Translations under genes and position numbers: made by a program
Shown here: one piece after another, positions 1-64,000 of the stretch
Position numbering within the stretch: position 1 is the first letter of the stretch
Layout of the letters: every line of letters starts with the position of its first letter
Assembly: GCA_017501545.1 (NCBI GenBank)
Contig: JAFVWS010000044.1
Span: 10,240-74,239 of the forward strand
Length of the DNA stretch: 64,000 nt
Direction of reading: 5' to 3'
From: Clostridia bacterium
GTDB taxonomy: Bacteria > Bacillota > Clostridia > Oscillospirales > CAG-272
The notes under the pieces: model-generated
The model's input: only the letters and a program-made list of their open reading frames with translations
The model's database searches: none
What the model was told of the DNA's origin: nothing

Positions 1-1
1 A

Positions 2-1507
2 TGTAATAAAGAGGTTAGTGATGGCGTAAAGGTATGTCCTTACTGTGGCGCCTCTATGGTTGAGGCTGAGAGCGAGATAATTTCGCTAAGCTTTGAGGAC
101 ACCGAGCCAAAAAAGGGAGCCCCTAAAAGAAAAAGAGGAATTTCAAAAAAGAATTTAATAGACGAAACCCCTATTAAGGTTGTTGGCTCAAAGCCAAAGG
201 TGGCACCAGCGCCTGAAAAGGGTGACCAAAACGAGGTTGTTTCACTTTCATTCAAGGAGGAGGATAATGACCCAACTCCAATTAAGGTGACAGAGGACGA
301 AACCACCCCTGAAACTCAAAGACCAATTCCAGTGGCAAAGAAAAAGCAGCCAAAAAAGGTTGGCAAGCTTACCCCTAACCCACTTGATGAGCCAGAGGAG
401 GAATTTGACGAGGCTGAGCAGATAAACGAGCCTGCGCCTGCCCCTGCAAAGAAAGAGGTGCCAGCTCCAGTAGTGGCTGAAGCACCTGCCGAGGAGCCAG
501 TGGCTGAAGAACCAGTTGAGGAGCCAGTAGCTGAAGAACCAGTTGAGGAGCCAGTGGCTGAAGAACCAGTTGAGGAGCCAGTGGCTGAAGAACCAGTGGC
601 TGAAGAACCAGTTGAGGAGCCAGTAGCTGAGGAGCCTGTATATGAAGAGGCTGTATATGAGGAGCCAACCGAGGAACCAGTATACGAAGAGGCTGTATAT
701 GAGGAGCTTTACGAGGAAGTAGTTGAGGAATACTATGAGGCGCCAGCCGAGGAGCCTGTATATGAAGAGGCTGTATATGAGGAGCCAACCGAGGAACCAG
801 TATACGAAGAGGCTGTATATGAGGAACCAACCGAGGAACCAGTATACGAAGAGCCTGTTCTCTATTCTGAGCCAGTATATGAGGAGGCAGTGGTTGAGCC
901 AGTATATGAGGCGCCAGTAGCCGAGGAAATACCTGAGGAAATTGTCGAGGAATATTATGAGGCACCAGTAGCCGAGGAGCCAACCGAGGAACCAATATAC
1001 GAGGCTGTGCCAGTTGTATACGAGGAACCGGTAGAAGAGCCTGTTTACGAGGAGCCAGTTGAGGAACCGGTAGAAGAGCCAGTAGCTGAGGAACCAGTCG
1101 AGGAACCAGTTGAAGAGCCAGTAGCTGAAGAACCAGTCGAGGAACCGGTAGAAGAGGTAGCTTATGAGGAGCCGGTGTACGAGGCGCCTGTATATTACGA
1201 GGAGCCAGTCGTAGTTCCAGCTTCTGAAAAGCCAGTAAAGGATAAGGCAAACTTCTTCCTTGCGTTCTTATCGTTTATCTTCCCACCATACCTTGGTATT
1301 TTACTATGGGTAAATGGCTACGACAAAAAGCCAAAAGCATCATCACAATATGGTGCGTGCGCATTTATAGGCTGTATTTTAAAGCAAATCGCCGTTCTTG
1401 TTATAGGAATAGCAGTAGTTGTTGCATATGCACTTTTTGTAGCTTGGTTTATTGTTGACTCACTACAAAAGGCTGGATATACAATAGTTTTCCCATGGCA
1501 AATGTAA
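2..1507 (+). CDS. Zinc-ribbon / Glu-Pro-Tyr low-complexity membrane protein, 5'-partial (runs off the window edge)
   Basis: The frame is open from base 2 (CNKEVSDGVKVCPYCGASM), i.e. the second half of a zinc ribbon lies upstream of the ORF-track ATG at 56. Long EEPV/EPVYEE repeats follow, with two hydrophobic helices near the C-terminus. Confidence 0.8.
   Translation, partial: CNKEVSDGVKVCPYCGASMVEAESEIISLSFEDTEPKKGAPKRKRGISKKNLIDETPIKVVGSKPKVAPAPEKGDQNEVVSLSFKEEDNDPTPIKVTEDETTPETQRPIPVAKKKQPKKVGKLTPNPLDEPEEEFDEAEQINEPAPAPAKKEVPAPVVAEAPAEEPVAEEPVEEPVAEEPVEEPVAEEPVEEPVAEEPVAEEPVEEPVAEEPVYEEAVYEEPTEEPVYEEAVYEELYEEVVEEYYEAPAEEPVYEEAVYEEPTEEPVYEEAVYEEPTEEPVYEEPVLYSEPVYEEAVVEPVYEAPVAEEIPEEIVEEYYEAPVAEEPTEEPIYEAVPVVYEEPVEEPVYEEPVEEPVEEPVAEEPVEEPVEEPVAEEPVEEPVEEVAYEEPVYEAPVYYEEPVVVPASEKPVKDKANFFLAFLSFIFPPYLGILLWVNGYDKKPKASSQYGACAFIGCILKQIAVLVIGIAVVVAYALFVAWFIVDSLQKAGYTIVFPWQM
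491..830 (+). repeat. Intragenic tandem repeats (27-bp EEPVAEEPV units and a ~75-bp block repeated at 120-bp offset)
   Basis: GAGGAGCCAGTRGCTGAAGAACCAGTT at 491, 518 and 545; the block starting at 629 recurs at 749. Confidence 0.9.
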
Positions 1508-1511
1508 AATG

Positions 1512-1537
1512 AAAGGAGCATCAAGCGATGCTCCTTT
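1512..1537. terminator. Bidirectional intrinsic terminator
   Basis: AAAGGAGCATC-aagc-GATGCTCCTTT between convergent genes, with a T-tract. Confidence 0.85.
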
Positions 1538-1549
1538 TTGTTTTTATTA

Positions 1550-3214
1550 TTAAGTTGGCTGTGTGCAATTCATTGCGATGAGTTCTGAAAGAACTATAAT
1601 AACTATCTTTCCTTCCTCGTTTACAGCCTTGATAACTGCATATGAATCGTAGTCAAAGGTGACTAATCTTTCACTAAGTGAAAGGGTTGCGTCACAAATA
1701 GTGTTTCCTTGTGGGTCATATACTGTTAGCACCTTGTGCACTGGTATAGATGCCTCGTTTCTTACGGTTTCAAGCGTGTAAATGTATCCCTCATGGAAGA
1801 ATATTTCGATATCGTCTGTGTCGATTGCAAGCACGCTTGGCTCACTACCCACCTTGATTACAAGATATTTTGTATTAAGAGTCTCGGTGTCCTCAAGGGA
1901 AACAACAGCGGCACTTGAAGAAATATATTCAAGATTTGCGTCGTTATCCTTAAGTGAGTAAACAACGTTTAGGCCGTGGTCGTAAATTGTGGTAGGAGTT
2001 ACAATTAGCTTCTCGTTTGCATAGGAAACGTAATCAAGAGTGCCGATTAGGTTGTCGTCCTTGTCGTAAACCTGGGTTGTAAAGGTGTCTCTTACAATAT
2101 ATGTATTGTCGCTTAATACATTAAATACCTTTGATTCGTTTGCAAATGGCAAATCTCTGTATGTGCCGTCATTATAAAGAAGGATTGTAGCCCTTGATGA
2201 ATTGCCAGAGTAAACAAGCTCCTTGTTGTTGATTAACGTACCAACAGCAACGTTTTGCGCACCGTAAGGAAGCTTTTCGCTTGAGGTTACGCTGGAAAGA
2301 AGATAAGGCATTGTAATTTCCTTATATGTAAGCGTTGCAAGGTCATAGAAGAATGTGTCAAGCTTGTAGCAAGTGCCGTTTAATACGTAGTCATAGTTGC
2401 GCTTTTCAACGTCTGGTGAATAGTCGCAAACCTTACCACTTACTTGGAAAATAACGTTTCCGTTTTCAAGCGTGTATTTTGAGTAATTTGTGTTAGCAAG
2501 TGGGCTTAATGCGTTTGGCGCAAGCTGTTGCGTTGCCAAAAGCTTGTATGTGCTACCAAATACGTAAAGTGTGTTTGATTCGTAGAATACGTATAAGCCA
2601 TCGTAGCAAGTAAGGTCCTTTATAATAGCAGAAACAATAGAGTCTGAAAGGTCCTTAACTAAAGACATTTCGCCGTTTTTGTATTCATAAACCTTGTCGT
2701 CGGTAAGAATTCTACCATCGTTAAGATATGTAATTTCATAGTCGCTCTTTAAAAGCTCCTTGCCCTCGGTTGAGCGTACGATATATTCAGTTGTGCCACT
2801 TGCCTTTGTGCCAGCAACTGTGAAAACGTTATCGCCAAATGAAACGCTAACACTCTTATAGAGTGATGAATAAGCCTTTTCCTCAATAGAATATTCAATG
2901 CTTACTGAGTAAACGGCCTGCTTTGTGTGAACGTTATAAACTGTGTGTGTTGAGGTGAGGTGTGTTTTTGCCTCGTTTAATGACTCTTGAGTTGCTACGT
3001 AAACAAATGATTCATCTGCGCTTTTGTAGCCTGAGTCAATTACGAAGCTGTCAAAGGTGTCAAATTCATTGTAATCAGCCTTTGTGTCCTTGATTTCATC
3101 AAAGAAGGAAGGGGTGTCCTCTTTTTCGCCATTATTTGGGAAAAGACAAGAGGTTAAAACAAAGGGAATACATAAAGCAAATACTAAAAGAATTGCTAAA
3201 GCTTTCTTTTTCAT
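1550..3214 (-). CDS. Lipoprotein of unknown function
   Basis: Likely start is the ATG at 3214 with AAGGAG RBS (the track start at 3277 is too long). Signal MKKKALAILLVFALCIPFVLTSC carries a lipobox. No family recognised. Confidence 0.8.
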   Translation of the reverse strand: MKKKALAILLVFALCIPFVLTSCLFPNNGEKEDTPSFFDEIKDTKADYNEFDTFDSFVIDSGYKSADESFVYVATQESLNEAKTHLTSTHTVYNVHTKQAVYSVSIEYSIEEKAYSSLYKSVSVSFGDNVFTVAGTKASGTTEYIVRSTEGKELLKSDYEITYLNDGRILTDDKVYEYKNGEMSLVKDLSDSIVSAIIKDLTCYDGLYVFYESNTLYVFGSTYKLLATQQLAPNALSPLANTNYSKYTLENGNVIFQVSGKVCDYSPDVEKRNYDYVLNGTCYKLDTFFYDLATLTYKEITMPYLLSSVTSSEKLPYGAQNVAVGTLINNKELVYSGNSSRATILLYNDGTYRDLPFANESKVFNVLSDNTYIVRDTFTTQVYDKDDNLIGTLDYVSYANEKLIVTPTTIYDHGLNVVYSLKDNDANLEYISSSAAVVSLEDTETLNTKYLVIKVGSEPSVLAIDTDDIEIFFHEGYIYTLETVRNEASIPVHKVLTVYDPQGNTICDATLSLSERLVTFDYDSYAVIKAVNEEGKIVIIVLSELIAMNCTQPT

Positions 3215-3331
3215 AGTAAACTCCTTAAGAATTATTATTTGTATTAACATTATATCAAATAATGCGCGTTTTGTCAATTCGCTTCACAAAAAGTTAAATT
3301 TTACAAGCGGGAAATAAAGGGTGCACCGAAA

Positions 3332-3696
3332 GCGTGTTATCCTTAACGGAAAACTTGAAAGCTCTTTCAAATCTTGTTGAGAGCCAGCATCACATTTGTA
3401 TACACAATTCAGTTGGGCAGAAGCCCAAGCAACCCCACTAACAACAGAAAAGAGAAGATTCGTTTTTAAGCGAGTATTCCTTTCCCTTTGTCTGTTAAGT
3501 GATATGCTGACTAAAGCCAGCGTGATATTTTCGCTTTGCGAAAGTGATATTGAAGCCTTATGGCTTCAGTGATATTCTTTTCGCCATAAACTTGCGAAGC
3601 AAATATCACTCGGCACAAGCCGAATAACACTGCGTAGCAATATAGTTCGCCGTGTGCGAATAGAACTGGCGTGATACTCCGTTAAGAGTATCACGC
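3332..3696 (+). repeat. 'Comb' repeat element copy 1 (core AGTGATAT(T)/(A)ATATCACT), MITE/REP-like
   Basis: Four forward and several inverted core words separated by mini-hairpins. Ends in the perfect hairpin GCGTGATACTC-CGTTAA-GAGTATCACGC (3669-3696). The left end 3332-3350 is a 16/19 inverted match to it. Confidence 0.8.
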
Positions 3697-3722
3697 CGAA
3701 CGCACCCTGTGTTTATTTTGGT

Positions 3723-5771
3723 TTATTTTACCTCGTTTGGCTTAACCTTTGATGCAAGCTGGGCTGGAACCTCCTCGTATCTTACGAAGTGGAACGTAAA
3801 GTTTCCTCTGCCCTGTGTCATTGCACGAAGAGCGATAACGTAGTCTGTCATCTCAGATTTAGGAACCTCAGCCTCAACAATTGAATACTTAGGACGCTTT
3901 GCATCTGGCTCCATACCAAGCACACGGCCACGACGCTTGTTAAGGTCGCCCATTACGTCGCCAACCATAGACTCAGGCACGGAAACCTTAAGCGTTCCAA
4001 TTGGCTCAAGCAAAACTGGTCCTGCCGCAGTTAATTCCTTATATGCAAGGCGTGCAGCAAGCTTAAACGAAAGCTCGTTTGAGTCAACGTCGTGGTATGA
4101 GCCACCAGTTAAATCGGCACCAAGGTTAACCATAGGATAACCAAGAAGCACGCCACTTTCCATGGCTTCTACCAAGCCCTTTTCAACAGCTGGGAAGTAA
4201 TTCTTTGGAACCTCACCACCAACAACGCTTGTTGTAAACGTAAGTCCCTCGTTGTCCTCGCAGTGTGAGAATGTAATTTTAACGTGTCCGTATTGACCAG
4301 CACCACCGGATTGCTTCTTGTGCTTGCCCTCTACGCTGATTGTCTTTTTAATTGTTTCTCTGTATGCAATCTTAGGCTGAACAAGTGAAATTGATACACC
4401 ATATCTGTTCTTTAGCTTGCAAACAACGGTATCAAGGTGAACGTCACCAATACCCTTAAGAAGCAATTCTCCAGTTTCAACAAAGTTTTCATACTTAACG
4501 GTCTTATCCTCGTCAAGCACCTTTGCAATTGCGTTAGCAACCTTGTCCTCGTCCTTGCCGTCGGTCTTGATTGCCATGGTCATATTTGCCTCTGGGAATT
4601 CGATTTTTGCGTACTCTGTGTCTGATTTTTCGCATAGAGTGTCACAAGTATTAGTGTTAGTAAGCTTAGCGATAACACCGATATCACCACAAGCAAGTGA
4701 GTCAACCTCGGTTTGCTTTTTACCACAGATTGTGTAAATCTTAGAAAACTTTTCGCTTGCTCCCGTGGAAACGTTTTTAAGAACCATATCCTTCTTTAAT
4801 TCGCCATTCATAACCTTGAAGAAGGAGAAGCGACCTACAAATGGGTCTGAAATTGTTTTGAATACAAACAGCCTGCACTCACCCTCGCGCTCGATTGCAA
4901 CGTCGTTGCCATTTACGTCCTTCTCAACCTTTTTGGCTGTGTGACGTGGGAAGGATTGTGAAATTGAGGAAAGAATTGAGTAAATACCTCTCATGCTCTC
5001 TGATGAGCCACACCATACTGGAACGATAGAGCCAGTAATCATACCCTCGTGAAGCGCGTTTGCACACTCATCCTCGCTAAATCTCTCGCCCTCGAAGAAC
5101 TTTTCAAGCATTTCCTCGTTGGTTTGTGCGCAAGCCTCCATAAATATCTCTTGGTATTTTTCAGCTATTTCAAGACGAGATGGGGTCATTTCCTCCTCTT
5201 GTCTTTCACCGTTAGGAAGATAACGGAAGCACTTCATTGTCTTTAAATCAACCATCATTGTACCATTAGGCTCCTTGATAGGAATGAAAACAGGACAAAG
5301 CGCGTTTCCAAATTCCTCTCTTAGCTGGTTGAATACTCTGTCAAAGTCAGCATCTGGGTCGTCACATTTATTAATAAAGAAGGCTCTTGGAAGTCCTGCC
5401 TCAAGGGCGTTATACCAGCCTATTTCAGTGCCAACCTCCAAGCCTGATTTAGCATCGATATTGATTAGCGCTGCATCAGCAACTCTAAGTGCGCTTGCAA
5501 CCTCGCCTGCAAAGCCAAGAAAGCCAGGACAGTCAATAAGGTTAATCTTACAGCCCTGCCACTCAAGGTTAACGACGGACAAGCCTATTGAAATACCTCT
5601 TTTGATTTCCTCTTGGTCGTAGTCAGAAACTGTGTTACCGTCGCAAATTCTACCTAAGCGGTCAGTTGCCTTAGCTCTGAATAGCATAGACTCGATAGTT
5701 GCAGTCTTACCACTTCCGCTGTGACCTATTAAGCACACGTTTCTAATTTCATTTGTTGCAAATTTTGCCAT
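3723..5771 (-). CDS. fusA: Elongation factor G paralog (EF-G2/EF-G II type)
   Basis: GHSGSGKT, EEIKRGISI, DCPGF, NKCD and KKQSGGAGQYG; 682 aa. The G-motifs deviate from canonical EF-G, so this is a paralog. Confidence 0.9.
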   Translation of the reverse strand: MAKFATNEIRNVCLIGHSGSGKTATIESMLFRAKATDRLGRICDGNTVSDYDQEEIKRGISIGLSVVNLEWQGCKINLIDCPGFLGFAGEVASALRVADAALINIDAKSGLEVGTEIGWYNALEAGLPRAFFINKCDDPDADFDRVFNQLREEFGNALCPVFIPIKEPNGTMMVDLKTMKCFRYLPNGERQEEEMTPSRLEIAEKYQEIFMEACAQTNEEMLEKFFEGERFSEDECANALHEGMITGSIVPVWCGSSESMRGIYSILSSISQSFPRHTAKKVEKDVNGNDVAIEREGECRLFVFKTISDPFVGRFSFFKVMNGELKKDMVLKNVSTGASEKFSKIYTICGKKQTEVDSLACGDIGVIAKLTNTNTCDTLCEKSDTEYAKIEFPEANMTMAIKTDGKDEDKVANAIAKVLDEDKTVKYENFVETGELLLKGIGDVHLDTVVCKLKNRYGVSISLVQPKIAYRETIKKTISVEGKHKKQSGGAGQYGHVKITFSHCEDNEGLTFTTSVVGGEVPKNYFPAVEKGLVEAMESGVLLGYPMVNLGADLTGGSYHDVDSNELSFKLAARLAYKELTAAGPVLLEPIGTLKVSVPESMVGDVMGDLNKRRGRVLGMEPDAKRPKYSIVEAEVPKSEMTDYVIALRAMTQGRGNFTFHFVRYEEVPAQLASKVKPNEVK

Positions 5772-6010
5772 TTTGTTTTTCCTCGATTCGTATTAATAAA
5801 AAGTAGATATTATATATTTAACATCAACCATAAATTAATTGTAGCACACTTTATTTCTACTTGCAATGTTTTTTGTGCAAATTGTTGCGTTTTTTTGAAA
5901 AAAATAACAAATTTTGTGCATTTTGACTAATAAATTATTCTGTTGTATTTTATCTGTACGTGTGATAAAATATATTTGTGGTTAAAAATATTAACCTAAA
6001 AGGAGAATTT

Positions 6011-6670
6011 ATGATAACTTACAAGGAAATAAAAGCCAACGAGGCGATAAAGGCTTATATTAAAAAGGCAGATGAGTCGCTTAACGCCCTTGGCTTTACC
6101 GAGCATTCCTTTGCACACGTTGGCTTGGTTGCCAATCGCGCTGAATATATTCTTACTACCCTTGGATATGACGAGCATACGGTTGAGCTTGTAAAAATTG
6201 CATCTCACCTACACGATATTGGTAATATTGTAAACAGGCGTGAGCATTCTCAAAGTGGTGCTGTAATGGCGTTTCGAATACTTGATAAGCTTGATATGAC
6301 GCCAGATGACATTGCAACCGTTGTAACTGCCATAGGCAACCATGACGAGGGCGAGGGAGAGGCAGTAAACGAGGTTGCTGCGGCATTAATTCTTGCTGAC
6401 AAGAGTGACGTTAGACGTACAAGAGTAAGAAACACCGATATGACCAAGTTTGATATTCATGACCGTGTTAACTACTCTGTTTATGAGTCCGACATTTCAA
6501 TAAACAGCGAAAAAACAAAAATAATTCTAAAGCTTAAGATTGATACTGAAATTAGCTCGGTTATGAACTATTTTGAGATTTTTCTTGGTAGAATGCTTAT
6601 GTGTAAAAGGGCGGCTACTAAGCTTGGGCTTGAATTTAGACTTATAATTAACGAGCAGGAGATAATATAA
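6011..6670 (+). CDS. HD-domain phosphohydrolase
   Basis: EHSFAH...LHDIGN...H...NHD...LADKSD metal-binding pattern. ATG at 6011 with AAGGAG RBS. Confidence 0.85.
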   Translation: MITYKEIKANEAIKAYIKKADESLNALGFTEHSFAHVGLVANRAEYILTTLGYDEHTVELVKIASHLHDIGNIVNRREHSQSGAVMAFRILDKLDMTPDDIATVVTAIGNHDEGEGEAVNEVAAALILADKSDVRRTRVRNTDMTKFDIHDRVNYSVYESDISINSEKTKIILKLKIDTEISSVMNYFEIFLGRMLMCKRAATKLGLEFRLIINEQEII

Positions 6671-8283
6671 TGCCAGAAATCTATACAGTATCAAGCCTTG
6701 AAAAGGTCCTATTACACAAGAAGCCAAAAACCGAAAAGCGAGGCTCAATGGCGAAAAACGAGACCTTTGCGTTTCAGGTTGCGTACAAGTATAATCGCTT
6801 TGCTAACGATATAAAGGTAGAAATAGAAAGTCCTATAAAGGACTTTATCACATATCGTCAGGTGGAATATGTTGCTTGCACAAGCGTTAATTTGTGGGAG
6901 GGTGACGGCTTTTATTTCTCAGATAAAGCATATGCCTGCCCTGACGTTTTAAGACCTCTTAAGGGTGGGCTTGCCAAGGCGAGGGCATGCGAATACAGCA
7001 CGCTTTGGTTTACAGTTAAGGGTGATTTGCCAGCTGGTAAGCACAAAATTAAGGTGACCCTTTACGCACCGTGGTGTGAGCCGTTAAGCGTGGAATACAC
7101 CCTTGAGGTTATGGATTTTGAGCTTGAAAGGACTAATTTTATCTACACAAACTGGTTCCACTATGATGGGATAGCAAGCTACTATGGCGTAAAAATGTTT
7201 TCGCCAAAATACAATAAAATAATGGAAAGCTACATAAAAACGGCAGTTAATCACGGTGTAAATATGCTACTTATTCCTATGTTTACCCCACCACTTGACA
7301 CGCGCGTGGGTAGTGAGCGCATAACTGCACAGCTAATTGACGTATATAAAAACGATGGTATATATAGCTTCGATTTTGATAGACTTATTTCGTTTATGAG
7401 GCGCGTATCTGAGCTTGGAATTGAGTATTTTGAGATGAGCCATCTCTTTACACAGTGGGGCGCTAAGTGCGCACCGAAGGTTGAAGCGTACGTTGACGGC
7501 AGAAAAAAGAAAATTTTCGGCTGGAAAAACGGTGCAACCTCACCTGAATATAGTGAATTTTTGAGTGAGCTTTTGCCAAGACTAAGACAAAGACTGATTG
7601 ACGAGGGACTATATTCTCGCTGTCGCTTCCATCTTTCTGATGAGCCAAACGATGGCTGTATTGAAAACTACAAGGAGGCGTGGGCGCTATTTAAAAAATA
7701 TATGCCTGATGCACCAGTTACTGACGCACTAAGCCACTATGATTTTTACAAAATGGGGCTTGTTGACGTGGCTGTTTGCTCAACTAAGGCAATTGATACC
7801 TTCCTTGAAAATAAGGTTGAAAACCTTTTTGCATACTACTGCTGTGCCGAAAGTGGCGATATGCTATCAAACAGATATATGTCGTACACCTCGCTAAGAA
7901 ATCGCGTTATTGGAATACAGCTTTATCTAAATAATATCAGTGGATTTTTGCACTGGGGCTACAATTTTTACAATACTGTCCTTTCTGACGAGGCAATTGA
8001 CCCGTATCAAATTAATGACGGCGCGGGGGGCTTCCAAAGCGGAGATGCGTTTATTGTTTACCCAGGCAAGGACGGCGCGCTTGACTCGCTACGCCACGAG
8101 GTTTTCTATGATGGACTTCAGGATATGCGTCTTTTCTATACTTTAGAGAAAAAAATTGGCAGAGAAAAGACACTTGAGCTTTTAAATAGCTATGGCTACA
8201 AATCAGGCTTCAGAGTATATCCACACGATGAGGAGTCGCTTCTTAAGGTAAGATACGAGGCGCAAAAAATCCTTGCAATGTAA
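6670..8283 (+). CDS. DUF4091-domain putative glycoside hydrolase
   Basis: SDEP in the core; C-terminal GFLHWGYNFY...GDAFIVYPG...SLRHEVFYDGLQD motif typical of DUF4091. Start overlaps the upstream stop (TAATG). Confidence 0.75.
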   Translation: MPEIYTVSSLEKVLLHKKPKTEKRGSMAKNETFAFQVAYKYNRFANDIKVEIESPIKDFITYRQVEYVACTSVNLWEGDGFYFSDKAYACPDVLRPLKGGLAKARACEYSTLWFTVKGDLPAGKHKIKVTLYAPWCEPLSVEYTLEVMDFELERTNFIYTNWFHYDGIASYYGVKMFSPKYNKIMESYIKTAVNHGVNMLLIPMFTPPLDTRVGSERITAQLIDVYKNDGIYSFDFDRLISFMRRVSELGIEYFEMSHLFTQWGAKCAPKVEAYVDGRKKKIFGWKNGATSPEYSEFLSELLPRLRQRLIDEGLYSRCRFHLSDEPNDGCIENYKEAWALFKKYMPDAPVTDALSHYDFYKMGLVDVAVCSTKAIDTFLENKVENLFAYYCCAESGDMLSNRYMSYTSLRNRVIGIQLYLNNISGFLHWGYNFYNTVLSDEAIDPYQINDGAGGFQSGDAFIVYPGKDGALDSLRHEVFYDGLQDMRLFYTLEKKIGREKTLELLNSYGYKSGFRVYPHDEESLLKVRYEAQKILAM

Positions 8284-8386
8284 GGGATAATATGCCAAAA
8301 AGCGCGAAAATAGTTGATTTTTGTTTATTTTCGCTTTATAATTAAAATGTAAAATAGCTTCGAAAAAACAAAAAAGGAAGAAAGTT

Positions 8387-9268
8387 ATGAGCTACTATAT
8401 TCTTTACAACAAATACGCAGGCAATGGCATCGCAAGAGAAAAGGCTGAGGAGCTTGCAAGCAAGCTTGGCGCAAATGAGGACTCAATCTATGATATGACC
8501 TCCGCTGACTACTCTACACTATTTACTGATAAAGAAGCAGACATCATTATTCTCGGTGGCGACGGCACACTAAACAGATTTATAAACGATACTGCTGGCT
8601 TAAATCTTGAAAACAAGGTTTTCATTTTCCCACTCGGTACAGGAAATGACTTTTTGAAGGACATTGAGGCGGAGCAAAATGGTGAGCCAATTGAGATAAC
8701 AAAATACATAAAACGCCTACCTGTGTGCGAAATTGCAGGTAAAAGGTCATATTTTATAAACGGCGTTGGCTTTGGAATTGACGGATACTGCTGTGAAGAG
8801 GGTGACCGTCAAAAGGCTGCCGGAAAAAAGAATATTAACTATACAGGCATTGCAATTAAGGGTCTTCTTGGCAAGTTTAAGCCAAGAAGGGTTACTATTA
8901 CAGTTGACGGCGTGGAGCATTCCTATGACTATGCGTGGCTTGCACCAGTTATGTGGGGCAGGCATTATGGCGGAGGTATGATTGCAACGCCAGACCAAAT
9001 AAGAGATAATGAGGATGGCACGCTTTCAGTTATGCTATTCCACGGCAAAAGCAAGCTTGCTACTCTTATTTTGTTCCCATCTATCTTTAAGGGCGCACAC
9101 CTGAAGAATCAAAAAAGAACAGCGGTGTTTACTGGTAAGGAGATTATAGTTGAATTTGAGGAGCCATGCTCAGCACAAATTGATGGCGAAACTGTACTAA
9201 ACGTAAAACGCGCAAAATATACTGCGGCACAACCAGTTGTAAAGCTTGAAAACGAGGCAAACGTATAA
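8387..9268 (+). CDS. Diacylglycerol-kinase family lipid kinase (YegS/BmrU-like)
   Basis: GGDGTLN, GTGNDF, FINGVGFGIDG, YGGGM and QIDGE motifs. Confidence 0.88.
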   Translation: MSYYILYNKYAGNGIAREKAEELASKLGANEDSIYDMTSADYSTLFTDKEADIIILGGDGTLNRFINDTAGLNLENKVFIFPLGTGNDFLKDIEAEQNGEPIEITKYIKRLPVCEIAGKRSYFINGVGFGIDGYCCEEGDRQKAAGKKNINYTGIAIKGLLGKFKPRRVTITVDGVEHSYDYAWLAPVMWGRHYGGGMIATPDQIRDNEDGTLSVMLFHGKSKLATLILFPSIFKGAHLKNQKRTAVFTGKEIIVEFEEPCSAQIDGETVLNVKRAKYTAAQPVVKLENEANV

Positions 9269-9276
9269 AAATAAAC

Positions 9277-9309
9277 AAAATCCGCGAGAGGGCTTTCTTG
9301 CGGATTTTT
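9277..9309 (+). terminator. Intrinsic terminator
   Basis: AAAATCCGCGAGA...TCTTGCGGATTTT hairpin plus T-run, just after the kinase stop. Confidence 0.75.
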
Positions 9310-9335
9310 CTATTAAATTAAAATGGTAAAAACAT

Positions 9336-9386
9336 CGAATTTTAGACACTGGGTGGGGCGTTTTAGCGCAAAATACGCACACAGGG
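9336..9386 (-). repeat. 51-bp dispersed repeat (copy A)
   Basis: The reverse complement matches 12178-12228 at 47/51 positions. Confidence 0.85.
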
Positions 9387-9429
9387 TTCGCTTTTCTTAA
9401 CAAGCACTGTATCTGTGAGTGCGAGTCTT

Positions 9430-9600
9430 AATGTATGGTTATAAGCTATGAAGCTCGCATTTGCTCGCCGCTGTGAGTTTGCTTCTCAAACGTTATGATA
9501 TGATCGCTCTGTTTCTTGAAACTGTGCCTAAGGCACATCATAACTTGGTGTAGCCAATCATAACTCTAAACTCGCTGAAGGCGACCATAACTGCGCGCCC
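9430..9600. repeat. Degenerate 'comb' element with core GTTATGA(T)/(A)TCATAAC
   Basis: GTTATAAG 9438, GCTATGAA 9445 and GTTATGAT 9492, versus ATCATAAC 9537, ATCATAAC 9557 and ACCATAAC 9584. Separated by mini-hairpins (TGTGCC-taa-GGCACA, TTGG-tgtag-CCAA, TCGC-tgaag-GCGA). Confidence 0.65.
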
Positions 9601-9651
9601 GCTCTATGGCAGAAGCGCCACAGGTCGGCACTTTTTGAAAACAAGAATAAG

Positions 9652-9677
9652 AAAAACGCACCAAGTGGTGCGTTTTT
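9652..9677 (-). terminator. Intrinsic terminator after pncC
   Basis: AAAAACGCACCA-ag-TGGTGCGTTTTT. Confidence 0.75.
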
Positions 9678-10178
9678 TCACTCTTCTCTGCTAAACAAAT
9701 AAACAAGCGCCTTGAAGATGTACTGCGCTGCTGCCTCTCTAACTGCATTTCTGCCCATATTTCCGAAATTGATGGTTTTTGAATCAAGCATACCGTTTAG
9801 ATATACGCCAAAGCAAACCATACCAACAGGCTTAGCCTCTGTGCCACCGCTTGGACCTGCAACGCCAGTTATACCAACGCTTATTTGCGCACCACTTTTT
9901 TCTGCTGCGCCCTTTGCCATTTGGCGTGCAACCTCCTTGCTTACAACTCCGTATTCTGAAATTGCCACAGGGGAAACGCCAAGCAGGTCGATTTTTGACT
10001 CGTTTGCATATGTGACGTAGGACTCCTTTAGCACAGCCGATGCATCCGGCACTGAAACAAGACGTGCGCAAGCAAGGCCACCCGTGCAGGACTCAGCAAA
10101 GGAAATTTTAAAGCCCTTCTCCTTTAAATATGAAACAACCTGCTCCTCATATGACGGAACTGCTTGTAAATTATCCAT
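9678..10178 (-). CDS. pncC: Nicotinamide-nucleotide amidohydrolase (CinA C-terminal domain)
   Basis: AESCTGGL, YANESK, GVVSKEVARQMA and GITGVAGPSGG motifs. Confidence 0.9.
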   Translation of the reverse strand: MDNLQAVPSYEEQVVSYLKEKGFKISFAESCTGGLACARLVSVPDASAVLKESYVTYANESKIDLLGVSPVAISEYGVVSKEVARQMAKGAAEKSGAQISVGITGVAGPSGGTEAKPVGMVCFGVYLNGMLDSKTINFGNMGRNAVREAAAQYIFKALVYLFSREE

Positions 10179-10376
10179 AAATATTCCTCCTTGGGTATAT
10201 CCAAAAGTAAATTAGATTTTTTTCTTAATAATAAATATATTATAGCATAAAGATATATCATTGTCAAATTTTGATTGAAATTGAAAAAATTGTGTGCTAT
10301 ACTATTGACTGTAACGTCGCATCTTGCGCGTAAAATCTGTTTAAAATAAAAAATCGACAAGACGCGCTTGCCGATT

Positions 10377-10451
10377 TGGAGCTGGTGATGAGATTTGAAC
10401 TCATGACCTGCTGATTACGAATCAGCTGCACTGCCACTGTGCTACACCAGC
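10377..10451 (-). tRNA. tRNA-Thr (anticodon CGT), CCA encoded
   Basis: Cloverleaf on the minus strand: acceptor GCTGGTG/CACCAGC, D arm GCAC/GTGC, anticodon arm GCTGA-TTCGTAA-TCAGC, T arm ATGAG-TTCAAAT-CTCAT, then T-CCA. Confidence 0.96.
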
Positions 10452-10464
10452 TTATAACATAGAT

Positions 10465-10493
10465 ATTTTACTATAATTAATAAATCTTGTCAA
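10465..10493 (-). promoter_or_regulatory. Sigma-A promoter for tRNA-Thr
   Basis: TTGACA (10493-10488), 17-nt spacer, TAAAAT (10470-10465), just upstream of the tRNA. Confidence 0.75.
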
Positions 10494-10505
10494 GGGGGTA
10501 AAGAA

Positions 10506-11411
10506 ATGAATTTGTGTGATGTATCAACCGTCAAAAAAATTATGGCGCGTTTTAATACCGGTACTAAAAAGTCGTTTGGACAAAACTTTTTAATAAATCA
10601 AGAAATTCCTTATGGTATAGCAAGAGAAAGCATTTCTTACCACTCGTCAGTGCATAAGGGCAAAAAAAGCGCAGTTATTGAAATTGGTCCTGGCATTGGC
10701 TCCTTAACCAGTGAGCTTTGTCAAGTCTACGACAAGGTAATTGCCGTTGAAATTGACAAAACCTTAATTCCAGTTTTGGAATACACCCTTGGCGAGCATC
10801 AAAACGTCAAGATTATTAACGAGGACTTTTTAAAAATAGACCTTGAAGGGCTATTCAAAAAAGAGCTTGACGGCTATGAGGTTAGCGTTTGCGCAAATTT
10901 ACCTTACTATATAACGACCCCTATCATTATGGCGCTTCTTGAAAATGCAAGGCGCGAAAATGGCACCTCAAGATTTACCTCAATTACAGTTATGGTGCAA
11001 AAGGAGGTTGCCCAGCGTCTTTGCGCAACGTGCAAAAAGGGTGATTACGGCGCAATTACTGCCTCGATTAACTATTATGGCGAGGTGAAAAAGCTGTTTG
11101 ACGTCTCCCCTGACAACTTTTTGCCAGCCCCAAAGGTTACCTCAAGTGTGGTAAGGATTGAGCTTTATTCTGAGCCAAAATATAAGGTAATAGACGAAAA
11201 AATGCTATTTGACGTGATTGGTGGTGCATTTTTGCAGAGAAGAAAGACGCTTTTAAATTCACTTTCCAGTGCATTTCCTCATATTTCAAAGGAAAAAATA
11301 TCAAATATAATAGAAAATTCAGGCTTTGACGTATCAATTCGTGGCGAGAAGCTCTCAATTGAGGATTTTTGTCGCCTCAGCGATGAATTTTCAAGGGAGA
11401 ATAATAAATAA
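10506..11411 (+). CDS. rsmA: 16S rRNA m6,2A dimethyltransferase
   Basis: KKSFGQNFL, EIGPGIGSLT, ANLPYYITTPI, MVQKEVAQR and RGEKLS. Confidence 0.95.
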   Translation: MNLCDVSTVKKIMARFNTGTKKSFGQNFLINQEIPYGIARESISYHSSVHKGKKSAVIEIGPGIGSLTSELCQVYDKVIAVEIDKTLIPVLEYTLGEHQNVKIINEDFLKIDLEGLFKKELDGYEVSVCANLPYYITTPIIMALLENARRENGTSRFTSITVMVQKEVAQRLCATCKKGDYGAITASINYYGEVKKLFDVSPDNFLPAPKVTSSVVRIELYSEPKYKVIDEKMLFDVIGGAFLQRRKTLLNSLSSAFPHISKEKISNIIENSGFDVSIRGEKLSIEDFCRLSDEFSRENNK

Positions 11412-12151
11412 TGCTACTTGGAACGTTAGTAAATACCGCTACCGTAATTCTTGGCTCACTTTTTGGTGTTTTGCTTGCTAAATTTTTTAACAAAAGCAAA
11501 AGGCTAAGGAAATTACCGGATGCGCTAATGAAGGCGATTTCCGTTTTCGTTGTGTTTATAGGAATAAAGGGTGCGTTTGAAACGGATAAGTTTTTAGTTG
11601 TCCTAATTTCGCTCGTTTTGGGCACCTTGATAGGCTCACTACTAAAAATAGACGAGGGAATTAAAAAATTTGGTGATTTTGTTGAAAGAAAGCTAACCAA
11701 AAAGAAAAAGGAAGCACCCGTTCAGACTGAGGATGGAGAAGAGGTAAGCCAAAAAAGCTTTTCTCGTGCATTTGTTTCAACCTCACTTACGTGCTGTGTG
11801 GGCGCAATGTCAATTACAGGCGCCTTGAAGGCAGGCATGGAGGGAGACCACAGCATACTCTTTGCTAAAAGCGTGCTTGACTTTATAACTGCATTTGTAT
11901 ATTCATCAGCCTTTGGAATAGGCTCAATTTTATCATCAGTAGTCGTATTTTTATACCAAGGACTAATTGAGCTTGGTGCAGGCGCCCTTGCAGGCATTTT
12001 AGAGTCCTCGGTTAATGAAATTTCAGCAGTTGGCTCATTAGTCGTAATGGCACTTGGCTTTAATATGCTTGGCGCAACAAAAATAAAAATTGCTAATATG
12101 CTACCAGCTATATTTTTACCTGTTTTCCTTTGCTTGTTGCCTTGCTTCTAA
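11411..12151 (+). CDS. DUF554 family membrane protein
   Basis: GTLVN...GS.FG start, FVSTSLTCCVGAM and AKSVLDF motifs; multiple TM helices. Confidence 0.85.
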   Translation: MLLGTLVNTATVILGSLFGVLLAKFFNKSKRLRKLPDALMKAISVFVVFIGIKGAFETDKFLVVLISLVLGTLIGSLLKIDEGIKKFGDFVERKLTKKKKEAPVQTEDGEEVSQKSFSRAFVSTSLTCCVGAMSITGALKAGMEGDHSILFAKSVLDFITAFVYSSAFGIGSILSSVVVFLYQGLIELGAGALAGILESSVNEISAVGSLVVMALGFNMLGATKIKIANMLPAIFLPVFLCLLPCF

Positions 12152-12177
12152 GCTAATAAAAATGCAAAAAAGTGTCA

Positions 12178-12228
12178 CCCTGTGTGCGTGTTTTGCACTA
12201 AAACACCCCACCCTGTGTCTAAAATTCG
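12178..12228 (+). repeat. 51-bp dispersed repeat (copy B)
   Basis: 47/51 identical to the reverse complement of 9336-9386. Confidence 0.85.
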
Positions 12229-12269
12229 CACTTTTAAGCCTTGAAAAACAGACACTCCCCACGCCTTTA

Positions 12270-12590
12270 GCGTGATACTCTTAACGGAGTATCACGCAAT
12301 CAAATCCGTCTTCGACGGGTGAAATCCACCTTAGGCGGATGAAATCGCTTTCGCGATGAAATCCTGCTTCGCAGGGCTGCAACCTGACGGATTTGATTTC
12401 ATCCAAGGGCTTGACCTTGGATTTCATCTGAGCAAAGCGAAGATTTCATCGTGGTGTAACCACGATTTCATTAAACCAACAAAAAAGAGAGAACGTTTCG
12501 GATAGACCGATTTGTTCTCTCTTTCTGCTTGTGTAGGGGTTCCCCGAAACGAATGTAATGAGCTTTGGGGGTTCACGTATATGGGCTTGA
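12270..12590 (-). repeat. 'Comb' repeat element copy 2 (core GATGAAATC/GATTTCATC), left end missing
   Basis: Same 28-nt hairpin (reverse complement at 12270-12297). Shares CAAGCAGAAAGAGAGAACAAA with copy 3. Abuts the GH95 stop codon. Confidence 0.8.
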
Positions 12591-12592
12591 GC

Positions 12593-14962
12593 TTATTTTG
12601 TGAAATCAAGCGTCTCGTTTTTGCCACCCTTAAGCGCTATTTTGTAAGAGCCTTCGCCACAAGGCACAGCCTCTACACTTGATTTTAAAAGGGTCGAGTA
12701 ATCACGAGATGAAAGGGTAATTTCAGTATCATTTTTTGCTAAAAGTGATACCTGCGCATGTGATTTATCCCATTTGATGGAAACAGAGGTGCCCACTTGA
12801 GTGTATAGATTTGTTACATTGCCACACTCAAGGCCATCTGGTAGTGCAGGTAAAATATCAAGCACACCCTTAGGTGTAGAATATAGCAGTGATTCGTAAA
12901 CGGCAGATGTAAAGCCCATATTCGCATCGATTTGATAAGGTGGCTTGCCACAATGGATATATTTCAGAGTTACACCCATATTGCGCCAGTCGTTATGGTA
13001 GGTGAATAGGTTTTGACCAGTGCAGAAGCGAAGAAGCAGGTCAAGACATTCCTTAACACCACGTCCGTCCTTTAATCTTGCGTAAATATTCGCCATATGG
13101 GCAAGTGACCAGCCAGTTTGCTCCTTTAAGCCAATTACAAGGCGCTTTTCAACTGCAACCCTCATTGCCTCAAACAGCTCACTGTTTTCATAGCCTACCT
13201 CATAGCCAGGGAATAGTGGATAAATATGAGATTGGTGTCTGTGGTGGTAGTTGTCAAGAAAGTCACCGTGTAGCCATTCCTTAATAGCACCGTCGGAGTT
13301 GATTTCATACTCTGGAATAGCACTAAGCATTTTTTTCCACTCCACCACCTTTTCTTGGTCGGTGTTAAGAAGCTCACTTGCTTCGATAAGGTTGGTCAAA
13401 AGCTCCTTTAGAAGTGCAAAATCCATGGTTGGGTTAATAGAGACGCTGATTTCTCCACCACCCTCGAAAATGCCGTTTGGTCTATTCTCTGGGGAGTTGG
13501 CAGGGTATGACTTTAGCTTGCCGTTTTCATCGTAAACGTAAAAGTCCTCGTAGAATTGCGCACATTCCTTCATAAATGGATATGCACGTTCTCTTAAAAA
13601 GTCTAAATCCTTGGTGTACTGGTAGTATTCGTAGTAGATTGCACTAATCCAAGCAGAGCTACCTGTCCAGTATAAGACGTGAGGCTGTAAATTTTTCTTT
13701 TTACCGCACCCGTTGTCCATAAATAGGGGTAAAAGTAGTCCACGACAGCCATATAGCTTGCGCGCATTTTCGCGATAATCCTCTTTAAATTTATCATAGA
13801 GGTTGAATAGTGGCAAAAGCGATTCGCTAAGTCCACCACGGCAAGCCTGCCAGTATGCCATTTGAATATTTTCGTTGTTGAAATATGTGCAAGCCCAGGC
13901 AGGAGAATAGTCACCATTCCACATTCCTTGTAGGTTTGCAGGATAATTACAGCCAACGGAGGAGGAAATTAACAGGTATCTACCGAAATCAGCCATTTTT
14001 TCAATTAGGCGAGGGTCAACCTTGCCGTTATAGCTGTCTAAAAGTAGCTCCTCACAGGAAGAGTTTTCACCCTCGCAAAGAGAGAGTCTGGTTCTGTTAA
14101 AAAGTGAAGAAAAAGCGACCCTGTGTGCGTTTTTTATCTCCTCATAGCCGTTTTCAAACGTCAATTTATCATATAAAGCCTCGCCACCGACATGGCACTG
14201 ATCAGCTGTGATTGCAATAACTATTTCGCAAGCATCCCTGATTCCGAGAAAGCCATCAAATGCGCTTGTGCCACACATATCAATTTTTCTTTGCTTACCC
14301 TTGGCAAGATAAATTTCACCATCTGTTTTTATAATTTTTATCATGCCCGAGTAGTGTAGCCCGCCCATTGTCTTAAACTCAGAGTAGATTGCGCCATTAT
14401 ACATCTCGGTCCTTTGCTCAGAGCTTCCACCAGCGTCGGGTAAATCATATAAATCATGCTTTTCAAGCGCAAGCTTTACGCCGAATTTTTTGTCAGCACT
14501 AAGCCTTACGAAAACTGCATTTTCCTTGCTGGATGCGAGGATTTCACGGCTTAATTTAGCACCATTTTCCTTATAGGAAACGCTTGCAATACCATTTTCT
14601 AAATCAAGGCATCTTTGGTAGTCGGTAAAAAAGCCCTCGTTATCAAAAAGAAGGTGCATATCAAAGGCAGGATAGAATTTTCCGCTTGATGGGCGATAGC
14701 CCTTTTCCTCAAGCCTTTTAGTGTAGTAGCTCTCAGCGGTTATATAATCCCCCTTGTCCATAAGGTCGCGTACTTCCTTTAGGGAGCTTGAAATATCAGG
14801 GATTTCCTTGTCCTCACACCAGTTAAACAGCGCCTCGTGATTTATTAAAATCCTCTCGTCATAGACTGCACCATAAATAAGAGCGCCAAGTGTGCCATTG
14901 CCGATAGGTGTTGCATCGTTCCACCTTGTTGCAGGGTATTTGTTAATAAGTATTTTTTCCAT
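12593..14962 (-). CDS. GH95 alpha-1,2-L-fucosidase-like glycoside hydrolase
   Basis: ATPIGNGTLGA, FGRYLLISSS, PANLQGMWN, NENIQMAYW, SPEN, HRHQSH and YQIDANMG motifs. Probable start is the ATG at 14962. Confidence 0.9.
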   Translation of the reverse strand: MEKILINKYPATRWNDATPIGNGTLGALIYGAVYDERILINHEALFNWCEDKEIPDISSSLKEVRDLMDKGDYITAESYYTKRLEEKGYRPSSGKFYPAFDMHLLFDNEGFFTDYQRCLDLENGIASVSYKENGAKLSREILASSKENAVFVRLSADKKFGVKLALEKHDLYDLPDAGGSSEQRTEMYNGAIYSEFKTMGGLHYSGMIKIIKTDGEIYLAKGKQRKIDMCGTSAFDGFLGIRDACEIVIAITADQCHVGGEALYDKLTFENGYEEIKNAHRVAFSSLFNRTRLSLCEGENSSCEELLLDSYNGKVDPRLIEKMADFGRYLLISSSVGCNYPANLQGMWNGDYSPAWACTYFNNENIQMAYWQACRGGLSESLLPLFNLYDKFKEDYRENARKLYGCRGLLLPLFMDNGCGKKKNLQPHVLYWTGSSAWISAIYYEYYQYTKDLDFLRERAYPFMKECAQFYEDFYVYDENGKLKSYPANSPENRPNGIFEGGGEISVSINPTMDFALLKELLTNLIEASELLNTDQEKVVEWKKMLSAIPEYEINSDGAIKEWLHGDFLDNYHHRHQSHIYPLFPGYEVGYENSELFEAMRVAVEKRLVIGLKEQTGWSLAHMANIYARLKDGRGVKECLDLLLRFCTGQNLFTYHNDWRNMGVTLKYIHCGKPPYQIDANMGFTSAVYESLLYSTPKGVLDILPALPDGLECGNVTNLYTQVGTSVSIKWDKSHAQVSLLAKNDTEITLSSRDYSTLLKSSVEAVPCGEGSYKIALKGGKNETLDFTK

Positions 14963-15001
14963 TTTTAATGCTTCCTTCTTGTCTTTAGGCTTCATAAAAA
15001 C

Positions 15002-15081
15002 AGTATATCATACCTTTACTTATGTGTCAATCGCTTTAAGCCTTAAATATGCTTGACATTTACATCTGTAAATGATACAAT
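15002..15081. promoter_or_regulatory. Back-to-back sigma-A promoters with an operator-like palindrome
   Basis: Minus strand: TTGACA 15030-15025, N17, TATACT 15007-15002. Plus strand: TTGACA 15053-15058, N17, TACAAT 15076-15081. Both have a TG extension. CATTTACA-tc-TGTAAATG at 15057-15074. Confidence 0.75.
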
Positions 15082-15120
15082 CAAAATAGCTGATTAAATT
15101 TACAGCCAAGGAGAAAAATT

Positions 15121-16413
15121 ATGAGTATTCAAAGTGAAAGAGCATTAAGAACAAAGGAGTATTGCCACGACCGCTTCGGTATGTTTATACACTGGGGTCT
15201 TTATTCAATCCCAGCAATCGGTGAGTGGATGCGCTCAACGGAAAGAGTTACAATTGAGGACTATCAAAAATATTTTGACACCTTTGACCCAGTAAATTAC
15301 GACCCAAAAAAGTGGGCTAAGCTTGCTAAACAGGCTGGTATGAAATATGCAGTGCTTACAACAAAGCACCACGACGGCTTTTGCCTTTTCGACAGCCAAT
15401 ATACAGACTATAAGGCAACCAACACTAAAGCAGGACGTGACCTTGTAAGAGAGTACGTTGATGCCTTCCGTGCAGAGGGAATTAAGATAGGCTTTTACTA
15501 TTCACTTCTTGATTGGCACCACCCAGATTATCCAGCTTATGAGGATGCACACCATCCAATGAGAGGCAACGAGGCATATAAGGAGCAAAGGGGACAACAC
15601 TTTGAGCGCTACGTTGAATATATGCATAATCAAGTAAGGGAGCTTCTTACTAACTATGGAAAAATTGATATAATTTGGTTTGACTTCTCGTATGACGATA
15701 TGACTGCTGAGAAGTGGGAGGCAACCAAGATGGTTAAAATGGCAAGGGAGCTTCAGCCTGGTATCATTATTGATAACCGTATGGGTGGCGACGTTTGCTC
15801 AGCCGAGCCGGAAATTTATTCAGGCGACTTCGCATCTCCCGAGCAAATGATTCCAGCCTGGGGCGTGCGTGATGTAAATGGCGACCCTGTTCCTTGGGAA
15901 ACCTGCATTACCTTGAACGGTCACTGGGGCTACTGCGCTAAGGATATGAACTACAAAAGCGCTAAAAACGTAATCAATATGCTTATGGAGTGCGTAAGCA
16001 AGGGTGGAAACCTACTATTAAACGTTGGTCCAGATGCAAAGGGAAATATTCCAGACAAGAGCATTGAAATTCTTACCGAGGTTGGTGAGTGGATGCGCTT
16101 AAACTCCGAGGCAGTTTACGGCTGTGGCATTGCCGACATTCCAAAGCACGACTGGGGCAGAATTACAAAGGGAGAGGATGCAATTTATCTTTACATTCAG
16201 GACACTTGCTGTGAGGATATTGCAATCTATGATTGCCCATATAAGACAAAGGGCGCTGTGTTGCTTGCTGACGGAAGCTACGTAAGAATGCACGAGCCAT
16301 GGAATGCGCACAGCTACAAAACAAACGGCAAGGTGCCAGTATTTGTTCAAACACCTGAGTTTAGAAACCTAAACGGAAACGCAAACGTAATTAAAATTTA
16401 CATTGAAAAATAA
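15121..16413 (+). CDS. GH29 alpha-L-fucosidase
   Basis: RFGMFIHWGLYS, TTKHHDGFCLFDS, YYSLLDWHHPDY, IIWFDF, WETC and LLLNVGP. Confidence 0.95.
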   Translation: MSIQSERALRTKEYCHDRFGMFIHWGLYSIPAIGEWMRSTERVTIEDYQKYFDTFDPVNYDPKKWAKLAKQAGMKYAVLTTKHHDGFCLFDSQYTDYKATNTKAGRDLVREYVDAFRAEGIKIGFYYSLLDWHHPDYPAYEDAHHPMRGNEAYKEQRGQHFERYVEYMHNQVRELLTNYGKIDIIWFDFSYDDMTAEKWEATKMVKMARELQPGIIIDNRMGGDVCSAEPEIYSGDFASPEQMIPAWGVRDVNGDPVPWETCITLNGHWGYCAKDMNYKSAKNVINMLMECVSKGGNLLLNVGPDAKGNIPDKSIEILTEVGEWMRLNSEAVYGCGIADIPKHDWGRITKGEDAIYLYIQDTCCEDIAIYDCPYKTKGAVLLADGSYVRMHEPWNAHSYKTNGKVPVFVQTPEFRNLNGNANVIKIYIEK

Positions 16414-16598
16414 CCTATAAGCAAAAGGGGCTCAAGTAATTTGAGCCTCATTTATTTTGCGCAAAATTATAAAAAATGTGTAAACTGTCGCATTTTGTAT
16501 TGACAAGAAAGAATTTATTTGTTAAACTAATTTTGTCTATTTTTTTATTTTTAAAATTTATATTTTATTATAGAAAGCTATAAGAAAGGACGGATACG

Positions 16599-18188
16599 AT
16601 GGACAAGGAACAAGAGGTTTTAATAGAACCTGTATCCGAAAAGCCAAGCAGTAGCCCCGGTGAGAATATGGAAAAATCCATATCCAGTGTGGGTAAGCGC
16701 TATGTTGGCTTTGACAGACTTAAGAAAAAGGTCACGTTAAATAGAATACTAAAAACAGTCTTTGTTGGTCTTGCCTCTTGCTATTTTGTAAGTGCAATTT
16801 TACTGCTTTTGGCAATAAGAATTCCAACACCACCAGAATTAAAAAGCCCGCTTATAGGAGTCTCAATATTACTCGGTATGGTGATAGGTGGCTTGGTGGG
16901 GGTAGGCGTTTACTTCATTCAGGCAAAAAGCGACATGGGCTTGGCAAAGAAATTCGACAGCGACTTTGCCTTAAAGGAGGGTATGCAAACCTCACTTGAA
17001 TTTTCCGGTGACACCTCAACAATGAAGGTTCTCTTGGACGAGGATTTAAGGGTTAGAGCGTCTAAGGTTGATACTAAGCAAATCAAAATCAAGAAGCTCC
17101 CGCTTTATATTGTGGCACTCGCACTTAGTGCTACTATGGTAATTTCAATGGTGTTTGTGCCGTTTAATGTCATAGTCAAAAAGCCAGAGCCCGAGACACC
17201 ATTTAAGCTTACTGAAATGCAGGAGGCACAGCTTGAGGCTATTGCCATAAGGGTTGAGTCATCGGCGATGGAGCAAGGCGCTAAGGAGCAGGTTGCAAGC
17301 GAGGTAAGGGCGCTTAAGGACGCACTTAAGGTAACAAGCCTTAAAAGCGATGCTGACCAGTTAATTACACTAAGCACTGAAAAAATCGACGAAATTACAA
17401 GAAAAACCGGTACAAGCTACCTAATTCACGATATTTTAATTGAGGACGACACAGCCTTCACAAGAGAAATTGCAAGGCTGATTACAATGCTTGACTGGGA
17501 AAAATACTCCTCAAAGCGCGAAAAAATAAGAGCGGGCTTTGAGCATAAGGAATTCGGCACTGAAATGGCTGATATCCAAAAGATAAATAAGGAAACTGCA
17601 AAGAAAATAAGTGAGGCGTCAAGTGGACTTAAAAGCGCGCTTGAGGTAAGCGGTCTTGACACTGCCGACCCACTTTATAGCGAGCTTTCAGAGTGCGCAA
17701 TAGAGCTTGAGCTTTTAGCCTCTGACCTTGAAAATGGCTACATAAACTATCTAAATACGGTTGGTAGCAAGGAGGGCAACGGTCAAATTATTGAAGCGAT
17801 AAGCAACGATATATTTGCCCAGCTTGACAAGCAAAATCAAAGCTACTCAGTTGGCTTTGGCGCATCAGACGAGATACGCAAAATGTTTGGTATGCCTATC
17901 CCACAAAGAGAGGATAACTCCTCTGAGGAAAAGCCTAAGGATGAGGGCGAGACAGAGGACGAGGACGAGGACAAAAAGGGCGACGGTGGATATGGCGAGG
18001 GCGACGTGTTTGGCTCAAACGACCTTATCTACGACAAGGATAAAAACGCACACATTAAGTATGGCGAGGTAATTGATATTTATTATCAGCTAATGGGTAG
18101 CGAAAACTATACAGACGAAGAAAAGCAGGTTATACAAGAGTATTTCGAGACATTATTCCGTGGACTCGAGGAAGAGAAAGGTGAGTAA
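16599..18188 (+). CDS. Membrane-anchored helical protein, first gene of the MoxR cluster
   Basis: Three N-terminal TM segments, a helical body, an acidic linker with GDGGYGEG, and a C-terminal QVIQEYFETL. Only 5 nt separate it from moxR. Confidence 0.7.
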   Translation: MDKEQEVLIEPVSEKPSSSPGENMEKSISSVGKRYVGFDRLKKKVTLNRILKTVFVGLASCYFVSAILLLLAIRIPTPPELKSPLIGVSILLGMVIGGLVGVGVYFIQAKSDMGLAKKFDSDFALKEGMQTSLEFSGDTSTMKVLLDEDLRVRASKVDTKQIKIKKLPLYIVALALSATMVISMVFVPFNVIVKKPEPETPFKLTEMQEAQLEAIAIRVESSAMEQGAKEQVASEVRALKDALKVTSLKSDADQLITLSTEKIDEITRKTGTSYLIHDILIEDDTAFTREIARLITMLDWEKYSSKREKIRAGFEHKEFGTEMADIQKINKETAKKISEASSGLKSALEVSGLDTADPLYSELSECAIELELLASDLENGYINYLNTVGSKEGNGQIIEAISNDIFAQLDKQNQSYSVGFGASDEIRKMFGMPIPQREDNSSEEKPKDEGETEDEDEDKKGDGGYGEGDVFGSNDLIYDKDKNAHIKYGEVIDIYYQLMGSENYTDEEKQVIQEYFETLFRGLEEEKGE

Positions 18189-18193
18189 TTAAA

Positions 18194-19198
18194 ATGAATA
18201 ACATAAATGTAAATAAGGACCTTGAAAAGGTATCAATGTTTAGCGAAAAGGTAGCTAAAATCAAGAATGAGCTTAAGAAGGACGTTGTTGGTCAGGGTGA
18301 GATTATCGACGGTGTTATTATTGCAATTGTTGCAGGAGGAAACGTTCTTTTAGAGGGTGTGCCTGGCGTTGGTAAGACGCGCTTGGTGCGTTCACTTGGC
18401 AGAGTATTATCTCTTCCATTCTCGCGTATTCAGTTCACCCCAGACCTTATGCCATCTGACGTAACTGGAGCAAACGTTGTTGAAAAGGACGAAAATGGCA
18501 AGTTAAATACCTCGTTTAGAAAGGGACCTATCTTTGCTAACCTTGTTCTTGCCGATGAAATCAACCGTGCAACACCAAAGACACAGTCCGCTATGCTTGA
18601 GGTAATGCAGGAGCATAAGGTTACAGTTGGTAATGACGTACATAAAATAAACGAGCCATTTTTCGTGCTTGCAACAGAAAACCCAATTGAGCAGGACGGT
18701 ACCTATCCACTTCCAGAGGCACAAATGGACCGTTTTATGTTCAAGCTTATAGTTAATTTCCCATCGGACGAGGACCTAATCGACATCGTTAAGATGACAC
18801 AAAAGACTATGGACGAGACAGCAAGCGCTGTAATTAACGGCGAGGAAATCTTGGAGATGAGAAGACTTGCCTCAGAAGTTCTTATCACAGACGAAATTTT
18901 GGCTTATGCAATCAGGCTTGTTTCAAATACCCACCCAGAGCTTTCTAAGTCCTGCCCAGTGACAAAGAAGTACGTAAAATATGGTGCTTCCCCTCGTGCA
19001 GCACAGGCACTTGTTACCTGCGCTAAGGTAAAGGCACTTATGGACGGAAGATACAACGTTGCATATGACGATATTGATGCTCTTGCATTCCCAGTTCTCC
19101 GTCATAGAATGAAGGTTAACTTCACAGCAGTAAATGACAAGCTTGGCGTTGACGACGTAATTTCAATGATAATAAAGGAAACAAAAAAGGTTCGTTAA
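18194..19198 (+). CDS. moxR: MoxR family AAA+ ATPase
   Basis: LEGVPGVGKT, RIQFTPDLMPSD, LADEINRATPKTQSA, ENPIEQDGTYPLPEAQMDRF and GASPRA. Confidence 0.93.
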   Translation: MNNINVNKDLEKVSMFSEKVAKIKNELKKDVVGQGEIIDGVIIAIVAGGNVLLEGVPGVGKTRLVRSLGRVLSLPFSRIQFTPDLMPSDVTGANVVEKDENGKLNTSFRKGPIFANLVLADEINRATPKTQSAMLEVMQEHKVTVGNDVHKINEPFFVLATENPIEQDGTYPLPEAQMDRFMFKLIVNFPSDEDLIDIVKMTQKTMDETASAVINGEEILEMRRLASEVLITDEILAYAIRLVSNTHPELSKSCPVTKKYVKYGASPRAAQALVTCAKVKALMDGRYNVAYDDIDALAFPVLRHRMKVNFTAVNDKLGVDDVISMIIKETKKVR

Positions 19199-19199
19199 A

Positions 19200-20084
19200 A
19201 TGAGTAAATTCACAATAGACGAGGAGCTTTTGGCGCAGATAGAGTCGCTACAAAGCCTTCTCAAAAACAACGTTGCCGGTATGTTTGGCGGAAACCGTCA
19301 ATCAAAAAGCTTCGGTTCATCGTGTGAATTTGCGGATTATCGTGACTATCTCCCAGGAGACGACATCAATAGAATAGACTGGAATGCGTATGCCCGCTTT
19401 GATAAGCTATACGAGAAGCTATATTACGACGAAAGGCAGATGCATACAAGAATTTATATTGATGCAAGCCGTTCAATGGTCCACGCAGACGACTCAAAGG
19501 CGCAGGCGTCACTAAGAATTGCCGCTTGCCTTGCTTATTTGTCCGTTTGCGAAATGGATAAGGTTTCAATTTACGCAATCCACGGTGATAAAATTGAGGA
19601 AATAATCTCCTCTATGGTTGGTAAGGAATCCTACATTAGCGCAATTAACAAGCTAAACGACGTAGAATTCTATGGTGACAGCCGTATAAGTGAGGCTATT
19701 TTGCCAGCCAAGGTAGGCAGGGGAGATGGCTATTCAGTAATTATTTCCGACTTTTTAACCGATGATAATTATGAAAATGCGATTGACCACCTCGTGTCAA
19801 AAAAGAGGGACGTTTTGTGCGTTCAGGTGCTTTCAGCAGATGAAATCAACCCTCAAATGAGAGGAAAGATGCATCTTTTTGACTCCGAGGACACAAATAA
19901 AACATACCGTAAAAAGATTGACAGGGACATTGTAAGGGCCTATAAGGAGGCCTTGCGCTTTGTCATCGAAAGAATCAAAAATTATTGCCAAGCGCGTGAG
20001 GCTACCTATCTTTTAGCCCCTGCAAACGCAAGCCTTTTTGATATCTTCTTTGGTACAATGATAGATTTGGGGGTGCTTAAATGA
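19200..20084 (+). CDS. DUF58-domain (vWA-like) protein
   Basis: GSSCEFADYRDYLPGDD...IDWNAYAR, IDASRSM and IISDF. Confidence 0.92.
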   Translation: MSKFTIDEELLAQIESLQSLLKNNVAGMFGGNRQSKSFGSSCEFADYRDYLPGDDINRIDWNAYARFDKLYEKLYYDERQMHTRIYIDASRSMVHADDSKAQASLRIAACLAYLSVCEMDKVSIYAIHGDKIEEIISSMVGKESYISAINKLNDVEFYGDSRISEAILPAKVGRGDGYSVIISDFLTDDNYENAIDHLVSKKRDVLCVQVLSADEINPQMRGKMHLFDSEDTNKTYRKKIDRDIVRAYKEALRFVIERIKNYCQAREATYLLAPANASLFDIFFGTMIDLGVLK

Positions 20085-21961
20085 GCTTTATGTATCCTCT
20101 ATGCCTTCTTGCCCTTTTGGGTATTCCGGCAGTAATAATAATCTACATTTTAAGAAGCCAATATACTGAGCAAACAGTAAACTCAACCTATATATGGACA
20201 CTTAGCGAGAAGTTTTTGAAGAGAAGAAACCCACTTAGTGGACTAACAGGAATTATTGCGCTTATTTTACAGCTTCTTATGGTTCTTTTAATCACGCTTG
20301 CCTTAGTAAAGCCGATTATTACGCTTAAGGACGCGGCAAACGAGTATTGCTTTATTCTTGACGCATCAGCCTCAATGAATATGTCTGACGGCGAAAAAAC
20401 ACGCTTTGAAAAGGGCAAGGACGAGATTGAGGACGTAATATCCTCATCCAAGAGAGGAAGCGAGTACACCCTTATTTACGTAAATGACGAGGCAACAACC
20501 ATTTACGAGGGGGTTTCAAGCAAAAAAACAGCACTAAAGCTTCTTTCAGAGCTTGAGCCATCATATGCAGGCTCTAATATAGACTCTGCTAAAATGATAG
20601 CACAGGAGTTCTTTAATAAAAGCCCATCAACCGAGACCTATTTAGTGACGGATAAAAGCTATAATATGCATCAAAACGTTACTATAATTGACGTTTCTGG
20701 CGATGAAAATAACTATGGAATAACAGACGTTATATGTCAGGTTAACACCGAGATTGACGGCACAAGCGTGCTTACAGTCGGTGGCAAGCTAAATTCCTAC
20801 AAAAAGCCAACCTCTTTAAGGGTTGAGGCTTACGTTGACGGGGCAGATGCGCCAAGTGGCAGTGGGGAATTTATGATTTTACCAACCACCGACGGCACAG
20901 AATTTGAGCTAGGAAAAATCAAGCTTGACAAGCCAAGCTATTCAAGCGTTAGAGTCGTAATAGCAAACGAGGACGCGCTTTTTTCTGACAACGAGGTAAT
21001 AATTTATAATGCAAAGAACGAAAAGCAGTATAAAACTATTATTGTAAGCGAGGCGCCATTCTTCCTTGAGGCATCAATTGATGCAGTTGGTGACTACGAC
21101 GTTATATCTGTAAGCCCAGAGGAATTTGAGGCTAAATACAAAAATAGTAGCTTTGGTCTATATATCTTTGATTCCTACGTGCCAGCAGAGCTACCACAAA
21201 GTGGCACTGTTTGGATGATTAATGCAAATCAAAGCGTTAGTGGCGCAGGATTTAGCTATCGCTCTGAGGTTGTACTTAAGGAGCCTTGTGATATGGAAAA
21301 ATCAACCTCGTCACAAAGCACGATAAGGGCGCTTCTTAAGGGCGTTAACGCAAAGGACTTATACCTAATTAAGTATCTAAGATACAGCACAAGTGGCGAT
21401 TATATGACGCTTCTTTCAACAGATGGTATTCCACTTGTGATGGCAGGTGAAAACGACTTCGGCAATCGTATGGTTTTGTTTGCCTTCGATATTCACGACT
21501 CAAACATCGCCCTAACAGGTGATTTTGTAAGCCTTGTTGACAATTTAATTAACTATTCCTTCCCATCAGTGCTTGATAGCACAAGCTACATAGCTGGCGA
21601 GGAAATAATAATTAACACAGTTGCAAACTGTGAAAGCGTTAAGGTAATTTCCCCATCGGGTAAGACAAAATACCTTGACACACAAAAGACTATGAACACA
21701 TACGTGCTTGGCGAAAGTGGCACGTACACGGTTGAGGTTAATGCTGGCGGCTCGATAAGGACACACAGCTTCTTCTCGGAAACTCCATATGGTGAAAGGG
21801 CGCCTAAGACGGTTGAGCAAAACTTCTCAATAATAGGCACGCCAAGCCGTGACAGGCTCGATGGAGAATTTGACCCAACTATAATTATTTTTGTTTTGAT
21901 AGCACTTATTTTTGCGGCGGATTGGATGGTGTATATGTATGAGAAGCGTCAACTTCGATAA
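20081..21961 (+). CDS. BatA-like N-terminus plus vWA domain membrane protein
   Basis: N-terminal MYPLCLLALLGIPAVIIIYIL...NSTYIW, MIDAS-like LDASASM, C-terminal TM helix. ATGA overlap with DUF58. Confidence 0.85.
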   Translation: MSFMYPLCLLALLGIPAVIIIYILRSQYTEQTVNSTYIWTLSEKFLKRRNPLSGLTGIIALILQLLMVLLITLALVKPIITLKDAANEYCFILDASASMNMSDGEKTRFEKGKDEIEDVISSSKRGSEYTLIYVNDEATTIYEGVSSKKTALKLLSELEPSYAGSNIDSAKMIAQEFFNKSPSTETYLVTDKSYNMHQNVTIIDVSGDENNYGITDVICQVNTEIDGTSVLTVGGKLNSYKKPTSLRVEAYVDGADAPSGSGEFMILPTTDGTEFELGKIKLDKPSYSSVRVVIANEDALFSDNEVIIYNAKNEKQYKTIIVSEAPFFLEASIDAVGDYDVISVSPEEFEAKYKNSSFGLYIFDSYVPAELPQSGTVWMINANQSVSGAGFSYRSEVVLKEPCDMEKSTSSQSTIRALLKGVNAKDLYLIKYLRYSTSGDYMTLLSTDGIPLVMAGENDFGNRMVLFAFDIHDSNIALTGDFVSLVDNLINYSFPSVLDSTSYIAGEEIIINTVANCESVKVISPSGKTKYLDTQKTMNTYVLGESGTYTVEVNAGGSIRTHSFFSETPYGERAPKTVEQNFSIIGTPSRDRLDGEFDPTIIIFVLIALIFAADWMVYMYEKRQLR

Positions 21962-24602
21962 TCCATATTTACTCCTAATTGCCATTCCACTTTTGCTTCT
22001 TGTAATTATCCCATTTGTGATAGCTATAAGAAAGGAAAACAGGCAAAAAAGCGCAGTCATTTCGCTTGTAATTCACATTGCTATTGTTGTTTTGGTTACC
22101 CTTGCCGCAGCAGGTGCCAAGGTGACAACAGTGCTAACTGAAACTAACGTTTACGTAGTAGCAGACGTTTCATATTCATCGGAAAGAGAGCTTGATTTGG
22201 TTGATGAATATATCGACGAAATCAAGGACAACCTACCAAGAAATACCAAGCTTGGTGTGGTTTGCTTTGGTAAGGATTCTGTCGTTTTATATAAGCCGGG
22301 CGAGGAAGGAAGGAGCGTTAAGGAGGCTTTAGTTGATAATTCAGCTACTGATATTGTCTCAGCGCTTGAATATACCTCGGGACTATATAAGGACGACGTG
22401 ATTAAGAAAATGGTGCTTATTACCGATGGTAGAAGCACTGACCCAGATAGTAGAGGCAGGCTTGTTGCCCAAATGGAGGCGCTTGAGAGTAAGAATATAA
22501 CGCTTGACGCAATCTTCGTTGACAGCACAATCAGTGATGAGGAGATGGAGGTTCAAATTTCCGATTTACAAAGCGTTAAAAAGACTTATCTTTCACAAAG
22601 GAGCGAGGCTAAGCTTCTTTTGCAGTCAAACTATGAGGGACAGGCAAGGGTTACCTTGTCAGTAAAGGCGCCAAACAGCGATTCTTACGTTGAACAGCCA
22701 TATACTATTGAGGACATAACCTATGGTTATAATTTAATAAAGCTTCCACTTATCTCAGATGAGGCGGGCGTTTACGATTATCGCGTATCTGTTACAGCAG
22801 AAAGCGACATATGCGACAAAAATAACGTATATACCTTTACTCAAGAGGTTGATGAAAGCCTTGACGTGCTTCTTGTTACAGAAAAGCAAGAGGACATTGA
22901 CCAAATAACTAAGCTTCTTGGAGAAAGGGCGACTATAACCTCTGTGCTTGTTAAAATGGGCAAGCCGGTTACCAATTTGCCTTATACAGTAGAGGAGCTT
23001 TCAAAATACGACGAGATTATTCTTTCTAATATTGATATTAGAGAGCTACCTAACGTAACGTCGTTTATGTACGCAATTGAGCTTGCGGTTTCTCAGTACG
23101 GAAAGTCGCTTACAACAATTGGCAACCTTGAGCTTCAAAACAAGGATGACAGTATTCTTGGCGACCTTGGCGAAATGCTTTCTATTAACTACGGCAACTC
23201 AAATAGCGATGCTAAAATGTATACAATCGTGCTTGATACGTCACATAGTATGAACCAAGCATATAAGCTAAGGGCAAGTAAGGAGGCAGCAAAGGCGCTT
23301 CTTTCACTCCTTGGAGATGACGATATTGTTTGCCTTATTACATTCTCTGGCGATGTTGAAACAACACAGCCACCTGTAAGGCTTGGTGACAAGCGTAATC
23401 AGCTAAACCAAATGATTGACGATATAAAGCCATCACAGGGCACGTTCCTTGGTACGGCTCTTTCACGTGCAAATACAGTAATGAAGGGCTATAGCTACAA
23501 GGAAAAGCAGGTTATGCTTATCTCCGACGGTAAGACAAACTCCTATGACTTAAATCCACGCACCATTGCAAAGGATATGAAGTTTAATGAAATAGTTGTT
23601 TCAACTATTAACGTGGCAACCGCTGATGACGAGCCAAGGACGCTTCTTGAGGACATTGCAACCATAACTGGTGGTAATGCGTTCTTTATGGAGGACGTTG
23701 AGGCGGTTGAGGACCTAATCTTTGCCGAGATTGCCGATGAGGTGACTGAAGCAATTATCGAAAAGGAAAGCCCGGTTTACATTGAAAAAATGAAGGACGG
23801 CTTGATTTCTGGTGCTGACGGCGCAGAGGATGATATTATCTCAGTGCCAAGCATCTTTGGCTTTGTACAAACAAATGCAAAGCTTGACGCAAACGTGGTT
23901 TTAACAGTTGACTACGAAAGAGAAAGCTCAATAATTCGTGTTCCACTTTACGCATGGCGTGAGTACGGAGAGGGCAAGGTTTCAACCCTTACAACAAGCC
24001 TCTCTGGCGCTTGGACAGCAGGCTGGAGCGATGAATTTAAGACGCGTCTTCTTGAAAATATGCTAAGTAGCCATCTACCAGAGGAAAAAATTGACCATCC
24101 ATATAAAATCGAGGTAAGCCATAACGGCTCAAAGACTACAGTTTCACTTACCCCTGCATACCTACGTGCAGACGGCAGGGCAACAATTGCTTTAACCACC
24201 CCAAGTGGAGAGGTTATTGAAAACGAGCTTATCTTTGATATGCAAAAATATTACTACACCTTCAAAACCGAGGAAATAGGAAGATACGACATATCAGTAA
24301 ATTACTCGTATGACGAAAGCCCAGAGGGAATCAGCGAGGACTCCTTCTTTAATATCTCATACGCGCCAGAGTACGATATGTACGCAAGCTATTCAGCCTC
24401 AAGCCTACACGCATTTGTAAACGGCGAGGTAAAGGAGGGTGAGGCGATAAGGATTGAAAACGACAAAAACAAGCTTGCAACCTACGAGTATTCGTTTGTT
24501 ATTGCGTTCTTAATTATCGCTATGGTTCTCTTTATTGCCGATATTGCAATAAGAGTTCTTAAAATAAGAAAAAAGCCAAGGGTAAAGGGGGATAAGAAAT
24601 GA
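21939..24602 (+). CDS. Double vWA domain membrane protein
   Basis: Two MIDAS motifs (ADVSYS...T...LITDG and LDTSHS...GT...LISDG) with TM helices at both ends. Probable ATG start at 21939. Confidence 0.85.
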   Translation: MRSVNFDNPYLLLIAIPLLLLVIIPFVIAIRKENRQKSAVISLVIHIAIVVLVTLAAAGAKVTTVLTETNVYVVADVSYSSERELDLVDEYIDEIKDNLPRNTKLGVVCFGKDSVVLYKPGEEGRSVKEALVDNSATDIVSALEYTSGLYKDDVIKKMVLITDGRSTDPDSRGRLVAQMEALESKNITLDAIFVDSTISDEEMEVQISDLQSVKKTYLSQRSEAKLLLQSNYEGQARVTLSVKAPNSDSYVEQPYTIEDITYGYNLIKLPLISDEAGVYDYRVSVTAESDICDKNNVYTFTQEVDESLDVLLVTEKQEDIDQITKLLGERATITSVLVKMGKPVTNLPYTVEELSKYDEIILSNIDIRELPNVTSFMYAIELAVSQYGKSLTTIGNLELQNKDDSILGDLGEMLSINYGNSNSDAKMYTIVLDTSHSMNQAYKLRASKEAAKALLSLLGDDDIVCLITFSGDVETTQPPVRLGDKRNQLNQMIDDIKPSQGTFLGTALSRANTVMKGYSYKEKQVMLISDGKTNSYDLNPRTIAKDMKFNEIVVSTINVATADDEPRTLLEDIATITGGNAFFMEDVEAVEDLIFAEIADEVTEAIIEKESPVYIEKMKDGLISGADGAEDDIISVPSIFGFVQTNAKLDANVVLTVDYERESSIIRVPLYAWREYGEGKVSTLTTSLSGAWTAGWSDEFKTRLLENMLSSHLPEEKIDHPYKIEVSHNGSKTTVSLTPAYLRADGRATIALTTPSGEVIENELIFDMQKYYYTFKTEEIGRYDISVNYSYDESPEGISEDSFFNISYAPEYDMYASYSASSLHAFVNGEVKEGEAIRIENDKNKLATYEYSFVIAFLIIAMVLFIADIAIRVLKIRKKPRVKGDKK

Positions 24603-26203
24603 AAATGAAGAGAATTTTATCATTAATTTTCGCATTAATATTTATTCTTTCCCTTGTATCCTGTGGTACGTACACTCCACCTGCGACAACTGACACCGAG
24701 GGCACAAATGATACAAATACAGACACAGGTACGGGCGAAAAAGAGGACGTTACGTACTCGGACAGCGCATTTACAGTGTCACTTCGCTATCGTGGGAATA
24801 CATATATTCCAAGTGAGGATATATATGCAATCTGGACTGGCGAGGGCAAAATTGCCTCCTCTGAATTTAACAAGGAGGGCATAGCTGGCGTTGAGGGGCT
24901 TGACGGCGACTATCGCGTTACCTTGTCAAGCGTGCCAGAGGGAGTTGCCTACAACCCTAACGCTTACACATCAACAAATGATGAAAGAAATCTTGTAATT
25001 GACCTTTACGACATTCAAAAAACGACAGGCAAGGGCACGGACCTTTACAAGGCAATTTCTGTTACCAAGGCTGCTGTTTATCAGGTTAAATTAAATAGCC
25101 AAACACATATAGTTTACTATGAGTTCAGACCAACCGTTGCTGGAATGTACACAGTGGAAAGCTGGATGGATACAACAGCAGAGAGGTTCAACCCATATTG
25201 CGAATCATATAACGGAACCTTCGCAGCAAAGTTCTTTGATGAAACAATAGACGGTGGTGGTAAGGAAGGCATTTACACAAAAAACTTCAAGGACACAATT
25301 GACGTTTCTGAGGATATGCTTGGTAATGTTTTGACCTTCGGAATTCACGTTGATGCAAAAAATCAAGATAACTTCCCAGTTACAGTTACCTTTGCTATTC
25401 AGCTGAATGGTGGCTTCGATGGCTACGATTATGGTGAATACGATATGTACGTAATGCAAGAGGATGAAAAAACGTACCTTTCTGGTATGAAGGAGTACGG
25501 TGAGGATTACGAATTTGTCGAGGCAGTGGTTGAAATTCCAGGCAGAGAAAACGCATATCTCTACGATGAGCGCTATTATAGGCTTTGGGAAAAGGAAATG
25601 GGAGGCGACAACCTTTACCACGTTTACGACGAGGAGCTTTACCCCGAAACGGGTGGCTATGGCCCTATACTTTATGCCTATATTTCCTCACCCTGCAAAT
25701 ATATAGACAGGGCATTTACCTTTATAGAGCAGGAGTCAAAGCCTCTTTCTATCACCTATCCAAATGGCACAAAGATAAACTATAAGCACTTTATAGAGGG
25801 CTACACTGCCCTTGCTACAAGCAATGAGCCACTTTATAATGGCGGAAGCTATTATTGTGACGAATATTGTCCTTGCCATCCGGGTGGTGGCGCTGGAATG
25901 GCTTGCACAGCTGAGTGCGAAAAATGTATTCCTGATTGCAGACGCATAAAGCCTGAAAACATCGGCTTTGAGGGCATACAACAGTATGCAAACTCCGACG
26001 GAGTAGTTGCTGTAACGAAGGAAATCAAAGACTTTTTATACTATTTTAGTATAAACCAAAGATACTTTGCCGATGGCGAGGGCTGGGTTGAGCTTGTAGG
26101 CTTAACCGAGGTGGTTGACGGCGTTGAGGTTAGCTATACAGTTGACTCAAACGATGCATCACAATGGTTATTTGCATGCGGTTATTATAAAAAAATCAAC
26201 TAA
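24599..26203 (+). CDS. Lipoprotein of unknown function with a Cys-rich insert
   Basis: Lipobox LVSC, Thr/Asp linker and CDEYCPCH...CTAECEKCIPDC. Confidence 0.8.
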   Translation: MKMKRILSLIFALIFILSLVSCGTYTPPATTDTEGTNDTNTDTGTGEKEDVTYSDSAFTVSLRYRGNTYIPSEDIYAIWTGEGKIASSEFNKEGIAGVEGLDGDYRVTLSSVPEGVAYNPNAYTSTNDERNLVIDLYDIQKTTGKGTDLYKAISVTKAAVYQVKLNSQTHIVYYEFRPTVAGMYTVESWMDTTAERFNPYCESYNGTFAAKFFDETIDGGGKEGIYTKNFKDTIDVSEDMLGNVLTFGIHVDAKNQDNFPVTVTFAIQLNGGFDGYDYGEYDMYVMQEDEKTYLSGMKEYGEDYEFVEAVVEIPGRENAYLYDERYYRLWEKEMGGDNLYHVYDEELYPETGGYGPILYAYISSPCKYIDRAFTFIEQESKPLSITYPNGTKINYKHFIEGYTALATSNEPLYNGGSYYCDEYCPCHPGGGAGMACTAECEKCIPDCRRIKPENIGFEGIQQYANSDGVVAVTKEIKDFLYYFSINQRYFADGEGWVELVGLTEVVDGVEVSYTVDSNDASQWLFACGYYKKIN

Positions 26204-26339
26204 TTTTCACTAAATTTTCAAAAATATGTGGAAATTAGTAAAATCGTATGCTATAATATATTTTATCATAATATATTTTAAAATTATTTAGGTTTCGATT
26301 TTGAAATATATACAAAAATTTTAAGGAGGTCCTTTTAAT

Positions 26340-29300
26340 ATGAAAAGGAAACTTGCACTGATTTTGTGTGTTGTTGCAGCTATTGCAATGATATTTACTC
26401 TTGCATCATGTGGCGAAGAGAAATGTGAACACACATATTCAGCTGATTGGTCATCCGATGAAAATGGTCACTGGAATGCAGCAACCTGTGGCTGTGAGGG
26501 CGAAATCAGCAACTACGGCATTCACGCCGATGAAAAAACTCTTGGCGAGGACGGAAAGCTTACAGCTGGTAAGGATGGTCTTTGTGACACATGCTCTTAC
26601 AAGCTTTGTGAGGAGCACAAATACGCTACAGAGTGGTCAACAAACGAAACAAATCACTGGAACGCTGCTACATGCGGATGCGACGTTAAGGACAACGACG
26701 CTAAGCACGTTGACGAAAACAAGGACGGCAACTGCGACGAATGTAAGTACGTAATCTGTGATCACTCACCAGTTGATGCTTGGTCAAGCGACGAAACATA
26801 CCACTGGAAAGAGACAGATTGCGAGGATTGCAACGTTGACGTTGCTCTTAAGGGTGAGCACGCTGATGAAAACGAAGACGGTCGTTGCGACACCTGTGGC
26901 TACGTTACAAGCTTTGACTACGTTTTAAAGAGCGTAATTGAGGGTCTTGATAGCGAGGCTTGGTTTGGCGTTAACTCTTCAGTAGTTCTTGAAAATGGTG
27001 AAGAGACATTTACAAAGGTGTTCGATAACTACACAGTAGTTAAGGACGCATTTGGCAACACAAAGTACTACTCATATTATGGCGAAAACGATGCAAATCT
27101 ATTTGTAGTATATGAAACTGATTATGGTACATTCAGAAACCTCGACGCTGAGGAAATTGAAGGCGTTGCAGCATACGAAATCGTATTCTACAAGGTTGTT
27201 GCTACAAACCACGAGGATATGATTAAGGGTCTTTATAGACTCGCTATGAATGGTAGCGTTGATGGTGATGGAGAACAAGATGGTTACTCATACGGTCTTG
27301 TTAACACAATTGATGAGGAAGCAGGAAAGTACTCATTTAAGTTCCTCTTTACAATCTACGAATCAGCTTATGAGGTAAGCGTTGAATTCGAGGTTGATGC
27401 TGAGGCAAACGCTGTTAAGAGCGCTACAATTACAATTGACCTCTACGACTTAGCAGACGTTACAATTGATGAAGAAAACCTTACATACACAGTTAATGAG
27501 GATGCTGAGGCAATCTCAACAAAGTATGAAGCTACACAAACATTTGGTGACCCAATGTCTTCAGAGGAAGCACCAAACCCACATCCAGCAAGCAAGTATA
27601 TAATTGACGACCTTAAGTTTGTTAACGAAGACACAAACGAGGAAATCGAGGAAGGCGACGTAGTTGAAATTCTTGCTGGCTATGAAAACAAGCTCAATCT
27701 TGTTCTTTCAGAGGATCTACTTGATCTTGCTGACTTCCAGCTCTTTGAGGTAACAACAGAGCTTACAAAGGGTGGAATGAACTATCCATTCTCACTTTAT
27801 GGCAATACAGCTGGCGAGTTCGCAGTTGAAATTTCAAACGGTCTTGACACACTTTCATTCACAATTAAGGTTTCATATGTTGCTCCTCAAACAATGAGCA
27901 CATTTGCTATCAATGTTGACTCAGGAACAGGCACATCTGAAAGTGAAGTGACAATGTATAATGGTCAATCACTTATGGTAAATGCAGTTGTTTCACAAGG
28001 CTGTGACCCAACATTTACAGCTGAGGTTACAGTAGGTAAGGACGCAGCAGTCTTAGCAAAAAATGAAATCGGCACATACACATTCAAGCCATTAATGGCT
28101 GGCGATTATGAAATTGAGCTTACATCAAGCGTAGCAAGCGACGTTACAGCAACTCTTAAGGTTACTGTTATCGACCCACCTACAATTGAAGAGGTTTTAG
28201 ACGGCGAGTACGAGGGTACATCCGCCAACAACTGGATTGATATCAATGCTGAGTTTGGCGCAGAAAGCACAGTTGTTATCACACTTGATGGCGAGATAAG
28301 AAGCTGGGACAATGAAACCATGACACAGGTAACAACAGACGTATCTGGTACTGCAACATATACATATGTATACAATGAAGAAACAGGCGCGCTTGCTCTT
28401 ACAAAGACAGAGGGCGATGATCTTATCGTTGAAGAGGTTTACGTTGAAAACTATAAGGTAGTAGTTAAATTGACAAACGACTTCCCATGCAAGCTTGAAA
28501 AGGTTGTAGAAGAACCAGAAACACCAGCTGGTAGCGCTACAGAGAGCCCAATTAAGGTAACAATGACTAACGCATACACATACTGCTATGATTACGCATT
28601 TACATTTGTAGCAGGTGAGGCTGGCACATACACATTCACAGTTCCTGTAGGTTTCGGCGTTTTTAGCCAAAAGGAATATGATGCATATGGTAACCCATAT
28701 GTTGATTTCCAAATGGATCAAGGTGGAACATTTACACTTGACCTTGATGCAGGTGAAAGCGTAGCGCTTCTCTTTGGTTCAAAAGAGGCTAAGGAATATG
28801 AGCTTGCATTCACATACTCAGCATCACAAGGTGGTGGAGATGTTGACGAGCCAGATACACCAGCTTCAGGTAGCGGTACACAGGCTGACCCATTCATTAT
28901 TACAGAATCTGGTAACTACGTAGCAGACTATGTAGGTGGCGGCTGGACAGTATTCACATGGTACCAATATACAGCAACAGCTGATGGCAATGTAGTATTT
29001 ACATATACAGGAAACGGAACTTACTGGTTGAGCTATGGTACAAATCCTGATGCTTTAGATGGAGTAGGAAGCACGGCAGTTGGCGGAGTTTATACAATTC
29101 CTGTAACTGCAGGCGACGTTCTATTCCTTGCAGTTCAAGAATACAACGGTACAGCTTGTGAAATTCCATTCACAATTGAACTTCCTGGCGCAGGCGCTGG
29201 TGAAGACGAAGAGCCAGAAACAACAGGTACAGCTCTTACAATCGGTAATAATAATATCGAAGGCACAGACATAACATACACATACACAGCAGATGCAGAT

Positions 29301-30635
29301 GGTAAGCTTTCACTTTCTTGTGGAAATGCTGTTATGGGCCCTGTTTCAATCACATGCACAGTAAATGGCAATGACGCTGGAGAAGTAGTTCTCGGTGGTG
29401 AAGCACTTGTTCTTGACCTTAAGTCAGGCGATAAGGTTGTTATCACAGTAACAGCATCAGGCTATGCAACATTAAATGCAGCCTGGGCAGGTGAGTCCAG
29501 CACAGGCAATGCTACACTTAATATGGGTAACACCTCAATTGAGGCTGCTGACGCAACATACGAGTATACAGCAAGCGCTGATGAAACTCTTGTTCTTTCG
29601 GTAGGTACAGCTGTTATGGGCCCTGTTACTGTAACATATTCAGTTAACGGTGGCGATGCAGTTACACTTGAGGCTAACGTTCCTGCAAACGTTGCACTTA
29701 CAGCAGGTGATAAGCTTGTAGTATCAGTAACAGCTACTGGTTATGCTACACTTGCAGTAACAGTTGCAGGTGGTGAGGCTGAAGAAGAGAAGAATGTGCT
29801 TGTTGTAGGTGAAAACACAGTAGTTATTGGTGAAGACCAAATAACCGATGGTGTTGATTATGAATTTACAGCAGGCGTTGAAGGTAACTATACAGTAACA
29901 GGTGACCTTCTTGCTATCTTCTTTGATGAAAACGGAACAAGACTTGGTGCTGGCATGGTTTCTCTTTCTGCTAACCAAAAGGTAACAGTTAAATTTGTTA
30001 ATATGGCAGAAGAGGCTGGCACATTCACAGTAACAGTAGTTGCTCCTTCAGCTGAAGAGGAAGAGCCAGAAGAGCCAGAGGTTGTAGACCCACAAGCTGA
30101 GCTTAAGGGACTTCTTAGCAACTACACATACAAGATTGGCGATTATAGCGTAGGCTTAACACAAAACTGGGAAACAGGCGTTTACTACATTAACGTAACA
30201 GATGCCGACTGGACAATAGACCTTGGCTTTACATATGAGCTAACAGATAATGGAGATGGCACATTTACAATTATAAACCTTGCAAGTTACGATATGGGAT
30301 ATGCTAGCGGTGCTGATCAAGTGGACGCTGTAAAGGCAGCTGTTGAGGGACAAAAGATTTCTGCTAATCTTACAAACAATGCTGTAAGAGGTTCTTATCA
30401 ACTTAATGGCTATCAATTAGGCTTGTCACGTAATACAGAAACAGGTGCATATGAGGCTAACATTTCTGATGACAGCATGACAACAGACCTTTACTTCACA
30501 TATGTAGCAACAGAAAATGAAGATGGTACATTCACAATCGCTCTTACTTACACACAAGTAGATTGGGAAGTTGGTTCAGACAAGGTTGAATCACTCCTTG
30601 CTATGGATTGGGTAGTAACTTTAGCAGCTGAATAA
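26340..30635 (+). CDS. 1431-aa modular surface lipoprotein
   Basis: Lipobox LASC, three His/Cys/DxxxDG repeats at the N-terminus, duplicated beta-rich modules and acidic linkers. Confidence 0.82.
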   Translation: MKRKLALILCVVAAIAMIFTLASCGEEKCEHTYSADWSSDENGHWNAATCGCEGEISNYGIHADEKTLGEDGKLTAGKDGLCDTCSYKLCEEHKYATEWSTNETNHWNAATCGCDVKDNDAKHVDENKDGNCDECKYVICDHSPVDAWSSDETYHWKETDCEDCNVDVALKGEHADENEDGRCDTCGYVTSFDYVLKSVIEGLDSEAWFGVNSSVVLENGEETFTKVFDNYTVVKDAFGNTKYYSYYGENDANLFVVYETDYGTFRNLDAEEIEGVAAYEIVFYKVVATNHEDMIKGLYRLAMNGSVDGDGEQDGYSYGLVNTIDEEAGKYSFKFLFTIYESAYEVSVEFEVDAEANAVKSATITIDLYDLADVTIDEENLTYTVNEDAEAISTKYEATQTFGDPMSSEEAPNPHPASKYIIDDLKFVNEDTNEEIEEGDVVEILAGYENKLNLVLSEDLLDLADFQLFEVTTELTKGGMNYPFSLYGNTAGEFAVEISNGLDTLSFTIKVSYVAPQTMSTFAINVDSGTGTSESEVTMYNGQSLMVNAVVSQGCDPTFTAEVTVGKDAAVLAKNEIGTYTFKPLMAGDYEIELTSSVASDVTATLKVTVIDPPTIEEVLDGEYEGTSANNWIDINAEFGAESTVVITLDGEIRSWDNETMTQVTTDVSGTATYTYVYNEETGALALTKTEGDDLIVEEVYVENYKVVVKLTNDFPCKLEKVVEEPETPAGSATESPIKVTMTNAYTYCYDYAFTFVAGEAGTYTFTVPVGFGVFSQKEYDAYGNPYVDFQMDQGGTFTLDLDAGESVALLFGSKEAKEYELAFTYSASQGGGDVDEPDTPASGSGTQADPFIITESGNYVADYVGGGWTVFTWYQYTATADGNVVFTYTGNGTYWLSYGTNPDALDGVGSTAVGGVYTIPVTAGDVLFLAVQEYNGTACEIPFTIELPGAGAGEDEEPETTGTALTIGNNNIEGTDITYTYTADADGKLSLSCGNAVMGPVSITCTVNGNDAGEVVLGGEALVLDLKSGDKVVITVTASGYATLNAAWAGESSTGNATLNMGNTSIEAADATYEYTASADETLVLSVGTAVMGPVTVTYSVNGGDAVTLEANVPANVALTAGDKLVVSVTATGYATLAVTVAGGEAEEEKNVLVVGENTVVIGEDQITDGVDYEFTAGVEGNYTVTGDLLAIFFDENGTRLGAGMVSLSANQKVTVKFVNMAEEAGTFTVTVVAPSAEEEEPEEPEVVDPQAELKGLLSNYTYKIGDYSVGLTQNWETGVYYINVTDADWTIDLGFTYELTDNGDGTFTIINLASYDMGYASGADQVDAVKAAVEGQKISANLTNNAVRGSYQLNGYQLGLSRNTETGAYEANISDDSMTTDLYFTYVATENEDGTFTIALTYTQVDWEVGSDKVESLLAMDWVVTLAAE

Positions 30636-30689
30636 TCAGTCGTTTAAGGAAATATCCTAAAACAATAAAAAAAGACACACCGAGGCAAT

Positions 30690-31039
30690 GGGTGATGTTC
30701 TTAGCGGAGAATTTGAAAAATACCGCTAAGTGCGAGCATCGCATTTGACTAGTCAAATACTTTATGGGCTAAGCCCAAACCCATATTACAAGCAGAAAGA
30801 GAGAACAAAACGGGGTAATCCGTAATGTCCTCTCTTTTCTGTTAGTGAAGTTTTCGCTACCGCGAAAGTGAAGTTGCTATGCAGTGAAGTTTGTGCTACG
30901 CACAAGTGAAGTTAAGTTTGCCCGCTTTGCCGAAGGCAAAACTTCACTATCCGTAGGATAACTTCACTTACGTAGTAAACTTCACTTGCCCGTAAGGGCA
31001 AACTTAGTTATGCGTGATACTCCGTTAAGAGTATCACGC
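30690..31039 (+). repeat. 'Comb' repeat element copy 3 (core AGTGAAGTT/AACTTCACT)
   Basis: AGTGAAGTT at 30844, 30867, 30883 and 30905; AACTTCACT at 30940, 30960 and 30978. Identical 28-nt hairpin at 31012-31039. The left end is an 18/23 inverted match to the right end. Confidence 0.85.
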
Positions 31040-31109
31040 AAACTCGGTGTGTTTTTATTTTCCTTGAGGAAAAGCTGTCGCTGTGCGACTGATGAGAAAT
31101 CAGAAAGCA

Positions 31110-31185
31110 TGTCACTCTGGAGCCTTGCGATAGAGTCTATATAAAGAGATTCTATCACTGCGCCTTGCTTCGTTCCAGAATGACA
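31110..31185. repeat. REP-like palindromic element (TGTCACTCTGGA...TCCAGAATGACA)
   Basis: 11/12 inverted termini and an inner GATAGAGTCT/AGATTCTATC stem. Confidence 0.6.
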
Positions 31186-31200
31186 ATTAGTGAAATAAAA

Positions 31201-31223
31201 AGGGGAGGCATATTGCCTCCCCT
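31201..31223 (-). terminator. Intrinsic terminator following the displaced kinase 3' end
   Basis: AGGGGAGGCA-tat-TGCCTCCCCT with a TTTTATTT tail on the minus strand. Confidence 0.8.
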
Positions 31224-31228
31224 ATAAA

Positions 31229-31390
31229 TTATTTATCATTTTCATCCCTTTGGGTTTTAAACTCAAACCAGAAGGTAAAGCCCTTGCCAAGCTCGCTGGA
31301 AACTCCAAAGCGTGAGCCGTGAAGGAGAAGAATGTTTTTTACAATGGATAGACCCAGCCCAGTGCCAAGCACAGCACGCTTATGCACCTT
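31229..31390 (-). pseudogene. Orphan 3' fragment of the histidine kinase gene
   Basis: 31257-31390 matches 31950-32083 ungapped at 126/134. Encodes KVHKRAVLG...KGFTFWFEFKTQRDENDK* with its own stop. Confidence 0.85.
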
Positions 31391-31787
31391 TATAGCCTCC
31401 ATCTGTCGAGGGAGGTGTCAACGGAGTTGACGGAGGGAGAGTGCTTTTAATTAATGCGTCAATATATATGCAAACGCCGTTGAAATTTTTATCAATTAAA
31501 TAGTTTGGAATCCTAATAACGGATAAATCCAATTCTTCAAGATCTTTTGTTCTTTCAGCGTCTTTAAGTAATTGCATTTCAGTATAATGTCCACTTCCGT
31601 CAAGCTCAATAACAAGCTTGGCCTTTGCGCAGTAAAAGTCTACAATATAATTGCCTAAAGGTTTTTGTCTTTGAAATCGAATAGGGTAACTTCTTAAAAA
31701 ATCATACCAAAGATGCTTTTCGTGACGTGTCATATTTTTACGGAGCTCTTTGGCAAGCGGAATGTTTGCTTTATTATAAGTCTTCAT
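31380..31787 (-). CDS. DUF559 (Vsr-like) endonuclease
   Basis: AKELRKNMT..E..LW..LR...F.RQ.P.G.YIVDFYC..AKLVIELDGSGH signature. The RBS (GAGGGAG) lies within the upstream repeat. Confidence 0.9.
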   Translation of the reverse strand: MKTYNKANIPLAKELRKNMTRHEKHLWYDFLRSYPIRFQRQKPLGNYIVDFYCAKAKLVIELDGSGHYTEMQLLKDAERTKDLEELDLSVIRIPNYLIDKNFNGVCIYIDALIKSTLPPSTPLTPPSTDGGYKGA

Positions 31788-31920
31788 AATCTCTCCCTCA
31801 GTTTCACAGGTGAAACAGCTCCCTCGTCAGAGGGAGCCTTAATTATTCCTCAATCTTAAACTCAAACCGAACAGCCTCCATCTGTCGAGGGAGGTGTCAA
31901 CGGAGTTGACGGAGGGAGAG
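31395..31920. mobile_element. REP-bounded DUF559 cassette (three 47-48 bp repeats)
   Basis: 31395-31441 and 31874-31920 are identical; 31791-31838 is an inverted, diverged, structure-preserving copy. Mobility is inferred, not shown. Confidence 0.65.
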
Positions 31921-31924
31921 AAAA

Positions 31925-33352
31925 TCAAATCTTTTCAGTTCTCTCAATCTTAAACTCAAACCAGAAGGTAGAGCCCTTGCCAAGCTCACTGGAAACTCCA
32001 AAGCGTGAGCCGTGAAGGAGCAGAATGTTTTTTACAATAGAAAGTCCAAGACCAGTGCCAAGCACAGCACGCTTATGCACCTTGTCAACCTTGTAGTATC
32101 TATCCCAAATAAGAGGCAAATCCTCCTCGCTAATGCCCTCGCCAGTGTCGATGACTGACACCCTTACAACGTCGTCTAAAAGCTCCTCACGCACGGTTAT
32201 AAGCTTGTCATCGCCAGTATAGTTAATGGCATTATTAATTAGGTTGTAAATCACCTGCAAAAGCCTTGTTTCGTCGGCGTTTACAAATATTTCCTCGCCT
32301 GCTTTTTCAAATACAATGTTATATTCCTTATGCTCAAGTAGCTTTTCGTACCTTTTTACCGTGTCAGAAATTGCCCTTGTAAGAGAAATTGTCTTAGGCT
32401 CAATGGTATGTGCGCCGGATTGTAGCTTGGAAACGGTGAGCAGGTCGTTTACAAGGGAGTTTAGCCTTGCAGTTTCATCAATGATAACCTGCATATTTTC
32501 AGGAGTATTTTCCTCGGGGAAGTCACGCATAACCTCACTATATCCAGAAATTAGTGTAAGAGGCGTGCGCAAATCGTGCGAGATATTTGCAATAAGCTCC
32601 TTTTGCGTTGTATCAAGCTTTTTAAGCTCGGAAACGGCTGTGTTTAGTGCAGAGGCAAGCTCCTCAATTTCGCGTGGACCCTTCTCGTCAAATTTAACGT
32701 CGTAGTCGTAAAGGGAAAGTGACTTTGCCTTTTTGCCCATTGAAGAAATTGGGGCAGAGATGTTTCTTGCGATAACAAATGACATAAGCACCGAAATTAA
32801 AATGGCAAAAATTAGCATAAATATAAGCAGAGTGTTAAATGCCATTTTTGTAATTGGCGGTGGGTTAATGTTTGCATTTAAGACAATTAGGTGCGTTGGT
32901 GCACCCTCATCACCACTGCCAGCTAACATAACGTAAATTAGCTCGCTATCAAGCTTGGTTTTATAGGTTAAGTCCTCACTTTCCATAGCAAGGGCGCGCC
33001 ATTCGTTTAAGCGTGCGTCGTTTTCAAAATATCCGTCCGAAACAATAGATGGGTCGCTGATAAATATGTCCTTAGGCACCCCGTCTATATCAAAAACCGC
33101 AATAGCAATATCGTGTCTATACTCGTTTCCTAAGCCCTCAAGAAAGCCTTCAAGGTCATCTCTTTCAACATTGTGAGAAATTTCCTTGGCAAGCCTCTCA
33201 GATGAGGACGTCTTTACAATCTCGTAAACTGAGCGTAAAAGAAGTGATTCAAACGCCCAAATAAACACAATCAAAACAAGGCAAAGAGCAAGCATTGATA
33301 TAAAAATGCGAGTACGAATAGACGGACGGCGATTATCGTTTCTTTTTATCAT
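31925..33352 (-). CDS. HAMP-domain sensor histidine kinase
   Basis: ANISHDLRTPLT, NLINNAINYT, DTGEGI and GTGLGLSIVK; two TM helices. Confidence 0.95.
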   Translation of the reverse strand: MIKRNDNRRPSIRTRIFISMLALCLVLIVFIWAFESLLLRSVYEIVKTSSSERLAKEISHNVERDDLEGFLEGLGNEYRHDIAIAVFDIDGVPKDIFISDPSIVSDGYFENDARLNEWRALAMESEDLTYKTKLDSELIYVMLAGSGDEGAPTHLIVLNANINPPPITKMAFNTLLIFMLIFAILISVLMSFVIARNISAPISSMGKKAKSLSLYDYDVKFDEKGPREIEELASALNTAVSELKKLDTTQKELIANISHDLRTPLTLISGYSEVMRDFPEENTPENMQVIIDETARLNSLVNDLLTVSKLQSGAHTIEPKTISLTRAISDTVKRYEKLLEHKEYNIVFEKAGEEIFVNADETRLLQVIYNLINNAINYTGDDKLITVREELLDDVVRVSVIDTGEGISEEDLPLIWDRYYKVDKVHKRAVLGTGLGLSIVKNILLLHGSRFGVSSELGKGSTFWFEFKIERTEKI

Positions 33353-34038
33353 TTTTCCTCAAAGCGATAGCCCATACCGCGAATGGTAACAATAAAATTA
33401 CTGTATTTACCAAGGCTTTTTCTAAGAATTTTGATGTGGGTGTCAAGGGTACGGTCATCACCAAAGAAGTCGTAGCCCCAAACGTCAGAAAGAAGCTTAT
33501 CACGAGAAAGAGCAATGTTTTTGTTTTTAAGCATATAGAAAAACAGCTCATATTCCTTTGGTGACATATCAATTCTTTCACCATCAATATAAACAATACG
33601 TGCGGTTAAGTCGGCAACTAAGCCACCACCAGCAAGGGAGATAATCTCGTTTTTTTGCTCCTCGGTCTTTTGAGCCCCCCTTGTTCTTTTCATGATAGCC
33701 TCAACGCGAAGCATAAGCTCCTTTGGGGAAAATGGCTTAACAACGTAGTCGTCAATGCCGATTTCAAAGCCGTTTATCTTGTCGTATTCCTCACCGCGCG
33801 CAGATAGCATAATAATAGGAACGTCACTGTTTTCTCTTATCTTACGGCTGGCAGAAAAGCCATCAAGCTCTGGCATCATAATATCCATAATAACAATATC
33901 GAACTTATCCCTTGCAAACTTAGCCACTGCGTCCATGCCGTCAGTTGCCTCAGTAACAGTATGCCCCTCAAATTCAGCATACTTGCGAATGAGCTTTCTT
34001 ATCATTTCCTCATCGTCAACTATTAAAATATTGTACAT
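33349..34038 (-). CDS. OmpR/PhoB family response regulator
   Basis: LIVDDE, DIMMPELDG, DDYVVKPFS and RTLDTHIKILRK. Confidence 0.96.
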   Translation of the reverse strand: MYNILIVDDEEMIRKLIRKYAEFEGHTVTEATDGMDAVAKFARDKFDIVIMDIMMPELDGFSASRKIRENSDVPIIMLSARGEEYDKINGFEIGIDDYVVKPFSPKELMLRVEAIMKRTRGAQKTEEQKNEIISLAGGGLVADLTARIVYIDGERIDMSPKEYELFFYMLKNKNIALSRDKLLSDVWGYDFFGDDRTLDTHIKILRKSLGKYSNFIVTIRGMGYRFEEK

Positions 34039-34097
34039 AATATCACCTCATTTATAATTCTATCATAAACATAGTTTAAATGCAATCTAAAACTGAA

Positions 34098-34129
34098 AAC
34101 GCACCGTCTCCCGAAAGATTAGGTGCGTT
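34098..34129 (-). terminator. Probable terminator after htrA
   Basis: AACGCACC...GGTGCGTT stem with a TTTCAGTTTT tail on the minus strand. Confidence 0.6.
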
Positions 34130-34169
34130 ATCAGTTATTTTGAAGGAGAGTAGATAGAGTCTAAATTAA

Positions 34170-35357
34170 TTATTCCGTGTATTCAAAAACAGTCACGGTA
34201 ACTATTGTGCTAAAGCCACTTCTTGTAATTCTAAGCTGAAACTTTTCGCCTACCTCCATATTTCTTATATAGGAGGAGAGGGAAGCCTCGTCAACGTTTA
34301 CAAAAGCGTTTGAGTCCTCAAGCTTTATAGCACGAATAATATCGCCAGCCTTTAAAACAGAGCCAGGTTCAACATCGGTAACCTCTACGTAGCCACGTTG
34401 GTTTGTCGTAAAGGTAGCACCAATAGTAGGTCTGCCCTTAACGTAGCCGTAGTTAACAAGGTCGTTATATGACTTGTATGCGTCCTTATATGGGATGGCA
34501 AAGCCAAGACCTTCTATATTTTCATCTGCGATTTTTGCATTTACAATACCAATAAGCTCACCATGTGCGTTGAACAAGCCACCACCAGAGTTTCCTGGGT
34601 TAACTGCTGCGTCTGTTTGAAGAAGGTTCATTGTATTGCCCTCAACAGTAATTGCACGGTCAAGCGCGCTTAGGTGTCCAACTGTAATAGTGCCACCAAA
34701 TACGCCAAGTGGGTTTCCGATAGCTATCACGCTTTCACCAACGTTAAGCTGAGTTTTATCGTTTGCCCATGTTGCACATTTGAGCTCTTTTTCGTTTTCC
34801 TCAATTCTTAATACGGCAATATCGCTTCTTTCATCCTTGCCACAAAGGGTGGTCTTATACTTAGTGCCGTTTGTTAAGGTAACGTAGGTAGGAACTGACA
34901 TAAATGAGCTTTCTGACACAACTACGTGTGCGTTTGTTATAATAAGGTAGCCCTTATTACCCTTTTCGTCATCATATTTTCCAACAATAACGCCACTTCC
35001 TGCACTGCCAGCAGCAGTTGAAATTTCAACAACGCTGTCCTTGATATCGGCAATAACCTCAACAAGCGTGCCACCGGTTGAAGGTGTAACAGGTGCGCGC
35101 TCCTCCTCACTTACGTAAGTAGTTGTGTTGGTAATTTGTGGTGCATAGTCATTTTTAATAAGAGTAGCAGTTAAAATAAAAGCACCGCCGATTAAAAATA
35201 AAATGCCTGCCAAAACCATAATTCCAGTGCAGATAAATAAAGCAGGGCTTTTTTTCGGCTTAGCTGGGGCTGGCTCAGGTGTTTTATATAGAACAGTTAT
35301 AGGCTCTTGCCCATTTGGCTGTCCACCAAAATTATCATTGAATACAAAATTTGACAT
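34170..35357 (-). CDS. htrA: HtrA/DegP family serine protease
   Basis: GSGVI, ITNAHVV, SDIAVL and TDAAVNPGNSGGGL; N-terminal TM helix and degenerate C-terminal PDZ. Confidence 0.88.
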   Translation of the reverse strand: MSNFVFNDNFGGQPNGQEPITVLYKTPEPAPAKPKKSPALFICTGIMVLAGILFLIGGAFILTATLIKNDYAPQITNTTTYVSEEERAPVTPSTGGTLVEVIADIKDSVVEISTAAGSAGSGVIVGKYDDEKGNKGYLIITNAHVVVSESSFMSVPTYVTLTNGTKYKTTLCGKDERSDIAVLRIEENEKELKCATWANDKTQLNVGESVIAIGNPLGVFGGTITVGHLSALDRAITVEGNTMNLLQTDAAVNPGNSGGGLFNAHGELIGIVNAKIADENIEGLGFAIPYKDAYKSYNDLVNYGYVKGRPTIGATFTTNQRGYVEVTDVEPGSVLKAGDIIRAIKLEDSNAFVNVDEASLSSYIRNMEVGEKFQLRITRSGFSTIVTVTVFEYTE

Positions 35358-35569
35358 ATTAAACCTCTTTGTGATAAAATTTTAATGAAAAATCAAATAT
35401 GTGTACTGCCTTGTTATTTTATTTTACATTATAATTGTGAAAATTAAATGAATGGGGAAGAAAAAATAATTGAAAAAATAAAAAAATAATCTTGCTTTTA
35501 TTCTTAAAGTATGTTACAATGGCACATAAGAGAGCGAAAAGATAATATTTTATATATAGCTCTTATAAA

Positions 35570-35825
35570 TGCTATGATGAAGCTGGCATTTGTTCAATTT
35601 CCATTTACAGAGAGGGCGCACATAGGCTGGAAGGCGCTTAATGGACGGGCAAGGTGCATTTCCCTTCGGAGCAGATTTTCTGAAAGGATAGTAGGAAAAT
35701 TCGGGCAGTCCCGTTATAGACTAAGGAAGTAATCGCTTCTTAAGGAGCCGTTTTGACGGAATTTGGGTGGTACCGCGGACTTTTGTTCGTCCCTTGCATT
35801 TTGCAAAGGGGCGTTTTTTATTTTC
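35570..35825 (+). promoter_or_regulatory. T-box riboswitch (Phe)
   Basis: AGAGA and GGCTGGAAG in stem I, candidate TTC specifier near 35660-35670, AATTTGGGTGGTACCGCG at 35760-35777, terminator CCCTTGC...GCAAAGGGG-T tract. Lies directly upstream of pheS. Confidence 0.92.
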
Positions 35826-35877
35826 CACCCCTTAAATAATAATTAATGTAGAAAAATCCAAAATAGGAGATTTTAAA

Positions 35878-36891
35878 ATGAAAGAAACCTTACAAAGAAT
35901 TAAAAAGGAAGCATTTGAGGCTTTAATGGCTGAAAACTGCAACATTGAGGAATTAAGAATTAAGTACCTCGGCAAAAAGGGTGAGCTTACCTCTGTGCTT
36001 CGTATGATGGGACAGCTTTCCCCAGAGGAGCGCCCGGTTATGGGTCAGCTTGCAAACGAGGTTAGGGCTGAAATTGAAGCAAAAATTGCTACCCTTGCTG
36101 AGCAAAAGAAGGCGGACGAATTAAAGAAAAGCTTAGTAAGCGAAAAGCTTGACGTTACTGCCTACGGCAAGGAGCAAAAAATAGGCAAGCTACACCCACT
36201 TACACAGGTGCAAAGAAAGATGGAGGACATCTTTATCGGTATGGGCTTCTCAATTGCTGAGGGACCAGAGGTAGAGTATGACTACTATAACTTTCAGGCG
36301 CTTAATATTCCTGAAAATCACCCAGCAAGAGATACACAGGACACATTCTATATAACAGACAATATCTTGCTTCGCTCACAAACATCACCAGTGCAGGCAA
36401 GAGTTATGGAAAAGACACAGCCACCAATCAGAATTATCTCTCCAGGCAGAGTTTATCGTTCTGACGAGGTTGACGGCTCTCACTCACCGCTTTTCCACCA
36501 GCTTGAGGGACTTGTTGTTGATAAGGGCATCACAATGGGTAACCTTCGTGGTATGCTTGAGACATTTGCAAAGACAATGTTCGGTGAAAAGACAAAAATT
36601 CGTTTCCGTCCTCACCATTTCCCATTTACTGAGCCAAGTGCTGAGGTTGACGTTTCCTGCTTCGTTTGTGGTGGCAAGGGCTGTCGTCTATGCAAGGGCG
36701 AGGGCTGGATTGAAATTTTGGGCGCTGGTATGGTGCATCCAAACGTGCTTCGTACCTGTGGCATTGACCCAGAGGTATATAGTGGCTTTGCGTTTGGTAT
36801 GGGTATTGAAAGAATTACAATGTGCCAATACGGCATTGACGATATGCGTCTTCTTTACGAGAACAATATTAAGTTCTTAAAGCAGTTCTAA
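35878..36891 (+). CDS. pheS: Phenylalanine-tRNA ligase alpha subunit
   Basis: [31 protein letters not shown] and [10 protein letters not shown]. Confidence 0.98.
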
Positions 36892-36908
36892 GGGGGGAAG
36901 TTAGCGGT

Positions 36909-39314
36909 ATGAATTTATCAAGAAAATGGTTAACTGATTACGTTGACGTAACAGAAGTAAACAACAAGGACTACTGCGATAGAATGACTGACACAGGCTC
37001 TAAGGTAGAGGGCTTTGAGGCTTTGGCATCCGATATTGACAACGTAGTAGTTGGAAAAATTACAAAAATTACAAAGCACGAAAATTCTGACCACCTTCAA
37101 ATTTGTATGCTTGACGTTGGAGAAGGCAAGGATATTCAAATTGTAACAGGCGCTAGGAATGTATTTGAGGGCGCGATAGTTCCAGTTGCTAAGGCTCCAG
37201 CAAAATTGCCAGGTGACATTACAATTAAGGCAGGCAAGCTACGTGGAGTTGAGTCAAACGGAATGCTTTGCTCAATAACTGAGCTTGGGCTTACCACACA
37301 CGATATGCCAAGCGCAATTGAAAATGGAATTTTTATCTTGAACGAGCTTGAGGAGTCAAAGGACTATACCCTCGGTATGGATATTAAGGAGGCGCTTATG
37401 CTTTCTGACGACGTGGTTGAATTTGAAATCACACCAAACCGTCCTGATTGCTTGTCCGTTATCGGTCTTGCACGTGAAAGCGCTGCTTCCTTTGAAAAAG
37501 AACTGAAAATCCCTACCCCTGTGGTTAAAAATGCAGGTGACGGAGATAAAATAGACAACTATATTAAGGTTGATATTGAGTCCACGCTTTGCAAAAGATA
37601 CGCTGCAAGAGTAGTAAAGAATATCAAAATCGAGCCATCTCCACTTTGGCTAAGAATGCGCCTACGCGCTTCAGGCGTGCGCCCAATTAATAACATTGTT
37701 GACATTACAAACTACGTAATGCTTGAATATGGTCAGCCAATGCACGCATTTGACTATAAGTGCCTTGACGGCTCCCATATTATCGTAAGAGAGGCAGGGG
37801 AAAATGAGTCCTTTAAGTCCCTTGACGATATTGACCATACATTAAAGAGTGGCATGCTTGTAATTTCAGACGAGAAAAAGGCAGTTGCCTTGGCTGGAGT
37901 TATGGGTGGTGCTAACAGTGAAATTACAGAGGACACAAAGACAGTTGTTTTTGAAAGTGCTAACTTTGACGGACCAAGCGTGCGTGTTACCTCGCGCGCA
38001 CTCGGTATGAGAACTGAGTCAAGCTCTCGCTTTGAAAAGGGAATAGATGAAGAAACAGTTATTCCAGCAATTGAGCGCGCTTGTGAGCTTGTACAGATTC
38101 TTTCAGCCGGTGAGGTGGTTGACGGAATTATCGACGTTTATCCAAATCCAAAGAAGGTAAGAGAAATTCCTCTAAATGCTGAAAAAATTAACGCATTCCT
38201 TGGAACTAATATTTCCAAGGAAGAAATGGTAAGAATTTTAACCTCACTTACATTTAAGGTTGAAAACGATACAGTTTACGTTCCATCCTATCGTGACGAC
38301 GTCGAGGGTATGCAGGACGTAGCCGAGGAGATTGCAAGAATTTACGGCTATAACGAAATTGAAACAACAAACGTAGTTGCATCTCTTACTCAAGGTGAAA
38401 GAACACCACGTCAAGCATACGACGTGAAGGTAAAGGATACTCTTTGCGCAATGGGTCTTTATGAAATTAATACGTTTTCATTTATCAGCCCTAAGTATTA
38501 CGACAAAATCAATTTGCCAGAGGGTGATAAGAGAAGAAATTCAGTAGTGATTTCTAACCCACTTGGCGAGGATACAAGCGTAATGCGTACAACCTCTATC
38601 CCATCAATTTTGGAGGTGCTTGCAAAGAACCAAAACCTCAAAAATGAGGAAGCATCACTTTACGAGGTTGCTACAATTTATATTCCAAACGAGGACAAAG
38701 CAAAATTGCCAGAGGAGCCAAAGGAAATTTCCATTGGTATGTATGGCACAGCCGACTTCTATGATTTAAAGGGCGTAATTGAGGGACTCTTTAATGCTTG
38801 TGGAATTACAGAATTTTACGTTAAGGCAGAGGAAAATGACCCAACCTTCCACCCAGGCAGATGTGCAAAAATTTATGCAAATAACGACACGTGCCTCGGT
38901 ATTTTTGGTGAAATTCATCCACTTGTTGCTAAAAATTACTCATTTACAAAGAGGGTTTACGTTGCATCTCTTGACTTTGAGGCAATGTTTGAAAACCACG
39001 CAAGCGAGGCTAAGTATAAGCCACTTCCAAAGTTCCCAGCCCTCACCCGTGACTTCTCATTCGTATGCGATGAGTCACTTGAGGTTGGCACAATTGAGTC
39101 GGCTATTAAAAAGTCAGGCGTTAAGCTTCTTGAAGCCGTTAAGCTATTCGATATCTATCGTGGCGCACAGATAGGCGAAAACAAAAAGAGCGTATCGTTC
39201 TCAGTTTCCCTTCGCGCTTCTGATAGAACTTTAAACGATGAGGAAGCAGACACAGCAGTTAAGAAGATTCTTAAGACACTTGAAAAAGAGCTTGGTATCA
39301 CTTTAAGAGCATAA
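36909..39314 (+). CDS. pheT: Phenylalanine-tRNA ligase beta subunit
   Basis: KLRGVESNGMLCS, EITPNRPDCLS, RPINNIVDITNY, RFEKG and C-terminal FDIYRG...KKSV. Confidence 0.98.
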   Translation: MNLSRKWLTDYVDVTEVNNKDYCDRMTDTGSKVEGFEALASDIDNVVVGKITKITKHENSDHLQICMLDVGEGKDIQIVTGARNVFEGAIVPVAKAPAKLPGDITIKAGKLRGVESNGMLCSITELGLTTHDMPSAIENGIFILNELEESKDYTLGMDIKEALMLSDDVVEFEITPNRPDCLSVIGLARESAASFEKELKIPTPVVKNAGDGDKIDNYIKVDIESTLCKRYAARVVKNIKIEPSPLWLRMRLRASGVRPINNIVDITNYVMLEYGQPMHAFDYKCLDGSHIIVREAGENESFKSLDDIDHTLKSGMLVISDEKKAVALAGVMGGANSEITEDTKTVVFESANFDGPSVRVTSRALGMRTESSSRFEKGIDEETVIPAIERACELVQILSAGEVVDGIIDVYPNPKKVREIPLNAEKINAFLGTNISKEEMVRILTSLTFKVENDTVYVPSYRDDVEGMQDVAEEIARIYGYNEIETTNVVASLTQGERTPRQAYDVKVKDTLCAMGLYEINTFSFISPKYYDKINLPEGDKRRNSVVISNPLGEDTSVMRTTSIPSILEVLAKNQNLKNEEASLYEVATIYIPNEDKAKLPEEPKEISIGMYGTADFYDLKGVIEGLFNACGITEFYVKAEENDPTFHPGRCAKIYANNDTCLGIFGEIHPLVAKNYSFTKRVYVASLDFEAMFENHASEAKYKPLPKFPALTRDFSFVCDESLEVGTIESAIKKSGVKLLEAVKLFDIYRGAQIGENKKSVSFSVSLRASDRTLNDEEADTAVKKILKTLEKELGITLRA

Positions 39315-39384
39315 GAGTAGAGGGCGCGAGATAGGTGTGAAACCAAAATCGCATTAAACAATAAGAATGTCGATAATTATTATC

Positions 39385-39409
39385 GTAGGGGAGGGGCTTG
39401 CTCCTCCCG
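39385..39409 (+). repeat. GTAG-type REP-like palindrome
   Basis: GTAG followed by the GGGAGGGGC-TT-GCTCCTCCC hairpin. Confidence 0.55.
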
Positions 39410-39637
39410 TTTCTTTTGATAAAGAATTTATAAGGAAAAAACACGCTTTTGGCGAGTTTTCTTTTTGCGATTTTTATACACGATTGCTACTCTACCGTAC
39501 AAAGTACGCCGACGTGTACGCAATCGCGCATTTTCCCTACCTCCTCGTCCCTCTTTTGACAAGTTTTATCTAATATTTGTTGAAATATTTATAAAATAAT
39601 GCTAAAATTAATATATACTAAAATTTAGAGGTAACTT

Positions 39638-40171
39638 ATGGAAATCAAGGAATGTATTAAGGGAAGACGTAGCGTAAGAAAATACGCATATGAGAAAATA
39701 GAGCGTGAGGTAATTGAGGAGCTTATTAAGGCGGGACAATATGCACCGTCGTGGAAAAATTCACAAACTCCAAGATATTACGCAGCAATATCAGAGGGGG
39801 CAATAAGCGCAGTTAACTCCTGCCTGCCAGACTTTAACGCAGAAAGGACAATGGGCGTTGGTGCTTACATTGTTACAACGGCTAAAAAGGGACTAAGTGG
39901 CTGTAACAAAGATGGTGAGTATTTTAGCCATCTTGGCAACGGCTATGAGTGCTTTGATAATGGCTTGGCAGTTGAAAATATAGTGCTTTATGCACACTCC
40001 ATTGGCTATTCGACGTTAATTATGGGCCTTTTTGATGAGGGCGCGCTTCGTCAGCTTCTAAGTATACCAGATGACGAGGACATTGTCGTTGTGCTTGCAG
40101 TTGGCAGACGCGACGTTGAGCCACAAAGGCCAGAGCGTAAGTCGACTGAAGAAATATTAAAGATATTTTAA
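39638..40171 (+). CDS. Nitroreductase family protein
   Basis: IKGRRSVRKY, APSWKNSQ and GYSTLIMG...LAVG. Confidence 0.9.
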   Translation: MEIKECIKGRRSVRKYAYEKIEREVIEELIKAGQYAPSWKNSQTPRYYAAISEGAISAVNSCLPDFNAERTMGVGAYIVTTAKKGLSGCNKDGEYFSHLGNGYECFDNGLAVENIVLYAHSIGYSTLIMGLFDEGALRQLLSIPDDEDIVVVLAVGRRDVEPQRPERKSTEEILKIF

Positions 40172-40180
40172 GGAGCAAAT

Positions 40181-41134
40181 ATGAAAGCATCAAAGAAAAC
40201 GCTTAAGAAATTTATAAAGGGCGCATTGACAATAAGAGAAGAGGGTGCTTATCTTTGTCCACTTCGCTATGAGGAGGGACAAATTGAGGAGTTTAAAAGG
40301 GCTGACTCTGGCTGGCACTGGCGCTCACAATTTAGCTCAACTACACGAATTGAGCTAATTACCGATGCAACTGAGCTTCGTTTAGACTACTATGCAACCG
40401 ATTTTTCCTCGTCCGACTGCTATTTTGATTTGTATATTGACGGCTTTGCACACGAGGTTTGGAGGGTTAGAAAGTTCAATTTTGACAGGGTCACATTTAC
40501 TATGCCCGAGGGTGAGAAGCACGTGTGCGTTTACTTGCCAACCGATTGCCATATAGGAATTAAGAATTTCAACATAAATGGTAGATATAAATCGGTAAAG
40601 GACAAGGGAGAAAAGCTACTTATTATTGGTGACTCAATTACGCAGGGCTATGGTCCATATATGTCGGGCGCAACCTACGTAAGCTCACTGCAAAGAAAAA
40701 CTGGCTACGACATTGTTGCGCAGGGAATAGGTGGCCTTCCATTTAAGGAGTGCGCCGTTTATCGTGGTGAATATGAGCCCGATAAGATTATGGTTTTTCT
40801 TGGCACAAACTACTACAATGCTGTTGACAGATACGACTACGAAAAGGAAGCAAGACTTTTCTTTGAAAAGCTAAATAAAACTTGGGGCGAAAAGGAAATA
40901 ATTTATATTTCCCCACTTTGGCGCGATAACGACGTTGACTGGGAGCGCTTTTTGTGGTGTCGTGAGGTTGCCACAAGCGAGGCATTAAAGTATGACAACA
41001 TAACAGTTATTGACGGCTTTGACCTTGTACCACATATTGAGCAGTGCTTTTACGATAAAATCCACCCAAATGCTTACGGCTGTGAGCTTCTTGCCTCAGC
41101 CCTTGCTTACATAATGAAGGAAATAGACTTTTAA
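40181..41134 (+). CDS. SGNH/GDSL hydrolase
   Basis: IGDSITQG, GIGG, LGTN and DKIHPN blocks. Confidence 0.88.
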   Translation: MKASKKTLKKFIKGALTIREEGAYLCPLRYEEGQIEEFKRADSGWHWRSQFSSTTRIELITDATELRLDYYATDFSSSDCYFDLYIDGFAHEVWRVRKFNFDRVTFTMPEGEKHVCVYLPTDCHIGIKNFNINGRYKSVKDKGEKLLIIGDSITQGYGPYMSGATYVSSLQRKTGYDIVAQGIGGLPFKECAVYRGEYEPDKIMVFLGTNYYNAVDRYDYEKEARLFFEKLNKTWGEKEIIYISPLWRDNDVDWERFLWCREVATSEALKYDNITVIDGFDLVPHIEQCFYDKIHPNAYGCELLASALAYIMKEIDF

Positions 41135-41136
41135 TA

Positions 41137-41166
41137 AAAAGGCTGTTGCTTATGCAATAGCCTTTT
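41137..41166 (+). terminator. Intrinsic terminator
   Basis: AAAAGGCTGTTGC...GCAATAGCCTTTT. Confidence 0.75.
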
Positions 41167-41220
41167 TCTTTGCCAAAAATTAAAAGGGCGCATAAGATAA
41201 TAGGTGAAGAGGTGATTTTG

Positions 41221-42242
41221 ATGAAAAAACCGACCCTGTGTCTAATTTTTGGCGGGAAAAGTCCAGAATATTACGTGTCACTTTCCTCAGCTTATTCGGT
41301 AATCAAGGCGCTTGAGGAAAAGGGATATGACTTAATTAAAATAGGAATAACAAGGGATGGAAAATGGTATCTTTATACGGGCGAAAACGAGAAAATTGCA
41401 AACGACACGTGGCATAATGGAAGCATAATGCCTGTTTTGCTTGATGTAAGCAATGGCTTACTTTTGGTAGGCAAGCGAAAAATCAAGCCTGATAAAATCT
41501 TCCCCATTTTACATGGAGAAAACGGTGAGGACGGGCACGCTTCGGCACTATGCGATATGGGGGGCTTGCCCTGCGCTGGTACGGGAATGATGCCAAGCGC
41601 CCTTTGTATGGATAAGCACCTAACAAAATTAGTCGCACGTGAGGCTGGCATTTTAGTTGCCGACTGGGTGTCTATTGCAAGAGGCGAGGACAAAGAAGGC
41701 AAAATAAGCGAAATAGAAGAAAAAATTAAGTATCCTGCTTTGTAAAGCCTGCCACCACTGGTTCAAGCGTGGGGGTGAAAATTGCCAAGAATAGACAGGA
41801 GCTTAATTTTGCCATTGAAGAAGCGCTTGCTTACTCGCAAAGGGTGCTTGTCGAGAAGAAAATCAACGCAAGGGAGCTTGAAATAGGTGTCATTGCGCGC
41901 GATGGCGCACCATACCTTTCACGCGTTGGCGAGGTAAAATATAAGGCTGAGTTTTACGACTACGATGCAAAATATAAATCAAGCGAAAATGAGTATCAAA
42001 TACCGGCTGAAATATCAGAAAAAACAGAAAAACACCTAAGGGAGTGTGCAAAAAAGCTGTTTTACGCACTTGGAATAGATGCCCTTTGCCGTATGGATTT
42101 CTTTCTTTCAGAGGGTGGGGAGTTAATATTAAACGAGGTAAACACAATGCCTGGATTTACAAAAAGCAGTATGTTTCCTATGCTATTTTCAGATATGGGT
42201 CATACTTTTTCTGAAATTCTTAATATTATATTAAATATATAA
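41221..42242 (+). pseudogene. ddl: D-alanine--D-alanine ligase split by a 1-nt frameshift at ~41736
   Basis: 5' part has GGKSPE, LHGENGEDG and CMDK; 3' part has (C)FVKPATTGSSVGV, YDYDAKY, NEVNTMPG. Restoring one T (CCT[T]GC) gives YPCFVKP. Confidence 0.8.
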
Positions 42243-42294
42243 TTTTCTATTGAAAATAAAAATATCTTATTGTATAATTATAAGGAGATAAAGG

Positions 42295-43605
42295 ATGCAG
42301 CTTTTCCCCATAGAGTCGCTTTTTGGCTCATCAATTTCGCTAATTGGATACGGTGTTTCAAACAAGGCACTACTACGCTATTTGTTGAAAATAGGTGCTT
42401 GTCCAGTGGTTAGAAGCCCTGTGCCAGTTGACTTGCCAAACGGAATTGAGGGGGTGTTTGGCAAGGATTATTTAGATGCAAGCGAGGACGTTATATTTCG
42501 CTCTCCCTCGGTGCGCCCTGATAAATTTCCTGCAAGCTCGCACGTTTTTACCGAGGCTGGCTTCACCCTTGAATCATCATGCGCACACAAAATAGGCATA
42601 ACCGGCTCAGATGGAAAAAGCACAACCTCAACCCTTATTCATAAAATGCTAAGTGGTGCAGGGCTTACCTCATATCTTGGTGGAAACATCGGCACTCCGC
42701 TTATAGACTATTTAGATGTAGCAGGCAGAGGCGACTATCTTGTTTGTGAGCTTTCGTCGTTTCAGCTTTATGATTATGAGCCACCTCTTGATGTATGCGT
42801 TATAACAAGCATAAGTGAAAATCACCTTGACTGGCACACCTCACTTGGCGAATACGTTTTTTCCAAGAGAAACATTCTAAAAAGGGCAAAGCGCGCCGTT
42901 GTAAATTACGACTGCGAGTATCGTGGCTTTTTTACCCATTCCAATACAACATATTATTCACTTTCTGATTGCCACGACAAATTAAACGCTGGCGAGGACT
43001 ACGTTTATCTGAGAAATGGCTACGTTTACTACAATGAAAAGAGGCTTTTTCCAAAGGATATAATTAAAATTAAGGGTAAATATAACCTATTAAATATGCT
43101 TGGCGCGATAGGGGCAGTATATAAGCTTGTGCCACTTGAAGAAATAATAGAGGTTGCTAAAAGCTTTTCGGGGCTTAGCCACAGGGCAGAGGGGATTTAT
43201 ACCCTAAACGGTGTAAAATTTATTGACTCCTCGGCTGATTCAACTCCTGCACGCACGCTTGCAACGCTTAGCGCCTTTCCAAAGGAGCGCGTGGCTTTAA
43301 TTATGGGTGGGTACGACAAAAACCTCTCCTACGATATTTTAAGGACAGAGTTAAGTGGCGTTAAGTGTGTTATTCTTTATGGCGCAAACAAGGAAAAAAT
43401 AAAAAACAGCATAAACGGTGCTGTGAAATCAATATACGCAAATGATATAAGCGAGGCTGTGCGCCTTGCGTATAATTTAGCGCGCGAGGGGGATTATGTG
43501 TTGCTCTCACCCGCCTCGGCAAGCTTTGATATGTTTAAGGACTATCGTGATAGGGCAGAAAAATATAAGGACGCAATAAGAGGTTTAGAAAATGGAAAAG
43601 ATTAA
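42295..43605 (+). CDS. murD: UDP-N-acetylmuramoyl-L-alanine--D-glutamate ligase
   Basis: GITGSDGKSTT, GGNIG, ELSSFQL, HLDWH, MGGYDK and LLSPASASFDMF. Confidence 0.93.
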   Translation: MQLFPIESLFGSSISLIGYGVSNKALLRYLLKIGACPVVRSPVPVDLPNGIEGVFGKDYLDASEDVIFRSPSVRPDKFPASSHVFTEAGFTLESSCAHKIGITGSDGKSTTSTLIHKMLSGAGLTSYLGGNIGTPLIDYLDVAGRGDYLVCELSSFQLYDYEPPLDVCVITSISENHLDWHTSLGEYVFSKRNILKRAKRAVVNYDCEYRGFFTHSNTTYYSLSDCHDKLNAGEDYVYLRNGYVYYNEKRLFPKDIIKIKGKYNLLNMLGAIGAVYKLVPLEEIIEVAKSFSGLSHRAEGIYTLNGVKFIDSSADSTPARTLATLSAFPKERVALIMGGYDKNLSYDILRTELSGVKCVILYGANKEKIKNSINGAVKSIYANDISEAVRLAYNLAREGDYVLLSPASASFDMFKDYRDRAEKYKDAIRGLENGKD

Positions 43606-44617
43606 GTCGATTTTAAATAGCCTTGTTGGTGGCTTTTCGGTTTCCGGACATGAGATTTATGGTAAGGAAGCAATAGAAGGGCTTGCAAGTGGCATCTTTG
43701 ATGAAATAAAGGTTGATAATTTAGGCACAATGCTCTTAATTAAGCGTTCGGGCAAGGTGGGCGCTAAGAAGCTTCTTATTGACGCACACTATGACACTGT
43801 TGGAATGATGATTAAGCAAATAAAGAAAAACGGCTTTTTGTCCTTTACAAGCGTTGGTGGCTTGGACACTGGCATTTTGCCGTCAACCGAGGTGGTTATT
43901 CACGGCAAGGAGGATGTTTATGGCATTATTACCTCAACGCCACCACACCTAAAGTCGGGCGCACAAAAGTCGCCTAAAATGGACGAGCTGTATATTGACA
44001 CAGGCTATTCAAAGGAAAAATTAGAGGAGCTTTTGTCGGTTGGTGACCCTATTAGCTACAAAAATGAAATTGAATATATAAATGGTGATTACGTAATTAG
44101 TGCGGGGCTTGATGACAAGGCTTGCCTTTGCGCAGTGATTGATGCCGTTTCAAGAATGGATAAAGAAAGTCTTGCCTTTGATATTTACGTTACCGCCTCA
44201 GCACAGGAGGAAACAGGCAAGTGTGGCGCAGCCAGAGTGTCTTTTGATATTGAACCCGATTTAGCAGTTGTAACAGACGTAAACTTTGCAAGGGACGAGG
44301 ACGATGACTCGTTTGAATGTATTGTCCCTGGCGGTGGCGCAAGCATTGACGTTTCGGCAGTGACAAATCGTCGTGCTACGAAAAATATAATGAAGCACTT
44401 AACCAAAGAGGGCATAGATTATCAGGTTGTTTGTGAGCCGTCATCTACCTCAACAAACGCAGATTTTGTGTCAATAAGCACAAGTGGCGTGCCAACCGTA
44501 CTTATGAGTATTCCGCTAAAATCAATGCACACACCAAGCGAAATTGTGAATTTAAGAGACATAAAGTCTCTTAGCGATATTTTACTTAGCATTTCATATG
44601 GAGGGGATATATTATGA
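43592..44617 (+). CDS. M42 family metallopeptidase 1
   Basis: AHYD, LDDKA, QEETG, DVN and MHTPSE. Confidence 0.88.
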   Translation: MEKIKSILNSLVGGFSVSGHEIYGKEAIEGLASGIFDEIKVDNLGTMLLIKRSGKVGAKKLLIDAHYDTVGMMIKQIKKNGFLSFTSVGGLDTGILPSTEVVIHGKEDVYGIITSTPPHLKSGAQKSPKMDELYIDTGYSKEKLEELLSVGDPISYKNEIEYINGDYVISAGLDDKACLCAVIDAVSRMDKESLAFDIYVTASAQEETGKCGAARVSFDIEPDLAVVTDVNFARDEDDDSFECIVPGGGASIDVSAVTNRRATKNIMKHLTKEGIDYQVVCEPSSTSTNADFVSISTSGVPTVLMSIPLKSMHTPSEIVNLRDIKSLSDILLSISYGGDIL

Positions 44618-45657
44618 AGGAAATTTTGAAAAGACTATCCCTTGCATTTGGTCCAAGTGGCTGTGAGGATGCAGTAAAGGAAGCAATTAAAAAGGAAATA
44701 GATGCTTTTTTGCCAAAGGCAAAGGACGTAACCGAGGACCAAATGGGCAATCTAATAATCCATATAGGTGGCAACGGACCCAAGCTAATGATAAGCGCGC
44801 ATATGGACGAGGTTGGCTTTATGGTCACTGGCATTACTAAGGGTGGTGCGCTAAAATTCGGCACTGTTGGTGGCATTGACCCACTTTGCTTGGGTGCTAA
44901 GCGTGTCGTTTCTGAGTCGGGTGTTAAGGGCGCAATCAAGGCAAAGCCAATCCATCTTCTTAGCAAGGAGGAAAGAGGACAAGCCCCCAAGATTAAGAAC
45001 CTTTTAATTGATATCGGCGCAAATAGCAAAAAAGAGGCAGAGGCGCTTACCTTTGTTGGTGATTATTTCACCTTTGACAGTGACTATATTGAGTATGGTG
45101 AGGGACTTATTAAGTGCAAGGCGCTTGATGACCGTCTTGGCTGTGCAATTATGTGTCAGCTTATCAAGGATATTTACGAAAATAATATCGTCCCATGCTA
45201 TGATTTATATTTTGCCTTCACCACGCGTGAGGAGATAGGCTATTCGGGTGCTTATGGCGCAAGCATGAGGGTGCGCCCAGAGTACGCAGTAATTATTGAA
45301 TCCAAGGCTGTGGCTGATATTGAGGGCGTTAGTGAGGACAAGGAGGTTTGTCGCTTAGGTGACGGAGTTATTATCTCCTTTGCTGACCGTGGCACAATTT
45401 ACGACCGTGATTTTGTGCGCCACATTAAATCCCTTGCTGACAAAAACGAAATTAAAAACCAAACAAACAGATATATCTCTGGTGGAAACGACTCAATGCA
45501 TATTCAAAAGAATGCCGAGGGCGCTAAGGTTTCAACGCTTTCGTGCGCATCAAGATATATTCACTCGCAAAGTGACGTAATTCACGTAGATGATTTTTAC
45601 GCAACCTACAAAACGGTGCTTGAAATAATTAAAAGCGAAGCACCAGTAAAGGAGTAA
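44614..45657 (+). CDS. M42 family metallopeptidase 2
   Basis: AHMDEVG, ALDDRLG, REEIG and YIHSQSD. Confidence 0.9.
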   Translation: MKEILKRLSLAFGPSGCEDAVKEAIKKEIDAFLPKAKDVTEDQMGNLIIHIGGNGPKLMISAHMDEVGFMVTGITKGGALKFGTVGGIDPLCLGAKRVVSESGVKGAIKAKPIHLLSKEERGQAPKIKNLLIDIGANSKKEAEALTFVGDYFTFDSDYIEYGEGLIKCKALDDRLGCAIMCQLIKDIYENNIVPCYDLYFAFTTREEIGYSGAYGASMRVRPEYAVIIESKAVADIEGVSEDKEVCRLGDGVIISFADRGTIYDRDFVRHIKSLADKNEIKNQTNRYISGGNDSMHIQKNAEGAKVSTLSCASRYIHSQSDVIHVDDFYATYKTVLEIIKSEAPVKE

Positions 45658-45660
45658 GAA

Positions 45661-46632
45661 ATGACTGAGCTACTAAAAAAACTTATGTTTACCCCATCTG
45701 TTTCTGGCAGAGAGGATAAAATAAGAGAGGTTATAAGAAAAGAGATTGAGCCATACGCTACCGAAATAACCGTAGATAGAATGGGCAATCTTATTGCAAG
45801 AAAAAAGGGCAATGGCAAGAAAATTATGTTTTGCGCCCACATGGACGAAATCGGCTTTTTTGTAACACATATTTCCTCAAATGGTGATATTAAGGTAAGC
45901 CCTGTTGGTGGGATAAACGCTATAAGCGCAGCATATAGCGAGGTAATAAGCGAAAAGGGCGTAGGCGGAATTATCGTACCAAGCACTAAGGACGCACCAA
46001 AATGCGAGGATTTATATATTGATATCGGTGCTAAGACGAAAAAACAGGCAGAAAAGAAGGTGGAGATTGGTGACTTCTTTGTTTGCGCACCAAAATTCAA
46101 GCGCCTTCTAAACAATAGATATATCGGTCGCCCATTTGATGACAGAGTTGGCTGTCTTGCGTTAATTGAGGCAATCAAAAGCGTAAGTAGCGAAAACGAC
46201 CTATACTTTGTATTCTCCGTGCAGGAGGAGGTTGGTGGCAGGGGCGCAAAGCCAGCTACCTTTGGTATTGAGCCAGAAATCGGAATTGCGCTTGACGTAA
46301 CTGCTGTTGGCGAAAAGGGCGGACCTAACGATATGGACGTTTTAATTGGCAAGGGCTGTACAGTTAAAATTAAGGACCCAAGCACAATTTGCAACCCAGC
46401 ACTCGTTAAGGAAATGAGGGCTATTGCAGACAAGGAGGGAATAAAATACCAAAACGAAATGCTTCCATTCGGTGGCACAGACGCATCTCCTATGCAAATT
46501 GCAGGCAAGGGCGTGCGCGTTGGCGTTATTTCTATTCCGTCAGCACATATTCACTCAAGCTGTGAGATGATAGACATAAACGATTTAAAGGAGGCAGTTA
46601 AGCTTACAATTGCATTAGCAAGCAAGCTTTAA
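45661..46632 (+). CDS. M42 family metallopeptidase 3
   Basis: AHMDEIG, FDDRVG, QEEVG, LDVT, GGTDA and HIHSSCE. Confidence 0.9.
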   Translation: MTELLKKLMFTPSVSGREDKIREVIRKEIEPYATEITVDRMGNLIARKKGNGKKIMFCAHMDEIGFFVTHISSNGDIKVSPVGGINAISAAYSEVISEKGVGGIIVPSTKDAPKCEDLYIDIGAKTKKQAEKKVEIGDFFVCAPKFKRLLNNRYIGRPFDDRVGCLALIEAIKSVSSENDLYFVFSVQEEVGGRGAKPATFGIEPEIGIALDVTAVGEKGGPNDMDVLIGKGCTVKIKDPSTICNPALVKEMRAIADKEGIKYQNEMLPFGGTDASPMQIAGKGVRVGVISIPSAHIHSSCEMIDINDLKEAVKLTIALASKL

Positions 46633-46638
46633 GATAAA

Positions 46639-47289
46639 ATGAAAAGAAAAATTGCTTTTATAATTTGTTCAATTTTAATCCTTGCAGTCTTTATGGTTGG
46701 CTGTGGTAAGGAAACTGACGTGCCAGACGGTATGAAGCTTGCCTCTAATGAGGAAAACAAGTTTTATACAATGTACGTGCCAGAGGATTGGTATGTTATT
46801 GAAACGGGCTCAAACGTTACTCTTGCACAGGCGCAATCAAAGCAAATGGGTGGCACAACCTCCCTTGAGCCAGTTACTGTAAACGCAATGATTTTTGGAA
46901 TTAGCGACCCTGAGCTTGTAGGCAGTGAAAATATCGATAAGTCGTGCGCTGAGTATTATAAAACCTATCAGGAGCAAATGGCAGGCACCTTTAAGGAGTT
47001 TTACAACCTTACAAATTTAGACGAGGCGCATGCTTCTCCTTATCGTGAGGATGCAAGGGCTTATTCCTTTGTGGCGCTTTATAATAATATTTACTATAAA
47101 TACTATATGACAGTTATCGTGCGTGGCCAAACCTACTACGTAATCACATTTAACTTCCCACAGAATAACGTAGAAGCCGATAAGGACGGCAACCTTATAA
47201 AGACAGAATACGAAAAGGCAGAGTTTGATGACGGCGACTATAATGACGAAATTAAGGACGTAGTATCAAGCTTTAAGGCAAAATTATAA
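46639..47289 (+). CDS. Lipoprotein of unknown function
   Basis: Lipobox MVGC; 216 aa. No confident family. Confidence 0.75.
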   Translation: MKRKIAFIICSILILAVFMVGCGKETDVPDGMKLASNEENKFYTMYVPEDWYVIETGSNVTLAQAQSKQMGGTTSLEPVTVNAMIFGISDPELVGSENIDKSCAEYYKTYQEQMAGTFKEFYNLTNLDEAHASPYREDARAYSFVALYNNIYYKYYMTVIVRGQTYYVITFNFPQNNVEADKDGNLIKTEYEKAEFDDGDYNDEIKDVVSSFKAKL

Positions 47290-47290
47290 T

Positions 47291-48445
47291 ATGATTTATT
47301 TTGATAACAGCGCTACCACTAAAATGAGTGAGGGCGCACTTGCAAGGCTAAACGAGGTGGCGCTATACCATTTTGGAAATCCCTCGTCCCTACACAAGGT
47401 GGGGCTTGATGCAGAAAAGCTACTCAGCGCCTCACGTGAGGTGATTGCAAAAAGCCTCGGCATACAAAGAATGAGCCGTGGGGAAATTATTTTCACCTCA
47501 GGTGGGACTGAGTCAAACAATATTGCAATTTTAGGCAGTGCTTTTGCAAAAAAGAGAAGGGGCAATGAAAAAATTCTTGCCACAATGGGTGAGCATGCCT
47601 CGGTTGAAGCACCACTTAATTATCTTGAGTCCCTTGGCTACACGGTTTTGCGTGTGCCAACCAAGGGTGGCGCGCTTGATTTTGACTTTATTAGGCAAAA
47701 TAGTAGTGGCGTGATTTTAGCAACCTTTATGCACGTAAACAATGAAACAGGTGCATTATACGACGTAAAAACAGCATTTGAAATAGTCAAGGAAAACTCC
47801 CCGGAGGCTATTTTACATACTGACTGCGTGCAGTCCTACTTAAAGGTTAAATTTACAAAAAAATCCTTGGGCGCTGACCTAATTTCGATAAGTGGCCACA
47901 AGGTAAACGGCCCTAAGGGAATAGGCGCGCTATATATTAGTCCCGAAATAATCAAGCAGAAGAAGCTTTCACCACTTTTCTTAGGTGGTGGGCAAGAGGC
48001 AGGACTGCGCTCTGGCACTGAGAATTTATATTCCGCCTGTGCATTTGCCAAGGCAGTAGAGGAGCATTTAGCCTCATTTTCACAAAACGAGGAAATGGCT
48101 ACCTTGCGCGAATATATAGCAAGCGGGCTTGAAAAAATTGAGGGTGTTCGGGTGAATCGCCCTGCCGTGTGCGCCCCACACATTGTTAACGTAACAGTAA
48201 AGGGAATCAGAAGCGAAACGCTTTTACATTTCCTATCCTCAAAGGATATATACGTTTCAAGTGGCTCAGCGTGTGCCTCAAACGCGCAAAAGAAAAAGAG
48301 CATAGCACTCCTTGGCTTTGGTCTTAGTGATGACGATATAGACTCATCTATTAGAATTTCACTTTGCAAGGATAACACTAAGGATGAGGCAGATGCATTG
48401 TTTAGTGCAATAAAAGAAGCGACGGAAAAATTAGTAAGGAGATAA
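47291..48445 (+). CDS. Cysteine desulfurase (IscS/NifS-like, class V PLP enzyme)
   Basis: IYFDNSATT, FTSGGTESNN, HTDCVQ, SGHKVNGPKG and SSGSACAS. Confidence 0.92.
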   Translation: MIYFDNSATTKMSEGALARLNEVALYHFGNPSSLHKVGLDAEKLLSASREVIAKSLGIQRMSRGEIIFTSGGTESNNIAILGSAFAKKRRGNEKILATMGEHASVEAPLNYLESLGYTVLRVPTKGGALDFDFIRQNSSGVILATFMHVNNETGALYDVKTAFEIVKENSPEAILHTDCVQSYLKVKFTKKSLGADLISISGHKVNGPKGIGALYISPEIIKQKKLSPLFLGGGQEAGLRSGTENLYSACAFAKAVEEHLASFSQNEEMATLREYIASGLEKIEGVRVNRPAVCAPHIVNVTVKGIRSETLLHFLSSKDIYVSSGSACASNAQKKKSIALLGFGLSDDDIDSSIRISLCKDNTKDEADALFSAIKEATEKLVRR

Positions 48446-48447
48446 AA

Positions 48448-49575
48448 ATGAACTTTGATTTAAGCGTTTTATGGGAAAATATCGCTGAAATCTTCAAGGA
48501 CGGTGGCTGGAAAATGCCCGTTATGTGGATTATTGGCGGTGTGCTTATTTTCCTTGCAATTAAAAAGGAAATGGAGCCAACGCTCCTTTTGCCAATGGGC
48601 TTTGGTGCAATTTTGGTTAACCTACCAAACTCAGGCGCAAAAGACGTAATTGACCATTTATTTGATATAGGTATTGACTCACACGAGCTATTTCCACTTA
48701 TCCTATTTATAGGTATAGGTGCAATGATAGACTTTGAGCCATTACTAACTAACCCTAAATTAATGCTATTTGGTGCAGGTGCGCAGTTTGGTATATTCTT
48801 TACCCTTTGCATGGCATCACTTCTTGGCTTTGATTTAAAGGACGCAGCATCAATTGCAATTATCGGTGCAGCAGACGGCCCAACCTCAATCTTCGTTGCA
48901 AATATGCTTAATTCAAACTATACAGCGGCGATAATGGTGGCGGCGTATTCGTATATGGCACTTGTTCCTGTTATACAGCCACCGATTATCAAGCTTTGCA
49001 CGACCAAAAAGGAAAGAAAAATCCGTATGGAATATACAGGCAGAAAGGTATCAAAGCTTACAAAGATACTTTTCCCAATCGTAGTTACGGTTATAGTTGG
49101 TCTTGTTGCCCCAGATGCAGTGGCGCTCATAGGATTTTTAATGTTTGGTAACCTAATTCGTGAGTGTGGAGTATTAAATTCACTTTCTGAAACTGCCCAA
49201 AAGGTGCTTGCAAATCTAATTACAATCTTCCTTGGCATTACAATTGCATCACAAATGACAGCAAACGAGTTCTTGAAATTTGAAACACTTGTAATTATCG
49301 GTCTTGGCTTAGTGGCGTTCATATTCGACACCTTCGCAGGGGTTATGCTTGCAAAGATTATGAACCTATTTAGCAAGAAAAAGATTAACCCAATGATAGG
49401 CGCAGCCGGTATTTCAGCATTCCCAATGTCTGCGCGTGTTGTTCATAAGCTCGGCCTTGAGGCTGACAACCAAAACTTCCTACTTATGCACTCAATAGGT
49501 GTAAACGTTTCGGGTCAGGTTGCTTCAGTTATCGCAGGTGGCTTGCTCCTTGCCTTTGTGCAAGCATTAGTGTAA
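48448..49575 (+). CDS. oadB: Na+-translocating decarboxylase beta subunit (OadB/MmdB/GcdB family)
   Basis: EPTLLLPMGFGAILVNLP, IGAADGPT, AYSYMALVP and GISAFPMSAR. Confidence 0.92.
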   Translation: MNFDLSVLWENIAEIFKDGGWKMPVMWIIGGVLIFLAIKKEMEPTLLLPMGFGAILVNLPNSGAKDVIDHLFDIGIDSHELFPLILFIGIGAMIDFEPLLTNPKLMLFGAGAQFGIFFTLCMASLLGFDLKDAASIAIIGAADGPTSIFVANMLNSNYTAAIMVAAYSYMALVPVIQPPIIKLCTTKKERKIRMEYTGRKVSKLTKILFPIVVTVIVGLVAPDAVALIGFLMFGNLIRECGVLNSLSETAQKVLANLITIFLGITIASQMTANEFLKFETLVIIGLGLVAFIFDTFAGVMLAKIMNLFSKKKINPMIGAAGISAFPMSARVVHKLGLEADNQNFLLMHSIGVNVSGQVASVIAGGLLLAFVQALV

Positions 49576-49588
49576 GGGGGTGCTTGAA

Positions 49589-50029
49589 ATGAAAAAGAGA
49601 ATTTTATCAGTAGTAATTTTAGCACTTTGCTTAGCCTCACTATTTGCAGTAAGCGCCTTTGCAATTTCAGGTCCTGATGCGCCTTTAAAGGACTGCACAA
49701 ATGAGGAATGTGGCGCAAAGCTAAACGCATATGACAATTTCTGCTCTAAATGTGGCACTAAATATACTGAGCCAGAAGAAGAGGAAATTTGTCAGGTGTG
49801 CAAGGACGACAACATCGAAACAACCTACTGCCCAGAGTGTGGAAGACAGGTTGAAAAGGAAATGAAATTCAAGCTCGACTTTGAAGCCCTTGGAGAAAGC
49901 GCTATGATTCTTTGCAAGGGTATGCTTGGCATCTTCATCGTAACAGGCATAATAATTGCATTTATCCTAATTCTAAACACAACGGTTGAAAAGATAAAGC
50001 AAATAAAGGAAAACAAAGAGAATAAATAA
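49589..50029 (+). CDS. Signal peptide + double zinc ribbon + OadG-like membrane helix
   Basis: AFA signal end; CTNEEC...CSKC and CQVC...CPEC; C-terminal KGMLGIFIVTGIIIAFILILN. Located immediately after oadB. Confidence 0.65.
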   Translation: MKKRILSVVILALCLASLFAVSAFAISGPDAPLKDCTNEECGAKLNAYDNFCSKCGTKYTEPEEEEICQVCKDDNIETTYCPECGRQVEKEMKFKLDFEALGESAMILCKGMLGIFIVTGIIIAFILILNTTVEKIKQIKENKENK

Positions 50030-50032
50030 AAT

Positions 50033-50061
50033 AAAAGAGTCCGCGAAAAGCGGACTCTTTT
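50033..50061. terminator. Bidirectional intrinsic terminator
   Basis: AAAAGAGTCCGC-gaaaa-GCGGACTCTTTT between convergent genes. Confidence 0.85.
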
Positions 50062-51239
50062 TATAATATTAAATTCCATAGTAGGTTAAACCCAAGCAAG
50101 ATAGCAAGGAATGCAAAGTTGAATGCGCTGAATTTAAGTATGTATTTTAGTGCGCCCTTTGGCTTTTCCTTTAGGTACTCGCGCAGGGTAATTAAGCTGG
50201 CAAGAGAGGAGATAAGCGTGCCGACACCGCCAATGTTTACGCCAAGGAGCAAATCGCGATAATTACTTGTGAATTGTGAGAGCAAAATTGCACTTGGCAC
50301 GTTGCTTATAACCTGGCAGGAAAGGGTGGAGAACACAAGTGTGTTCTTTTCAAGCAAGAAGCCGAAAAACTCCTTTACTACGTCTATTCTTGCCATATTT
50401 CCAGAGAAAATAAAGAAGAACACGAAGGTTAAAAGCAATGGGTAGTCAACCTTTAAAAGCGCGCGCCTGTCCATAATTAAAAGCGCAATAAGAATGACAA
50501 TGGGGCCAATCCAGTATGGGATTAGCTTAAACACAATCACGATAGCTAATGCAAAAAGCACAAGATAGATAATTGTGCGCACCTTAGGTAGCTTAATAGG
50601 CTCATTTTCTACGTTTAATTTCTCGCCACGCACAAAGATAATGCACGCAAGGGTGATAAGCGCAATTGAAAGGATAAACGACGGAAGCATAATCCACATA
50701 AACTCAAGCGTGTTTATCTCAAATTTAGAGTAGAGATATAAATTTTGTGGGTTGCCAAATGGGGTTAGCATTCCACCTAAATTAGCAGAGATATTTTGCA
50801 TAATAAAGGTAAATGCCATATATTTTTCCTTACCCGTTGTCTTTAAAACGAGATAGCCAAGGGGTAAAAAGGTAAGCAGTGCCATATCGTTGGCTATTAG
50901 CATTGAGCCGATAAAGGTTATGTAAACAAGCGCCAAAACGCTTAGCCTTGCAGTTTTAAAAAGGGTAACTATTTTTTTGGCAAGCGTGTAGAAGAATTTA
51001 ATATTCTTAAGCGCGCAAACCACTGCCAAAACAGAGAAAAGACACGCAAGGGTTTTAAAGTCAAAATAGCCGAGGTAGCTTTTGTCTGGTGGGACAAAAA
51101 AGCACGTAACTACTGCAAGCGTTAGTGCAATAAGCATAACAATATTTTTCTTAATAAAGGACACGCTTCTCATTCTAATAGCAAGCATTAATTCCTTGAA
51201 CGATGCGTGCTTTTTAATATGCTCGTTTTTGCTTTTCAT
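50061..51239 (-). CDS. IT-superfamily permease (SLC13/ArsB/NhaD-like)
   Basis: ANDMALLTFLP, ANLGGMLTPFGNPQNLY, ISNVP and GVNIGGVGT. Confidence 0.85.
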   Translation of the reverse strand: MKSKNEHIKKHASFKELMLAIRMRSVSFIKKNIVMLIALTLAVVTCFFVPPDKSYLGYFDFKTLACLFSVLAVVCALKNIKFFYTLAKKIVTLFKTARLSVLALVYITFIGSMLIANDMALLTFLPLGYLVLKTTGKEKYMAFTFIMQNISANLGGMLTPFGNPQNLYLYSKFEINTLEFMWIMLPSFILSIALITLACIIFVRGEKLNVENEPIKLPKVRTIIYLVLFALAIVIVFKLIPYWIGPIVILIALLIMDRRALLKVDYPLLLTFVFFFIFSGNMARIDVVKEFFGFLLEKNTLVFSTLSCQVISNVPSAILLSQFTSNYRDLLLGVNIGGVGTLISSLASLITLREYLKEKPKGALKYILKFSAFNFAFLAILLGFNLLWNLIL

Positions 51240-51364
51240 AAAATCCCCCCTTTTTATTTTGCATATGAAAGTATAATCTTTTCACTATTATTTGTCAAGT
51301 AGTGCTTGCACAATTTTGCAAATTATTATATAATAATTTTAACAAAGCCTTTGGGGGACATTCT

Positions 51365-52243
51365 ATGAAAAAGATATTTATAGTTGGAAGCTTAAATTAT
51401 GACCTTGTAATAAACGCGCCGTATATGCCAGTTGGTGGGGAAACTATAAAGGGCAGTGACTTTATGACAAATGCAGGTGGCAAGGGCGCAAACCAAGCGT
51501 ATGCGTGTGGCAAGCTTGGTGGGCGCGCATATATGTGTGGTGTTGTCGGTGAGGACTCCTTTGGAAAAGCACTGATTGATAGCTTAAATGGCGTGGGCGT
51601 CGACACCACGTACGTAAGACGTCAAGAGGGTGTTTCAACGGGTGTTGCCGTAATTGTGGTTACCGAGGGTGAAAATCGTATAATAATAGACAGTGGCGCA
51701 AACGCATATCTAAGCGAGGCAGATATTGATTTGGCGCTTAGTGGGGCACAGGTGGGCGATATTTATCTAACCCAGCTTGAAAACCCGATTGATATAGTAG
51801 GCTATGGACTCAAAAAAGCTAAGGAAAAGGGCCTCACAGTTGTATTGAACCCAGCGCCAGCCTCACGCGAAATTATAAAATATCTTGAATATGTTGATAT
51901 AATCACCCCAAACGAAACAGAGCTTGAAATTTTAGGTGGCAAGGACGCATTATTTGAAGCTGGCATTAATATAGTTATTACCACCTTAGGTGGGGCAGGC
52001 TATGAAATTGCCACTAATGCGGGCGCAAAAATCTACCCATGCATTAAGGTAAGCGTTGTTGACACAACTGCCGCAGGCGATACTGCCACAGGGGGACTTT
52101 GCGTTAAGCTTGCCGAGGGAGAAAATATTGAAAATTCAATAGCCTTTGGCTCACTGTGTGCATCACTTGCATGCACTAAGCGTGGCGCACAAATGTCAGT
52201 GCCAAGCCTTGACGAGGTAAACGAATATCTAAATAACAACTAG
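51365..52243 (+). CDS. rbsK: Ribokinase (PfkB family)
   Basis: VGSLNYD, GGKGANQA, LNPAP, PNETE and VDTTAAGD. ATG at 51365. Confidence 0.88.
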   Translation: MKKIFIVGSLNYDLVINAPYMPVGGETIKGSDFMTNAGGKGANQAYACGKLGGRAYMCGVVGEDSFGKALIDSLNGVGVDTTYVRRQEGVSTGVAVIVVTEGENRIIIDSGANAYLSEADIDLALSGAQVGDIYLTQLENPIDIVGYGLKKAKEKGLTVVLNPAPASREIIKYLEYVDIITPNETELEILGGKDALFEAGINIVITTLGGAGYEIATNAGAKIYPCIKVSVVDTTAAGDTATGGLCVKLAEGENIENSIAFGSLCASLACTKRGAQMSVPSLDEVNEYLNNN

Positions 52244-52252
52244 GAGATTGAA

Positions 52253-53191
52253 ATGAAAAAAGTAGTATCACTCTTGTTTATATCTTTTGCATTGTGCTTT
52301 GTTTTAATTTCTTGTGGCAGTGATAAGGATGTTTACGAAAGCAACCAAAACACCGAAAACACAGATAATGCTGAAAACACAGATAATGCTGAAAACAAGG
52401 AAAACGAAAAATCACCACAGCCAACCACGGGTCTTGAATATACATTGCTTGACAATGGTACCTACGAAGTAAGTGGCATAGGCACAGCGACAAGGATTGC
52501 TAACATAGTAATTCCCTCAACCTATAACGGCAAGGCGGTTACAAAAATTGGAGGAGATGCTTTTCGTGGTTGCAAGGGGATTATAACAGTAACTCTACCA
52601 GAGGGGATAAGTGAAATTGGTAGAAACGCCTTTTCAAACTGTACAGCTCTTGCCTCAGTAAAATTGCCTAATGGACTTATAAATATTGGATCGTGGTCGT
52701 TTAGTTATTGCTATGCTATTGCCTCAATAGATTTGCCAGATAGCATAGAAAGCATTGGAGAGGGCGCATTTAATTCATGTAAAGCCCTTGAAAGCATTGA
52801 AATACCCGAAGGGGTAAGGGAAATATGTAGTGCAACATTTTCTTTTTGCTCGGCTCTTAGAAAAGTAGAGCTACCAGCGAGCTTAAAAGTGATTGAGCAA
52901 GAAGCGTTTGTTGATTGTGGCGCCCTTGAAAGCATAATAATCCCAGGTGGGGTAGAGAGTGTAGAAGAATATGCGTTTGCCTACAATACAGCATTAAAAA
53001 AAGTAGTCTTTGAGCATGGAGTGAAAAGAATATGTGGATATGCATTTACGAATTGTACAGCACTTACCAGCATAGAGCTTCCAGAAAGCTTAGAAAAAAT
53101 AGAGAGCTATGCATTTAACTATTGTACAGTGCTTACAAATGTGTATATTCCAAATGAAACAAGAGTAGAAGCAGACGCTTTTTATAATTAA
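52253..53191 (+). CDS. BspA-type leucine-rich repeat lipoprotein
   Basis: Lipobox LISC; repeated LPxxLxxIGxxAFxxCxxL units; 18-bp NTDNAE duplication in the linker. Confidence 0.92.
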   Translation: MKKVVSLLFISFALCFVLISCGSDKDVYESNQNTENTDNAENTDNAENKENEKSPQPTTGLEYTLLDNGTYEVSGIGTATRIANIVIPSTYNGKAVTKIGGDAFRGCKGIITVTLPEGISEIGRNAFSNCTALASVKLPNGLINIGSWSFSYCYAIASIDLPDSIESIGEGAFNSCKALESIEIPEGVREICSATFSFCSALRKVELPASLKVIEQEAFVDCGALESIIIPGGVESVEEYAFAYNTALKKVVFEHGVKRICGYAFTNCTALTSIELPESLEKIESYAFNYCTVLTNVYIPNETRVEADAFYN

Positions 53192-53245
53192 TTCAACAGG
53201 ATTCTTGTGAGTCGCAATGACAGAAGCAAAAATCATCTATAACTA

Positions 53246-53286
53246 AATAAGACCCTGTGTGCAAAAAACGCACACAGGGTCTTATT
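53246..53286. terminator. Bidirectional terminator with a perfect 17-bp stem
   Basis: AATAAGACCCTGTGTGC-aaaaaac-GCACACAGGGTCTTATT between convergent genes. Confidence 0.85.
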
Positions 53287-53301
53287 TTTACTTTAAAAAT
53301 C

Positions 53302-54984
53302 TTAAATCTTTAGCTTTTCCATAACCTCGCGGAATCTTTGCTCGTTTACCTTGCACACGCGCCTGTCGTAGGTTAAAAATCCGTTTGTTTCGTCCTCAAC
53401 GTCCGAAAGCTGTGTGTAAATGGCGCCACAAAGCCCGTTTTTAATGCTTGGGATTACCTCGTTTTCGTATAGTGAGATAAGCGCATCCTCAAACGCGCCC
53501 TGCTCCTTAAATAGCTTGTAGCCGTAGGTCTTTTTGTCGTTTGCGCAGTGGTCGCTTACCTTATAGCTATACCCGCCAAACTCGGAAAGGATAATGGGCT
53601 TTTTCGACTCCTTAATTTTTACCCTTTTAAAGTAAACGTGCAGGCTTTCAACGTCGCTTGTGTGTCCGCCAAACCAGCCAGAATTTGTGTCAACTATGCG
53701 TGATTGGTCAAGCTCCTTTAGTGTAAAATACATCTTGTCACTATCAAATTGTCCCCAGCCCTCATTGAAAATAGTGTAGTAGCAAACCGAGGGGTGGTTG
53801 TATAGCTGAGATACAGTCTTTTTTAGCGAGTCAACAAACGCATTTTTTTGCTTGTCCGTGCGCTTAAGTAGCTTTTCTGAAAGGCGCTTTATTCCTATGG
53901 TTGGCAGTGCAGTGTCGCGCAAAAATGAATATTTTCCATTGTTAACCATATCCTGAAAAACAACCATGCCAAGCCTATCGCACTGGTAGTAAAACTCCTC
54001 TGGCTCAATTTTAATATGCTTTCTTATGGTGTTGAAGCCAAGCGATTTCATTTTAAGAATATCATTTTCATACTCGCTTGGATCAGCGGGGGTGTAAATT
54101 CCGTCGCTAAAGTAGCCTTGGTCAAGCACGCCATTGAAGAAATACGGCTTGCCATTTAGTAAAATGCGCGCAATGCCACCAACCTTGTCAACCTCAATTT
54201 TGCGCAGTGCAAAATACGATTTAATTTCGTCTCTGGCATATTTTGCAGTGAAGTGGTATAGGTGCGGGCTTTCTGGTGACCATAAAATAGGGCTGTCGAA
54301 TTTTATTTTGCAATACTCGTTTATAATAGGATAGCACTTGTCTCCCTCTGGTAGGTGAAGGGTCACCTCGCCATTTGTTGCACCCTCTAAATAAATCTTG
54401 CAAAAGTCAAGCCCTGTGTCTATTTTTAGCGATTTTATGTAGTCACGTGGTACGCTTTCAAGCCATACGCTTTGCCAAATTCCTGAAATTGGGGTGTACC
54501 ACATACCGCCACGCTTGTAGGACTGCTTTCCGTAAGGGTAGGTGTGGTCCTTCAGGGCGTCAATCACCTCAATGGCGATGGTGTTTTCACGATTAATATA
54601 ATCAGTTACGTCAAAGGAAAATGAGTCATACCCACCCATATGAACGCCCAAAAGGTGGTCGTTTAAGTAAACGGAGCAAATGCCGTCAACTGCGCCAAAA
54701 TGCAAAATAACATTGTCCTTTATAAAGCCCTGGTGCAGTGTAAATTGCTTTTTATAGGTAAGAGGAGTAGCATCAGGGAAAACCTTATGCACCCTTGAAA
54801 GAAGTGACTCGGGGGAAAATGGCACAATAATTTCACCCGAAAAAAGCCCACTTACAGAAAAATCCCATGCGCCGTTTAGCGAAAAATAGGACTCACGCAC
54901 AAGCTGAGGTCTTGGGTATTTATTATGCTCACAGCCCGAAAAGCTTTCGCCAGCCTTAGTTAATAGATGCTTAATTTCCCTCAT
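53302..54984 (-). CDS. GH2 family glycoside hydrolase
   Basis: YPRPQLVR, LHFGAVD, SGIWQSVWLE, GVLDQG, RKHIKIE, HPSV...FNEGWGQ and SEFGG. ATG at 54984 with GGAGG RBS. Confidence 0.9.
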   Translation of the reverse strand: MREIKHLLTKAGESFSGCEHNKYPRPQLVRESYFSLNGAWDFSVSGLFSGEIIVPFSPESLLSRVHKVFPDATPLTYKKQFTLHQGFIKDNVILHFGAVDGICSVYLNDHLLGVHMGGYDSFSFDVTDYINRENTIAIEVIDALKDHTYPYGKQSYKRGGMWYTPISGIWQSVWLESVPRDYIKSLKIDTGLDFCKIYLEGATNGEVTLHLPEGDKCYPIINEYCKIKFDSPILWSPESPHLYHFTAKYARDEIKSYFALRKIEVDKVGGIARILLNGKPYFFNGVLDQGYFSDGIYTPADPSEYENDILKMKSLGFNTIRKHIKIEPEEFYYQCDRLGMVVFQDMVNNGKYSFLRDTALPTIGIKRLSEKLLKRTDKQKNAFVDSLKKTVSQLYNHPSVCYYTIFNEGWGQFDSDKMYFTLKELDQSRIVDTNSGWFGGHTSDVESLHVYFKRVKIKESKKPIILSEFGGYSYKVSDHCANDKKTYGYKLFKEQGAFEDALISLYENEVIPSIKNGLCGAIYTQLSDVEDETNGFLTYDRRVCKVNEQRFREVMEKLKI

Positions 54985-55107
54985 AAAAGCCTCCAAAGGT
55001 TACTTCTAAGTATATTTTAGCACTATTTTCCAGCTTTTTCAATACTTGACAAAGCATATTCATTATTATATAATAATGAGGGGAGATAAAAACGTCTTGG
55101 AGGTCTT

Positions 55108-56181
55108 ATGGAAGAAAAGAAAAATCTTGAGGCGCAAACTATGGAAAAGACAATAGAGGCGACAAGCGAGGCAACAGCCGAGGAAGCGCCTAAGAAGAAG
55201 GTAAAAAGATTTAATTTAAAATGGCTTGACGGAATTGAAGAAAAGCCAAAGAAAATTAAGGGAACACCTGATGTAAATATTGAGCCGACCTCGAAGCGAG
55301 TAAAATTTTTTAGAGGCGTTTGGTCGTATATACTAATCACCTTTGGCACAGCGCTAATCGCTGCTGGAATTTATTTCTTTAAATTCCCAAATCACTTCAC
55401 AATAGGTGGAGTTAGCTCAATGGCGGTTTTACTTGCGCCACTCTTTAAGTCAGTATGGGGTGGAATTATTACTGAGTCGGTGATAATGACCGTATTAAAC
55501 ACAGTGCTACTTGTCGTTGCACTGATTATATTTGGTAAGAAATTTGCAATTAAAACTATTTATTCCACAATGCTGTTAAACGTAATAATGCTCGTGCTTG
55601 AAAGGGTAGTGCCACTTAATGGACCCCTTACTACTGAGCCGTTTCTTGAAATGCTACTTACAATAGGTGGCATCGCAGTTGGAAGCGCAATTCTTTTCAG
55701 CCAAGGCGCATCCAGTGGTGGAACTGACATAATTGCAATGATATTCAAGCGCTTTACAAGGCTTAATATCGGTACAGCACTTATGGTTACGGATGCTGTA
55801 ATTGTTGCACTTTCGCCACTTGTGTTCCACGATATGGAAAACTATATGACAATCTTTTTATGCTCAGCGACGGGCCTTTTCTTAAAATCATTTATTGTTG
55901 ATAACGTAATGGACGGCATCAACCTAAATAGATGCTTTATCATAGTTACCTCGCACCACAAAGAGGTTTGTGCGTTTATTAATAACGAGCTACATCGTGG
56001 CGCAACAATCTCAAATGCCGAGGGCTCCTTCTCACACGAGGAGAAGAAAATGATAATAACCGTTTTAAACCGTACGCAGGCATCAATTTTGAAGCAGTAT
56101 CTAAAGCAAGAGGACCCACACGCCTTTACAATAATCACAAACTCAAGCGATATTCAAGGCAAGGGCTTTAGAATAGTTTAA
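55108..56181 (+). CDS. YitT family membrane protein (DUF161 + DUF2179)
   Basis: GGVSSMA, ASSGGTDIIA, HRGAT and DPHAF. Confidence 0.88.
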   Translation: MEEKKNLEAQTMEKTIEATSEATAEEAPKKKVKRFNLKWLDGIEEKPKKIKGTPDVNIEPTSKRVKFFRGVWSYILITFGTALIAAGIYFFKFPNHFTIGGVSSMAVLLAPLFKSVWGGIITESVIMTVLNTVLLVVALIIFGKKFAIKTIYSTMLLNVIMLVLERVVPLNGPLTTEPFLEMLLTIGGIAVGSAILFSQGASSGGTDIIAMIFKRFTRLNIGTALMVTDAVIVALSPLVFHDMENYMTIFLCSATGLFLKSFIVDNVMDGINLNRCFIIVTSHHKEVCAFINNELHRGATISNAEGSFSHEEKKMIITVLNRTQASILKQYLKQEDPHAFTIITNSSDIQGKGFRIV

Positions 56182-56197
56182 AAAATTAGTATATCTA

Positions 56198-56261
56198 AAA
56201 AAAGCAAGCCACACGGCTTGCTTTTTCTTTATAAAGAAAAGCCCTCAAACGAGGGCTTTTT
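56198..56261. terminator. Two tandem terminator hairpins between convergent genes
   Basis: AAAGCAAGCC-acac-GGCTTGCTTT and AAAAGCCCTC-aaac-GAGGGCTTTT. Confidence 0.75.
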
Positions 56262-56264
56262 TAC

Positions 56265-56966
56265 TTACGCTTCCTTTTTTGAAAATAAAAGCTTGAATAT
56301 TAGTGCTGCAAGTGCTGCGCCAGCAAGTGGGCCAACAATGAAAATCCAAACCTGTGCAAGTGCATCTGTATTTCCAGCAAATGCTTGTAAAAGTGCAGGG
56401 CCAAATGAGCGCGCAGGGTTTACGCTTGTACCTGTTAGTCTTATGCCAAGAAGGTGTACAAGTGTAAGTGAAAGACCGATAACAAGTCCGCTTACTCTGC
56501 CGTTTTCGTCCTTTGAGGTAACACCCAAGATAGCGAAAACAAAGATAAAGGTAAGAACAATTTCAACTGCAAGTGCAACAAAGAGAGAGCCAACCTCACC
56601 ATATCCTACGGTGAGAACAGCCTGTGCTTGGTTACCACCGAGGCTGTCAAAGCCCTTAAAGAATAGGGCAACGATTGAAGCACCGAGTGTTGCGCCAAGT
56701 GTTTGCGCAATTACGTAGCCAAGAAAATCAAGTGCTGAGATTTTCTTTGTAATAAGCATAGCGAGTGAAACTGCAGGGTTGATATGGCAACCAGAAATAC
56801 TACCGATGGTGTAGGCAAGTGCCACAATGGCAAGACCAAAGGCAAGTGCTGTTGCAACGATTCCACCATTGTCAGAGCATCCAGTTGCTACTGCAACGCC
56901 ACAGCCAACGATAACAAGAACCATTGTGCCAATAAATTCTGCAACGTATTTTTTAAAGCTTTTCAT
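56265..56966 (-). CDS. MIP family channel (aquaporin Z-like)
   Basis: AEFIGT, SGCHINPAVS and GTSVNPARS (two NPA motifs). ATG at 56966 with AGGAGG RBS. Confidence 0.92.
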   Translation of the reverse strand: MKSFKKYVAEFIGTMVLVIVGCGVAVATGCSDNGGIVATALAFGLAIVALAYTIGSISGCHINPAVSLAMLITKKISALDFLGYVIAQTLGATLGASIVALFFKGFDSLGGNQAQAVLTVGYGEVGSLFVALAVEIVLTFIFVFAILGVTSKDENGRVSGLVIGLSLTLVHLLGIRLTGTSVNPARSFGPALLQAFAGNTDALAQVWIFIVGPLAGAALAALIFKLLFSKKEA

Positions 56967-57146
56967 AAAATCCTCCTTTACGGCATCTCGCCGTTTTACA
57001 TAAATTATTATACCACTATTACATAAAAAATTCAAGATATGGTAAAAATTAAGCAAAAAATTGTCAAAATAGCCCTACTTGACTATTCTTTTGTATTATG
57101 ATAAAATAAAAGGTAATATATTATTTTTCTTTAAAGGAGAAGTAAA

Positions 57147-60100
57147 ATGAAAAAATTTATCGCGCTTACATTGACAGTTTTAGCATTAATCACTTTAGTG
57201 GTTGCTCTTTCAGCATGTAACACCTGCGAGCATGAGTATGGTGAGTGGACAGTCACCACCGAGGCAACGTGCAATAAGGCAGGACAAAGAGAAAGGGTGT
57301 GCCTAAGCTGTGGAGAAAAGGAAACACAGGAAATTAAGGTAACAAGCACCCACACCTATGGTGAGTGGGAGACTATCACTGCACCAAGCTGTGTAGCAAA
57401 GGGAGAGGAAAAAAGAGTATGCTCCGTTTGTGGCGACACAGAGAAAAAGGAGATAGCTATAAATGAAAATGGCCACAGCTTCGGTGAGTGGAACGTAATA
57501 AGAGAGGCAACATGCTCTCGTCAGGGTGAAAAGGAAAGGACCTGCTCACTTTGTGACACAACCGAAAAGGTTATTATAAAGAAGCCCACTGAGGGCGGAC
57601 ACACATATGGAGAATGGCAGATTAGCATAGAGCCAACCTGCTCAAAGGAAGGACAAAGAGTAAAGCTTTGTAAGGATTGTGAATCTCCGGTATATGAAAC
57701 GCTTTCACCACTTGATGAGGGAGGACACTCCTACGGAGAGGGCTACATCACAAAGGACCCAACGTGCGTTGGCGAGGGCGAAATGACCTACGACTGCGTA
57801 TATTGTGATGAAAAGAAAACAGAGGTAGTTGCTCCACTTGAGGACGGAGGACACTCTTTTGGCGAATGGACCGTTTCAGTTGAGCCTACCTGCTCAACAG
57901 AGGGTGAAAAGAAAAGACAATGCGGTCTTTGCCAAAGCTTTGAGATTGAGACTCTATCCCCACTTGACGAGGGTGGACACGCGTTTGGCGACTGGGTAAT
58001 TACCATACGTCCAACCTGCGACACTGAGGGCGAAGAAAAGCGTGAGTGTGGTCTTTGCGAGGAGTTTGAGACACAAGTGGTTGACAAGCTTCCGGTAGTA
58101 TATACAATTACAGTAAGCTCTGATGAAAGCACGTGGGTTGTTAATATACCAGAGGACGGAATTTATTCACTCTCTGCGCCAACAAAGCTTGGCTATACCT
58201 TTACCGGCTGGTTTGATGGCGAAAACAGCTTCCCAGCTGATGGTATGGTGACTGAAAGCAAGGAAATCACAGCAAGATTTGAACTAACTCCAACACTTAC
58301 CTTTAGTGAGCTTAAGGCAAGAATCGAGGGTGGAGTTGACAAGATTTTACTTGGCGATAATATCACCTTAACAGATACAATTTACGTAACTAAGGAAACA
58401 ACAATTACATCAAATGGTGATTATACACTTACAAGAAGCGCAGACTTCCTTGGCGACCTATTTATAATGGGTGAGGATGAGACAGGCAGAAACGTAATCC
58501 TTTCAGGCGACAAGGCTATAATCACAATTAAGCCAGAGGAAGGCAAGACAATTACAATTGACGGTAACAGAGATAACGTTACGGGAGCTGTAAAGGGCTC
58601 AGTATTCTTTATGCTCAATGGCTCTGTGCTTAATATCTACGACGGCGTAGCTATTAAAAACAACCTAAAGCTTGGCAATGAGAAGATTCTTGACCCAAGA
58701 TATGCAGTTGCAGACAACACACTAATCGGTGGTAGCGTTGCAATCATTGACGATGGTACTTTCAATATGTACGGTGGTGAGATTTCAAATAACGCAGTTA
58801 ACCTAAAATACGCATCATCTACTCCAGAGGAGGAAAGGGTAGAGGGCTATCGTGATTCAAGCTACGGTGGCGCTATTTACTCAGTAGGTGCAATCAACGT
58901 TTATGGTGGCTTATTTGACTCTAACGAGGCAAGCTATGGCGGTGCTATCTTCAGCACACGTACGCTAAATATCCAAGCTGGTACGATTAGCAACAACTAT
59001 GCATCCTCATATGGTGGTGCGATATTCGGTAGCAACAACGGAAGCATGATTAACTACATCGGCTCCGACGAGGGCGACAAGAAGGAAATCAAGGTTATCT
59101 TTAGTGGCAACAGCGCTAAGGGTGGCGGTGCGATTTATCAGCAATACAACAACGCAACAGTAATTTATGGTAACACCTTGTTTGAGGACAATAAGGCGCT
59201 TGGTAAAAACGGTGGCGCTATGTCAACTGGTGGCGAATTAATAATTTACTATGCAGAGTTTAAAAACAATATAGCAGCAGACCGTGGTGGCGCACTATAC
59301 GGCACATATTCTGAAGCTGAAAAGGCAGTACGCGTTATTGATATCAAGGAGGCGCTATTTGAGGGCAACTCTGCAGCACGTGGTGGTGCTCTTGGTGCAT
59401 CAGCTACAGCTGACGCTGAGGAGTCAGGCGCAATTATTGAGCTTGGTAACGTAACCTTTAAAAATAACACAGTATTTAAAACAGAATCCTCAACCCCAAC
59501 GTTTATCGACAACGTTGACAGAGAGGGAGTAGAAAGAAACTATAATGGTAATGGTGCAGTTGCGCACTTTACCGCAAAATGTGAGCTTCATCTATATGGC
59601 AACGTAGTGTTTGAGGGCAACGTGGCTCCATCTAAGGGTGGTGCGCTATACCTTACAAATCAAGCAAAGGTTAAGTCAATTGAGGGCGCACAAATCACCT
59701 TCATCAAAAATGAAAGTGGCTCATATGGTGGCGCAATTTACGCAACTAATAATTCCGAAGTTAACCTAAGCGATGCTACGTTTGAAGAAAACAGTGGCTA
59801 TCGTGGTGGTGCAATTACAGCACTTGGTGGCTCTGTTGTAACACTAAATAACGTTAACGCTATAGCTAATACATCAAGCAGTGCAGGTGGCTTTGCTTAC
59901 CTTGAGCTTTCAGAAATTAGCATAACTGGAGAAAGCAAGCTTGTAAATAACGAGGCAACAGGCTCAAGCGCTGGTGTATTCTACCTCGAGGGCTCAAAGC
60001 TTAGCCTAACAGGTAGTGAGGGCACGCCTATTGTAATTTCAGGCAATGCTTCAAAATCACAGGGTGGTGTAGTTTGCGCATACATTGCGACAGTTACAAC

Positions 60101-62345
60101 GACTACGACTGATGAATCAACCGGCGAAACAACAGAATCAACAGAAACAATTAGGTCAAATATTACTGTTAACTACGTAAGCTTTGATTCTAACAAGGCA
60201 AATGCTTCTACACAATATGGTGGTGGTGCAATTTATGCATCGAGCACAGATGTAACAATTGACAATTCAGTATTTAATGCAAATGAGGCTGTATATGGTG
60301 GTGCAATTTCGCTTTACTCAGGCGCAGTATTAACCGCATCTAACACTTCATTTACAAACAACACAGCAGATGCAAATGGTGGTGTTATGTACACCTCTAA
60401 GTCCACAGCGACCTTTGAAAATATAATAGTAAATGGCAATAAGGTAACTGGCTACGATACTGAAGAAACCGTGACCGACGAGGAAACAGGCGAAACAACA
60501 ACCACTACTGTTCACATAGACGGCAATGGTGGTGCGTTCTTCTTCAACTCAAGCTCAGAGGCAACCTTTAGTGGAGTAAGCGCAAATGGCAACACTGCTG
60601 AATATGGTGGATTCATTGTTATCGGAAACAAAGCAAGTGTGACTGTTAGTGGTGGCACAAACGAGTTTACTGAAAACACAGCAAGCAAAAATGGCGGTGC
60701 GTTCTTTGTAGGCGAGAATACAAGCTTGACACTAACTGGCATCAAGGCAAGTGGAAACACAGCAGAAAATGGTGGTGCAATTTATGTTAATGAGGCAACA
60801 CTATTTACAGTCAACGGTGATAAAAACGAATTTATAGAAAACATCGGTACATCTGAAAGTGACCAATATGGTGCAGGCGCAATTTATATCTACAAGACAC
60901 AAGCAACCATTTCAAATACAGTATTTGACAAAAATACAGGTAACTGTGGTGGCGCAGTAGGTATAAGGGCTACAAGCGCGGGCGTTGAGTTTAATAGCTG
61001 TACGTTTACAGATAACGAGGGCGCAGGCACAGGTGGTACGTTCTACCTTAACACCTCAACAGTTACAATTAATAATTCTATCGTAACTGGTAGCGTATCA
61101 GGCAAAAACGGTGGTGCAATCTACTCAACAACTGGTACAGTTAATACAAACAACTCTATTTTTAGGTCAAATAGTGCTGTTGGCAACTACGGTGGTACAT
61201 TCTATATGACAAAGACCACATATAACTCTAAGGGCGACACCTTTGAATCAAACACTGCAAAGAATGGTGGCGCGATTGCAATTAACTCAAATTCAGTTGC
61301 AACAGTAATTGGCTCTAACTTCAAGACCAATACGGCAACCGGCAACGGTGGTGCAATTTGGTTAGGTAGCAAGTCACTTGACATTACATCAAGCGAAATA
61401 AGTGGCAACACAGCTAACCTCGGTGGTGGTATCTTCGTAACAGGCGCATCTACAACCTTAGTAGGTAATGAGTTAACAGTTGCATCTAACGAGGCAACCG
61501 AAAATTCAGAAAATGGTTACGGTGGAGGTATCCATATTACAGCTGGCGCAACCGTTACAATTACTGACCTCACCTTAAATAATAATACTGCACCATATGG
61601 TGGTGGTATTGCCTTGCTTGAAGGTAGCACACTTACAATTAATGGTATTAGTGCAAAGGGCAATGAGGCAACAGGCTATACAACCACTGATGACGCTGGC
61701 ACTGTAACCATAAATAAAGGTAATGGTGGTGCTATCAACGCAGGAGAGGGCTCACTAACAATTGGTAAGGGCACAAAGATTTTATCTAACGTCTTTGAAG
61801 AAAACGTTGCAAACTCTGGTGGTGGCGCAATCTATATCTACAACACAGCAACCACGTTTGTAGCAAACGAAATTGTTGCAACCTCAAACGAGGCAACAAA
61901 TGACCGTGGTGGTGCGCTATATCTAAGAGGCGCAGACGTGAAAATTGATATTGGCACACTTACCTTGACAGACAACAGCGCTAAGGGCTATGCAGGTGGT
62001 GCTTACTTCTACGCCTTCAAGGGTGGCAAGGTTGGCACAATTGTGGCTAATGGCAACTCATCAAAGGCAAATGGTGGTGCAATTTATATTGCAGGTAGCG
62101 CAGAGCTAACTATTGATAGCCTAAGTGGTGAAGGTAATACTACAACAGCAAACGGTGGCTTGGCATATATCACAACAAGTACAACAACTATCAAGAGTGG
62201 TAATATAGGTGAAAATACAGACAAGAGTGGATATTCGTTATATCTTTTGGCTAATGTAACTGTTTATGATGGCAAATTCACTTATCTTGAGGGCACTGTA
62301 AACGACGAAGCAAAGCTAATTAAGGTTGCAGAGCCAACTGCTTAA
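57147..62345 (+). CDS. 1732-aa lipoprotein with His/Cys repeats and Pmp-like (GGAI/FxxN) beta-helix repeats
   Basis: Lipobox LSAC, seven HxxGEW...C...CxxC repeats, an InlB-B-repeat-like GYTFTGWF, then many FxxNxA...GGA(I/L/F) units. Confidence 0.85.
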   Translation: MKKFIALTLTVLALITLVVALSACNTCEHEYGEWTVTTEATCNKAGQRERVCLSCGEKETQEIKVTSTHTYGEWETITAPSCVAKGEEKRVCSVCGDTEKKEIAINENGHSFGEWNVIREATCSRQGEKERTCSLCDTTEKVIIKKPTEGGHTYGEWQISIEPTCSKEGQRVKLCKDCESPVYETLSPLDEGGHSYGEGYITKDPTCVGEGEMTYDCVYCDEKKTEVVAPLEDGGHSFGEWTVSVEPTCSTEGEKKRQCGLCQSFEIETLSPLDEGGHAFGDWVITIRPTCDTEGEEKRECGLCEEFETQVVDKLPVVYTITVSSDESTWVVNIPEDGIYSLSAPTKLGYTFTGWFDGENSFPADGMVTESKEITARFELTPTLTFSELKARIEGGVDKILLGDNITLTDTIYVTKETTITSNGDYTLTRSADFLGDLFIMGEDETGRNVILSGDKAIITIKPEEGKTITIDGNRDNVTGAVKGSVFFMLNGSVLNIYDGVAIKNNLKLGNEKILDPRYAVADNTLIGGSVAIIDDGTFNMYGGEISNNAVNLKYASSTPEEERVEGYRDSSYGGAIYSVGAINVYGGLFDSNEASYGGAIFSTRTLNIQAGTISNNYASSYGGAIFGSNNGSMINYIGSDEGDKKEIKVIFSGNSAKGGGAIYQQYNNATVIYGNTLFEDNKALGKNGGAMSTGGELIIYYAEFKNNIAADRGGALYGTYSEAEKAVRVIDIKEALFEGNSAARGGALGASATADAEESGAIIELGNVTFKNNTVFKTESSTPTFIDNVDREGVERNYNGNGAVAHFTAKCELHLYGNVVFEGNVAPSKGGALYLTNQAKVKSIEGAQITFIKNESGSYGGAIYATNNSEVNLSDATFEENSGYRGGAITALGGSVVTLNNVNAIANTSSSAGGFAYLELSEISITGESKLVNNEATGSSAGVFYLEGSKLSLTGSEGTPIVISGNASKSQGGVVCAYIATVTTTTTDESTGETTESTETIRSNITVNYVSFDSNKANASTQYGGGAIYASSTDVTIDNSVFNANEAVYGGAISLYSGAVLTASNTSFTNNTADANGGVMYTSKSTATFENIIVNGNKVTGYDTEETVTDEETGETTTTTVHIDGNGGAFFFNSSSEATFSGVSANGNTAEYGGFIVIGNKASVTVSGGTNEFTENTASKNGGAFFVGENTSLTLTGIKASGNTAENGGAIYVNEATLFTVNGDKNEFIENIGTSESDQYGAGAIYIYKTQATISNTVFDKNTGNCGGAVGIRATSAGVEFNSCTFTDNEGAGTGGTFYLNTSTVTINNSIVTGSVSGKNGGAIYSTTGTVNTNNSIFRSNSAVGNYGGTFYMTKTTYNSKGDTFESNTAKNGGAIAINSNSVATVIGSNFKTNTATGNGGAIWLGSKSLDITSSEISGNTANLGGGIFVTGASTTLVGNELTVASNEATENSENGYGGGIHITAGATVTITDLTLNNNTAPYGGGIALLEGSTLTINGISAKGNEATGYTTTDDAGTVTINKGNGGAINAGEGSLTIGKGTKILSNVFEENVANSGGGAIYIYNTATTFVANEIVATSNEATNDRGGALYLRGADVKIDIGTLTLTDNSAKGYAGGAYFYAFKGGKVGTIVANGNSSKANGGAIYIAGSAELTIDSLSGEGNTTTANGGLAYITTSTTTIKSGNIGENTDKSGYSLYLLANVTVYDGKFTYLEGTVNDEAKLIKVAEPTA

Positions 62346-62355
62346 AGGAGATTAA

Positions 62356-64000
62356 ATGAAAACGATAAACAAAAGAATCATATCCTTGCTTCTTTGCGCT
62401 TTCATTTTAATGGGAACTATTTTTACAGCATGTGCGTGTGGAAATAAGTCATCGGACACCTCGTCCGATGACACCTCCACAGGTGACACTAACATAGGGG
62501 ACAACACAAACAAGCCAGAGGGTGGAGAAAAGCCTGAGGGTGGCGAGGATAACACCAAGCCAGACGAGGGAGAAACAAAGCCTGAGGAGGACAAGCCCCT
62601 TTCAATTGATGAGCAAAACAAGCGCGACGAGGTTATTTCCGTAAAGGATAATAACTATTTAAGCCGTGGCGAGGTCGTTTATGAAGATATAAACGGCAAG
62701 GACGTTACAGTTTATACCTCGTTTCGTGTAAAGGGTGAGGTACAAAAGAACCCTAACTTTGCGCAAATTCAAATGGTGTGGCAGGCTATAAAATACAAGG
62801 ACAAGTATCCAGATAAGGACGTTTACGTAACCTTAACCTCATATCGTCTTTCAGGCACGCTTGCAGGCTGTCTTGACGAGGAAAGCCCCGAGTATGGCGA
62901 CTTAAAATGCCTATATTCCGGCGACTACGATGAGGAAACTGGCTACTATCGTCTTAGCTACCTTCTTTGTGAGGCAGCAAGAAAGGGCATTTACGTGACC
63001 GTAATCGGCCACGCAAACGCAAGCTCAGTTAAGATAAATGAAACAAAGAAAAAGGGCGACGAGCCATTTTATACATACTTCTCAAAGCACCTAAACGACC
63101 CATGCTACATTGAGGGCAAGGTTATTTCTGACTATATGGTTATGCAAAAGTCAAAGTGGACGCTTGACAAGGGTGGCACAGATATGATGCACCTTAAGTC
63201 CTGCACTGTTTCTAACTATATAGACAGGGACGGAAACGACAGGGGCACAGCAGTATGGCTTGGCTGTACAAACGTTGACGGCGTTGACTACCTTGGAAGA
63301 AATGGACTTGACTACGTCCAAAGTGGAGCTGTTATTTGCGACCACGATGAGATTTATAGGGTGACCTATAACTTTACTCAGCTAATGGCACAGTATGACG
63401 AGCAGGAGGAAATTTTAGTATTCCGTCGCTTGGCACAGTGCAGGGCAACTGACCAAATTAACCTAATCAAGGCGGGCAGAGGGGACGAAATCCCATATGA
63501 CGAGCAAATTGTTTATATCGGCACGGAAAGCGACAAGGTCTTTGAGCTTTACTTTACACCACTTGGTGGCGAGGCAAGCGTTTGGGACACGGAGTATAAC
63601 CCATACTGCAAGTATATAACAAAGCTTGTTAACTCCCCAGATGACGACGGCTATATTGAGTTCCTTTGGAACAATCCTAAATATGGCGTAAAGGGCTTTA
63701 GCGTTGGCAAGATTATTCTTGATATCTTAGCTGTAAAATTCCTTGAAAGTGGGAACCCTGAAAACAACCTACATATTCAAATTCCAGGCCCTGATTACTC
63801 AACCTTTGATGACTTGAAGGAAGGGGAAAATATAGGAGTCAAGGCGCTTAATAGATATAGGTCAAGAAACTATCACTCAAAGGATGTTCAAATGACCTAC
63901 GTTGAGGACGGCGTAAGATATTACGTAACACTCTTTAATTCCCTTAATATGCACGAGGGAGCAATGTTCTTCCAAACTAACTCAATTCTTGTGGTTAAGG
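62356..64000 (+). CDS. Phospholipase D-like lipoprotein, 3'-partial (absent from the ORF track)
   Basis: ATG at 62356 with AAGGAG RBS and lipobox FTAC. I translated it open to the window end: EAARKGIYV, HLK...LGCTN (63190 onward) and HSK...NSLN (63874 onward). Confidence 0.7.
   Translation, partial: MKTINKRIISLLLCAFILMGTIFTACACGNKSSDTSSDDTSTGDTNIGDNTNKPEGGEKPEGGEDNTKPDEGETKPEEDKPLSIDEQNKRDEVISVKDNNYLSRGEVVYEDINGKDVTVYTSFRVKGEVQKNPNFAQIQMVWQAIKYKDKYPDKDVYVTLTSYRLSGTLAGCLDEESPEYGDLKCLYSGDYDEETGYYRLSYLLCEAARKGIYVTVIGHANASSVKINETKKKGDEPFYTYFSKHLNDPCYIEGKVISDYMVMQKSKWTLDKGGTDMMHLKSCTVSNYIDRDGNDRGTAVWLGCTNVDGVDYLGRNGLDYVQSGAVICDHDEIYRVTYNFTQLMAQYDEQEEILVFRRLAQCRATDQINLIKAGRGDEIPYDEQIVYIGTESDKVFELYFTPLGGEASVWDTEYNPYCKYITKLVNSPDDDGYIEFLWNNPKYGVKGFSVGKIILDILAVKFLESGNPENNLHIQIPGPDYSTFDDLKEGENIGVKALNRYRSRNYHSKDVQMTYVEDGVRYYVTLFNSLNMHEGAMFFQTNSILVVK

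Follow-up and report, generated by a model that had tools for sequence, protein, structure and literature searches.

A MITE-type element in the terminator loop of an EF-G paralog gene, from a family almost confined to terminator-like hairpins

The gap between two minus-strand genes at positions 3300-3720 of the window (the whole stretch of DNA analysed here, 64,000 nucleotides) is filled with hairpins that are themselves enclosed by two complementary sequences. Is this a piece of DNA that has entered the loop of the terminator of the upstream gene, an elongation factor G (EF-G) paralog, and if so, what directed it there? A sequence-only reading of the window had proposed such an insertion, together with a 5-bp duplication of CCGAA at the borders and a stem that can still close around the insert. 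We show here that this segment, copy 1, has integrated in the apical loop of the EF-G paralog terminator and that it is a non-autonomous element of the MITE type. The family to which it belongs is almost confined to the loops of unrelated terminator-like hairpins, where it lies in either orientation with a 2-3-bp repeat at its borders. We suggest, with a probability of roughly 80%, that copy 1 is such an element in the EF-G terminator loop and that an enzyme supplied in trans selects the shape of the hairpin. The features of the locus are as follows.

1550-3217, minus strand: lipoprotein-like gene, downstream of the EF-G paralog
3249-3277, minus strand: promoter-like site of the lipoprotein-like gene, TTGACA-17-TATAAT with an upstream TG; 12/12 consensus matches
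3312-3324, no strand: left half of the split terminator stem (AAATAAAGGGTGC; core AGGGTGC at 3318-3324), complementary to 3702-3714
3325-3331, no strand: remnant of the terminator top and loop, ACCGAAA, which holds the left CCGAA; same as the empty allele through ...CACCGAAA
3332-3351, plus strand: left terminal inverted repeat (TIR), 20 nt (GCGTGTTATCCTTAACGGAA); 16/19 inverted match to 3678-3696
3352-3496, plus strand: left module, made of a small hairpin, the TTGGGCagaaGCCCAA hairpin and a long hairpin; homologous modules in other copies
3497-3580, plus strand: left comb, (GTGATAT + hairpin) x4; Rfam Gut-1 (RF01706), 44.9 bits, E = 1.3e-7
3568-3610: central hairpin linking both combs
3598-3668, minus strand: right comb, ATATCAC + hairpins, mirroring the left comb; Rfam Gut-1, 29.8 bits
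3668-3697, plus strand: terminal hairpin GGCGTGATACTC-CGTTAA-GAGTATCACGCC, the right end of the element; perfect 12-bp stem
3698-3701, no strand: GAAC spacer between the element and the right stem half; GAA is at the position of the family direct repeat
3702-3714, no strand: right half of the split terminator stem (GCACCCTGTGTTT; GCACCCT at 3702-3708)
3723-5771, minus strand: EF-G paralog, 682 aa, whose terminator is split by the element; NCBIfam NF009381, 'elongation factor G' subfamily

The host gene matches NF009381 with 787.8 bits (cut-off 583) and scores under the equivalog cut-off of TIGR00484. The canonical fusA-tuf pair is found on a separate contig, C15, of this 1.86-Mb genome. Because the lipoprotein-like gene has a promoter-like site of its own, read-through from the EF-G paralog is not required for it.

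Copy 1 spans positions 3332-3697 (366 nt). The stem arms that enclose it (3312-3324 and 3702-3714) are 13 nt long, 85% complementary and separated by 377 nt. The sequences on which the insertion was first proposed are all present in the window, with AGGGTGC at 3318-3324, GCACCCT at 3702-3708 and CCGAA at 3326-3330 and again at 3696-3700, and the 16/19 inverted match of the two ends is confirmed for 3332-3350 (GCGTGTTATCCTTAACGGA) against 3678-3696. The TIR consensus of the family is G(G/C)GTGATGTTCTTAGCGGAG, and the left 20-mer of copy 1 is also the end of further copies in the genome. The hallmark of the family is the 28-nt core of the terminal hairpin, which lies at 3669-3696 in copy 1. Within the left module, the small hairpin has its stem at 3350-3375, overlapping the TIR by 2 nt, the TTGGGCagaaGCCCAA hairpin is at 3413-3428 and the long hairpin is at 3443-3496. 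With 44.9 bits on the plus strand and 29.8 bits on the minus strand, copy 1 is below the Rfam RF01706 gathering score of 50 bits on both strands; copies 2 and 3 exceed it, with 52.9 and 53 bits. The longest open reading frame inside copy 1 is 58 aa, and there is no transposase gene.

That copy 1 was inserted here can be seen from metagenome contigs encoding the same EF-G paralog protein with 0-3 residue differences. The element is present in five of these contigs (the window, L015, L016, L020 and L021), all with junctions identical to those of the window. In the other six (L013, L014, L017-L019 and L022), which carry AGGGTGCACCGaaaaaaCGATGCACCCT, the left stem half adjoins the right half without the element and the hairpin is uninterrupted. 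The intergenic length is 146 nt in the empty allele versus 505 nt in the filled one, and an identical EF-G protein sequence is found with both states. Conspecific contigs with the same protein have an uninterrupted hairpin exactly at the site of copy 1, and the proposal of an insertion in the EF-G paralog terminator loop is borne out in this respect. The empty allele reads ...AAATAA-AGGGTGCACCG-aaaaaa-CGATGCACCCT-GTGTTTATTTT. Its stem has 11 bp, with one A.C mismatch on the plus strand that is a U.G wobble in the EF-G-sense RNA. This RNA is predicted to fold into an 11-bp stem, a U6 loop and a U-rich tail (-20.7 kcal/mol, z = -5.0).

Sister species have the same simple arrangement. A simple terminator hairpin is found behind the gene in all nine of the clearly orthologous loci examined, such as that of G010, where the orthologous terminator is AGGGTGTTGCaacaaGCAACACCCT with the homologous hairpin AGGGTGTTGC-aacaa-GCAACACCCT. 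Since the sister species have the simple hairpin only, the element-free state is ancestral. The filled contigs fall into two haplotypes that have the same junctions and differ at about 13 sites and by a small indel within the element. Common junctions with internal differences point to a single insertion event, which would then have spread or persisted.

The empty allele is not the one that had been predicted. Excising 3331-3700 does yield AGGGTGC-accgaac-GCACCCT, as the sequence-only reading held. However, this hairpin was not found in the related genomes; the actual empty allele has AGGGTGCACCG-AAAAAA-CGATGCACCCT instead. Thus, the check in related genomes bore out the existence of empty alleles and of orthologous simple hairpins, but not the sequence predicted for the hairpin. 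The junction of copy 1 is also not clean. In the filled allele, C takes the place of 8 nt (AAAACGAT) of the empty allele, and the spacer at 3698-3701 is unlike the empty allele, which reads AAACGAT there. Set against the sole empty allele recovered, 7-8 nt in the upper stem and loop are absent or altered in copy 1. This mismatch could come from a rearrangement during insertion, as in TnSha1, or the target could have been a terminator variant that is not among the sampled contigs.

Presence/absence polymorphism with an intact empty site occurs at three sites, namely copy 1, C4 and C20. At C20, the empty allele GCAAGCACC-gaaat-GGTGCTTGC is paired with the filled allele GCAAGCACCga-AAT-(GGGTGATG...CACGCT)-AAT-GGTGCTTGC, in which the element is bordered by a clean 3-bp AAT repeat. 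At C4, the empty allele GCACCG-aaag-(T/C)GGTGC is paired with the filled allele GCACCGaaaa(GAGCGATG...CACGCT)aagCGGTGC. A clean loop insertion with a 2-3-bp repeat is therefore found in two of the three filled/empty pairs (C20 and C4). When empty alleles were sought for C18, C14, C8, C29 and copy 3, filled contigs only were recovered, and scans of JGI metagenomes found no further empty alleles.

These comparisons dispose of the 5-bp CCGAA duplication. The empty allele has a single CCGAA, the repeat of the family measures 2-3 bp, and a 5-nt identity is seen in 0 of 41 copies. The breakpoints do not match CCGAA; the duplication falls while the insertion itself stands. In the right CCGAA, the first C (3696) belongs to the conserved 28-nt hairpin, as its final base, and the second C (3697) is also borne by the element and pairs with G3668. 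In 29 of 41 copies, the base corresponding to C3697 is paired with the one just ahead of the hairpin; its identity tracks the subfamily, as aactG...C or agttA...T. GAA is the sole portion of CCGAA at the family repeat position in copy 1. The flanking 3-mers of copy 1 are AAA and GAA, and they become GAA and GAA if the left end is moved by one base. Over the family, the 3 nt that end the left flank are identical to nucleotides +2 to +4 past CACGC in 18 of 41 copies, compared with 7.7 +/- 2.2 in permutations, 0 of 2000 of which reach 18. The dinucleotide at -3..-2 equals that at +2..+3 in 35 of 41 copies, compared with 24.1 +/- 2.0 in permutations. Were this a true 3-bp target duplication, a perfect repeat would be expected in more than 18 of 41 copies. 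The family repeat fits either a partly decayed product of a 3-bp staggered cut or else a 2-bp crossover core.

How specific is the choice of site? The genome has seven exact copies of the 28-nt core, and an inverted-repeat scan finds at least 13 full copies in it. Of 50 genomes of the genus, 34 have the core, in about 125 copies that are mostly exact, and it also occurs in more than 120 metagenome-assembled (MAG) contigs of uncultured Clostridia, mainly from the ruminant gut. All of the 12 full copies listed in the genome are framed by the two complementary halves of a stem, in nearly all cases with an A-run before and a T-run after. The flanking stem is at least 7 bp in 37 of 41 distinct full copies, and the remaining four have imperfect stems. 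Of the 99 terminal hairpins with sufficient flank, 23 are enclosed, at element distance, by a perfect stem of 10 bp or more; a control window placed 330 nt further out yields 0 of 99. The target loops are 4-6 nt long and belong to hairpins with an A-run, a stem and a T-run, and no sequence is shared among the flanking stems. In 25 of 37 copies, 2-5 nt separate the right end of the element from the 3' stem half; on the left, 4-5 nt of the loop usually remain. This regular insertion geometry argues that the hairpin tip is chosen by the integrating enzyme. As relatives of the element are found almost without exception in terminator loops, the proposal that the insertion was targeted to such a loop is supported. 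There is no orientation bias relative to transcription; 13 cases lie between convergent genes, and the co-directional ones split 6 versus 7.

Two readings dispense with a targeting enzyme. One is that insertion is roughly random and that selection removes all copies except those that happen to lie in terminator loops. Such loops could plausibly be neutral, and an enzyme of known structural preference was not found in our domain searches. However, survivors would also be expected elsewhere in intergenic DNA, and there are none among the 12 full copies listed in the genome. The flanking stems of at least 7 bp in nearly all distinct copies, with imperfect stems in the other four, and the constant distance between the right end and the 3' stem half also speak against it. 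Selection acting on random insertions would hardly produce so regular a geometry, and we regard this reading as very improbable. The other takes the element for the gene of a structured non-coding RNA, an extended Gut-1, for which the flanking stems would be its own covarying P1 helices followed by a U-tract terminator. The Rfam Gut-1 matches within the element, a predicted fold that is very stable (z = -8.0) and the fact that each copy is enclosed by a different stem and then a T-run would all agree with an RNA gene. Against this, the same stem halves are joined by a 4-6-nt loop, free of the element, in sister strains at three sites. The stems thus pre-existed as host terminators, and an RNA gene with its own closing helix is ruled out by these empty alleles. 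In addition, both orientations of the element relative to the flanking genes occur, and most copies lack a convincing upstream promoter, the best site of copy 1 scoring 9/12. We give next to no credence to the RNA gene reading.

The targeted insertion that we favor calls for an enzyme acting in trans, and we looked for it in several ways. No pair of TIRs encloses a transposase in the 110 loci or in the genome, though all genomes are metagenome-assembled drafts, prone to losing multi-copy insertion sequences, and may have lost an autonomous partner. The known transposase families were rejected as partners, as each is absent from several copy-rich genomes that are 93-97% complete. The Pfam domain Y1_Tnp (PF01797; IS200) is absent from G062, G052, G042 and G012, and rve (PF00665) from G000 (this genome), G042 and G012. 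DUF772 of IS1182 (PF05598) occurs in one of five copy-rich genomes and the IS4-type DDE_Tnp_1 (PF01609) in two of five, and both are absent from G000. DEDD_Tnp_IS110 is missing from several copy-rich genomes and gave weak matches only, in polymerase-size open reading frames of about 1440 aa. The Resolvase domain of serine recombinases was not found in G000. Apart from an IS200 fragment at a contig end, G000 has none of Y1_Tnp, DUF772, DDE_Tnp_1, IS110, rve and Resolvase.

Two other mechanisms of movement have to be weighed. The element could move as a circle by serine- or tyrosine-type recombination at a 2-bp core, with the 28-nt hairpin (11-6-11) as the core-type site of the recombinase. The dinucleotide match at the borders is kept far better than the 3-nt match (35 versus 18 of 41 copies), and the C4 pair is accounted for by a 2-bp AA core without any extra change. 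The 11-6-11 layout recalls core sites of the dif or lox type, and the 6-nt centre of the hairpin is flipped in 9 of 53 copies. However, two sites of this genome are polymorphic among strains although it is without any Resolvase-domain gene, and the junctions lie outside the 28-nt site and not at its centre. We think site-specific recombination rather unlikely. Alternatively, Y1 (HUH) transposases like the RAYTs could mobilise the element as single strands, binding its terminal hairpin in the way that RAYTs bind REP. The genome codes for three RAYT-like proteins, each about 170 aa long, such genes occur in 21 of 34 genomes with the hairpin versus 4 of 16 without it, and reading a fold with compensated arm variants would suit HUH enzymes. 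This association is weakened by the fact that the compared genomes are kin and not independent, and it is incomplete, since the genes are absent from G012, G042 and G021 (96-97% complete, with 6, 6 and 2 hairpins). The RAYT-like genes are also not flanked by the hairpin, and in G000 it does not occur within 700 nt of any of the three. Y1 elements are, moreover, typically without terminal inverted repeats or target duplications. We rejected the RAYT-like proteins as partner on the incomplete association and the lack of flanking hairpins, and consider mobilisation by such enzymes quite unlikely.

In the targeted insertion that we favor, the enzyme supplied in trans would select its target by DNA shape, the tip of an extruded hairpin or cruciform, and not by sequence, and would identify the element by its conserved terminal hairpin. 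The short repeat could be left by a DDE transposase that cuts with a 3-bp stagger or by a recombinase with a 2-bp crossover core. A terminator loop would be a safe site, as no gene is disrupted and the stem can re-close around the structured insert. Such closing, which had been proposed for copy 1, is upheld in silico only. In the minimum free energy fold of the EF-G-sense RNA, AGGGUGC and GCACCCU pair with each other and enclose the entire insert (-149.8 kcal/mol, z = -8.0). Judging from this model, termination may be preserved at the filled allele; it may also be weakened, or moved to the terminal hairpin of the element, whose 13-bp stem and tail AGUUCUAUUC were flagged as terminator-like.

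MITEs and mobile insertion cassettes, such as MIC231 of the Bacillus cereus group, are short, multi-copy, TIR-bounded and polymorphic among strains, have no transposase, and have longer versions with passengers. The family of copy 1 is likewise short, multi-copy, TIR-bounded and polymorphic, with versions that carry cargo. To our knowledge, there is no parent insertion sequence with the same ends. The interior differs from that of MITEs in being an elaborate conserved set of hairpins and not a deleted transposase gene. IS1272 and TnSha1 (IS1182 family) of staphylococci integrate in inverted repeats that form hairpins and are unrelated in sequence, many of which are proven terminators; TnSha1 cleaves within the stem and invariably removes some of the target, without duplicating it (Furi et al. 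2016, PMC4923244). The family described here resembles them in having hairpin targets without a sequence consensus and the possibility of a passenger gene, and in copy 1 part of the target is missing as well. In contrast to the stem cut of TnSha1, it hits the loop, C20 and C4 are clean with a 2-3-bp repeat, and only copy 1 loses target bases. Also in contrast, most copy-rich genomes have no IS1182-type transposase (DUF772, DDE_Tnp_1).

Other systems resemble the family in part. IS1397 and ISKpn1 (IS3 family) insert into REP palindromic units (PMC1525189, PMC3184786). They are autonomous and aimed at one repeated REP, whereas copy 1 is gene-less and its family targets unrelated terminators. Clement and co-workers are said to have described, in 1999, insertion of IS1397 and ISKpn1 in the central loop with a 3-4-bp duplication. 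Insertion in a small extragenic palindrome is common to both systems, and on this account so are the loop geometry and the repeat size; the rve-type transposases, however, are absent from G000, G042 and G012. IS1630 (IS30 family) of Mycoplasma fermentans (Calcutt et al. 1999, cited in PMC3317919) duplicates an entire inverted repeat of 16-26 bp; the stem here is split and not duplicated. A conserved multi-copy extragenic hairpin in genomes with RAYT-like Y1 proteins recalls the REP/REPIN-RAYT systems (PMC2817692, PMC3333891). Unlike in those systems, the RAYT-like genes have no flanking hairpin and some copy-bearing genomes lack the gene, and the element, at 366 nt, has inverted ends and a short flanking repeat. 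The inverted repeats and short repeat also set it apart from the IS200/IS605 derivatives (PATE), and PF01797 is missing from G062, G052, G042 and G012. Thus, the element is a MITE in form and its cargo relatives are mobile insertion cassettes, while the named IS families fail on transposase, on junction type, or on both.

The internal arrays are mentioned in the literature, as far as we found, solely as the Gut-1 RNA motif (RF01706), proposed as a free-standing non-coding RNA known from gut metagenomes only (Weinberg et al. 2010, PMC2864571). The Gut-1 model detects the two hairpin arrays of the element, which are here an internal module of a mobile DNA element and lie on both strands. An orphan Rfam family can in this way be re-read as an internal module of a transposable element. 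This matters for annotation, since copies may otherwise be mistaken for non-coding RNA genes or very long 'terminators'. A tentative extension, on balance rather doubtful, is that the family represents an integration system not yet described, in which a shape-reading enzyme that sequence comparison does not yet recognise would take any short hairpin tip, in practice a terminator loop, as target and the hairpin with the 28-nt core as donor end, cross over at 2-3 bp and move cassettes with or without genes. If true, the Rfam 'Gut-1 RNA' would be part of the DNA/RNA machinery of a mobile element and not a cellular non-coding RNA.

Filled and empty alleles in one species would provide a clean natural example of target choice by hairpin shape, and the choice of terminator loops would represent a safe-site strategy. 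An enzyme able to place DNA in any small hairpin would be of interest both to mobile-DNA biology and to tool building. Two further ideas about the family were dropped. A reading as transfer origin has no support, as copies 1 and 3 have no similarity to any of 72,556 plasmids; the 28-nt hairpin was also not found in viral contigs. A link to 23S rRNA intervening sequences, suggested by the PF05635 family, was rejected, as that family is present in 45 of 50 genomes of the genus and element ends are found at 0 of 33 of its loci.

Variants of the terminal hairpin show what may be recognised. Variants A, B and C coexist in the genome, and their arms have compensating changes: GCGTGATACTC / GAGTATCACGC, GCGTGTTaTCC / GGATAACACGC and GCGTGATgTCC / GGACATCACGC. 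Three compensated arm variants in one genome suggest that the fold is read and not the letters alone. Cargo versions of the element, 0.9-1.4 kb long, make up about 5 of the roughly 100 copies sampled. Their passenger genes are inserted between the inner (left) module and the left inverted repeat and are oriented from the hairpin end towards the left repeat, some with a terminator of their own. They encode a SAM-dependent methyltransferase, a PF05635 four-helix-bundle protein, a HAD hydrolase and small membrane proteins or lipoproteins; no recombinase is found among them. The cargo cassettes likewise lie within terminator stems with the same short repeat, and such elements can thus carry passenger genes into the 3' ends of operons. 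Solo 28-nt hairpins are also found in terminator tips, in L042, L049 and L099.

The core of the terminal hairpin at the right end of the comb element (window 3669-3696 in copy 1) has an 11-6-11 layout, as do its relatives. This layout resembles that of tyrosine-recombinase core sites. Among the 53 copies with an assignable orientation, the 6-nt centre reads CGTTAA in 44 and is inverted (TTAACG) in 9, and where it is flipped the orientation of the left inverted repeat remains constant.

At four loci (L042, L049, L099 and L142), the 28-nt hairpin occupies the tip of a terminator stem by itself, without the comb, as in the arrangement GGGCGACCATA-[28 nt]-TATGGTCGCCC. These solo hairpins may be remnants or minimal units. 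Copy 2 (window 12270-12600) and a copy on another contig of the same genome (G000 C18:89400-89781) share a version in which the left ~100 nt are missing. This shortened version starts at GGGCTAAGCCC / GCTCAAGCCC, and the terminator stem AGGGCAGAgAAT / ATTCTGCCCT still surrounds the C18 copy. Terminator stems also enclose versions of 0.9-1.4 kb, which are found on five contigs of related Clostridia MAGs (L059, L094, L118, L151 and L157). The passenger genes among these encode a SAM methyltransferase, a PF05635 four-helix-bundle protein, a HAD hydrolase and small membrane or lipoproteins.

Genes for PF05635, the 23S rRNA intervening-sequence protein, are unusually abundant throughout the genus. 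They are present in 45 of the 50 genomes, with a maximum of seven per genome, and are frequently located at contig ends. None of the 33 PF05635 loci checked carries the ends of the comb element.

At the orthologous EF-G paralog locus of a sister species (L004, genome G013), another kind of multi-hairpin array lies ~100-560 nt past the terminator. It contains the word GATTCCATA, and its units stand in tandem (n = 2). The adjoining terminator, CGGTGAGC-aaac-GCTCACCG, is uninterrupted, and the array is outside it.

Two further observations concern the window's own genome. The start of contig C46 (1-300) cuts an IS200-type transposase gene, leaving its 3' part and its right end, and this fragment adjoins a terminator hairpin (CCACCAGCttaGCTGGTGG). 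A multi-copy IS200/IS605 element has probably escaped assembly in G000. At the window start, an ORF (2-1507, forward strand) consists mostly of degenerate 12-27-nt repeats, which encode units rich in E, P, V and Y.

Follow-up and report, generated by a model that had tools for sequence, protein, structure and literature searches.

The window, the 64,000-nucleotide stretch of DNA analysed here, contains three intergenic elements ("combs") that are probably ORF-less, MITE-like copies, placed at terminator tips, of small DNA cassettes of gut Oscillospirales. We put the probability of this explanation at roughly 0.6. An earlier sequence-only reading had described a shared 28-nt terminal hairpin, a repeat word in forward and inverted sets and a closing helix, and had taken the elements for a non-autonomous mobile element or a structured ncRNA; its interpretation is partly supported by the results below.

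The terminal hairpin GCGTGATACTCCGTTAAGAGTATCACGC occurs three times in the window, once at the end of each element as had been claimed, against an expectation of none (100 shuffles). A search with this 28-mer, which had been proposed as a check, returned seven exact copies in the genome and showed its presence in 31 of 61 related genomes, with compensatory changes in the arms. If variant end hairpins are counted as well, the 1.86-Mb genome holds about 17-20 elements of 330-430 bp bounded by terminal inverted repeats. Together with presence and absence between species (see below) this copy number bears out the proposal of a non-autonomous multi-copy mobile element. About 13% of the family members have the loop of the 28-mer in inverted orientation with respect to the comb, and flips occur repeatedly in every loop variant. 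Solo 28-mers were found at terminator tips at loci L037, L058, L017 and L021.

Each array repeats a single 9-nt word in two sets, one forward and one inverted, and a mini-hairpin parts each word from the next. Word coordinates could be given for all three window copies and every spacer forms a hairpin (Table 1), in agreement with the sequence-only reading; over 98 family arrays, hairpins are formed by more than 97% of 387 spacers, and word spacing is irregular (16-25 nt). It was also correctly seen that the word is uniform within an element and differs between elements, and that the modules can fold as single strands. A different word in every copy, however, is not what the genome shows, since it has shared word classes: AGTGAAGTT and GTTATGA have at least seven copies each, and the smaller classes are GATGAAATC and GATGATAT with three copies each, TGAAATG with two and AGTGATATT with one. 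The suggested multibranch fold with interchangeable pairing is not kept as a requirement across the family: in the commonest class the two outer rungs are consistently non-complementary (6.8-7.5 of 9 pairs), and relatives of the PF05635 gene have plain tandem heptamers and lack the inverted half. In the class of copy 1, the degenerate words adjoining the terminal hairpin are kept across species.

Table 1. Parts of the three comb copies in the window and the gene adjoining copy 1.
Feature	Position	Strand	Details
Copy 1, terminator arm AGGGTGC	3318..3324	.	Host, split; downstream of the EF-G-paralogue gene; pairs with 3702-3708
Copy 1, far terminal inverted repeat GCGTGTTATCCTTAACGGAAAAC	3332..3354	+	Partial inverted end hairpin
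Copy 1, conserved tail and hairpin module	3355..3497	.	GGGCAGAAGCCC hairpin 3415-3426; module 3445-3496
Copy 1, forward array half	3498..3576	+	Four AGTGATAT(T) words (starts 3498, 3521, 3543, 3568), hairpin spacers, Gut-1-like
Copy 1, inverted array half	3602..3667	-	AATATCACT, AATAACACT, AATATAGTT, AATAGAACT; 3602 perfect, 3623, 3639, 3659 degenerate; Gut-1-like, minus strand
Copy 1, 28-nt terminal hairpin	3669..3696	. (28-mer reads +)	11-bp arms, 6-nt loop
Copy 1, other terminator arm GCACCCT (3702-3708) and T-run	3702..3732	.	
EF-G-paralogue gene	3723-5771	minus	Neighbour of copy 1
Copy 2, 28-nt terminal hairpin	12270..12297	. (28-mer reads -)	
Copy 2, array	12298..12472	+	AATCAAATC, GGTGAAATC, 2x GATGAAATC; central hairpin; 4x GATTTCATC-type
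Copy 2, hairpin module, nested 46-nt module and truncated tail	12473..12590	-	Hairpin module 12514-12527; nested module 12533-12578
Copy 3, terminator arm ACACACCGAG	30675..30684	.	Pairs with 31043-31052
Copy 3, far terminal inverted repeat GGGTGATGTTCTTAGCGGAGAAT	30690..30712	+	
Copy 3, tail and hairpin module	30713..30843	.	GGGCTAAGCCC 30766-30776; TTTGACTAGTCAAA hairpin; CAGAAAGAGAGAAC... from 30793
Copy 3, forward array half	30844..30913	+	Four perfect AGTGAAGTT (starts 30844, 30867, 30883, 30905), hairpin spacers
Copy 3, inverted array half	30940..31009	-	Three perfect AACTTCACT (30940, 30960, 30978) and degenerate AACTTAGTT (31001); GTA/GTAA-loop hairpins
Copy 3, 28-nt terminal hairpin	31012..31039	. 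(28-mer reads +)	
Copy 3, other terminator arm CTCGGTGTGT and T-run	31043..31061	.	

The far repeat of copy 1 belongs to the motif class GGGTGATGTTCTTAGCGGAG, which is the terminus of most copies. That of copy 3 matches the 28-mer end, read inward as GCGTGATACTCTTAACGGAGTAT, at 18 of 23 positions in a hand alignment, and the repeat boundary of this copy in metagenome contigs falls at 30687-30690. Copy 2, which in minus orientation has four GATGAAATC and four GATTTCATC-type words, has no far terminal repeat and is truncated at the closing-helix end; its nested 46-nt hairpin module occurs eight times in the genome, every time within such an element. Two candidate features were rejected. A small ORF at the GGGTGATG end (MGDVLSGEF...) has a start codon and frame that vary among copies (by eye), and a plus-strand promoter 5' of copy 1 is the reverse complement of the promoter of the neighbouring minus-strand gene.

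The array halves are Rfam Gut-1 (RF01706). Copy 3 scored 53.0 bits (30936-31010, minus strand) and copy 2 scored 52.9 bits (12297-12367, plus strand) at a gathering score of 50, while copy 1 gave 44.9 bits at 3497-3580 (+) and 29.8 bits at 3598-3668 (-), below threshold; with a permissive threshold Gut-1 was the only Rfam family matching copy 1. In the genome there are nine matches above the cut-off and 23 at E<=1. The elements had been left without a named family, and a match to an already described one had been given as grounds against the proposal; such a match now exists for both comb halves, to an orphan motif of 77 nt, so that the objection applies in part. Gut-1 was judged a likely ncRNA by Weinberg et al. 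in 2010 and filed as sRNA in Rfam (PMC2864571). Each comb half resembles it in having three small hairpins parted by a (G)UGAAAU-like word, and both come from uncultured gut bacteria. Here, however, the motif is merely half of an inverted pair in a 330-430-bp element with terminal repeats, the comb word is lineage-variable and the evidence leans to DNA. No published tie of Gut-1 to PF05635 or to terminators was found in the literature.

The closing helix had been counted as part of the element. It is present in copies 1 and 3 but absent from the truncated copy 2, and it belongs to the host: the element sits at the tip of an intrinsic terminator, and the helix with its A-run and T-run is that terminator split in two. 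Sites orthologous to that of copy 1 were reached in sister species via a protein query with the EF-G paralogue, and they hold an intact small terminator, e.g. AGGGTGTTGC-ttgt-TGCAACACCCT. In L223, L227 and others a plain terminator stands behind the EF-G-paralogue gene, and the promoter and gene that come next are the same. At the same site G000 and G070 hold independent insertions of different word classes, the comb of G070 having another word and another stem. Presence and absence at orthologous sites is found between species, not inside one population. The species of the genus have diverged too far for a DNA search with the flank of copy 3, which recovered no orthologue. Metagenome contigs from the same organism break at the repeat, and none of them showed an empty-site joint for copy 3 or copy 1, so that no polymorphism of filled and empty sites came to light within populations. 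Junctions read TA...TA, TTT...AAA or TTT...TTTAT at the terminator dyad, and no target duplication could be defined from them. The orientation relative to neighbouring genes is unbiased, with 7 vs 6 tandem and 16 convergent contexts. All three window copies are flanked by protein-coding genes and no rRNA was found in the window.

The combs derive, in ORF-less form, from longer cassettes of 0.6-1.4 kb. These run from the 28-nt hairpin through the array, a sigma-70 promoter that touches the last word, often a PF05635 gene, a conserved tail and a variable cargo gene to an inverted partial end, and their arrays are built of word plus mini-hairpin modules in two inverted sets of 3-5. Elements that share these ends lie within terminator stems both with a PF05635 gene (L049, 1.23 kb; L092, 1.43 kb) and with cargo only (L130, L135, L138 and L128); in L028 and L035 only the ORF is missing and TATAAT is fused to the tail. 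The tail of copy 1 is collinear with the post-ORF tail GGGTATGGGCTTTGCCC... of L049, L092, L135 and L138, and its hairpin module occupies the place of promoter and ORF in the full-length cassettes; the tail of copy 3 is homologous to the same post-ORF tail. Cargo types, assigned by eye, include lipoprotein-like proteins with a signal peptide, HAD-like, DUF559-like and small proteins. Many cassettes are without any PF05635 gene, and among the longer same-end elements, which encode PF05635 and/or cargo, no recognisable transposase was found. A check of phage and plasmid carriage gave one viral contig and neither phage nor plasmid records.

The proteins encoded by the PF05635 genes match PF05635, TIGR02436 and PDB entry 2RLD (five chains). 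They are of the S23p/Avd-like four-helix-bundle type, whose structurally known members form pentameric rings. In the genome all three PF05635 genes have an array directly 5', and two of them use the comb words AGTGAAGTT (contig C27) and GTTATGA (contig C48). Residues of the N-terminal helix, at about positions 5-11 and 22-30 of the C27 protein, are specific to the class. Arrays or tandem heptamers also stand upstream of most of 91 PF05635 genes from 60 relatives. Word class maps near-perfectly onto the PF05635 protein clade: there are 18 word-class changes on the protein tree (minimum 15), compared with a mean of 44 for 300 shuffles, none of which gave fewer than 39. This mapping could be mere co-inheritance of a gene with its adjoining array. 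Arrays with the same word have essentially unrelated spacers when ORF-linked and ORF-less forms are compared (similarity 0.60 vs 0.56 between classes). Combs do not clearly depend on a cognate PF05635 gene in the same genome. Combs share a genome with a PF05635 gene of their own class in 18 of 73 cases against 9.1 expected (P=0.056), a count that includes truncated genes classed by protein clade and stood at 5 of 73 before these were added. When genome-class pairs are counted, the cognate gene is present in 6 of 38 against 4.7 expected (P=0.28), and several genomes of at least 95% completeness have combs and lack the cognate gene. The PF05635 proteins gave no match to PADLOC defence models.

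In the explanation that we favour, the cognate PF05635 protein would recognise the word, perhaps with one word per subunit. Such reading of the word would lead to words that are identical within an array and different between lineages. The array may work as DNA, not as RNA, that becomes exposed as single strands or as a cruciform, with each half folding on the strand whose word reads TCA-type. The end hairpin and its partial copy would act as terminal inverted repeats, cut and joined by an enzyme that is probably host-encoded or trans-acting. A more far-reaching version, for which we see perhaps an outside chance, holds that Gut-1 arrays are ssDNA docking platforms read by toroidal S23p/Avd-like pentamers through an evolvable lineage-specific 9-nt code, and that arrays and pentamers together make up transposase-less cassettes homing to DNA hairpin tips, i.e. 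terminators and rRNA helices. If true, Gut-1, the intervening sequences with S23p and the thousands of PF05635/TIGR02436 genes that lack an explanation would all belong to one system.

The sequence-only reading had allowed for a structured ncRNA. An alternative of this kind is a "Gut-1 RNA" transcribed within the 3' UTR of whatever gene or genes lie upstream, where the comb fold would join the terminator arms and so preserve termination, stabilise the mRNA or titrate an RNA-binding protein. The folding energies are indeed very low (z = -8 to -14), Gut-1 has its sRNA entry and its ncRNA verdict, and an element within a terminator gets transcribed ahead of termination. Family members were found in metatranscriptome contigs from four runs and may thus be transcribed, at least by read-through, but neither strand nor transcript ends can be read from these contigs, and they may reflect carried-over DNA. 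No own promoter was seen by eye upstream of the three window copies, and in ORF-bearing relatives the array lies 5' of the promoter and hence outside the mRNA. The two strands fold equally well (-143.9 vs -141.6 kcal/mol) with no G-U asymmetry. In the mini-hairpin stems about 1450 Watson-Crick pairs stand against 8 G-T and 19 A-C pairs, so that G-T, at about 0.5%, is not commoner than A-C; since half of the insertions are convergent, transcription of both strands would also explain stems with Watson-Crick pairs only. The loops and short stems carry a strand-specific signature. GNA/GNRA loops number 90 on the TCA-word strand and 0 on the other, GCGN(N)AGC mini-hairpin motifs 127 and 2, and 123 of 128 GNA loops are closed by C-G. 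DNA mini-hairpins of the GCGN(N)AGC type are extraordinarily stable and their RNA versions are not (PMC13037366, PMC3201870); spacers of this type, with stems of 2-3 bp, make up one third of all spacers and would be weak as RNA (PMC13037366). The loop flips of the 28-mer, moreover, are DNA events. Perfect palindromes, strand-specific motifs, equal folding of the strands, the absence of a promoter visible by eye and the lack of orientation bias favour an element that acts at the DNA level over one that acts as RNA, and we consider the structured-RNA explanation improbable.

Of similarly low probability is a foldback DNA that homogenises itself without a trans-acting reader, template switching or mismatch correction in quasi-palindromes and shifted registers keeping the modules uniform and PF05635 being a frequent passenger. 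Stems that are perfect, essentially wobble-free palindromes and loops that have flipped repeatedly in all variants would be expected of such DNA, and it would fit combs in genomes that lack the cognate gene as well as the PF05635-less cassettes. The same 9-mer (AGTGAAGTT, GTTATGA) nevertheless recurs in arrays with unrelated spacers and even of opposite polarity, for which local homogenisation is an insufficient explanation. The tie of GNA loops to word orientation indicates an oriented recognition module, and the link between array and PF05635 gene is tight and widespread.

Less likely still is site-specific recombination at the 28-mer, a host recombinase integrating and excising the cassettes like dif modules or integron cassettes and leaving solo 28-mers in terminators as landing pads or scars. 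The 11-6-11 arrangement of the 28-mer is presumably the layout of Xer/dif-type tyrosine-recombinase core sites, a likeness in geometry only, and its arms are extremely conserved across families. The solo 28-mers at terminator tips, the modular cassette content and the absence of a transposase are consistent with this proposal too. Against it, the ends are mutually inverted, central region included, in about 85% of copies, where simple integration is expected to leave direct repeats. The site at the far end is incomplete, too, and no recombinase is linked. Indeed, no transposase, recombinase or reverse transcriptase linked to the elements was found, including the adjoining HUH/RAYT transposase or RT that the sequence-only reading had suggested looking for, and the genome gave no match to the reverse transcriptase family PF00078.

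A REP/REPIN-like element moved by a RAYT or by an HUH (Y1) transposase of the IS200 type that works on hairpins in single-stranded DNA is very improbable. The hairpin ends, the single-stranded DNA signature and three PF01797 matches in the genome (two of them intact RAYT-like frames of 175 and 174 aa) might point to it. It was rejected, since neither the 28-mer nor arrays flank the Y1_Tnp genes, co-distribution is weak (homologues in 16 of 31 genomes with the 28-mer and 7 of 30 without, within the genus 15 of 27 and 3 of 10), the near-complete multi-comb genomes G012, G028, G021 and G043 lack such genes, and HUH elements are not known to have terminal inverted repeats of the comb kind.

The DNA cassette explanation gives these loci a wider meaning. 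To our knowledge the S23p/PF05635 (Avd-like) family has no known function outside diversity-generating retroelements, and the locus family joins it with Gut-1, an orphan since 2010, and offers the testable hypothesis that a ring protein recognises its cognate word on DNA. A motif catalogued as RNA may be a DNA element, its "covariation" arising from palindromes, flipped loops and GNA mini-hairpins with no need for RNA structure. The cassettes would form a class that inserts at terminator tips without a recognisable transposase, of relevance to the shuffling of small genes in gut Clostridia and to why assemblies break at comb sites.

Bacterial MITEs and modular repeats such as Correia, BOX, RUP and ERIC are small, non-coding, multi-copy intergenic elements with terminal inverted repeats, fold-back potential and internal modules. 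MITEs often lie at gene ends, and some IS elements insert into REP or terminator hairpins. Combs share with MITEs the small, non-coding, multi-copy form, the terminal inverted repeats and the presence and absence at orthologous sites. They differ in that a transposase-bearing parent was not found, the longer relatives carrying a four-helix-bundle protein and cargo instead, in that no target duplication is definable, and in the internal array with its lineage-specific word.

In iteron, centromere and operator systems, repeat arrays adjoin the gene of the binding protein, and TRAP-type rings read spaced repeats. The combs appear analogous in having identical short words beside the gene of a small oligomeric protein, with word and protein co-varying. 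Their spacing is irregular and their spacers are hairpins, which speaks against a protein that reads them along a single face of the duplex.

Avd of diversity-generating retroelements is PF05635-like and of the same fold family as the protein associated with the arrays (PMC10053308). Those systems differ from the present one, where the genome has no reverse transcriptase and the partner of the protein gene is a word array; no template/variable repeat pair was noticed near PF05635 genes in the regions read.

The 23S rRNA intervening sequence of Coxiella is a selfish element in a hairpin tip whose S23p ORF follows tandem heptamers; the S23p protein forms a toroidal pentamer (PMC4990558). The S23p intervening sequences of Coxiella and Leptospira (PMC4990558) resemble the cassettes as selfish elements at hairpin tips with complementary ends, in the position of the PF05635/S23p gene right after short tandem words whose number varies (GACAGAT in Coxiella) and in the decay of the ORF. 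A PF05635 ORF after short tandem words in a hairpin-tip insertion was found in L049, L092 and the three PF05635 loci of the genome, and the three window copies have lost this ORF. In contrast to the intervening sequences, in which the host hairpin is helix 25 or 45 of 23S rRNA, the cassettes, for which no RNase III excision is implied, occupy terminators of protein genes, have words parted by mini-hairpins in two inverted sets, possess their own promoter and cargo and occur in many ORF-less copies per genome.

The sequence-only reading had described three intergenic elements, here called combs (copies 1 to 3), that share one terminal hairpin of 28 nt. This was borne out: GCGTGATACTCCGTTAAGAGTATCACGC was found exactly three times in the window, with zero expected from 100 dinucleotide-preserving shuffles. 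Reading of the three regions and location of the words also confirmed the proposed architecture, a block of one 9-nt word in forward orientation, then a central hairpin, the same word inverted and finally the 28-nt hairpin, with hairpin spacers between words. Copy 3 is the cleanest comb, with AGTGAAGTT four times, AACTTCACT three times and one degenerate AACTTAGTT; copy 2 has four GATGAAATC-type words per block, and copy 1 has four copies of AGTGATAT(T) and just one perfect inverted copy. The comb family is real, beyond chance. A search of the source genome (1.86 Mb, 49 contigs, 94% complete) returned seven exact copies of the 28-mer, of which two are at contig ends, and about 17-20 elements of 330-430 bp once those ending in another type of hairpin, GCGTGTTCTCCGTTAAGGATAACACGC or its flipped version, were counted. 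The words differ among the three window copies, as proposed, but genome-wide they form shared classes: AGTGAAGTT and GTTATGA (at least seven each), GATGAAATC (3), TGAAATG (2), GATGATAT (3) and AGTGATATT (1). The bodies of the GCGTGTTCTCCGTTAAGGATAACACGC-ended elements are otherwise near-identical to combs, that on contig C20 resembling copy 3, which suggests modular exchange between elements. The 46-nt hairpin module ACGTGAACCCCCAAAGCTCATTACATTCGTTTCGGGGAACCCCTAC looks like a smaller element riding on combs; all eight occurrences in the source genome lie inside combs, two of them within one array on C18.

Coordinates of features in the window, on contigs (C) of the source genome G000 and on one viral contig
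Feature	Location	Strand	Remark
28-mer	window 3669-3696	+	copy 1, exact match
28-mer	window 12270-12297	-	copy 2, exact match
28-mer	window 31012-31039	+	copy 3, exact match
28-mer	L391 (IMG/VR contig) 11301-11328		sole carrier in viral collection
46-nt module	window 12533-12578	-	also on C20, C14, C25, C18
T-box leader	window 35565-35797	+	98.5 bits; ordinary, fits a Bacillota genome
tRNA gene	window 10380-10451	-	ordinary, fits a Bacillota genome
GCGTGTTCTCCGTTAAGGATAACACGC-type end (or flipped)	C14:13971		in place of 28-mer
GCGTGTTCTCCGTTAAGGATAACACGC-type end (or flipped)	C20:18874		in place of 28-mer
GCGTGTTCTCCGTTAAGGATAACACGC-type end (or flipped)	C4:57220		in place of 28-mer
GCGTGTTCTCCGTTAAGGATAACACGC-type end (or flipped)	C22:33862		in place of 28-mer
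GCGTGTTCTCCGTTAAGGATAACACGC-type end (or flipped)	C24:5252		in place of 28-mer
PF05635 gene	C27		array word AGTGAAGTT
PF05635 gene	C48		two tandem arrays of GTTATGA
PF05635 gene	C36		array word TGATGATAT
tRNA-adjacent module	C36:1-900		array plus PF05635 gene
RAYT-like Y1 gene	C22:13807-14304		internal inverted pair
RAYT-like Y1 gene	C18:18437-18925		internal inverted pair

Most complete copies are flanked by an A-run and a stem arm on one side and by the complementary arm and a T-run on the other. The closing helix noticed beside the terminal hairpin exists, but it is a host terminator that is split by the element. Orthologous sites were compared by anchoring on the EF-G-paralogue gene, which is conserved and lies upstream of copy 1. 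In several sister species the site holds nothing but a compact terminator (AGGGTGTTGC-ttgt-TGCAACACCCT-tttt at locus L223); at L223 and L227 a promoter resembling that of the source genome comes next, and the gene after it likewise starts atgaaaaagaaa. In the source genome copy 1 lies between the arms AGGGTGC and GCACCCT. In the related genome G070 this intergenic site is occupied by another comb, with the word GATGAAATC, in another stem, and downstream of the paralogue L222 (G013) and L224 (G065) have other word arrays, GTATGGAATC in tandem units and TGATGATATAC; the site is a hot spot for such arrays. The comparison shows presence/absence and independent insertion into terminator tips between species, and of the two readings offered earlier, non-autonomous mobile element or structured ncRNA, the former is the better. 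Solo 28-mers also occur at the tips of gene terminators (L037, L058, L017 and L021). The junctions (TA...TA, TTT...AAA and similar, at the terminator dyad) define no target duplication, and no empty-site contigs for copies 1 and 3 were found within populations of the source organism.

With up to three mismatches, the 28-mer is present in 31 of 61 related genomes, members of four other families of the order among them. The sequence is often identical, and the few differences in the arms compensate each other (e.g. GATGCTC...GAGCATC). Scanning a single genome for each species gave at least 120 stretches, and the 80 matches listed all come from MAGs of uncultured Clostridia/Oscillospirales, several of which derive from ruminant hindguts or faeces. 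The 28-mer was absent from phage and plasmid collections and nearly absent from viral contigs (one match). In four gut metagenomes, contigs break at the copy 3 element, and over 30687-31039 the summed contig depth reaches 20-100 times the value of the flanks. In ca. 13% of copies, across every loop variant, the loop of 6 nt is flipped with respect to the comb (CGTTAA/TTAACG, CGATAA/TTATCG, CGCTTG/CAAGCG; loci including L022, L026, L029 and L030), a pattern that implies recurrent small DNA-level inversions between the 11-bp arms.

The nature of the fold was examined in a survey of 98 arrays with 387 spacers, of which more than 97% are hairpins. Their stems contain about 1450 Watson-Crick pairs, and since 8 G-T stand against 19 A-C pairs wobble pairs are not preferred. 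GNA/GNRA loops are confined to the strand that carries the word in its TCA-type form (90 versus 0), with complements on the other strand, and the DNA mini-hairpin motif GCGN(N)AGC is found 127 times on the TCA-word strand and twice on the other. Triloops outnumber tetraloops, C-G closes 123 of 128 GNA loops, and 137 of 383 stems are just 2-3 bp long. DNA mini-hairpins of this type are extraordinarily stable, resist nucleases and bind SSB poorly, while the RNA versions are much weaker, r(GCGAAAGC) having a Tm of 39 C (PMC13037366; PMC3201870). Whole-element folding gave -143.9 and -141.6 kcal/mol for the two strands, with G-U at ca. 7.8% of pairs on either, and orientation relative to neighboring genes showed no bias (16 convergent, 7 tandem co-oriented, 6 tandem opposite). 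Pairing of forward with inverted words, earlier proposed as a conserved fold, is not kept in the commonest word class, in which the outer rungs pair at 6.8-7.5 of 9 positions with a conserved mismatch pattern. An RNA role of the comb is still a live rival, since family members were found in metatranscriptome contigs and read-through transcription surely happens, the element being inside a terminator. The perfect stems, strand-specific loops, equal folding of the strands, lack of orientation bias, loop flips and position of the array upstream of the promoter in ORF-bearing cassettes favor a DNA-level element, the modules of which would fold in single-stranded or extruded DNA, one half per strand; the DNA-type mini-hairpins and missing strand asymmetry make a structured ncRNA the less favored reading.

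The far end of the combs, GGGTGATGTTCTTAGCGGAGAAT, repeats the inward-read end of the 28-mer in inverted, imperfect form (18/23 positions by hand alignment), and relatives hold elements of 0.6-1.4 kb bearing the same two ends. Two full cassettes, L049 (1231 bp) and L092 (1427 bp), begin with the 28-mer, the array, a TTGACT-17-TATAAT promoter overlapping the last word and a GAGGTGA ribosome-binding site; next come the gene for a PF05635 protein of 118 aa, the conserved tail (GGGTATGGGCTTTGCCC...CTTTGTAATACAAAGGCGAAACTGG), an ORF for cargo and, last, the inverted end, the entire cassette being inside a terminator stem. Four others (L130, L135, L138, L128) have array, promoter, tail and cargo without the PF05635 gene, L028 and L035 have lost the ORF alone, and in standard combs a hairpin (CAGAAAGAGAGAAC...) occupies the position of promoter and ORF. 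Combs are deletion derivatives of larger cassettes. What had been drawn as the 5' domain is the cassette tail plus far end, and the earlier drawing therefore reverses the gene orientation of the cassette. At L206 the ORF after the PF05635 gene resembles, by eye, an exonuclease-endonuclease-phosphatase family protein; the cargo ORFs seem otherwise mutually unrelated (lipoprotein-like, HAD-like and DUF559-like proteins).

All three PF05635 genes of the source genome are directly preceded by word/hairpin arrays, and ORF-less combs share words with two of these arrays. PF05635 is regarded as Avd-like (PMC10053308), and the proteins match TIGR02436 and PDB 2RLD (five chains). Among 60 relatives, 44 carry one to seven such genes; of the 91 distinct proteins collected, most have forward/inverted word arrays ahead of their genes and some have plain tandem heptamers there, e.g. 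CGGAATT/G or GCAGAAT. Word class follows the protein tree almost perfectly: it changes 18 times, 15 being the minimum possible for 16 classes, compared to a mean of 44 changes and never fewer than 39 across 300 shuffles. The residues that distinguish the classes cluster in the N-terminal helix and in the loop after it. Another type of array-plus-PF05635 module lacks the 28-mer and begins immediately after a tRNA-gene terminator at many loci of relatives (e.g. L185, L193, L198, L201, L206 and L208).

Best-match spacer similarity was 0.70 among ORF-less copies of one word class, 0.60 when ORF-linked arrays were compared with ORF-less arrays of their class and 0.56 between different classes. One word can also recur with opposite polarity, as in C48, where the TCA-type block comes first. 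Arrays with the same word need not have spacers of common ancestry. The sequence-only reading had invoked a process that keeps the word uniform within each element; the sharing of words despite unrelated spacers and opposite polarity points to selection on the word by something reading it, for which the adjacent, co-varying ring protein PF05635 is the obvious candidate. The counts bear out only weakly the prediction that combs sit in genomes with the cognate gene. Combs in genomes with a cognate PF05635 gene numbered 18 of 73 (9.1 expected under permutation, P = 0.056), and genome-class pairs 6 of 38 (4.7 expected, P = 0.28), a test whose power is lowered by MAG incompleteness and assembly breaks at repeats. 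Combs also occur in several near-complete genomes that lack a cognate gene. In the source genome, the two classes with a cognate gene are also the two with most combs, which is no more than suggestive.

Among the longer elements examined, none with comb ends carries a transposase or recombinase. The 28-mer has an 11-6-11 geometry, which we take to recall tyrosine-recombinase core sites; the two element ends are inverted, however, a poor fit to simple integration. A link to neighboring HUH/RAYT transposases or a reverse transcriptase, proposed earlier as something to look for, was rejected: the source genome has no reverse transcriptase, comb repeats do not flank its Y1/HUH genes (three matches, two intact RAYT-like genes), and the 28-mer shows only weak co-distribution with RAYT-like homologues (16/31 genomes with it versus 7/30 without; 15/27 versus 3/10 within the genus), which are missing from complete genomes holding several combs. 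Both RAYT-like genes contain the inverted pair GTAGGGGAGGGG / CCCCTCCCCTAC, ca. 170 nt apart inside the coding sequence, an odd palindromic insertion in the gene of a hairpin-binding enzyme. The best-supported reading is an ORF-less terminator-tip cassette, the word array of which would be the cis partner of S23p/Avd-like proteins, acting as DNA. Recognition of the words by the protein and the mechanism of mobilization are what we infer, with one weak test against them.

Part of the comb, which had earlier been assigned to no named family, is already catalogued. The Rfam model Gut-1 (RF01706, gathering score 50) gave 53.0 bits for the inverted half of copy 3 and 52.9 bits for the copy 2 half next to the 28-mer; both halves of copy 1 scored below threshold (44.9 bits on the plus and 29.8 bits on the minus strand). 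Each element therefore consists of two Gut-1 units inverted to one another. The match covers the array halves only, and the remainder of the element lies beyond Gut-1. The 2010 description of Gut-1, from human-gut metagenomes only, presents it as a probable ncRNA and proposes no function (PMC2864571), and a full-text literature search for 'Gut-1 RNA' returned nothing on its function. For the link between array and PF05635 and for the terminator-tip cassette architecture, no description was found in the searchable literature. The published precedent is the 23S rRNA intervening sequence of Coxiella, a selfish element with complementary ends at the tip of helix 45, in which a variable number of GACAGAT heptamers precedes the ORF of S23p, a toroidal homopentamer (PMC4990558); this too is a hairpin-tip element with an S23p ORF after short tandem words.

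Follow-up and report, generated by a model that had tools for sequence, protein, structure and literature searches.

The window analysed here is a stretch of 64,000 nt from a Clostridia bacterium of the CAG-272 lineage (assembly GCA_017501545.1, contig JAFVWS010000044.1, positions 10,240-74,239 of the forward strand), and the genome to which it belongs, hereafter G000, comprises 1.86 Mb in 49 contigs and is 94% complete. According to the list of open reading frames, a gene for a surface- or lipoprotein-like protein of 1431 amino acids occupies positions 26340-30635 on the plus strand, within a gene order (VWA, a 534-aa protein, the 1431-aa gene, DUF559 and HisKA) that recurs on two further contigs, L092 and L095. 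The terminator owned by this gene is split in two. An A-tract (30664-30674), evident from the sequence and from the inverted repeats I3 and I9, precedes the 5' stem half ACACACCGAG (30675-30684, plus strand); for transcription of the opposite strand this tract would act as the T-run, as in a bidirectional terminator design. The stem half is followed by a GCAA tetraloop (30685-30688, plus strand), and its partner CTCGGTGTGT with the T-run TTTTATTTT occupies positions 31043-31061 on the same strand; in full, the split terminator reads ...AATAAAAAAAG-ACACACCGAG-GCAATGGGTGATG...GTATCACGCAAA-CTCGGTGTGT-TTTTATTTT. A repeat finder reports complementary arms of 18 nt (30667-30684 and 31043-31060) with 358 nt between them, and the 411-nt region folds with -172 kcal/mol (z = -12), the two flanking halves forming its outermost helix. 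A preliminary description of this locus had placed both stem halves and the T-run at these positions, and the sequence and the repeat finder agree with it.

Between the halves lies a mobile element of 352 bp without an ORF, TGGGTGATG...GTATCACGCA (30689-31040, plus strand), the third copy of its kind in the window and referred to below as copy 3. Its left terminal inverted repeat, TGGGTGATGTTCTTAGCGGAGAAT (30689-30712, plus strand), starts a long hairpin that closes at GAGCATCGC-ATT. The right terminus is itself a hairpin and inverted repeat, TGCGTGATACTC-CGTTAA-GAGTATCACGCA (31011-31040, plus strand; inverted repeat I8), with a perfect stem of 12 bp (31011-31022 paired with 31029-31040) and an end that is conserved in all copies. 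The two termini are related to one another in that the left TGGGTGATGTTCTTAGCGGAG matches the reverse complement of the right end, TGCGTGATACTCTTAACGGAG; the repeat is imperfect and about 20 bp long, with approximately 19 of 24 positions matching. The first 150 nt or so (30689-30840, plus strand) fold into nested hairpins and constitute the best-conserved part of the element between species, with up to 98% identity. They are followed by a 'comb' (30841-31010) of short words split by mini-hairpins: four AGTGAAGTT (30844, 30867, 30883 and 30905) and three AACTTCACT (30940, 30960 and 30978), or seven words against 0.9 expected by chance in the window. These words, together with the closing AAGTTTGCCC/GGGCAAACTT helix, are all found where the preliminary description had located them. 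The right half of the comb (30936-31010, minus strand) matches the Rfam family Gut-1 (RF01706) with 53.0 bits, above the gathering score of 50, and a second match lies at 12297-12367 of the window; no other Rfam family was detected in the element, and a scan for promoters inside copy 3 returned no promoter-like site. In the filled site (31035-31061) the CACGC of the element can pair with GTGTG of the old stem ahead of the T-run, and this pairing (31035-31051) gives a weak, terminator-like substitute hairpin.

The empty allele and orthologous intact sites

The syntenic contig L095, which stems from another sample, carries the same hairpin unsplit, as ACACACCGAG-GCAA-CTCGGTGTGT at positions 6400-6424. 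In context it reads ...aaaaaaagACACACCGAG-GCAA-CTCGGTGTGTttttatttt, and over a longer stretch 3' of the gene ...AATAAAAAAAGACACACCGAG-GCAA-CTCGGTGTGTTTTTATTTTCCTTGAGG..., with the stem halves joined directly across the loop (GAG-GCAA-CTCGG) and the T-run in place. In-silico deletion of 30689-31042 from the window reproduces this empty allele, identical across 80 nt, and the flanks of the filled and the empty allele are 96-100% identical over 100-600 nt. The net insert is thus 354 nt, made up of the 352-bp element and a duplicated AA, one copy of which forms the last two bases of the tetraloop (30687-30688, plus strand) and the other of which follows the element (31041-31042, plus strand). The hairpin, complete in L095 with its 10-bp stem, GCAA tetraloop and T-run, therefore predates the element, which came (or left) as a discrete unit. 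L095 is an ENA contig and also encodes the closest homologue of the upstream protein (P0002, 76% identical over the last 432 residues); the filled allele recurs on a second contig, which encodes an identical upstream protein. At 1200 nt from the insertion site, identity between L095 and the window (29400-31650) falls to about 77% on the left and about 84% on the right; the filled and empty alleles differ as a recombination mosaic around the 3' end of the gene.

The comparison with L095 bears directly on two details of the preliminary description. Removal of the element does rebuild a 10-bp stem downstream of the 1431-aa gene, as had been predicted; the loop that it rebuilds is GCAA and not the GCAAA that had been proposed. 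The GCAA noted at both junctions is indeed present in the letters, yet it is not a 4-bp duplication: the left GCAA is the whole original loop, and the right one is composed of the CACGC-A end of the element and the duplicated AA. Both the empty allele and the offset scan described below rule out a target duplication of 3 or 4 bp, and the true duplication measures 2 bp.

Relatives of the element provide further intact sites. The elements of L037, L078 and L083, and less clearly that of L067, sit in terminators for which the orthologous positions of G000 are unsplit hairpins, for example AAAATCGACTGT-aaaaa-ACAGTCGATTTT on contig C6 of G000 as against AAAGCCGACTA|element|TAGTCGGCTTT in the relative; these four comparisons span a greater evolutionary distance than that with L095. 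When metagenome contigs were scanned at the protein level, the C-terminus encoded by the 1431-aa gene matched nothing. A search of 60 relatives with the flanking DNA matched the element alone, the flanks not being conserved between species.

The element family and its landing sites

G000 holds roughly 15-18 copies by BLAST and motif scans; 11 are complete, several run into a contig end, and three are one-ended or atypical. All have (N)GGGTGATGTTCTTAGCGGAG as their left end and CTCCGTTAAG..(A/T)CACGC(N) as their right end, two termini that are mutual inverted repeats and each lie in a hairpin; family-wide, the ends are GTGATGTTCTTAGCGGAG... and ...CTCCGTTAAG..CACGC. The centre is variable and is populated in G000 by different words, AGTGAAGTT in five copies (including copy 3), GTTATGA in another five and GATGAAATC in three. 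The terminal repeat is carried by 38 of 41 genomes of the genus, and a scan for the left end in one genome per species gave over 119 stretches, in MAGs of Clostridia from the ruminant and human gut (Oscillospiraceae, Christensenellaceae, Ca. Scatosoma, Faecousia). Element sizes range from 230 to 1360 bp across the family, which hence combines multiple dispersed copies with a filled/empty polymorphism.

Longer relatives carry cargo genes on the strand opposite to the orientation of the element. Within family ends we find a DMP19-like gene (L100), a lipoprotein gene and a PF05635 four-helix-bundle gene (L106), an XRE-type (XRE-HTH) membrane protein (L134), GNAT and DUF559 (L136), NUDIX and DUF559 (L160), DUF4299 (L170) and a RAYT-like gene (L105, with a broken copy in L127). 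Several of these belong to a sister sub-family with the right end ...CTCCGTTAAGGACAACAGAG (L100, L134, L136, L160, L170 and L138), whose members hold one or two passenger genes, including a 234-aa protein of no known kind beside the DMP19, XRE-HTH, GNAT and DUF559, NUDIX and DUF559, and DUF4299 cargoes; their sites are mostly split terminators with AA duplications. The sister type that ends in ...TTCTCCGTTAAGGACAACAGAG (...ACAGAG) possesses a clear inverted repeat of about 24 bp. Copy 1 of the window (3332-3696) has a hairpin of the right-end type at both ends and lies between GGGTGC and GCACCC, with a T-rich run after the latter; the dinucleotides on its two sides differ (AA and GA), and CGAA is repeated at both junctions.

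The comb can be related to one of these cargoes. Gut-1 is listed as an orphan small-RNA motif, and here it represents one arm of a two-armed word-and-hairpin array in mobile DNA. Such a two-armed array precedes each of the three genes of G000 that encode PF05635, the 23S rRNA intervening-sequence protein (C27:11853-12400, minus strand; C48:4470-5260, minus strand; C36:300-849, plus strand). The array on C27 is built from AGTGAAGTT, the word of copy 3, and the array on C48 from GTTATGA; both words also occur in gene-less short elements. Because the C27 array uses its word, copy 3 looks like a cassette that lacks the PF05635 gene and has kept the leader array, and the comb probably derives from the leader of a passenger gene, since lost, that encoded a PF05635 four-helix bundle. 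For the short copies built from GATGAAATC, the G000 assembly offers no partner gene.

The insertion sites were characterised for 70 complete copies, 33 from G000 and its relatives and an independent set of 37 from the one-genome-per-species scan. In 10 of the 11 complete copies of G000 the 20-nt flanks are mutually complementary and GC-rich, with an A-run before and a T-run after them, and the stems differ completely in sequence and length from site to site, which leaves shape as the sole shared feature of the target. Matched flanks in G000 form duplexes with a mean of -16.7 kcal/mol as opposed to -7.7 kcal/mol for mismatched pairs (permutation p<5e-5, 0 of 20,000 reaching the mean); overall, matched flanks lie at about -17 to -19 kcal/mol, compared with -7.7 for mismatched pairs and -6.0 for random genome positions. 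Among the set of 33, 91% pair at -14 kcal/mol or better, versus 1% of 3000 random positions with the same spacing and 3% of the mismatched pairs. Far from most other copies being devoid of complementary flanks, strong pairing is thus seen in 30 of the 33 copies and in 27 of the 37.

Within these hairpins the footprint is small and fixed. With the boundaries of the element set five bases ahead of GATG and one base beyond CACGC, 29 of 33 copies have the same dinucleotide on either side (permutation mean 15.9, maximum 26 in 100,000 trials), whereas no other offset exceeds 13; in the independent set they match in all 37, as AA in 30, TA in three, TT in two, and AT and AC in one each. The element therefore comes with a fixed target duplication of 2 bp in 66 of the 70 copies, mostly AA, as confirmed against a real empty site. 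The non-AA duplications (TA, AT, TT, AC) are equal on both sides and scattered over the element tree, which indicates that the duplication derives from the target. Deletion of the element and one duplicate in silico rebuilds a hairpin with the duplication inside its loop in 31 of 33 cases (loops of 3-9 nt, mostly 4-5) and one with its loop at the junction in 32 of 37.

All copies in G000 are situated 2-60 nt from the 3' end of a gene, the nearest 3' end being less clear for C4b. Four are in sense to the terminated gene, four antisense and three between convergent genes; insertion is independent of the direction of transcription just as it is of the stem sequence, and the occurrence of both orientations argues against a process at the RNA level. 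The same observations bear on the suggestion that the locus is a structured RNA gene, its flanks a covarying closing helix that doubles as its own terminator, with nothing inserted at all. Copy-specific complementary flanks do resemble the covariation of a closing helix, the fold is very stable (z = -12) and part of the element matches an Rfam 'RNA' family. Nonetheless, an exact empty allele exists in which a 4-nt loop caps the hairpin, asymmetric cases (e.g. C14b) have a T-run oriented with the neighbouring gene rather than with the element, and the DNA has terminal repeats and a 2-bp duplication with no promoter-like site; we give this reading practically no credence.

The loop dinucleotide adds a second layer of specificity. 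The duplication reads AA 50 times and TT twice, from which it follows that the orientation of the element follows the loop. AA/TT accounts for 79% of the duplications and for 41.6% of the loop dinucleotides in approximately 386 terminator-like hairpins of G000, which identifies shape as the main determinant and AA as a secondary, strand-specific preference. Could this distribution arise if insertion were random and copies in terminator loops merely survived selection because they are harmless? Intergenic space is scarce in a genome of 1.86 Mb, and the self-folding of the element would make loop insertions nearly neutral. Yet the 3-9-nt loops of some 386 terminators amount to a tiny share of the neutral intergenic DNA and hold about 90% of the 70 copies, and equally harmless sites, for instance downstream of terminators between convergent genes, are unused. 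An origin by selection alone is accordingly very improbable. The preliminary description had proposed insertion into terminator loops and structure-directed targeting; the empty allele, the flank pairing, the hairpins regained on excision and the unrelated stems bear this out, and structure-directed targeting by the family is strongly supported. The exact empty site, the terminal inverted repeats, the 2-bp duplication and the preference for AA sharpen that earlier reading.

The flank-to-flank helix persists in the minimum-free-energy fold of the filled site for every one of the 59 short copies. The predicted folds suggest that the terminator may still work in the filled site, with the element acting as a large self-contained 'loop': by folding on itself it would rejoin the stem halves just before the U-run, and the insertion would then be tolerated and termination may survive.

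The repeats also leave their mark on assemblies. Five contig ends of G000 fall within copies (C21, C26, C36, C37 and C45), and the Logan contigs L093, L094 and L219-L221, which carry the neighbouring genes, all break off within the element, some 80 nt beyond the stop codon. An exact-protein look-up of the neighbour of copy C14a yielded three contigs, each of which stops within the element and shows no empty allele. Short-read assemblies are systematically broken by the family.

Proposed target recognition and candidate mobilising enzymes

We consider it highly probable that copy 3 is a non-autonomous transposable element residing in a GCAA tetraloop and that its family inserts at the tips of inverted-repeat hairpins, for the most part those of intrinsic terminators. 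Recognition would act on a target that is either extruded as a hairpin or cruciform or folded into a hairpin while single-stranded, since in an ordinary double helix a palindrome of arbitrary sequence cannot be read by a protein; an additional preference would apply to AA on the strand that reads the element from its left to its right end. Inverted repeats and a fixed 2-bp duplication point, with moderate confidence, to a trans-acting transposase that cuts with a 2-bp stagger, and the most likely candidate would be an enzyme of the DDE type.

Searches for the source of such an enzyme covered several collections. No parent element with the same ends and a transposase was found in 80 genome loci, in the matches listed from the 41 genomes of the genus or in viral contigs; all plus/minus pairs of the terminal repeat among the matches listed from those 41 genomes lie 280-510 bp apart. 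Plasmid and phage collections likewise gave no match to a parent element, and the 29 viral matches comprise one short copy and 28 chance matches of 16-mers. The longest relatives (up to 1.36 kb) hold passenger genes only and no recognisable transposase, and the G000 assembly has no repeats longer than 710 bp. In the same assembly, 94% complete, no profile matches were obtained to RVT_1, rve, DDE_3, DDE_Tnp_1 (PF01609) or Resolvase (PF00239). Mobilisers of the IS30/IS3, IS630 and IS4/IS5/IS1182 types and a serine recombinase were discarded as their domains are absent from G000, as was a retro-element pairing an Avd-like protein with a reverse transcriptase, G000 having no reverse transcriptase. 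The RAYT-like Y1 genes co-occur poorly with the element, which makes them unlikely mobilisers.

The right end displays a pattern that a plain staggered cut does not predict, and which leaves some room for a guide-like or crossover mechanism. Across the right ends of 59 family members, the 3' terminal base pairs with the inner-foot base of the right hairpin in 43 copies (p<5e-5), and the next two inner-foot bases covary only partly with the duplication; more often than chance would give, the inner-foot trinucleotide can pair with the terminal base and the adjoining duplication, as TTA/TAA in 25 copies, TAT/ATA in five and GTA/TAC in two. A guide-like triplet was also sought at the left end, where ATT is invariant and does not covary.

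One process that could account for such a foot is single-strand transposition by an HUH/Y1 enzyme (IS200-IS605- or RAYT-like) that recognises the terminal hairpins in single-stranded DNA; the right 'duplicate' would then be the 3' cleavage site of the element, paired to an internal guide and pasted 3' of a matching loop dinucleotide. The trinucleotide complementarity resembles the layout of guide and cleavage site in IS608, both element ends are hairpins, and the empty allele fits as well as it does under a staggered cut. Moreover, the sole transposase-like genes in G000 are three Y1_Tnp/RAYT-like genes of about 175 aa (C22:13807-14331, minus strand; C18:18431-18925, plus strand; C21:29599-30102, plus strand), and L105 holds such a gene inside family ends, L127 a broken copy. 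Against this stand true inverted repeats that reach beyond the palindrome, most clearly in the sister type with the ...ACAGAG end, a left internal triplet that never covaries with the target, and a type of duplication that switches between very close relatives of the element. RAYT-like genes are furthermore absent from six element-rich genomes of 94-97% completeness (G012, G021, G023, G028, G034 and G038) and carry GTAGGGG-type REP hairpins of another repeat family. On balance we regard HUH/Y1 transposition as unlikely. Relatives contain as many as nine copies of the RAYT-like genes, many of them interrupted by stops or truncated at contig ends, and the copy in L105 contains a REP-like hairpin, GTAGGGGCG...CGCCC.

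Site-specific recombination with a 2-bp crossover, as by a serine recombinase of the IS607 kind, would instead have a circle bearing one dinucleotide meet an identical dinucleotide in the loop. Two identical flanking bases in 66 of the 70 copies are what this would leave behind, and the 3' terminal base is A in nine of nine copies with TA or TT, a hint at heritability. A crossover matched to the donor would however resist change, and nearest neighbours in the tree of elements carry different dinucleotides; a gene with a Resolvase domain is also absent from G000, and we judge such recombination to be distinctly unlikely.

An enzyme outside the recognised transposases, either a host factor or one of the recurrent small passenger proteins, that integrates DNA at extruded hairpin tips could be the mover and could unite the family with Gut-1 and with the PF05635-bearing intervening sequences at helix tips of 23S rRNA genes. 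We put this forward tentatively and as a doubtful proposition; if true, all three would form one class of hairpin-tip-invading elements.

Significance and comparison with known systems

Transposons that choose their targets by the shape of the DNA are rare and poorly understood. The transposable elements described here offer dozens of precisely resolved natural insertions with intact stems and a 2-bp footprint in the loop, and hence clean data on the recognition of hairpin tips. They lend the orphan Gut-1 motif a genomic context, and they portray the terminators of gut Clostridia as safe landing sites for small cassettes (DUF559, PF05635, GNAT, NUDIX, DMP19, XRE). For annotation they carry a warning: split terminators and 350-nt 'structured RNAs' in the 3' UTRs of such genomes are mobile DNA, the repeats of which make Logan contigs stop shortly after the flanking genes.

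Among known systems, IS1272 and TnSha1 of the staphylococci (IS1182 family) target DNA secondary structures, often confirmed terminator hairpins, and delete or replace part of the hairpin with no target duplication (Furi et al. 2016, PMC4923244; Wan et al. 2017, PMC5678879). The present family resembles them in its secondary-structure targets, the lack of a primary-sequence consensus and the use of both orientations. It departs from them in leaving both stem halves intact, inserting into the loop and duplicating 2 bp; IS1272 and TnSha1 moreover encode or borrow a known DDE transposase, whereas G000 is without a DDE_Tnp_1 gene. Like IS1397 and ISKpn1, the family inserts specifically into extragenic palindromes that form hairpins, and IS1397 does so in the loop of the palindromic unit with a duplication of 3-4 bp. 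These REP-palindrome-targeting insertion sequences of the IS3 family recognise one conserved REP family (Tobes and Pareja 2006, PMC1525189). In contrast, the stems invaded here are unrelated in sequence, the duplication is 2 bp and G000 possesses no rve-type transposase.

In their general build the elements are akin to bacterial MITEs and mobile insertion cassettes (Correia, RUP, MIC231), which are short and multi-copy, have terminal inverted repeats and a short duplication and lack a transposase, and the longer members of which carry passenger genes as do the longer relatives described above. They differ in that the sets searched yielded no parent insertion sequence sharing their ends, and in their choice of a hairpin loop over a short sequence such as TA. 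The IS30 family shows 2-3-bp duplications and a preference for palindromic targets, its transposases carry the rve domain, and IS1630 targets inverted repeats of variable sequence and duplicates the whole inverted repeat. The present elements do not duplicate the inverted repeat, and rve is absent from G000. IS200/IS605 or REPIN-RAYT systems have neither inverted repeats nor a duplication, their hairpin ends being handled by a Y1 HUH enzyme. Traits of these systems are there in the form of hairpin ends and Y1-like genes, yet the family has inverted repeats and a repeated dinucleotide, and many element-rich genomes lack the Y1-like genes. IS607-like serine elements would be compatible with the 2-bp identity taken alone and are set apart by the absence of PF00239 from G000.

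Terminator-associated group II introns (class C) and DGR retrohoming, which rely on a reverse transcriptase and insert in the sense orientation only, differ from the family in that G000 has no RVT_1, both orientations occur and Rfam returns no intron match. The PF05635 23S rRNA intervening sequences, found at the tip of an rRNA helix, share with copy 3 a resemblance of design only, the site here being the terminator of a protein-coding gene and the element lacking an ORF. In the literature searched we found no report of a Clostridia cassette family that inserts into loops and duplicates 2 bp, nor of Gut-1 in mobile DNA. With regard to its type, the family falls among the structure-targeting transposable elements, a kind already known.

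Follow-up and report, generated by a model that had tools for sequence, protein, structure and literature searches.

Nested insertion of structured arms and a DUF559 cassette at the 3' end of a sensor histidine kinase gene in a Clostridia bacterium

The locus described here lies on the minus strand of a stretch of 64,000 nucleotides from a Clostridia bacterium (the window; positions 10,240 to 74,239 of contig JAFVWS010000044.1, GenBank assembly GCA_017501545.1). The gene at the locus encodes a two-component sensor histidine kinase, as indicated by its Pfam domains and by the adjacent response regulator gene (33349-34038), downstream of which it is located. A protein identical to the kinase of the window (P0121) was found on 6 other contigs. 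The features of the locus, in the direction of the kinase gene, are as follows.

31925..33352, minus strand: live histidine kinase gene, 475 aa, with HAMP, HisKA and HATPase_c domains (Pfam)
31950..32083, minus strand: A2, live copy of a 134-nt repeat, codons K-V-H-K...F-E-F-K, with the foreign 'D' haplotype
31925..31949, minus strand: Tail 2 and stop (…K IERTEKI, stop), a tail allele of the kinase, with homologues among the tails in other strains and species
31873..31920, minus strand: solo 48-nt arm ('REP' copy 2) with two hairpins and a pyrimidine run, 4 nt past the kinase stop
31843..31868, minus strand: third, nested kinase-end copy, 26 nt, GGTTTGAGTTTAAGATTGAG GAA TAA, read as FEFKIEE and stop
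31791..31838, minus strand: left arm of the cassette, inverted-orientation version, GGCTCCCTC-TGAC-GAGGGAGC, GTTTCAC-CT-GTGAAAC and a purine run
31380..31787, minus strand: DUF559 nuclease ORF, 135 aa, with a Vsr-like PD-(D/E)XK fold (domain, residues 11-109)
31394..31441, minus strand: right cassette arm ('REP' copy 1), with the same sequence as the solo arm
31391..31393, minus strand: 3-nt junction between right arm and orphan copy, ATA on the minus strand
31257..31390, minus strand: A1, orphan copy of the repeat, the first 32 nt foreign haplotype and the remainder the empty-site allele
31229..31256, minus strand: Tail 1 and stop (…K TQRDENDK, stop), the displaced resident kinase end
31194..31223, minus strand: original kinase terminator, AGGGGAGGCA-ATA-TGCCTCCCCT and a T-run, also found behind the kinase stop in empty-site contigs

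The direct repeat reported in the first-pass annotation of this DNA was reproduced exactly: 31257-31390 and 31950-32083 align over 134 nt, ungapped, with 8 mismatches (a repeat search stretches the pair to 152 nt at 89%, where it enters the divergent tails). Read in the kinase frame on the minus strand, seven of the differences are synonymous (GGT/GGG, CTT/CTG, GGA/GGT, CTT/CTA, TCT/TCC, CTG/CTT and AGT/AGC), the sole non-synonymous difference between A1 and A2 being TCT/TTT (S/F), and each codon pair was as that annotation had listed it. The displaced copy comprises the last 45 codons of the kinase gene, together with the old tail and the terminator. The live copy ends in KIERTEKI and the orphan in its own tail, KTQRDENDK, with the 10-bp stem and T-run of the terminator behind it at 31201-31223, again in agreement with the first description. 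The tails KIERTEKI, KVERTEKI, KIQRKEDI, KIEKSQDA and others are mutually alignable. Only two kinase ends had been counted originally; the A1/A2 pair stands, but the locus is nested and has three ends, the 26-nt copy at 31843-31868 having been missed.

The cassette measures 0.45 kb. Structured arms of ~48 nt, inverted relative to each other, flank its DUF559 gene, and in each of them two hairpins accompany a run of pyrimidines or purines. The inversion is one of architecture only: the inner hairpins of the two arms are not alike. The 48-nt arm is present in two exact copies, where 0 are expected by chance. As DNA, the solo arm folds at -8.7 kcal/mol (z = -3.1) and the left arm at -12.8 kcal/mol (z = -4.6), and compensatory changes were seen in the inner stem of the left arm in species G004 and G001. 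The left arm stops 3 nt short of the DUF559 ATG, the last ~20 codons of the ORF run through the right arm, and the nested 26-nt copy begins 4 nt past the solo arm, between the latter and the cassette. Every strain of the species that bears the cassette has this ATA junction, and a recognisable homologue exists in species G010. No Rfam family matched the arms; a single hit passed the threshold, Gut-1, and it lay in the adjacent 'comb' element.

DUF559 is a very large protein family of unknown function. The ORF in the window matches Pfam PF04480 (1e-26) and PDB 3HRL (2e-12), and the residues D..E.D..H are kept across 30 DUF559 homologues of the genus. It is the only ORF with a domain in the insert, which, as had been noted at the outset, holds neither an integrase nor a transposase beside the arms. 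The ORF stands alone, without a methyltransferase, and is not part of a restriction-modification unit. Among the DUF559 copies at the kinase locus in 4 species, synonymous codon differences outnumber non-synonymous ones, and the copies show purifying selection. The window genome has only 2 DUF559 genes as against tens of arms. A literature search on 'DUF559' yielded no description of cassettes of this type.

Empty, cassette-only, solo-arm and nested alleles were found to coexist in one species. The empty site is represented by contigs L038-L040, in which the repeat sequence is present in single copy and the kinase ends in FEFKTERVENDK and a stop codon, with the terminator of the window directly behind it. 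The live tail at the empty site, KTERVENDK, is 3 nt away from the orphan tail KTQRDENDK, bearing out the prediction that cassette-free strains would have the orphan type of end followed by the same terminator. L041 carries the cassette only, with the live end KIER, while L042-L044 carry an unrelated element, B, and L045-L047 the solo arm and B. The nested state is shared by the window and L050, in which the nested copy reads KIEK; the nested 26-nt copy was the former kinase end of the cassette-only stage. The exact orphan tail KTQRDENDK is also found behind element B in L042-L047. In L047 the 134-nt repeats are identical, yet the live and orphan tails are wholly different. This mismatch is not predicted by simple target duplication, which was rejected as the sole explanation, and a later recombination halting at the border of homology was therefore invoked. 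One unitig of X13 has the order arm-ATA-A-tail2-TTTT-arm, and this extra unit shows that the array has expanded. With the exception of X13, no excision, circle or empty-site joints were detected for cassette-bearing samples in contig-level read data (Logan).

The origin of the differences between the two copies was traced in a haplotype table against L038-L050. Of the 8 sites at which the copies differ, the empty allele agrees with A1 at the 7 synonymous ones, and the TTT of the S/F site is private to orphan A1. The foreign haplotype, D, comprises 11 SNPs in 43 nt, all synonymous and private to window-type strains, with the kinase gene outside the D patch being only 1-2% divergent. D fills the live copy of the window (A2 reads GTG CTT GGC ACT GGT CTT GGA CTT TCT ... 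CTG) and the first 32 nt of its orphan; in L041 it is present in the orphan only. This distribution indicates that crossovers fell inside the repeat. D was seen only in cassette-bearing strains, on either side of the cassette, which suggests that the cassette came in with the kinase end already duplicated, by way of crossovers within the repeat. The duplication predates this import, since the arm/orphan junction with identical copies occurs in species G010. A single Campbell-type crossover (p = q) suits L041 but not the window, where D occupies positions 21-30 in both copies, so that at least one further exchange is needed. The 7:1 pattern is, judging from these haplotypes, probably the sum of seven imported allelic differences and one decay mutation of the orphan. 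The original contention that the copies are not a neutral duplication is thus upheld, the differences being allelic, selection-filtered polymorphism and not neutral decay. The accompanying model, of a cassette arriving with one donor kinase end that pushed the resident end downstream, is retained as to the foreign live copy and the displaced old end; the single pushing donor end had to be given up, as D lies on both sides. The donor lineage of D was not found with the 26-mer GGCACTGGTCTTGGACTTTCTATTGT, which gave chance Deferribacteres kinase matches in genome_contigs and none in JGI metagenome contigs.

A survey of the genus extended these observations. Among orthologous kinase loci, 7 of 29 have arms, and a displaced end accompanies the arms in 7/7 cases as compared with 0/22 loci lacking them. 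Where a solo arm sits at the kinase gene without DUF559, the displaced end is there all the same, a result that counts against homing by the DUF559 nuclease as the basis of the homing-like insertion first proposed. At distinct junctions of the kinase gene the duplication is about 10, 19, 20, 23, 36, 66 or 134 nt long, and the cassette occupies the orthologous site in 4 species. The suggestion that other DUF559 loci be surveyed for duplicated gene ends proved fruitful: about half of 30 such loci in the genus have direct target repeats, 19-127 nt long, on either side. Fresh DUF559 insertions in other genes have target duplications of 42-127 nt over the stop codon, identical or 98%, tail included. 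The identity of these fresh copies extends through the tail, which makes insertion with long target duplication the apparent primary event. Altogether, DUF559 ORFs number about 75, spread over 29 of 41 genomes, and only 3 of the ORFs contain stops. Comparison of displaced with live gene ends at 10 loci gave 42 synonymous and 8 non-synonymous differences; with about 40% synonymous changes expected, P is 3e-10 for 42/50 against in-situ decay and 0.009 for the 7/8 of the window. Among random single-base changes in the kinase frame 25% are synonymous, for which the probability of at least 7 of 8 is 4e-4.

At this locus, insertions have nested at the 3' end of a two-component sensor kinase gene. 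The explanation that we consider probable is insertion with a long and variable target duplication, followed by spread and shuffling through homologous recombination. Elements made of arms with or without DUF559 would insert at or just past stop codons and generate a target duplication of variable length, about 10-134 nt, without an integrase or transposase, perhaps via staggered nicks or, at the structured arms, via double template switching. Homology on both sides of the cassette would then be built in, in the form of the duplicated gene end. Homologous recombination, ordinary or stimulated by the nuclease, could thereby carry the whole unit into empty alleles in other strains, along with short pieces of the donor's gene end. 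Recombination between the copies, and between identical arms, might later shuffle, expand or delete modules. The part assigned to DUF559 is that of a candidate, given that arms alone give the same footprint. Y1_Tnp has three weak to moderate matches in the genome, the best at C22:13849-14238 with flanks free of arms, and a helper role of the Y1-transposase-like genes is a slight possibility.

Homing is the rival that survives best, and we regard it as rather unlikely. The DUF559 nuclease would cut the empty kinase allele near the insertion point and repair would copy in the cassette along with the donor gene end (co-conversion), the duplicated end being the means by which the element keeps the host gene intact. 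The model for such homing is the mobile endonuclease ORF (mORF) of fungal mitochondria; Paquin and colleagues reportedly described, in 1994, one with a replacement gene C-terminus at atp6 of Allomyces. Homing enzymes are known that have a PD-(D/E)XK or Vsr-like (EDxHD) fold. The low number of stops among the DUF559 ORFs of the genus, which are intact and under selection, the coexistence of occupied and empty alleles, the resemblance of the short foreign tracts on both sides of the cassette to co-conversion tracts, and the occupation of the orthologous site in four species all speak for homing, as do the atp6 and cob C-terminal duplications documented beside GIY-YIG/LAGLIDADG homing endonuclease ORFs in fungal mitochondria (PMC6279837). 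However, the ORF-less solo arms A and B produce the same footprint at the kinase gene, the ~30 DUF559 insertion sites share no obvious target sequence, and the lengths of the duplications vary. Moreover, a target inside the repeat would persist in both copies, leaving the immunity of the occupied allele unaccounted for.

In-situ tandem or target duplication followed by point mutation only, with the live copy under selection and the orphan decaying, is very improbable. While it accommodates the identical fresh duplications at other loci, in G010 and L047, and the S/F change as a private mutation of the orphan, it does not explain the synonymous excess seen here and across the 10 loci. Nor does it explain why the 7 synonymous differences form a clustered foreign haplotype of the live copy, a haplotype that other strains have in the other copy, or why the tails are unlike in length and sequence and yet each homologous to the kinase tails of other lineages.

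An equally slim chance is given to homology-facilitated illegitimate recombination of linear donor DNA, in which the left end would be anchored in the kinase gene and the right end joined illegitimately upstream of the resident gene end, with the arms as passengers or fragile sites. The live tails, which are always the kinase tail of another lineage and run straight into the arm, would be expected on this reading, as would the 1-7 nt of unassignable sequence and the variable re-entry points at the junctions right of the arm; many cases of long target duplication are, besides, known from naturally competent species. Random joins nevertheless predict something other than a right junction 0-7 nt from the 3' end of the arm in every event. 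In the window D continues to the right of the junction, hence the right crossover was homologous, and fresh cases have identical tails on both copies.

A mis-join of cassette-free and cassette-bearing strain haplotypes in a short-read MAG is scarcely credible: the source genome is indeed a 49-contig MAG, public samples hold several strains of this species side by side, and unitigs break where the repeat has identical stretches of 31 nt or more, but the architecture recurs in four other assemblies (L051-L054; five independent assemblies in all), built with different assemblers and agreeing with the window in SNP phasing as well; Logan unitigs from at least 6 runs of 4 studies tile the locus, including the A1/arm junction, which one unitig spans in several runs of different studies; and related architectures occur in L041, L045-L047 and L050 and in species G010, G001 and G004. 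Short-read mis-phasing of SNPs is possible across the identical stretches of 31-35 nt inside the repeat, and the five assemblies agree on the phasing.

Several other candidates were rejected. A diversity-generating retroelement was discounted since the whole genome gave no RVT_1 match and the mismatches are not adenine-specific (bases of the downstream copy at the mismatched sites: G, G, T, A, C, T, C, T). Integration by an integrase at an att site was dismissed on account of the lacking integrase and the variable length of the repeat, and REPs driven by a RAYT on account of the best Y1_Tnp match having no flanking arms, the arms flanking DUF559 genes instead. A classical transposon or MITE is at odds with arms that are inverted in architecture only and with target duplications of about 10-134 nt and no fixed length.

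Insertion with long target duplication is a category established by Nobusato et al. 2000 (Gene 259:99) and Furuta, Abe and Kobayashi 2010 (PMC2853133), in which the insert has no mobility gene and the repeats lie across start or stop sites; its authors proposed a life cycle in which the unit inserts, is amplified by way of its repeats and is released again (PMC2853133). The present locus is alike in that the insert lacks a transposase and integrase and encodes a nuclease, the direct repeats are variable and well above 30 bp, empty-site genomes have a single copy, and the stop or start is spanned with the host gene intact. In contrast to the published inserts, which are restriction-modification units of several kb, the elements here are a one-gene DUF559 cassette of 0.45 kb or a 48-nt arm, without a methyltransferase, and the kinase locus adds population-level mosaic SNPs that speak for recombinational spread through the repeats. 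The locus is a variant of the long-target-duplication category and not a member of its restriction-modification cases. To our knowledge, no mechanism has been found for insertion of this kind since 2000.

The mitochondrial mORFs share with this locus a free-standing endonuclease gene at the end of a host gene, a foreign live C-terminus and a displaced resident C-terminus orphaned downstream. They differ from it in that here the nuclease is a Vsr-like DUF559 protein, the site is in a bacterial chromosome, the arms are structured, arms without an ORF are equally effective, and cleavage of the empty allele is hypothetical. REP/REPIN-RAYT systems, BoxC/PIT/intrastrand-triplex-type repeats and MITEs (Correia) resemble the arms in being short, abundant, structured and mostly intergenic; like REP-type repeats, the arms adjoin stop codons or terminators and form inverted pairs around one small gene, and as in triplex-motif repeats their pyrimidine run matches the pyrimidine arm of the hairpin. 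Unlike in REP/REPIN-RAYT systems, the gene between the arms encodes a DUF559 nuclease and not a Y1 transposase, and we know of no REP or MITE insertions with target duplications of 20-134 nt. Integrase islands and prophages in the 3' ends of genes or tRNAs likewise carry a replacement 3' end that restores the gene, and beyond them the resident 3' end is left as a partial direct repeat. The present locus, by contrast, has neither an integrase nor a fixed att core, its repeat varies in length from event to event, and its insert is 100 times smaller.

We tentatively raise the possibility of an undescribed class of recombinase-less elements in gut Oscillospirales, built of double-hairpin arms that may or may not enclose a gene for a DUF559 nickase; these elements would make long variable target duplications at gene termini and use the duplicated ends as homology arms into empty alleles across strains and species. 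Such a class, if real, would be the bacterial chromosomal counterpart of mitochondrial mORFs, and gene 3' ends, for example the hypervariable C-terminal tail of the kinase, would be hot spots of modular allele exchange. The natural allelic series within one species ties DUF559 to long target duplication and makes both testable, raising the questions of whether long target duplications are the work of a small Vsr-like nuclease with structured arms, and whether recombination through them lets it spread. The locus also illustrates how small elements can make ordinary gene 3' ends fast-evolving and modular while leaving the genes unbroken. For annotation, the short 'HATPase_c fragment' ORFs found behind such cassettes are to be read as displaced gene ends.

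Duplication of the 3' end of the histidine kinase gene around a DUF559 nuclease ORF was confirmed, and the locus was found to hold three nested kinase ends and not the two described by the first-pass annotation. The features, all on the minus strand and in the direction of the kinase gene, are as follows:

33352 (start): kinase body
32083-31950: A2, the live copy of the 134-nt repeat
down to 31925: live tail KIERTEKI and stop, then TTTT
31920-31873: 48-nt structured arm, then GTTC
31868-31843: third kinase-end copy, 26 nt, GGTTTGAGTTTAAGATTGAG-GAA-TAA (FEFKIEE and stop), then TTAA
31838-31791: arm in inverted orientation, then ATT
31787-31380: DUF559 ORF, the final codons reading through the second arm
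31441-31394: second 48-nt arm, identical to the first, then ATA
31390-31257: A1, the orphan copy of the 134-nt repeat
down to 31229: orphan tail KTQRDENDK and stop
31223-31201: strong intrinsic terminator

The 134-nt copies A1 and A2 show 8 mismatches, seven synonymous plus TCT/TTT (S/F), with codon pairs exactly as first read; the orphan has its own tail and terminator, also as reported. The synonymous share of random changes in the kinase frame is 25%, giving P = 4e-4 for at least seven of eight. Between A1 and A2, DUF559 is the only ORF with a domain (Pfam 1e-26; PDB 3HRL 2e-12). An ORF of 57 aa (MEAIKVHKRAV...; 31229-31402, minus strand) spans the orphan, with an in-frame ATG from the right arm's 3' end (GATGGAGGCT). 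Gene callers label it a HATPase_c fragment on related contigs L050 and L054; it is probably not expressed, because no obvious Shine-Dalgarno sequence precedes it.

The window comes from a 49-contig MAG representing an uncultured Clostridia species of the gut. The same kinase protein, downstream architecture and SNP phasing were present in four other assemblies (L051-L054) from other samples and other assemblers, Logan unitigs, drawn from sequencing runs in four studies, tiled the locus, and one 63-nt Logan unitig crossed the orphan/arm junction. The layout is not an assembly artefact, and the mis-join considered in the first-pass annotation was not supported.

The special value of the locus lies in an allelic series inside one species:

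Type 0 (L038-40): insert absent; kinase end FEFKTERVENDK and stop, then the same terminator and downstream sequence as after A1 of the window
Type D (L041): kinase-KIER-stop-TTAA-left arm-DUF559-right arm-ATA-orphan A-KTQRDENDK-stop-terminator
Type B (L042-44): kinase-KIQRKEDI-stop-CA-element B (another double-hairpin element)-ATCACA-19-nt duplicate-KTQRDENDK-stop-terminator
Type AB (L045-47): kinase-KVERTEKI-stop-TTTT-arm-ATA-A-KIQRKEDI-stop-B-duplicate-KTQRDENDK-stop-terminator, without DUF559
Nested type: the window and L050-54
Two more empty-site classes (L048, L049): different terminator

Type 0 is the arrangement predicted for cassette-free strains: the tail is of the orphan type and the terminator is the one found behind A1. 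The solo arm in L050, about 70-105 nt past the kinase stop, has an internal deletion of 12 nt (CTCTCCCTCCGTCAACTCCCTCGACAGATGGAGGCT) that removed its first hairpin. The 15 members of the kinase 90% cluster are 97-99% identical except in the last 2-9 residues; after FWFEFK (window 31925-31949; P0001, P0121-P0134) eight tail types occur (KIERTEKI, KVERTEKI, KIQRKEDI, KIER, KIEK, KTERVENDK, KIERMEK and KVERAEK), and the tail is variable genus-wide too. This hypervariability appears to be driven by element traffic at the stop codon. Every 'new' tail is a homologous kinase tail (K-[ITV]-[EQ]-[RK]-x-[EQ]-[NDK]-[DI]) and not element-encoded.

The empty (resident) allele agrees with A1 at all seven synonymous difference sites and with A2 at the S/F site; TTT is confined to window-type orphans and is therefore a decay mutation of the orphan. 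The window-type live copy carries 11 private SNPs in 43 nt, 11/11 synonymous (haplotype D: GTG CTT GGC ACT GGT CTT GGA CTT TCT ... CTG), the remainder of the gene being 1-2% different from other strains, and haplotype D was seen in cassette-bearing strains only. It also extends over the initial 32 nt of the orphan in the window and, in L041, over the initial 45-62 nt of an orphan whose live counterpart is of the resident type; the cassette is thus flanked by foreign kinase sequence on either side. We infer that the incoming DNA already carried a duplicated kinase end and recombined with the resident allele at points within the 134-nt repeat. One Campbell-type crossover, or two crossovers close together, would account for L041; the window needs at least one more exchange. 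Exchanges between repeat copies clearly happen: the two copies in L045-47 are 133-134/134 identical with wholly unlike tails, and a unitig of sequencing run X13 reads arm-ATA-A(mosaic)-tail2-TTTT-arm, one extra unit. The earlier scheme, an imported kinase end displacing the old end and terminator without a recombinase, holds in outline, but it had placed the donor tract on one side only, and the duplication is older than the import.

Of 29 orthologous kinase loci surveyed across the genus, a displaced kinase end was present in 7/7 with arm-like elements and 0/22 without arms; the duplication goes with the arms, and neither with this particular gene nor with DUF559 alone. The footprint had been assigned to the DUF559/REP cassette, but it is characteristic of the entire arm family, ORF-less arms included (L045-47). 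The general order is [gene end + stop]-(0-25 nt)-[arm oriented as gene]-(0-7 nt)-[gene-end copy]-terminator, with at least six different junctions at the kinase gene:

G001: cassette between 66-nt repeats with one mismatch, the repeat spanning tail, stop codon and 6 nt more
G010: arm/orphan junction as in the window; copies 117/118 identical
G004: short displaced tails only
G019/G015: element B, duplicates of 36-46 nt
G016: element B, duplicates of 23-26 nt
Window's species: 19-nt and 20-nt duplicates

The window's own genome has the displaced-end layout at further sites:

C34:131268-131701: five copies, at an unrelated gene
C7:20090-20455 and C7:21846-22266: same layout
C5:7310-7761: array or single unit
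C18:43612 (region 43440-43700): 7 synonymous to 1 non-synonymous over 13 codons
C30:245 (region 80-330): same layout
C41:19538: same layout
C21, second DUF559 gene: layout at both gene ends

Units at unrelated genes read [last 6-30 codons + stop]-[double-hairpin arm]-[gene-end copy]-terminator; the final copy often differs in its tail, and copy differences are mainly synonymous. At C21:38200-39244 the DUF559 3' end forms three tandem units (last ~12 codons + arm; period 79; 4/5 differences synonymous) and the 5' end three more (RBS, ATG, 6 codons + arm; period 74), so this displacement affects the ends of the element's own gene as well.

Direct target repeats, 19-127 nt long, flank about half of 30 genus DUF559 loci. 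Young duplications are identical or 98% identical, tail and stop included (L063, 127 nt; L068, 59 nt; L080, 47 nt; L070, 42 nt; G001, 66 nt), and these recent events resemble insertion with long target duplication. That category was set up for restriction-modification units (Nobusato et al. 2000; Furuta et al. 2010, PMC2853133); its repeats exceed 30 bp and vary in length, a mobility gene is absent and stop/start sites are spanned, and its authors proposed a cycle of insertion, amplification via the repeats and release (PMC2853133). The fresh DUF559 events match these features. The long duplication might be produced by a Vsr-like nickase that makes staggered nicks or, as the other option, by two template switches at fork-stalling arms. 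Nuclease-driven homing by DUF559 is possible. Paquin et al. in 1994 reportedly described a mitochondrial endonuclease ORF with a displaced gene C-terminus. Such ORFs are, beside insertion with long target duplication, the nearest published kind (PMC6279837). Simple in-place decay of orphans is opposed by the codon differences at ten displaced ends, 42 synonymous to 8 non-synonymous with ~40% synonymous expected (P = 3e-10). A retro-mechanism or DGR is ruled out, as the genome lacks a reverse transcriptase and the mismatches show no adenine specificity, and a fixed-stagger transposase by the duplication range of 10-134 nt. Y1-transposase-like genes are present in the genome, the best match examined not being flanked by these arms. 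On C41 (16640-16808, 19428-19593) a copy of an arm and of the orphan gene end behind it lies 2.8 kb from the original, within the terminator of an unrelated AraC-like gene where ~13 nt of target (TGGTGCGGCTTTT) are duplicated, which shows that sequence 3' of an arm can move along with it.

About 75 DUF559 copies occur in 29/41 genus genomes, stop codons in only 3, and the D..E.D..H motif is conserved in homologues. In the kinase-locus copies of four species, codons differ more often synonymously than non-synonymously, and the gene is maintained by selection. As these copies are about as diverged as the adjoining kinase genes (73-82% identity), the cassette is old at this site in the clade and polymorphic in the window's species. 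Each arm is predicted to form two hairpins next to a pyrimidine or purine run that stays unpaired, with compensatory changes between species in the inner stems; an Rfam search of the arms gave no matching family. The kinase terminator in L015 (G006) and L012 (G016) (GGCTCCCTCTGACGAGGGAGC + T-run) exactly matches the outer hairpin in the left arm of the cassette; reverse-orientation arms may act as terminators, or else these may be half-arm relics of a lost cassette. A small ORF starting MYYVYILTNKTKTVLYT (GIY-YIG-like start), within a complex cluster of short direct repeats at C22:9336-10112, is a candidate for one more small nuclease cassette.

The neighbouring 'comb' hairpin array (window 30690-31039) matches Rfam Gut-1 (RF01706, 53 bits, 30936-31010) and interrupts the terminator hairpin ACACACCGAG/CTCGGTGTGT of a convergent 1431-aa lipoprotein gene. 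The same hairpin is unbroken (ACACACCGAG-TTGC-CTCGGTGTGT) in conspecific contigs L038, L041, L042 and L045, and the comb is therefore a second, independent insertion polymorphism of the intergenic region.
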